Shown here: positions 1 to 64,000 of the stretch, piece by piece
How positions within the stretch are numbered: the first letter of the stretch is position 1
Layout of the letters: every line of letters begins with the position of its first letter
From: Oculina patagonica
Lineage: Eukaryota
Assembly (NCBI RefSeq): GCF_052425735.1
Contig: NC_135770.1
Location: 31,248,001 to 31,312,000 of the forward strand
DNA: 64,000 nucleotides
Reading direction: 5' to 3'
Position numbers and translations under genes: made by a program
The notes under the pieces: model-generated
The model's input: the letters and a program-made list of their open reading frames with translations, nothing else
Told to the model about the DNA's origin: nothing
The model's database searches: none

Positions 1-14529: not shown

Positions 14530-14902
14530 GACTGTTGTTGTCATAGTTAGTTCTCTTGACTATGTTGTTGTTAAGACCATTTTGTGCATAATCTATTATT
14601 GTTTTTTCCAGCGCGCCCATATACCAAGATCACTACTTCAGATCTTAGAGAAGGATGGAAAAAAGGACGAGAAAAAACCTAAACAGGAAAAACCAGACAA
14701 AGAACAAATAGACCCTGAAGAGGAAGACGACGACTCGACGAAGGACGACAAATCTCCGAAGCGGACACGATCACACACGAGGGAAACACTGAAAGACAAA
14801 CGAAAGTCGCGCAGATCACGCTCTCGCTCCAGGTCACCTCCGCGAAAGAAACGCGAGAAAAGCGCTGGGGAGGAGAGTGCGAGTGAAGGAGAAATAAACT
14901 AA
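252..14902 (+). CDS. SYMPK: Symplekin, 5'-partial (gene starts upstream of window), 23 exons in window
   Basis: GT-AG exons with consistent phases: 252-527, 1017-1124, 2064-2118, 2589-2638, 2877-2915, 3175-3286, 3854-3882, 4314-4371, 5019-5208, 5662-5743, 6049-6231, 6737-6812, 7652-7745, 7924-7993, 8640-8748, 9231-9422, 10135-10236, 11252-11361, 13271-13348, 13445-13492, 13779-13847, 14249-14308, 14612-14902 (stop). Symplekin-like motifs: '[29 protein letters not shown]', 'SWLYQEY', '[17 protein letters not shown]', '[12 protein letters not shown]', '[16 protein letters not shown]'. Confidence 0.95.
2968..3147. repeat. (ACGG)n/(ACGA)n compound microsatellite in SYMPK intron
   Basis: Tetranucleotide tandem repeats directly visible. 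Confidence 0.9.
4408..4594 (-). mobile_element. tRNA-derived SINE, internally deleted copy
   Basis: Minus-strand head 'agcagggatgtcacagtggtgagagcgctc'; homologous to the copy at 36208-36660. Confidence 0.6.
4693..4975. mobile_element. MITE family, further copies at ~3908-4110 and ~15788-16056
   Basis: Inverted ends ttttcacttgagtgtcg / cgacactcaattgaaaa; three related copies in the window. Confidence 0.65.
7314..7540 (+). mobile_element. tRNA-derived SINE, second family (copies at 44730-45015 and a remnant around 12400-13190)
   Basis: B-box GGTTCGAGCC followed by shared body 'cattgcgtcgtgtacttgagcaagacacttaactctcacagt'. Confidence 0.65.
8164..8554. mobile_element. pogo/Tc1-mariner-type MITE
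   Basis: TIRs CCGTATTTATTC..TTAAGCGCCC / GGGCGCTTAATCGAATAAATACGG, TA TSD, internal AATAAGCGCCC subrepeats. Confidence 0.8.
8885..9118. mobile_element. Palindromic MITE remnant
   Basis: Internal inverted repeats ggacacaaa / tttgtgtcc and aaatgtttc / gaaacattt. Confidence 0.5.
10477..11009. mobile_element. Unclassified non-autonomous element: long hairpin + TTCCGAAGAT subrepeats + short hairpin
   Basis: Near-perfect 164-nt palindrome 10477-10640, tandem (T)TCCGAA subrepeats 10675-10830, second hairpin 10910-10955. Degenerate relative at ~26810-27000. Confidence 0.65.
12456..13104. mobile_element. Non-autonomous DNA transposon with 9-bp TSD, inserted into an older SINE
   Basis: TIR TAATCTCGTACCCAGAT / ATCTGGGTACGAGATTA; direct repeat GGTGAGGAC at 12447-12455 and 13105-13113; the flanks rejoin into SINE body sequence. 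Confidence 0.8.
14497..14530. repeat. (TTG)n microsatellite
   Basis: Directly visible. Confidence 0.9.
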
Positions 14903-15629
14903 GTGAACATGGCACTAGTTGGATGTATTCCGCTTGAGCTACCAGGCGACTGCAAAAGCCAGGGTAAAGTTTCACCGCGTATAGTATTCAAAAAGAAACT
15001 TGGCGTGGATACTTCACGTACAGGACAAGAACAAATTCAAAACAAGCCGAGATTTAGTCGAGGCAGTCTTAAAACGGTCCTCAAGAGATGTGTGAGAACC
15101 GATCAGAGAAATTCCATTCTGATGACGTAGCTCTACGCAGATCCGTGTAGCGTCCTCTGATTGGTTGTTGCCCGACTTTGAATTTTCCCGCGCAGGTGAC
15201 AACCAATCGGAAACAAGGAGCTTCGTCATCAGTAGGATCTCAGAGACTTTTCTCCGTGGACTAAATCTAAAGGGGAGACGATTCCTTTCTACCCCGGGAG
15301 GTCTGCCAAGAACGAAAGAATCTTAATTTTTTTTAAAGAAGCTCTGTCAATTGATAACAAAAAAAAACATCAGACTGCACCGAACTGACCAAGCCATAAC
15401 TTGGAAACTGGAGAGAAATACTGGAAATATGCGCGGGTGCCTCCGTTTTTTTATTTTACGCAAAGGCTAAACTGGCTTGATGGGGCATCGCTCGCTATCG
15501 TTGTATATAAGTAATGTGTTTTTTGTAAGTTCCAGCCGAAACATTTTCATTTCTTGTACAGGCTCTCTAGCTTGTAACTGTAAATTATTGGACACTGTCC
15601 TCGTTGTAGGATGTTCAAATATTGAGGCA

Positions 15630-15635
15630 AATAAA
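15630..15635 (+). promoter_or_regulatory. Probable SYMPK polyadenylation signal AATAAA
   Basis: AATAAA about 730 nt after the stop codon, followed by GT-rich sequence (gcgttgtgctcttg). Confidence 0.5.
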
Positions 15636-16089
15636 GGCCTGGTGAGAAGTGTTCAATGCGTTGTGCTCTTGCCGAAACCACTTGTTACAAAGTAAACATC
15701 TCTCTTTAAAATCTTTTAAAGTTTTTAATATTCTTCTGCCATGCAAAGTTAATTTTAATTAACAACTCAAATTTGGATTAAAACCTTAGAGCAGTTTTAA
15801 GTTGAGTGGCGTACAACCAAACCAAAGTAGTGTAAACCCTGGCCAATCGGAAAGGACGCAAACGATTCCAGTGAACCAATCAAAACTCGAAGCAAATACA
15901 GGCACCCGGCACGAAGCGCGGGAAAACATGCGGTTTTGGTTTTACATCTGACTGGCTGAGAAAATGGCGCGAGTGTTTTAATCCAATCACTAGACGTAAA
16001 AATGCAAAACCAAAGCAAACGCGTATTACTTTCGACACTCAAGTAAAAACCGCTCTCACCTCAAATGATAGTATTGAACTTACTGTAAC

Positions 16090-16569
16090 CACAGGCTGAC
16101 AATTCTCTGTGTTCGAGGCCGCGTGACGAAGTGTCACGATACGCGCTATTTAATCTCATACGTTCACTGTAATTGTAACGATTGACCTCGGCTGAGCCAA
16201 CTGATCGTGAGAAATGCCCATAAAATACTAATTTTGTAAGCCAGATAAAGAAGTTCACTCACCTTATCGTTTGTGTGATCTTTTGTGATTTTTGTTGGGG
16301 GGGGGGGGACGACTAGCAAGGAAAACGGCCTCAACACCCCATAAAATCACAAAAGAGCACAAACGATAAAAGGTGAGTGAACCATTTACCTGGCTTACAG
16401 TTGATCAAAGTTTGCAATCGAAAGATGCAAAATCGGTATTATGGAGCATTTCTCACGATCAGTTGCTCAAGCCGAGGTCAATCGAAAACACAGTGAACGT
16501 ATGAGATCAAAAGCGCATATCGTGACACTTTCGTCACGCGGCCCAAACACAGAGAATTGTCAGCCTGTG
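16090..16569. mobile_element. 480-bp foldback MITE, CACAGGC termini, 7-bp TSD
   Basis: Near-whole-length palindrome; TSD CTGTAAC at 16083-16089 and 16570-16576. Confidence 0.85.
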
Positions 16570-18798
16570 CTGTAACTTACATAATAATCATGGACAAGTT
16601 ACGTTTATTCAGTTCGAAAATTTTCAAAATAATACCGACGAGATCTGAACATTTGCCACAGTTTTGACGAGAACGTAACCACAGCCACGCGATGTAGGCT
16701 GTAAGGAGTGTCGCAAACATGCACTGAACGATTTTTCCATATAACAAGCAACAGCTTAGAACGTGCATCCACAAATGATGAATTCATACGAAATTTTTCG
16801 ATACATTGCTCAGAAAGAAGTCATTGCTTCCCCAAACAGTTTGGAGCAACTCTCCTGCCAGAAATATAGATTGAAATTGTTTTTATTCACACGTTGAAGG
16901 GAAATTCTTCTCCCTGGATTGCTGTACTCATAGTAGAGTTTCATGACCGTTTTTTTTTTACCAGTTGCTTTGTTGTAAACAATACTTTAAAAATATAGCG
17001 ATATACTATATATAAGTCACAAACCTGGTCTAGTGCTTATTCAACCGTCTCTGAATAAGTTAGAAGTCCTTTTTCACTTCATATCAGTGACGATTCGCAT
17101 TTACATCTAACATTTTAAGCACTCGTTTTCAAATACAATCTCCTCCCTTGAGCCCGTTTTTTTGGTCAGCATCAAGAATGCGGACTCCCAGCCAATCAGA
17201 TTTGAGTATGGATTTCCGGAAGTCCGTGAATCGCGGGCTTGCTAGACTCCTCGTTCTTGGCGCTGACCAAAAGAAAAGCAGGCTCTGGGAACAAGATTGT
17301 TCCAGATCGTGTGGCACAAACACAGTCCTCAATTTCTTTCTGTCTTTTGCTTTTCATGAATTTAAAAGTGGTTGAATGTTTAGTAGTTTAAAGCAGATCT
17401 TGATTTTCGTGTTTTTGCAGCACGGAAGATGGCCTTGAAATGTTACTATTTACTAACTGAGGTAGTTCCTCTTTCTTGCATGTCAATGCTGATCAATATA
17501 GTAAATTCCTACATTCGCCTGCTTTCTGGGTGTCAACGCTGCACGATGAGATGAAAACAGGTTTCCTTGATGATGAGTCCGGAAAAACGAGTTCAAACAG
17601 CCAAAAGTGTGACCATTCGGCATTCGAGAGTACAAAGTTGTCACGTGATTAGTTACTAAGCAACTCCGATAAGAACAATGTGGGCTCAGTCTGGTCCGCC
17701 GGCGGTGCTTACCATTTGACCAAAAACCCCTGTAGTTTAGCTTTGGTGATTTTCAGTAACTTTCGCTGAATTTTAGCAGTAATTGTTCAGGAAAATTGGT
17801 TCGGAAATTGTGTTCGGACCGCGTTTTGAGGTAGTTCTTTCATCCCGGTTGGTTGAACCGTCGGAAAATTCTTTCTCCCTTTTCCAATCGACGATCAAGA
17901 GAAATTTATTTAAAAATTATAAACGGCTAGACACCATTTTCGGTCAGTTCGTTGATTTTAGAAAAACATTTCAAGATTCTTCAACGGTGGTTCCAACCGG
18001 GGTTCTTTTTTCCGGTAACTGGTAAACACCCCGGAATTCACTATCTATTAAAATAAAGAAAACTTTTCGCCAAAATTGCTCATAATCTAAATGACCATTC
18101 GTGTAAAAAGAAATATATAGTAAATGCTTCTCGATAGCAGGCTAAATTTTTAACAAAAAGGCTAACAATTTGTTGAATAATAAAATAGTCATCCTGCATA
18201 ATCTTGCAAAATGTTTCATCTGATTCTAGCCTTGTCTGCTAAATGTCAGGCAATATTCTACGCGATTTTGCGGGAAATGAGCGACTAAGCTAAGCTAAGC
18301 TTTACCATCAATACATGGCGCGATGCATTACAAAATTACCGTATTAGGAATTAAATTAATCTCTGTAAATCATGGATAGGCGTTTCAGTCAGAAGCTCAC
18401 ATCAGTTTCCTCTGTACTTGACAATTCAGCTCCTGCAAATAGAAAATATCCTATAAGTGGGTACACTTCTTAACATATTACCTACACGTTGGATGTGCCT
18501 AAGTACAAAGCGAAAACCTACGTAGATGTATATGAGAAATGTATTCAAAGCAAATTTAACTGGCTTTTTTTCACCTAGCGGCTATTCGCAGGCTTCTAAC
18601 GAGGCACTTACGAAATTTTAGAAAATAGGCCTTGATAGTTTAGCAGAAGGCAAAAAAATAAATTACCCTCATATACACACAATAATCATCCATTAACAAG
18701 TACAAATACTTCATTATACTAATTAAAAGAATAGGACTTCCATTTCCTAGAAAACTTATTACAAGTGCATATCAATCACAAAAGAGGTCAATGCTGGT

Positions 18799-21700
18799 TC
18801 ACTTACCATGCTGTTCTTCTTTGCTTTTTCCAACTTCTAACGTGACATCATCACCAATGAGTACAAACGGAGCCCAGTGCTTAACAGAAACAGACTTCTT
18901 TTGCTCTCTAACACATTTCATAGCTCTGTCAACAGCTACACTGGCGCTTTTACCATCTGTCAAATGTTGGTAGAAGCATCTCATGAACTTTATGGTCGCA
19001 TCGGTGTCAAGGTGCCAGAGTGCGACCAGAACGGAACGAGCACCAGCTGCCAGGAAAGCCCGTGCCATGCCAATGACACCATCAGGGGTAATCTCGCCTT
19101 GAGCAGAATGAGAACAGCTTAGCACAACAAGCCTGGCTCGCAGCTGAAGACTTAGCACTTCTGCCAGCGTCAACATGTAGTCTTTCGTCTCAGGGATCAT
19201 GTTCTTCCGTGCGGGATTTGGAGCCAAAACAATTTCACCCGTTTCCGTCTTGACATGGGCTGCAATGTGAATCAAGGCAACGGAACTGATTCGACTCAGT
19301 ACCTCGTCTTTAGCCGCGTCTCTTCCAATAAGCGGTGGGATATCCAGCATTTCACCTATCATCCCAACTTCCTTCCGGGCGTATGGCAAAGGAATATATT
19401 TAGCCTCGCCGGACTTGTAGGTAGCTACCTCCATACATGGATCTCCCACGAGAAGCGCCCCGCTCGTAGAGTGGTATTCTTCAGGACAATTCTTGATCAG
19501 GTATAAACTTGTCAATGAGGGAATGACACGGATCCTGATAGTTTCACTGAGATATCTTGAGGCTTCATTCTTAAAAGCAGCAAAAGGAGCTAACCACAGT
19601 GGACCATCTGGGACAATGATTAATTCTTCACCTTGAAGCTTGTTTGCAATGGGACCAATAACACTATTGAACAAATCATCAAGTGACTTTCCTTTGACGC
19701 GTAACACCTCCATCAAATCTAGATCATTTTTCTCGTAAAGCGTCAACTGACCTTCTTGCAATTGCTCCTCCATCGGACGGCACGAGTTTCTGAGAAGGGC
19801 ATAGATGTCAAGATCTTTGAAAGCTCTTTTCATCAACAAGGCAGGATCTTCGATTTCCTTCCTTTCATAGTGAATTTCTTCTCCCTTGACGAGCCATAAA
19901 TTTATAGTGCCAGTTTCAAGTGCCACAAAGAGTATTGGTGTAGGCAGGCCAGTTAATATGCGAGGAATTGTTTCTTTAGGATCAGACAACTCAGAATGAA
20001 GACATCCAATGTCGTACTGCACCTTAATGAGATCTTTTAATGCCAGTCCACGTCCTTGCTCAGCTACATACAAAGCCTCGTCAGTCTTTCCAAGCTTTGC
20101 CAAAGTTCTCCACAACGCGGTGTACGCTTGTAGACATCTCTTACGAAAGGTTATCTTCCACGCATCCTGGTTTTGAAGGAGAGCTCTCATGTTATTATAC
20201 ACATCCACACTTGATCGATAATAGGGTAGAGCCTCTTCTGTGGAATCCAAGCGTTCATAATCACAGCCTAGAGAATAAAACGCACCACCCTCTCCATTTC
20301 TGTCTCCGACTTCTTTGGCAATACCAAGGGCTTTCTTGTGGTACTCTATCGCTTGCTTGTAATCACCGAGACTGCTGTAGGTATCACCAAGATTTCCATA
20401 GGCACGTCCCTCTTCAGCCTTGTCCCCGATTTCTTTTGCAATGCTTAGGCCTTGCTTGAGGTACTCTTCGGATTCCTCTAAGTTACCTTGAATTCTGCAA
20501 ACGACGCCAATATTTCCACAGCTACGTCCTTCCTCCGCCCTGTCCCCAATTTCTTTGACAATGGCAAGATCTTCCTTATTGTACTTTAGGGCTCGCCTAA
20601 AATCACCGAGGCTGATGTAAGAAAAGCCAAGATTACCATAGGCGCGTCCTTCTTCAGCCTTGTCTCCGATTTCCTTGGAAATGCACAAATCTTCCTTGTG
20701 GCACTCACTGGCTTCTTCAAAATCACCCAGACCTTGGTAAGCAACGCCAAGATTTCCATAGGCGCGTCCTTGTTCAGCCTTGTTTCCGCTTTCCTTGGCA
20801 ATGCTCAAGTCTTGCTGGTGGCACTCAATCGCTTGTTTAAAATCGCCGATACTGCTATATGCAAGGCCTAGATTTCCGTAGGCACGTCCTTCCTCAGACC
20901 TGTCTCCGACTTCTTTGGCAATGGTTAAATCTTGCTTGAGGTACTCGATGGCTTTTTCAAAATCACTAAGACTTCTATAAGCGAGGCCAAGATTCCCATA
21001 GGCACGTCCTTCTTCAGCCCTGTCTTCGACTTCTTTGGCAATGCTTAAATCTTGCTCGTGGTACTCAATGGCTCGTTTAAAATCACCGAGACTGCTGTAT
21101 ACAAGGCCAAGATTTCCATAGGCGCGTCCTTCTTCAGCCCTGTCTCCGACTTCTTTGGCAATGTTTAAATCTTGCGTGTGGTACTCAATGGCTTGTTTAA
21201 AATCACCACGACGACTATAGGTAAGGCCAAAATTTCCATAGGCACGCCCCTCCTCTGCCCTATCTCCGATTTTTTTGGCAATGCTCAAGTGTTCCTTATG
21301 GTACTCAGTAGCCCGTTTAAAATTGCCAAGGCTGCTGTAAGCAAGGCCAAGGTTTCCATAAGCACGGCCCTCTTCAGCCCTATCTCCAATTTTTAGGGCA
21401 ATGCCTAAATCGCGCTTGTGATACACAATGGCTTCTTTAAAATCGCCGAGACTTCTGTAACCCAGGCCAAGATTTCCAAAGGCGCGTCCTTCTTCAGCCC
21501 TGTCCCCGATTTCCCTGGCAATGCTTAGATCTTGATTGTGATACTCAATGGCTTGTTTAAAATCGCCGAGACTGTTATAAGCAAGGCCAAGATTCCCATA
21601 TGCACGTCCTTCTGCAGCCTTGCCACCGACTTCTTTGGCAATGGTTAATTCTTGCTTGTGGTACTCAACGGCTGGTTTAAAATCACCGAGACGTCTAGAG

Positions 21701-22173
21701 GCAAGGCCAAGATTACCATAGGCACGTCCTTCTGCAGCTCTGCCACCGACTTCTTTGGCAATGCTTAATTCTTGCTTGTGGTACTCAAGGGCTTGTTTAA
21801 AATCACCGAGATTGCTGTAAGCGAGGCCAAGATTTCCATAGGCACGTCCTTCCTCTGTCCTGTCGCCGATTTCTATTGCAATGCTAAGATCTTGCTTGTG
21901 GTACTCAATGGCTTGTTTAAAATTGCCGAGACCGCTGTGAGAAAAGCCAAGATTTCCATATGCGCGTCCTTCCTCTGCCCTGTCCCCGAGTTCTTTGGCA
22001 ATGTTTAAGTCTTGCTTGTGGAACTCAATGGCTTGTTTAAAATCACTGAAACTGCTGTAAGCAAGGCCAAGATTTCCATATGCACGTCCTTCTTCAGCTC
22101 TGTCCCCGACTTCTTTAGCCATGCCAAGACGTTTCTCAAGTCTCTCTATAACTTTAGAATTGTTTTCTGACAT
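18799..22173 (-). CDS. TTC28-like TPR-CHAT protein (16 x 40-aa TPR + C-terminal CHAT caspase-like domain, probably catalytically inactive)
   Basis: Uninterrupted 1124-aa ORF; repeated 'GDRAEEGRAYGNLG..Y..LGDFKQAIEYH' units; CHAT motifs 'LIIVPDGPLWLAPFAA', 'LIHIAAH', 'LVVLSCSHS', 'RAFLAAGARSVLVALW', 'HWAPFVLIG'. A splice acceptor lies 55 nt upstream of the ATG (exon edge 22228). Confidence 0.93.
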   Translation of the reverse strand: MSENNSKVIERLEKRLGMAKEVGDRAEEGRAYGNLGLAYSSFSDFKQAIEFHKQDLNIAKELGDRAEEGRAYGNLGFSHSGLGNFKQAIEYHKQDLSIAIEIGDRTEEGRAYGNLGLAYSNLGDFKQALEYHKQELSIAKEVGGRAAEGRAYGNLGLASRRLGDFKPAVEYHKQELTIAKEVGGKAAEGRAYGNLGLAYNSLGDFKQAIEYHNQDLSIAREIGDRAEEGRAFGNLGLGYRSLGDFKEAIVYHKRDLGIALKIGDRAEEGRAYGNLGLAYSSLGNFKRATEYHKEHLSIAKKIGDRAEEGRAYGNFGLTYSRRGDFKQAIEYHTQDLNIAKEVGDRAEEGRAYGNLGLVYSSLGDFKRAIEYHEQDLSIAKEVEDRAEEGRAYGNLGLAYRSLSDFEKAIEYLKQDLTIAKEVGDRSEEGRAYGNLGLAYSSIGDFKQAIECHQQDLSIAKESGNKAEQGRAYGNLGVAYQGLGDFEEASECHKEDLCISKEIGDKAEEGRAYGNLGFSYISLGDFRRALKYNKEDLAIVKEIGDRAEEGRSCGNIGVVCRIQGNLEESEEYLKQGLSIAKEIGDKAEEGRAYGNLGDTYSSLGDYKQAIEYHKKALGIAKEVGDRNGEGGAFYSLGCDYERLDSTEEALPYYRSSVDVYNNMRALLQNQDAWKITFRKRCLQAYTALWRTLAKLGKTDEALYVAEQGRGLALKDLIKVQYDIGCLHSELSDPKETIPRILTGLPTPILFVALETGTINLWLVKGEEIHYERKEIEDPALLMKRAFKDLDIYALLRNSCRPMEEQLQEGQLTLYEKNDLDLMEVLRVKGKSLDDLFNSVIGPIANKLQGEELIIVPDGPLWLAPFAAFKNEASRYLSETIRIRVIPSLTSLYLIKNCPEEYHSTSGALLVGDPCMEVATYKSGEAKYIPLPYARKEVGMIGEMLDIPPLIGRDAAKDEVLSRISSVALIHIAAHVKTETGEIVLAPNPARKNMIPETKDYMLTLAEVLSLQLRARLVVLSCSHSAQGEITPDGVIGMARAFLAAGARSVLVALWHLDTDATIKFMRCFYQHLTDGKSASVAVDRAMKCVREQKKSVSVKHWAPFVLIGDDVTLEVGKSKEEQHGK

Positions 22174-24782
22174 TTTTTGATAGATGTATCACAAGGGAGA
22201 ATTCTCTTGCCCCTAGTCAATAGCACACCTGGAAGAGATAAATGATAAAGCATACCTTGGATCTTAGTAACTGAAACCTGGTTTCAGTGATTCTTTGAAA
22301 TCCCACTTGTATCTGACTGACTAACTCAGTTTCCGTGGTAACTTTTAGGTTTTAAACGGGCCATTGATTCCACTGGCCCCTAGCTTTTCTCTTTACGTTT
22401 CGAAGACCACACGTGAAGAAAAAAAAACACAACAATTATCATCTCATCTCAAAGGCCGACCACACACTTACGCGGTTGGAATGGTTAAATGTTATGCTAA
22501 ATGTCATATACAGGGATAAATTATTTAAAAAACGAACGAGTACGAAAAGCAATTATTTTGGTCCAAAAATAGAGTGTTTCGATTCTCCAGCACACCAGCA
22601 TCCCGAAACGACGCCCTTCGTCTAAAACGACCTTACAATTAATATTCAATCCCAGTTTGTAAGATCTCAACGGAGCTTCTGTCTTGCTATATTCATATTC
22701 ATGGTGCAATTGCAGCGATCTAGAATGTGCCGAATAAATTAATACATCTCAAAATCTTAATTTTTTACAAAATGAAACAACTAGCAAACCTTAGCTTGAC
22801 AAACTGTCTTTCGTAATTACCATAGAAAATTGTGTTTCCTGAGCTGAATCTACAGTTATTAAAACAGTTAAGGTGGCAGTGAATTTCAAGAACAAACTGT
22901 TTTTGTTCCAAAATAGAGCTTCAAGGAGTCTCTCAGCCTAGCAGTAACACAGTCGTTTTATGAAAATTCACTTTACAGCAATGTAGTGTTAACCTTATAC
23001 GCTGGTTTATCGACGGTTAATGCTTAAGCTGAATGAAGTTTCATCGACCCATTTTTTTTATTTCAAACGTGTTTCAGAAGCAAACGGGAAGCAGGAAGAC
23101 GAAATATTTTTTGCTGTATGGCGAAGGAAAAATGTGCCTTAAAATATTGCATGAAAGTCAGGGGTTTTTTTTTTATCGATTATTTCTTACGTAACCAGAG
23201 AATAAACAGCAACATTTTAGAGAAAGTTGGGCAGGTGAGGCAGCAACAATATTATAAAACTGCAAAGAAAAGTTATGGCACTGATATAGATTTAAAGTTT
23301 AGTTTTCATGCATAATTTGGATTTGAAACTTCAGTTTCCTGTAACATCTAGGTTTTATATTTCAGTTTCTACCGATGTTCCTAGATTTTTCGGTTTTCAT
23401 GCAACGAGTTGCTTGTAGATTTCAGTTTTCGGCATGTGGGTGTTTCCTTTCGGTTTGAGGAGTTTGATCTAATGTATATCGAGCCGTCTGCCACGAGTAA
23501 AAATGTTTAACCACTCCTTGTGAATATGACAGGACTTGACGCCGACCATGCAGTGGTGATCGCTGGCGGCTCCCTCCGCAATTTGTTGTGTTGTTTGCGT
23601 CTTTCCTTATAATAGAAATGTTTTCTATTCGGCTGAGCGAAGCGAAAAAGAATAGGATTAACATTTACCAATGCAAAGTTCGAACTTAGGTTCTATGAAC
23701 TAATAGAAAACCATAACCGAGAAATAAATGTGCTTGGCCAACGTTTCGTAGTTATTAAACGAAACGATTCTGTGTTTTAGGCAAAAGAGGAAATCTTCAA
23801 AATGCCATTGTGGAAACTTACGTCAAAACGAAATTGCTGAAGGAGTAGTGCAATAAAGTGATTCACTGACTTGCAACAATGCGAAAATTACTCAATTCAT
23901 GTTTACAAAGAGTTGTTCGAGTCTAAACCGTTCAAGGTACAAATAATGTACCGCAAACATTTCAAAACCAAGCCTCATTATTTTTTGGCGGGTGATTTTT
24001 TAAAATGATGGGGATTTTGTCACGAGGATCTTTGTTTCTCAAAATTTGTCGAGATTATGTCTGGGAGGCATCTGGCGTCTGAAATATTTTAAGTGCTTGC
24101 GTATAACTGAACTGGTAAGACATCTTATAAACATAACGAAATGAAAAACAAAATAAGCTGTTCTCGCATTCTTCCAATGAACATTTCACAACACAATGAT
24201 ATTAAATACCAAATGAGCTTTATATTACGAGGCTTATAACCTAGAATAAAAAAAACCTTCGTTCTTTTATGCTTGCCGTTCTTATAGCGTTTCTGACTAT
24301 TCCACGACATACTGGGTAATTTTCCCGCGGGAAGATAACATCCTTACTATGAGACAAAATATTGTGTGGGAGGGCTCTCATATGAAAAGTCGTTGCGTGG
24401 AATTCAACCAATATAAAATTGTTAAACTTAAGTTTCAAAAAGAACGCGTTCTGAAGAAACGGGGAACAACTGATATTTTAAATTTTTGAGGGCGATGGTC
24501 GTCGGAAAATTTTATTTAAATCCCTAAAAGAAGACCAATCGGGGCGTGGTTCAAGCTTGTTAACCCCTAAAAGATAACAACCGTAATAAAGACGGCTAAA
24601 AATACCGATATTCTGTCTTCAACACTTTAAGGAGGCCAACGCGAATCCCTGTCCATTTCATATCGAAGTCCTCCCCCCCCCCCCCCCCCCCCCGGTTACC
24701 TTTCCTCAATCTACAGCAACATGCCGATTTAAAGTGTGTATTGCGCAAAATTTAAAGATAACAGTTAACTGCAAAAACTTAC

Positions 24783-25954
24783 TGTTTCTAAACCAAATAA
24801 GGCTTCTGGGAGTCTCTGAGTTCAACAGCCGAGTAAAAGAACCTATCAACATGAAAAAGAAACAAGATTAAAGAAACAGAATTAGATTAAAAGGGCGCGG
24901 CCCCTCTTTACATGTAACGTTTGAGTAGCTAAATATGCATAATAATATACATTTCAACAAGAAAAAAAAAATACCTAGAAGTTGACATACGATAAGAACT
25001 GCCATAGAAAAAAATCACGTTTCCTCGATCTTCAGTGATTTGCAGACTTAAAGGAAATTGAAACATCGCGCCGGAAAAGTCCGAAAAGTTGAAAATGACA
25101 ACAATTGTAGATACTTACTGTTTCTGATCCAAAATAAGGCTTTTTGTAATCTGTGAGGTCAACAGTTAAACAACCTATCAACAGGAAAAAATTGAAACAG
25201 AACATGTTATTCAATGGAATTAAATATTTAACCTATCCGAAATGACACTGTGAATACGGGAAAAATGCCCCGAACAGTGTTGCGACGAAATTTCCGTCTT
25301 ATAAAGTACGCAAACTCGAATCAGCATCAAATTAGAAAGGTGAGGACCCCTTTTACAACAAGTTAAACCGGTATATTAAATTGAACTTTCAACAAGAATT
25401 ATGATCTATAAAACCCGTGGACATAAGCACATAACTTTCATTGACAATTACGTTTCTTTAATCTACAGTCGATGCAAGGCAAGAAAATAATGAATTGGGA
25501 ATAAAGTTGCAAGTGACATTCGACTGCAAATACTTACTGTGTCTAATCCAAAACAAGGCTTCTGGGAATCTCTGAGGTCAACACTAAAATAACCTACAAC
25601 AACAAAAAAAATGTGTTATTCAATGAAAAATTAAACCTAACCGAACTGATACTGTAAATCCAAGAAACAAATGTTTCGAAACAATATTACAGAGAAATTT
25701 CTGTCTAGTGATGTCATTAAATCGAACTCCAAACAGTGTCAGTTACATGTTGCCACATAAATTGCATAAACTTAAGTTTGTGTAGCAAGTTATTATAAAT
25801 TTTAACGTTGCGGAAAATTACGTTCTCGACCTACAGTATGAAGAAATAAAAAATATGTATCACAAAAAGGTGAAGGGGTGAGACAAATGTAAATACTTAC
25901 TCTTCGTGATCCAAAATAAGGATTCTGAGAGTTTCTTGGCTTGACAACAACAAC
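24783..25954 (-). repeat. Four tandemly duplicated mini-exons, probably 5'UTR of the TPR-CHAT gene
   Basis: Homologous units 25901-25954 (54 nt), 25538-25593 (56), 25119-25174 (56), 24783-24842 (60), each bounded by a T-rich ..TAG acceptor and a GTAAGT donor on the minus strand. Confidence 0.65.
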
Positions 25955-28285
25955 CTATCAACATGAAAAAACAATCCCATTAATCATCATGCTTGCCAAT
26001 AAAAAACAGCGTTAAGATGAGCAAGAAATTATAGTTTGAATGTGAGAGAAAGGCCCCGAAACAATACTTACGTAGCCAAAAGATGATCAGCAAAGATTTC
26101 AAGGAAAATTGTATCCAACTGCAGTGGCAGGCGAACAACTCAAAACATAACCAACGACAAGTGGCGTCGAGGTATGGCAACTTGTCTTGTTTTATAACAT
26201 CAGATATTAGCACTTTAATTTCAGTTTCTATGCAGACTATCAAATGATTGGGATTCAGATTTTCACTTTTCAAATGCAACTGTTTTCTTTTAGTTTATTT
26301 CGGTCCTCGTGCAACATTTTGGATTTAGATTTTCATTTTCCTCCAGTCATACATTTTAGATTTGGGAGATTTCAGTTTTTGGCGTGGCAGAGAGAAATGT
26401 CGAGTTCCGTCTTAGCCAAAATTTTGTCGAGTTCCGTCGTAGACAAAATATTTTGACATAATCAATCCAAATTTAAAAAAAGAGACTTGCGTATTTATGA
26501 TATACCGGAGAACTCCCGACCGAAAAAGTCGTGTGTGGGGTAATATTTCAAATAAAGTTATTAAAATGTCGTTCCTTTCGAAAATGAAAGTTCAGAGTTT
26601 ACGAGATGTCAAAATTTAGTCATGTAAAATTAGAAGGTTAGCTGAAATTAGAGAAATTTTCAAATGCACAATGAACCACAAGAAAGTGTATCTAAATTCT
26701 AAAACCGAACGGCAACAGACTGAAATAAAGACCGGAAGCCGAATTGTCGTCGTCATGGGGAACTGAAAGAAAAAATTAAAGTGGGGTTGTCATTCTTCAA
26801 ACTTGCTAGAAAATGAAATTCTTTCGTATTTCCAAGCTACCATGTATTTTAAGGCTTCTTGGGCAATTTTTCCGAAAATTGTCGACAATTCCCCGACGAT
26901 TGCCGATGAAGATCCGAGGATGCTTCTCCGAAATGTACAGGGAATCGCCTTTAAAAATGTCACGATATTTTTTAAGTCGATCACTTTTCTTATGTACAAA
27001 ATCACTGTCAAATTGAAAGAAACCCTAAAGAATAAAGTTTAAAAACACCACAGAAGTGACCGAAAATAAACAAAGATTGTTAGTGTCTGAGGAAGATTGA
27101 AGACTTGAAAAAAATTGGCCAATTTCCCAAGATGCAGCGACTGAGACGTTGCCGTATGAAGAGAAATCAAATGACCTGCGAAACTGATGTCAAACATGTT
27201 TGGGCTTGCGATTAGCAGACGTGCACACAACAGGAAATTGAAAATTTCCTTGAAGGGAAACACCTGAAGATTCCCTCTGTACTGCGCTTGGCTTTTTGCC
27301 GAACAGAGGGTTTTTTTCACTATTTAAATTTTACTTGACGGATTGCTACTAGACTAGATCAGTTCATCAAAACTCGATCGAACAGTCAGGCTTAGATAAC
27401 GTAGGCTTGATCGATCGAGTCAGCCGGGTGAAATCCGTCATATTTCTTCTTTCAATTCTCATTTTTTTCATTCTTTGTGTTGTATAATTTTCCCCAATTT
27501 TTCTGTAATGTTCTGATTGCGTTTAATTTACACTTTCGCTGTGGTCGCTATAATTGTTAAACTTGAAAACTTGTGATTATTTTGGGCCAGTTGCGGAATT
27601 TTATAGCAATAAGCACATGACTAATCCACCGAAATTTTATCGGACTTCGAATATTTATCCTGACTACAAGAGAACAGCTTGATGAAAATACAAAACACTT
27701 TCAATTTACGAAACCGCAGAGCAACAGTGTATAGAATGCAATTACGCACATCATTCGATTTCAGGATATACACGGTCATTATAATTAATAACAAGTCTGT
27801 TATCTTGACGTATTTACGGGTGAGTGGGTCATGTAAAAATATCTTCACCGGGACTTGTTCCTTCATGCAAGGTTTTATCACGTTCGATATTTTTATTTTG
27901 CTTTTATAATGACAAACACTCTAAACTGTACAGGCAAGCTGTTAATCGCGTGGGAAATGTAAAATACCTTTTGATTAAAAAGGATCAGTCTTATTAACAA
28001 GCATTAACAAATTAAGTGAAATTGAACAATGTCGCCTCTTTAATAGTTAGTTATTTCTGGCATTCGTGACACTAGGCGAGGTCCAAAATACATTCCTCGA
28101 GGCACCTTTCAAAGCCAATCGCATCTCGCGTGCATTGTTTCGCGTAATGGATTACTGAATTAGGACATAGACTGTTTATATCCGGTCTTATCACGTATTT
28201 ATACACTGTACTTAGGTCAAGATTTGTTCTATTTCCCTTGAGATTAACGAGTCGCTTTTGATTTTTCTCGCGCGCTTTGAAAAGC

Positions 28286-29158
28286 ATGAGGTTTACAACC
28301 AAAGTGTCTTCGCAAGAGACTAGAATCTCCAAATCGGGGGCAGCTGATGAGAAGTTTACGTTCACTGTTAAGAAGTCGGAGGTGGCAAATGGATCGAGCG
28401 CTGTGCGCTCCGAGAGCGAAGGCGCTAGCGGTGGAACACAGAAATCAAGCACACTAAACGTAAATCGCGAACAAATTGAAGATTTCGCAAGTGTCCGCGG
28501 CAAAATCTTTCCCGTCATCAAAGCGCGTTCTTGGGTCGACGCCACGAAAGATCTGCTCACGAAAATTGATCCTAAATGCAAAGCGGGTGTCTTATTCACG
28601 CCTCTGAAGAACATTCCCGGAGCTAGCATCGGGTACACGCTAGCTATCCTAGGCGATCACGCCGATTCCCTCAACTACATTTTAACGAGCCATTTGGATG
28701 CTTGGAGCATCTCGGAGAGCGCCCTGCAAGAGGTCGCGCTGAGAAATTTGGAGAAGAAGCTGGACGATTTAGGAGAAGATCTTTGGGCGCAGAGCAAGAC
28801 TGGTATTTACTACATCGACAGTTTGGGGTCGATCTGCGCATCTGTTATCTTGTTGCCGCGTTTTATTGCGCAGTTGGACGTGGAAAGCGGGGACGCTGTA
28901 ATAGTCCTTCCTTCGAGTGACCTGTGTATGGTTGTAGGCTCTAAAATGGAGACACGACTTTGCATCGTTGGGGAAATGTCTTTGCGTTATTCATCCGATC
29001 CGCACCACTTGAACACAAGCCTTCGTCTCAACAAGGCCAGAATGGTGATTGCAAATTACTCGCCGAAATCTTTCGCCGGTGAATTCCCCGTTCCCTCTAC
29101 CCTAGAAGAAGTTGCTGGACTTAAACTAAGGGTACAGCCCATCAAAAGAAAGAAATAA
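28286..29158 (+). CDS. Intronless 290-aa protein with DUF1444/YtpQ-like domain
   Basis: First ATG at 28286. Motif succession 'IFPVIKARSW', 'LNYILTSHLDAWSISESALQEVALRNL', 'GIYYIDSLGSICASVILLP', 'DAVIVLPSSDLCMVVGS' parallels bacterial DUF1444 proteins as recalled. The ORF is secure; the domain call is unverified. Confidence 0.75.
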   Translation: MRFTTKVSSQETRISKSGAADEKFTFTVKKSEVANGSSAVRSESEGASGGTQKSSTLNVNREQIEDFASVRGKIFPVIKARSWVDATKDLLTKIDPKCKAGVLFTPLKNIPGASIGYTLAILGDHADSLNYILTSHLDAWSISESALQEVALRNLEKKLDDLGEDLWAQSKTGIYYIDSLGSICASVILLPRFIAQLDVESGDAVIVLPSSDLCMVVGSKMETRLCIVGEMSLRYSSDPHHLNTSLRLNKARMVIANYSPKSFAGEFPVPSTLEEVAGLKLRVQPIKRKK

Positions 29159-30060
29159 CTTTGCTACTTTTGTAGGATTTTAGTTTATTTGATGATAAAC
29201 ATTTTTGAAAAGAACAAAAGGCCAAACAAAGAGCATTGAGGAGGGTCGGATAATATTTTTGGATTTAGAACTCGTGTTGTGTCACGCATCACGCATTCTT
29301 TTACAAACTTGTATAGTTTTCAAAGAGAGAATACGAATTAGCGTAAGTTTAGTTGGTAAAATCGAACATATACTTTTCGTGTAGCACTAGTATAAAACTT
29401 TAAATTAATAGAAAATAAAACAAGTTTTATTAATTGTTCCTTAATTGAATAGGACATCAAGCGTGACAAAGTACACCTCAAAAACCTCAAATTTAATTAA
29501 TTCGCCGTAATCGCTTTGTAAATAGTCTCGGCAGCCTGCTGAGTCAAGAGACGATTTTTTGTATAATAAGTTTATAAAGAATAAATATTGCCCTAGGGAT
29601 ATCATTCGCAATTGAGTCTATTTTTGTCCGTTTGATTAGTCGGGTCAATATACCGTAATGATTCAATTTAGCGCTGGAGCCGAGGAGAGAGAGAGAGGGG
29701 GCCCCCTTTAGGGGGGGGACTATTTCTGACTATACTAGTCGACATGAACATTGCTATGTGATAAAACAATGAACAACAACAGATACTGTAACTCATGATC
29801 AGTTACAATACGGTTCCACATAGTCATAAGCAACCATTCTTTTGTTCAATTCGTTCAATATAACTTTCATATGAGATAAAAGGGTACATAATTCACTCGT
29901 CCTAATCAGTTTATTGAATGTCACTTTCACAGTACTAGGGCGCCTGTTGAAATTGGAGTGCTTAATTTAAAAACAACACTCAAGGGAGATTGACAAAAAG
30001 GAGGCGCTGTACTGGAAGAAGGGCTCTAAAACGAATCATCATGATACGCCAGGACACATA

Positions 30061-30413
30061 CCGTAGAATTCCGGTTATAAGCCCTGGGCTTATACAACTT
30101 CATAAGGGTCAGTCTTTGGGTAATGGGTGGGCTTATAAGTGGAGGGGCTTATATCCGGGAGGGCTTATAAACGGAATAAAAAAAACGTTCCGAAACGGGC
30201 CACGGGAGTGTCGATCGAAATACGTTTTTAAGATAAAAACGCATAATAAAGCAACATTTAGCCCTGTTCAGTACTGTCATCCGGCAGAGGGGGGCTTATA
30301 TCCGGGGGGGGGGGCTTACAATCGGATGTATTTTTTTGTTTCCAGGTAGATGAGCCTATAACCGGGGGGGGGGGGGGGTTGAGGGGGGGGGGCTTATAAC
30401 CGGAATTTTACGG
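30061..30413. mobile_element. pogo/Tc1-mariner-type MITE
   Basis: TIRs CCGTAGAATTCCGGTTATAAGCCC / GGGCTTATAACCGGAATTTTACGG, TA TSD, GGGCTTATA subrepeats. Confidence 0.8.
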
Positions 30414-31924
30414 TATGACACGACAGCTTTTAGTAGTTACACAGATTGAAGTGAGAGGTGGCCCTATATGAATATCAGGGCTTCTTGTAAAGGAAATGAC
30501 CGACCGATTTGTTTTTGTGACCAAAAGAAAATGGTCAGGTGGTCTAGTCCAGTCTTACATAGCCTGTTCCAAGAGTTCGGTTAGTTGGTGAGCAGCGGGA
30601 AAAACGGGATGAGCACGAAGAACGGCGACTGGCAAAATGGCGAGGAACTGGCCAAGTTTAATTTACGGAATTCTACTTCCGACCGAAAAACGAAAGTTGA
30701 AGATCTATTTAACAAGTAGTGTACATTCCAAGCGCTTATTGGTTCAGTCTACCGCGTAGTCCCTATTTTTTCTCACGGTTACAAGGATAATTTGTAGTCT
30801 GTTATTGATTTAATTTCAATGTGTTTTGTGCAGCAAGCTCGGAAGGCCCTCGAGACGGAGCACAATAAAGGGGCTAAGACTCTTGGAGCTGCATCTGCTC
30901 GGCATAACGATAAGTGTTTAATTCGGTTCTTTCGAGTTCTTCCCCTGAATATTGATCGTGTGGGGCGGACGTACTTACAGAAAAAGCTTTAGAGTGGAGG
31001 GGGACAGGGGGGCGGGAGCCCGGGAGAAAAGGGGGGGAAGGGGAGGAGAGAGGGCGGGAACCGGAAGAAAGCGAGTGAAATCGAACATTCTATATTTCGC
31101 AATGGACATGGAACAAATGGAGAGAACAGTACGGAAAGGGGGGGTGGCGGGAGTAAAAGGTACGGGAAGCGGGAGAAAAGGTACGGAGGTGGGAGGTTCA
31201 GACACCCCTGTCCCTCCCTCTTTAGAGATATGCTTCCCCTTAGAGCCAGATTTCATATCTTTTTTACGGTCAAATGTTTGGGTTCAAAGATTTTACCCTT
31301 TTTGGTTTGAAATAGGGTATGCATTTTACATGTCAAGGAAACTTCAATACATTTGTACCATCGTGTAAATGACACTAATAGAAGGCTAGTGTAAATGGCA
31401 CAACGTTCGCACAAAGGACTACAAGGAGAGTTAACTGTCGCGGAATCGTTTATTTGTTCAAAAAATGACACTTGAACATTTCACTTCGACAAAATTTCCT
31501 CCAGCAACCTTATACCTAATCACAGTCAATTCCAAATTTCAACAGCTACAGCTCCTCCCAGCTCCCCTCCCCTTGGGATCCAAATTAGTTTTACAGTCCC
31601 CTTCTATGGCCTAATGTAATATACCCTAGGTATGATACCCGTGAGGGGAGGGGAAGGGAGAATTGGGAAGTGATCAAAACATACACTTACAGAATCACTA
31701 CAACATAGTGCTTTGTTTGTAACAGTAACAATTCTATCGTACAGGTGATTTGTTAAGTGTGATTTCATCTCCGTCTTATTCTTCTGTATCTAATGGTAGT
31801 TTTATTCTGATTCACAAAATATACTATCTTAAAGACGCATTTCTCTGAAAGAAATGAATTTAATTCGGATTTTATTGCTCTCTTTGATGAATGGTCTTTT
31901 ACGTAACTCATCTCATACTTTTAA

Positions 31925-32213
31925 AAGGACTATGTCACGGCACGAGGATTTCGCAGATTTCTGTTCTAAACTGTTTCTCTCCTTAAACTGTTCTAAAATA
32001 AGTGGTAGGCATCTTTTAACCCAGAAACATTATCTTGAACTTACTGAAGATATAACCTTTTGGGGTGAGAATACTTCGTTAAATGTATTTTTTAAGGTGC
32101 ACGGAAGGGTCTCTAAAATAGCAATTGTAATAAAAATAGACAATTATTTTCAAGTTTTCCGAACAATTATTTTGGCTGTTCAAAAATCTGTTAAAATCCG
32201 TGACATAGTCCCT
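31925..32213. mobile_element. TTAA-targeting MITE (Kolobok-like); relatives at ~3420-3800 and ~9490-9855
   Basis: TIR AAGGACTATGTCACGG / CCGTGACATAGTCCCT flanked by TTAA on both sides. Confidence 0.7.
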
Positions 32214-32563
32214 TTAAAACAGTAATATAGTTTCGACTACTTCCCAAAGACATTCTGCGGAATTGGCACTACATGTAATCACGTGAGCTTGACGTCATAC
32301 CAATACGTCATGTTACTAGGCAACTGCTGTCACAAAGACTGTAGGCTCAATCCATTCTCGCAGATAGTGTGTTACTAATTGATGTAAATTTAAGAGATAT
32401 AACGTGTATTACCAAAACTTATAAAAAAAATTCATTTATCTTGCATTACTTTGATGTTTGTTGAAAACTATCACAGTTTTAATGACGGTATGTCTTTATA
32501 ATATTGCATGAATTTTTATCACTACAAAACGAAACTGTTAGAGTCTTGCTAACTAATGTCTCT

Positions 32564-35500
32564 CTACAATTCCTTTAGCTGCCCTATTGTTGTTTTCAGG
32601 AGGTTCACGTGAGCCTGGAACAAACAAAATGAACAAGTCAATAAACTTCAAAACCATCTGAAGTCAGATTTTACTGGGAAATGAGGATCAGGCAACAGTT
32701 TTTACAAAGCTGTGCTCTTAGAATAATAATAATTACAGGGTGCCCAAATGCTCTTTTGTAAGAAATCATGGGTGCCCAGCTCATACAAGCTTTTATGATA
32801 ACAAAATTATACACGTCGCCCAAAGATAAAAGTAGGTCGCCTGTGGCACCCGGGCTCTGCTGGAGCTCTGCTAGAGCACAGCTCTGAACTACATTGCCAA
32901 ATTCACACGCCCCGCTATTAGTGAGATGGACAATTTGTTTCAGGTCACGTGGGGCACTTAAAAAGCAAGCCTACTGGGTAAATGCTGAGCAATTCAGTGA
33001 TGCAAGGGAATCATTTGACTCATAACCCAGTGCAAGTCATCATCATCGCCAGCATGATAGAAACAAGCTCATTATCAATGATACAAGGGTCTCTTATACA
33101 TGCTAGTACTAAATGGTTGGTACGGATAAAACAAAACAACAAACTTGACCAAGAAACATGCTCTCTGGGTATGTACAATTTAAAAGCCTTGAACTTTCAT
33201 TTGTCAAGCTACAGCCTTTAATGGGTTAATTATTGTAAACTAAATGACTACTTCGTTTTCTATGGCATTAAGCAAATAGAAGCACAGCCCCCCCCCCCCC
33301 CGACTGGGATAGATGCTGCTCCATCATGATAAACTCCAGAGCATTTTATCAGGTTACCCACCAAACATTGGCTGTTTCCATGTCATACATTCGGGTATAC
33401 ATACATGTAGCAAGACATGGCGAGAAAGAGTTTCCATGCAATGCACTCTGCCATTTGTAATAAAAAAAATGCAACACATGCAATAAATAATTTATTTAAC
33501 AGTACCTTAGCGTGTTTCAGCTCTAATTCTGCTCGTTCAGTCTGAAAAATAAAAGTATTTTTATAAGAATATTTCCAAAGCCGAAAACATTGATGCTAAT
33601 GTGTTGTTCCAGAAAATAATTATCCATACCCCTCCCATGGAAGGTTTTTGATTTGAATCCCCCCACCCTTTGAAAATCCCAGTTAGGCCCCATACTTTCC
33701 TTTAAAAATTTTGGCCTTTGAGACCCCACACTTCCTCAGTTTCCATGACCTTCCATGGGGTGGGTATGGATATTTTCTTAAACTGCACAATACACAAAGT
33801 CTTTTTGCCTCTTCACTCACAAAATGAATGTCATTTCAGTTTTACTCACCATGCTCTTTCTAAACTGTTGAACTCTTCTTGTCTTGAAGTCTGTCAGTTC
33901 TGTTGATAAAAAAGCAGTTCACAAATTAATCTTGCATTTAGCATTTCATGGCTGCAATAGGCCCTTTCCAAGCTGCTGTTAGGCACTGTTTTTAAACAAG
34001 TCCTTGTGCAAAACCTTTAAACCTTTTAATGTGAAAATGAGTTTGATTTGAATAAACATACAGAAAAAACTCCTTTTGATCCAATATATTCATGATACTT
34101 CTCAGTTCTTACTGACCTTGTTTAGCTACTTCTGAAATGTGTTCGAATTTTTCAGAAGCTGTTTGCTGAGCTGTCTCCGCCTGAAGCAAAAAAAAAAAAA
34201 AAAAAAAAACGACCATGAATCATAATAAAAGCACACAGTAGGCTGCTTTCAGCTTTGATTTAAAGTGNNNNNNNNNNNNNNNNNNNNNNNNNNNNNNNNN
34301 NNNNNNNNNNNNNNNNNNNNNNNNNNNNNNNNNNNNNNNNNNNNNNNNNNNNNNNNNNNNNNNNNNNNNNNNNNNNNNNNNNNNNNNNNNNNNNNNNNNN
34401 NNNNNNNNNNNTATTAACATGCAGTATTAATTAAAATATAAAGAAAAATAGGTGATAGATCAGGATTAATTATGTCTGATTTCAGTTACTTTAAAATGAC
34501 CCTACAAATCAAATCAAATATATTAAATATTTTTTTAAAAAATTTCTATAGGAGTGTGCAACAAAGTTATGTCTAATCACCCCAAAAAAGTGATTCTCTT
34601 TTCAGTATTAAGCTCATTGCCCAACAAGGCTGTCGTACATGCCATTTTATGATGAAGTTGTCGTTTGGTCATTTTCAAACTTGAATTGCTGGTCATAATT
34701 ATTCACTCAGACTTTTTTCCCCGTCCTAGGCTCGTAACAACAAAAAATACTTCTTTCGCATTTTAGTTATGGCAATGTTGTTGATCACATTTAGCCTGTT
34801 GTCAGCTACTAATGACAACTCTCAGTTTATTGTGTAAGGCGGCCCAAAGAGGAAGTCCTCCATTTTCTCTGCATGCTGTTCAATCATCTTTCACTTTCCA
34901 GACAACACACCACTTGAAACAGTTTCCAACTCAGGGCTGTCAATATTTTAGGGCAGTAACCTATAACACATTTCAGGGTCCCCTATACCTCTCTGCGAAA
35001 TGGAATCACATAAAAATATTTGGCTTTTTTACGCATCACAAATTATTCTAAAAATGTTTTCACGTTCATGCAAAAATCATGGCGATTCGTGTTAAGACTG
35101 TTATGCTCTGAAGGTGTAAGACCAGATATTGTGCCTGTCAAGATCACACATGCGACGAAATAGCGGACAAAAGTCCCAATCCCAACCACAAAGCTTAAAC
35201 AAAGATGTGCGTTTAACTCATCGTTCATGTTTAAGCTAAAAATTGCGTTCACATGCACGTAAAAAGATCTTAAAATTTGGAATCACGAATCATGAAAAAA
35301 TAAAAGCCCAAATCACGTTTTACGGCAAATTAGTAGGCTCAATCACGCTTCACGTAAAAAGTATAGGGGACCCTGACCTATGGCTAAGTTTACTTAATGT
35401 TACGGGTTTAGATGTTGATTGGTCTTACATTACACTTGCAGAGCAAGATGTTATGGATGATAACTTCCATGTAACAGCTCTTATGCAGTACTAATAAGAT

Positions 35501-64000: not shown

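Follow-up and report, generated by a model that had tools for sequence, protein, structure and literature searches.

Gene Structure and Chromosomal Context

The window, i.e., the whole 64-kb stretch of DNA analyzed here, comes from a stony-coral chromosome and carries a single-exon gene for a DUF1444-like protein. The gene lies between a symplekin gene and a sorting-nexin-type gene. The features of the locus, with the evidence that delimits them, are as follows.

7915..15579, plus strand: exons of symplekin (SYMPK), the upstream neighbor (Pfam Symplekin_C; exon matches to corals)
27929..28100, plus strand: conserved upstream block, putative promoter region (blastn conservation)
28101..28285, plus strand: 5′ UTR, approximate (contig starts in probable RNA runs)
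28286..29158, plus strand: single-exon CDS, 290 amino acids and stop (ORF prediction, coral orthologs, dN/dS, unspliced contigs)
29159..29604, plus strand: 3′ UTR with two polyadenylation signals, AATAAA at 29414 and at 29580 (contig ends)
32212..42433, minus strand: sorting-nexin-type gene (SNX) with PX and Vps5 domains, the downstream neighbor (exon matches to loci L012/L013 and L017)

The open frame spans 28277..29158 on the plus strand. Its first ATG is found at 28286, with an A at −3 and an in-frame stop nine codons upstream, and its stop codon ends at 29158. The intact single-exon ORF of 290 amino acids that was read from the letters in the preliminary description is confirmed, and contigs cross it without joints. 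The gene is present in one copy in its own genome, and its GC content (49%) and GC3 (54%) are similar to those of the host's other coding sequences. Coral orthologs are 65–99% identical to the encoded protein. All cnidarian copies for which DNA was retrieved consist of one complete ORF on gene-sparse, eukaryote-like contigs, and all of them are intronless, whereas the neighboring genes are rich in introns. In coral annotations, the gene product is at present labeled merely "uncharacterized protein."

The symplekin gene has multiple exons, which match the coral loci L017 and L016 piecewise with their order kept, and Symplekin_C (Pfam) was matched on an ORF fragment at 8867–9490. The same domain adjoins the homolog at loci L001, L016 and L017. 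On the other side, the SNX exons are collinear with L012/L013 of Pocillopora and with L017, and the annotated SNX-type gene in L012 bears PX and Vps5. The order SYMPK, gene, SNX is conserved in the window, L017, L016 and L012/L013, and four or more independent coral assemblies place the gene between these neighbors. It had been stated beforehand that no gap separates the gene from SYMPK and that contamination is unlikely. The first statement is borne out by the only run of N in the window (34268–34411), which sits downstream of the gene, and the second by the ortholog synteny that had been proposed as a check, with the same animal neighbors in these assemblies. The gene is real, nuclear and integrated in a stony-coral chromosome.

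Transcription and Selection

The gene is apparently expressed from its own promoter, as judged from transcript-shaped contigs in four runs, which come from four studies under three organism labels and whose RNA nature is a guess. The contigs are confined to about 28101–29740 and show no splice joints across the gene. They start at 28101, 28172, 28195 and 28201, with no contig match between 27836 and 28002, and end at 29435/29443 and 29604, which is 16–24 nt past each AATAAA hexamer. Conservation detected by blastn begins at 27929 against L017 and at 27967 against the Pocillopora loci, so that the conserved block starts 5′ of the earliest contig start (28101), and it stops at 29600 against L017. 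A scan for sigma-70 promoters and terminators gave no more matches than shuffled sequence did. The own promoter would give rise to an unspliced, polyadenylated mRNA of about 1.2–1.5 kb.

Purifying selection acts on the gene, with dN/dS about 0.1, a measure that the preliminary description had suggested taking across cnidarians. The ratio is 0.10 against L017 (dS 0.63) and 0.13–0.20 in closer pairs. By part of the protein, it reaches 0.17–0.18 in the N-terminal extension vs. 0.08–0.09 in the core.

Protein Layout and Homology to DUF1444

Three parts can be told apart in the protein, all encoded on the plus strand.

28286..28453: residues 1–56, Ser/Gly/Thr-rich N-terminal extension, predicted to be disordered (pLDDT <50; no counterpart in the bacterial profile)
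28469..29065: residues 62–260, DUF1444/UPF0354-like core, corresponding to YtpQ's central and C-terminal domains (hhalign, Foldseek)
29102..29155: residues 273–290, cnidarian-specific C-terminal helix and basic tail, KRKK (model, alignment)

The Ser/Gly-rich extension and the basic C-terminus named at the outset are both found, the former over some 56 residues and the latter as PIKRKK at the very end of the protein. In medusozoan homologs, just ~25–30 residues precede the core. The AlphaFold model has a helix at residues 273–282. The EVAGLKLRV stretch and the basic tail are kept among corals, and basic tails also occur in most of the distant homologs; the tail is possibly a nuclear localization signal, to judge from its composition. 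The product would be a soluble protein of 290 amino acids made up of a disordered head, a divergent DUF1444 core, and a helix with a basic tail.

The resemblance to DUF1444 is true, though distant, homology. The best Pfam match is DUF1444 (PF07285) with 20.4 bits and an E-value of 4.2e-4, which is below the gathering cut-off of 23.8 bits; NCBIfam PRK13668 matches at E 1.3e-4. Against nine coral orthologs, PF07285 matched five at E ≤ 1 and none better than the query, and it gave no match to the more distant cnidarian homologs. A six-frame search of the coral's own genome with PF07285 found no match at E ≤ 0.01, and in the same search Bacillus subtilis was the only positive among 14 control genomes. 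Of the profile searches that had been suggested as checks, the Pfam search therefore stayed below threshold and the profile–profile comparison was positive: hhalign aligned the cnidarian profile with the bacterial DUF1444 profile over 178 columns with a probability of 99.6% and E 3.2e-24. From the coral query, phmmer reaches Pfam-confirmed DUF1444 proteins at E 4e-7 to 8e-4.

The structural comparison agrees with the family assignment. The best 30 Foldseek matches of the AlphaFold model in the Swiss-Prot part of AFDB all belong to UPF0354/YtpQ (E 1e-8 to 2e-7), including YtpQ of B. subtilis (E 2e-8). They have a TM-score of about 0.5 over ~205 aligned residues, with predicted structures on both sides, and align coral residues 62–259 with about residues 77–257 of the UPF0354 proteins. 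Many AFDB-cluster matches are named DUF1444 family proteins, as are many neighbors in the ESM Atlas, where every named one is bacterial. Foldseek found no match in the PDB at E ≤ 0.001, and the best hit of the all-against-representatives VIA structure search had a Z of just 3.3.

Ten motif positions are common to the cnidarian and bacterial alignments, namely P76, K79, A151, N154, L155, G173, S186, L189, V205 and P209. The motifs by which the family was first recognized fall on jointly conserved columns (P76/K79, A151/N154/L155, G173, S186/L189/L190 and V205/P209), and the first impression of a DUF1444/YtpQ-like protein is upheld by the hhalign and Foldseek results. Together they correspond to P-x-x-K, A-x-x-N-L, G, S-x-x-L-L and V-x-x-x-P, which the coral protein has in common with YtpQ of B. 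subtilis and CgoN of Priestia megaterium.

Relatives Within and Beyond Cnidaria

Named orthologs were found in Acropora, Montipora and Pocillopora, and a homolog in the jellyfish Rhopilema esculentum. The cnidarian part of the maximum-likelihood tree consists of two clades that resemble the anthozoan/medusozoan split. Most of the distant homologs carry no taxon name; we infer that they are cnidarian too from where they fall in the tree, from the type of sample and from synteny. A search for named hydrozoan or actiniarian orthologs with a medusozoan-type profile returned only proteins without taxon names. On this distribution of sequences, the gene is cnidarian-wide and older than the anthozoan/medusozoan split, and is not a recent or coral-specific capture.

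The sequence relatives found beyond the cnidarian family are all bacterial or metagenomic. An exhaustive phmmer search of 1.84 billion representatives gave 43 matches; among these, most of which carry no taxon, and in word-based searches, no recognizable non-cnidarian eukaryote was found. The non-family phmmer matches that were Pfam-scanned and scored are all DUF1444, except for the spurious repeat protein P0058. Six further non-family matches gave no Pfam match when scanned, though their composition looks bacterial; a few others were left unscanned. The closest non-cnidarians are DUF1444-like proteins from outside Bacillota, i.e., P0048 from a Planctomycetaceae MAG and the metagenomic P0047, with ~30% identity over ~200 residues and a phmmer E-value of about 4e-7. 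In contrast to the cnidarian proteins, from which a long branch sets them apart, these proteins keep an N-terminal region and the conserved Arg, and in some of them SEC-C, Sel1 or a long C-terminal extension is fused on. The P0048 locus, known from this one MAG, has a dense bacterial gene context; a search of genome contigs with P0047 found no related locus.

In the unrooted maximum-likelihood tree, cnidarians and bacteria are split with support of 100/99 by one long branch, which meets a three-way bacterial polytomy. The tree has no outgroup, and its bacterial rows are the query's own best matches and hence a biased sample. P0058 (MBG repeats) was omitted as a spurious match, and P0034, P0036, P0038, P0042, P0044–46, P0051 and P0070 were omitted as short fragments.

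Origin of the Gene

The gene was probably acquired from a bacterium very long ago. A single bacterial transfer is the most economical reading, because no copy has introns and the other sequence relatives all come from bacteria or metagenomes. One transfer from a bacterium to an animal before the cnidarian radiation would have been followed by fast divergence and then by vertical inheritance across Cnidaria, from Scleractinia to Scyphozoa, under purifying selection. Taken as a whole, the account of a nuclear, transcribed gene with a DUF1444 core, vertical cnidarian inheritance and an ancient bacterial transfer is the best explanation, and we hold it with some confidence. The domesticated bacterial gene of the preliminary description is upheld as to DUF1444 homology, the missing introns, the chromosomal location and the bacterial or metagenomic nature of the non-cnidarian sequence relatives, but not as to nesting and donor. 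Cnidarians stand apart from bacteria in the phylogeny that had been proposed as a check; being rootless with a single long branch, the tree does not allow them to be placed inside bacteria. With a best bacterial identity of about 30%, no particular donor lineage can be named.

The main alternative is vertical descent from an ancient eukaryotic DUF1444-like gene, without any transfer into animals. Only Cnidaria and a few protist or algal lineages would have retained the gene, with losses nearly everywhere else. The MYND finger is typically a eukaryotic module, and the three best Foldseek matches among AFDB clusters are a nameless protein of 572 amino acids and two MYND-type domain proteins (E 2e-9 to 5e-8), whose accessions we take to be those of a streptophyte alga and a dinoflagellate. 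The MYND-linked AFDB entries include A0A1Y1HM70, A0A1Y1I727 and A0A813LZX2. All three top-ranked proteins are probably eukaryotic, which makes an old eukaryotic DUF1444-like lineage possible. Descent would also suit the great age of the gene, its composition fully adapted to the host, and the position of the cnidarians inside no sampled bacterial subgroup. Against it, the exhaustive phmmer search brought up no recognizable non-cnidarian eukaryote, and the scored non-family matches are DUF1444 apart from P0058. It would further require many independent losses across eukaryotes, and the intronless state of all cnidarian copies amid intron-rich neighbors does not favor it. We regard vertical descent as possible, though clearly the less probable course.

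Chance or convergence, with the family as a cnidarian invention, would fit the sub-threshold Pfam match and the lack of a solved structure with the same fold in the PDB and VIA searches, and is made highly improbable by the profile–profile match, by 30 best structure matches from a single family, by the shared invariant motif columns, and by the fact that the proteins reached from the coral query are genuine DUF1444 by Pfam. Bacterial contamination or a recent lineage-specific bacterial insertion, which an intronless gene with bacterial nearest non-cnidarian relatives might suggest, is ruled out by synteny in the four or more assemblies, gapless on the SYMPK side, and by the phylum-wide distribution (orthologs across Scleractinia and in one scyphozoan), and is further opposed by the eukaryotic polyadenylation signals at contig ends, chance-level sigma-70 promoter and terminator matches, and the low bacterial identity.

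Divergence From Bacterial YtpQ and Possible Function

The preliminary description regarded DUF1444 as a bacterial family of unknown function, which is no longer wholly accurate. In vitro, YtpQ of Priestia megaterium uses FAD and menadione to oxidize coproporphyrinogen III, and it was reported as the FAD-dependent coproporphyrinogen III oxidase CgoN (PMC10965808). The protein has three domains, and its N-terminal domain (residues 1–78) was proposed to form the ligand site together with the other two (PMC10965808). The DUF1444 protein of Staphylococcus aureus, on the other hand, adds little to heme synthesis (PMC6620371), and animals use the protoporphyrin-dependent rather than the coproporphyrin-dependent pathway (PMC10965808).

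Compared with YtpQ and CgoN, the coral form consists of the central and C-terminal domains alone. In the hhalign comparison, the first 99 columns of the bacterial profile have no cnidarian match, and matches begin at about HMM position 80, or about residue 77 of YtpQ. The N-terminal YtpQ domain is missing in all cnidarian members, and in the coral protein its place is taken by the disordered head. The Arg of P-x-R-D, conserved in 96% of the bacterial sequences, is Ser or another residue in all 22 cnidarian sequences (Ser in the coral protein), and an Asp that is 87% conserved in bacteria is variable among cnidarians. The coral form differs further in its added disordered N-terminus, C-terminal helix and basic tail, in being encoded by the nuclear genome of an animal, with mRNA signals of the eukaryotic kind, and in invariant residues of the cnidarians' own, namely W83, W140, E144, C226, G229 and P270.

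If the coral protein were nevertheless an enzyme of the YtpQ/CgoN type, which oxidizes coproporphyrinogen III or a similar porphyrinogen in a flavin-dependent, oxygen-independent reaction, cnidarians would have an extra step in tetrapyrrole handling. The activity of the Priestia protein, the retained fold of the central and C-terminal domains with its ten motif positions, and the strong purifying selection would be in keeping with such an enzyme. These are outweighed by the absence of the ligand-site domain from every cnidarian member, the loss of the P-x-R-D Arg and the variable Asp, the animal heme pathway, the minor contribution of the S. aureus protein, and the fact that the nearest bacterial relatives are not the Bacillaceae CgoN orthologs, which together leave an oxidase of this type improbable. 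The coral protein is probably not a working coproporphyrinogen oxidase, since it has neither YtpQ's N-terminal lobe, the presumed lid of the ligand cleft, nor the near-invariant Arg of the family.

A retained role in binding a small molecule (flavin or tetrapyrrole-like) or as a scaffold, possibly partly nuclear, can be put forward only tentatively. The fuller scenario is equally speculative: a bacterial DUF1444 gene of the CgoN superfamily would have reached the cnidarian stem over half a billion years ago, shed its N-terminal lobe and acquired a disordered head as well as a basic tail for nuclear targeting. It may have been kept phylum-wide since then with a new cnidarian-specific function other than heme synthesis, such as sensing or handling tetrapyrroles or flavins in the nucleus or cytosol. 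A link to defense systems was also considered and rejected, as PADLOC gave no match on the coral protein or on the DUF1444 part of its relatives and matched only the SEC-C region of P0052.

Relation to Previous Studies

The event would belong to the same class as the 41 coral HGT candidates of Bhattacharya et al. (2016; PMC4878875), which have prokaryotic affinity, lie beside animal genes and occur in many cnidarians. In comparison with those, the present gene dates further back (crown Cnidaria) and has diverged far more strongly. DUF1444 is absent from that candidate list, in which a few entries are named only "predicted" or "hypothetical" protein, and our literature search found no paper tying DUF1444, YtpQ or CgoN to cnidarians. 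Because of its age and divergence, the gene would probably be missed by BLAST-based screens.

If the transfer into the cnidarian stem is correct, the gene would be among the oldest retained bacterial genes of an animal phylum and one so far undescribed. Given a bacterial origin, it would have been retained phylum-wide since before the anthozoan/medusozoan split, and its divergence past the reach of Pfam- and BLAST-type screens would mean that such screens undercount ancient transfers. The DUF1444/YtpQ superfamily is extended into animals in a truncated two-domain form, and in a family that has no solved structure and whose biochemical role, as CgoN or otherwise, is debated, this animal form amounts to a dissection by nature of what each part of the fold is needed for. 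For coral biology, this is a conserved and apparently expressed gene that annotations so far list under the name "uncharacterized protein."

A transcribed single-exon gene under purifying selection

The DUF1444-like gene of Oculina patagonica is an ancient, expressed, cnidarian-wide and truncated branch of the DUF1444 superfamily, and this branch is plausibly of bacterial origin. The main features of its surroundings in the window are as follows.

About 7.9-15.6 kb: symplekin exons, the upstream neighbour of the DUF1444-like gene
28277-29158, + strand: open frame in the ORF listing of the window
34268-34411: the window's sole N run, after the DUF1444-like gene and before the sorting-nexin exons

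The first ATG of the ORF is at 28286, with A at -3 and an in-frame stop nine codons 5' of it, and the product has 290 aa. The ORF listing agrees with the preliminary description of an intact frame with a Ser- and Gly-rich N-terminus, where Thr is also abundant, and PIKRKK at the C-terminal end. The composition (GC 49%, GC3 54%, CpG o/e 1.16) is near that of other coding sequences in the window (GC/GC3 of 45%/50% in a symplekin exon and 53%/58% in H1; flanks 31-36% GC) and gives no sign of foreign DNA. The gene is present in one copy in the 529-Mb genome, and matches to bacterial promoters and terminators do not exceed those in shuffled sequence. At 60161-60721 the window carries an ORF for linker histone H1 (Pfam E 2e-30), part of a histone cluster.

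Sequencing runs containing the gene stretch were identified, and the contigs of four (three organism labels, four studies) were compared with 26500-31500. Contigs of all four, probably RNA runs, span the gene unspliced and without internal joints. They start at 28101, 28172, 28195 and 28201 and end at 29274, 29341, 29435, 29604 and 29738, while the flanks 27000-28100 and 29840-30006 have practically no contig cover in these runs. AATAAA occurs just twice in the 3' flank, at 29414 and 29580, and the contig ends at 29435/29443 and 29604 lie 16-24 nt 3' of these hexamers. Such a pattern resembles an mRNA that is not spliced and is polyadenylated at alternative sites, with the caveat that the runs are only presumed to be RNA and are available as contigs. 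Over a dispersed repeat at 30007-30510, the summed contig depths of the four runs climb to 4,000-53,000, and internal joints and loose ends are numerous; a probably meaningless 119-aa ORF (29990-30349) overlaps it.

With codon alignments including seven orthologous loci (Nei-Gojobori), dN/dS was 0.10 for the unsaturated pair of the window and L017, a locus of another coral (dS 0.63), and 0.13-0.20 among closer ortholog pairs, values that indicate purifying selection. The disordered N-terminus (0.17-0.18) is under less constraint than the folded core (0.08-0.09). A word-based search found 30 clusters of 65-99% identity, among them NCBI 'uncharacterized protein' entries from Pocillopora verrucosa, Montipora foliosa, M. 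capricornis and four Acropora species. On several lines of evidence, the ORF is a real gene.

Distant homology to DUF1444

The resemblance to DUF1444 is a real, distant homology. DUF1444 is the best Pfam match (E 4.2e-4, residues 67-239 on HMM positions 80-236), but its 20.4 bits are below the curated cut-off of 23.8 bits; the family assignment of the preliminary description, sub-threshold by this score, is upheld by profile and structure matches. The NCBIfam model PRK13668 gives a similarly weak match (E 1.3e-4). Run exhaustively against 1.84 billion representatives, phmmer gave 43 matches, in which the family's own members reach down to E 1e-12 and those from E 3.6e-7 onward are bacterial or metagenomic proteins; most tested non-family matches pass the Pfam DUF1444 cut-off (E 1e-10 to 1e-17). 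In hhalign, the profile of 14 cnidarian-type sequences matched that of 12 such bacterial DUF1444 proteins with 99.6% probability (E 3.2e-24, 178 columns).

The AlphaFold2 model (mean pLDDT 73.8, pTM 0.72) is mostly at 75-95 for residues 57-290 and below 50 for residues 1-56. With this model as query, the 30 best Swiss-Prot structural matches are all UPF0354 proteins, including Bacillus subtilis YtpQ (E 2e-8, residues 62-259 on about 77-257, TM about 0.5). Many DUF1444 family proteins occur among the AFDB-cluster matches. In the ESM Atlas, all named neighbours come from bacteria, some in DUF1444 or DUF5688 clusters; no solved structure with the same fold was found. Ten columns are conserved in both cnidarian and bacterial groups (P76, K79, A151, N154, L155, G173, S186, L189, V205, P209), and the motifs of the preliminary description coincide exactly with them.

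Divergence from YtpQ and possible function

B. subtilis ytpQ was first tied to iron homeostasis (PMC3176815). Although DUF1444 had been described as a family of unknown function, Priestia YtpQ is reported to be the coproporphyrinogen III oxidase CgoN, a monomer that uses FAD, needs no oxygen and turns over slowly, at 0.63 per min (PMC10965808). The same paper proposes that its N-terminal domain and the two others jointly form the ligand site. In Staphylococcus aureus, the contribution of the DUF1444 protein to haem synthesis is at most minimal (PMC6620371).

CgoN orthologues hardly occur outside Bacillaceae. The coral match to YtpQ starts at about residue 77, leaving the N-terminal domain (Priestia residues 1-78) without counterpart; corals have a disordered stretch instead, and shorter homologues only about 25-30 residues. 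The Arg of the P-x-R-D motif, 96% conserved in bacteria, is Arg in none of 22 cnidarian-type sequences and Ser in 77%, and a conserved Asp of bacterial DUF1444 is variable in them. The cnidarian proteins have their own invariant residues (W83, W140, E144, C226, G229, P270), and at the C-terminus they also have an extra helix (EVAGLKLRV) and a basic tail. The absence of the N-terminal lobe and of the conserved Arg, together with the protoporphyrin-dependent pathway that animals use, makes CgoN-type catalysis by the coral protein unlikely.

The wider DUF1444-like proteins closest to the coral protein are found fused to SEC-C, Sel1 or TPR modules and have no known role. Tentatively, the two-domain core may keep a cytosolic or nuclear function in small-molecule binding or as a scaffold. 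The basic tails (KRKK in corals; KRSLKR, KRTRK and KRSRK in a putative hydrozoan clade) would fit a monopartite nuclear localisation signal.

Distribution in Cnidaria

Outside Scleractinia, homologues of 24-52% identity are each encoded in one complete ORF, on contigs that are sparse in genes and eukaryote-like, with TIM, Med18, hAT and DDE transposases and zf-CCCH genes among their neighbours, and a predicted protein of the scyphozoan Rhopilema esculentum (EukProt EP00795) is a homologue too. The ML tree (LG+C20) divides the family into two groups, one with Scleractinia, P0031/P0032 and the symplekin-linked P0033, the other with two subclades, of which one contains Rhopilema and the second P0039. 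The latter protein is found in about 200 blocks of Tara Pacific coral metagenomes, and of the hosts sampled for these, elimination leaves the hydrozoan Millepora as its probable source. Overall, the distribution resembles vertical descent from before anthozoans and medusozoans split. Among the search matches, no protein carried the name of a sea anemone or Hydra, an absence that with these searches is no proof of loss. In three loci (L003/L004/L005, 3137-3889), the putative hydrozoan homologue adjoins a 250-aa ORF for triosephosphate isomerase, apparently without introns, and a fragment resembling Med18, a neighbourhood unlike the anthozoan one.

Origin of the family

All recognisable relatives outside the cnidarian family are bacterial. 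The two closest include P0048, which comes from an uncultured Planctomycetaceae MAG and is surrounded by densely packed bacterial genes. In the unrooted tree, one long branch (100/99) parts cnidarians from bacteria and joins a three-way bacterial polytomy; a root anywhere within the bacterial part would derive the cnidarian clade from inside bacterial diversity. One ancient transfer into the cnidarian stem is the reading we moderately favour. An ancient DUF1444-like lineage of eukaryotes, lost on a massive scale, is less probable, yet a live rival, because the best Foldseek matches include two proteins with MYND-type domains and an unnamed protein of 572 aa, presumably from a streptophyte alga and a dinoflagellate. 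Of the earlier proposal of a domesticated bacterial gene, homology and integration into an animal chromosome stand; the bacterial origin is plausible, the tree being unrooted and its bacterial rows chosen by similarity to the coral query.

The literature search found no paper linking DUF1444, YtpQ or CgoN to cnidarians. The published list of 41 coral HGT candidates (Bhattacharya et al., 2016; PMC4878875) has no DUF1444 entry and a few 'predicted/hypothetical protein' entries of uncertain identity.

Genomic neighbourhood

The gene is contiguous with the symplekin exons, as the preliminary description held, because the sole N run lies 3' of it. By blastn, the window shares the order of symplekin exons, DUF1444-like gene and sorting-nexin (PX/Vps5) exons with L017 (87% protein identity), a second coral locus, L016 (65%), and Pocillopora L012/L013 (80%); the proposed synteny check thus finds the same flanking animal genes, and contamination and recent insertion are excluded. 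A block conserved by blastn (27929-29600) surrounds the gene and stops at the distal poly(A) site; it comprises both UTRs and a putative promoter. In L001, a Tara metagenome scaffold (places 5592-6410 and 10008-10304), P0033 (37% identity) is about 3.6 kb from a Symplekin_C exon, and symplekin is downstream on the opposite strand. The symplekin linkage is old, and the orientation has changed meanwhile.

Compared with L017 and L016, symplekin and the gene are separated in the window by about 12 kb of extra DNA (15.6-27.9 kb). It carries an intronless ORF of 1124 aa (18799-22173, - strand) with about 15 TPR repeats (Pfam E 2e-150) and a C-terminal CHAT domain (Pfam E 2e-51), which, because its DNA is absent from both loci, seems to be either an insertion specific to the lineage or a relocated copy from an expanded family. 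Upstream of the L017 orthologue, a piece at 681-808 is similar to the window repeat at 30007-30510, and window 44717-45016 and 7314-7441 both match L017 4366-4653 at 73-78% identity, one reversed, probably as another dispersed repeat.
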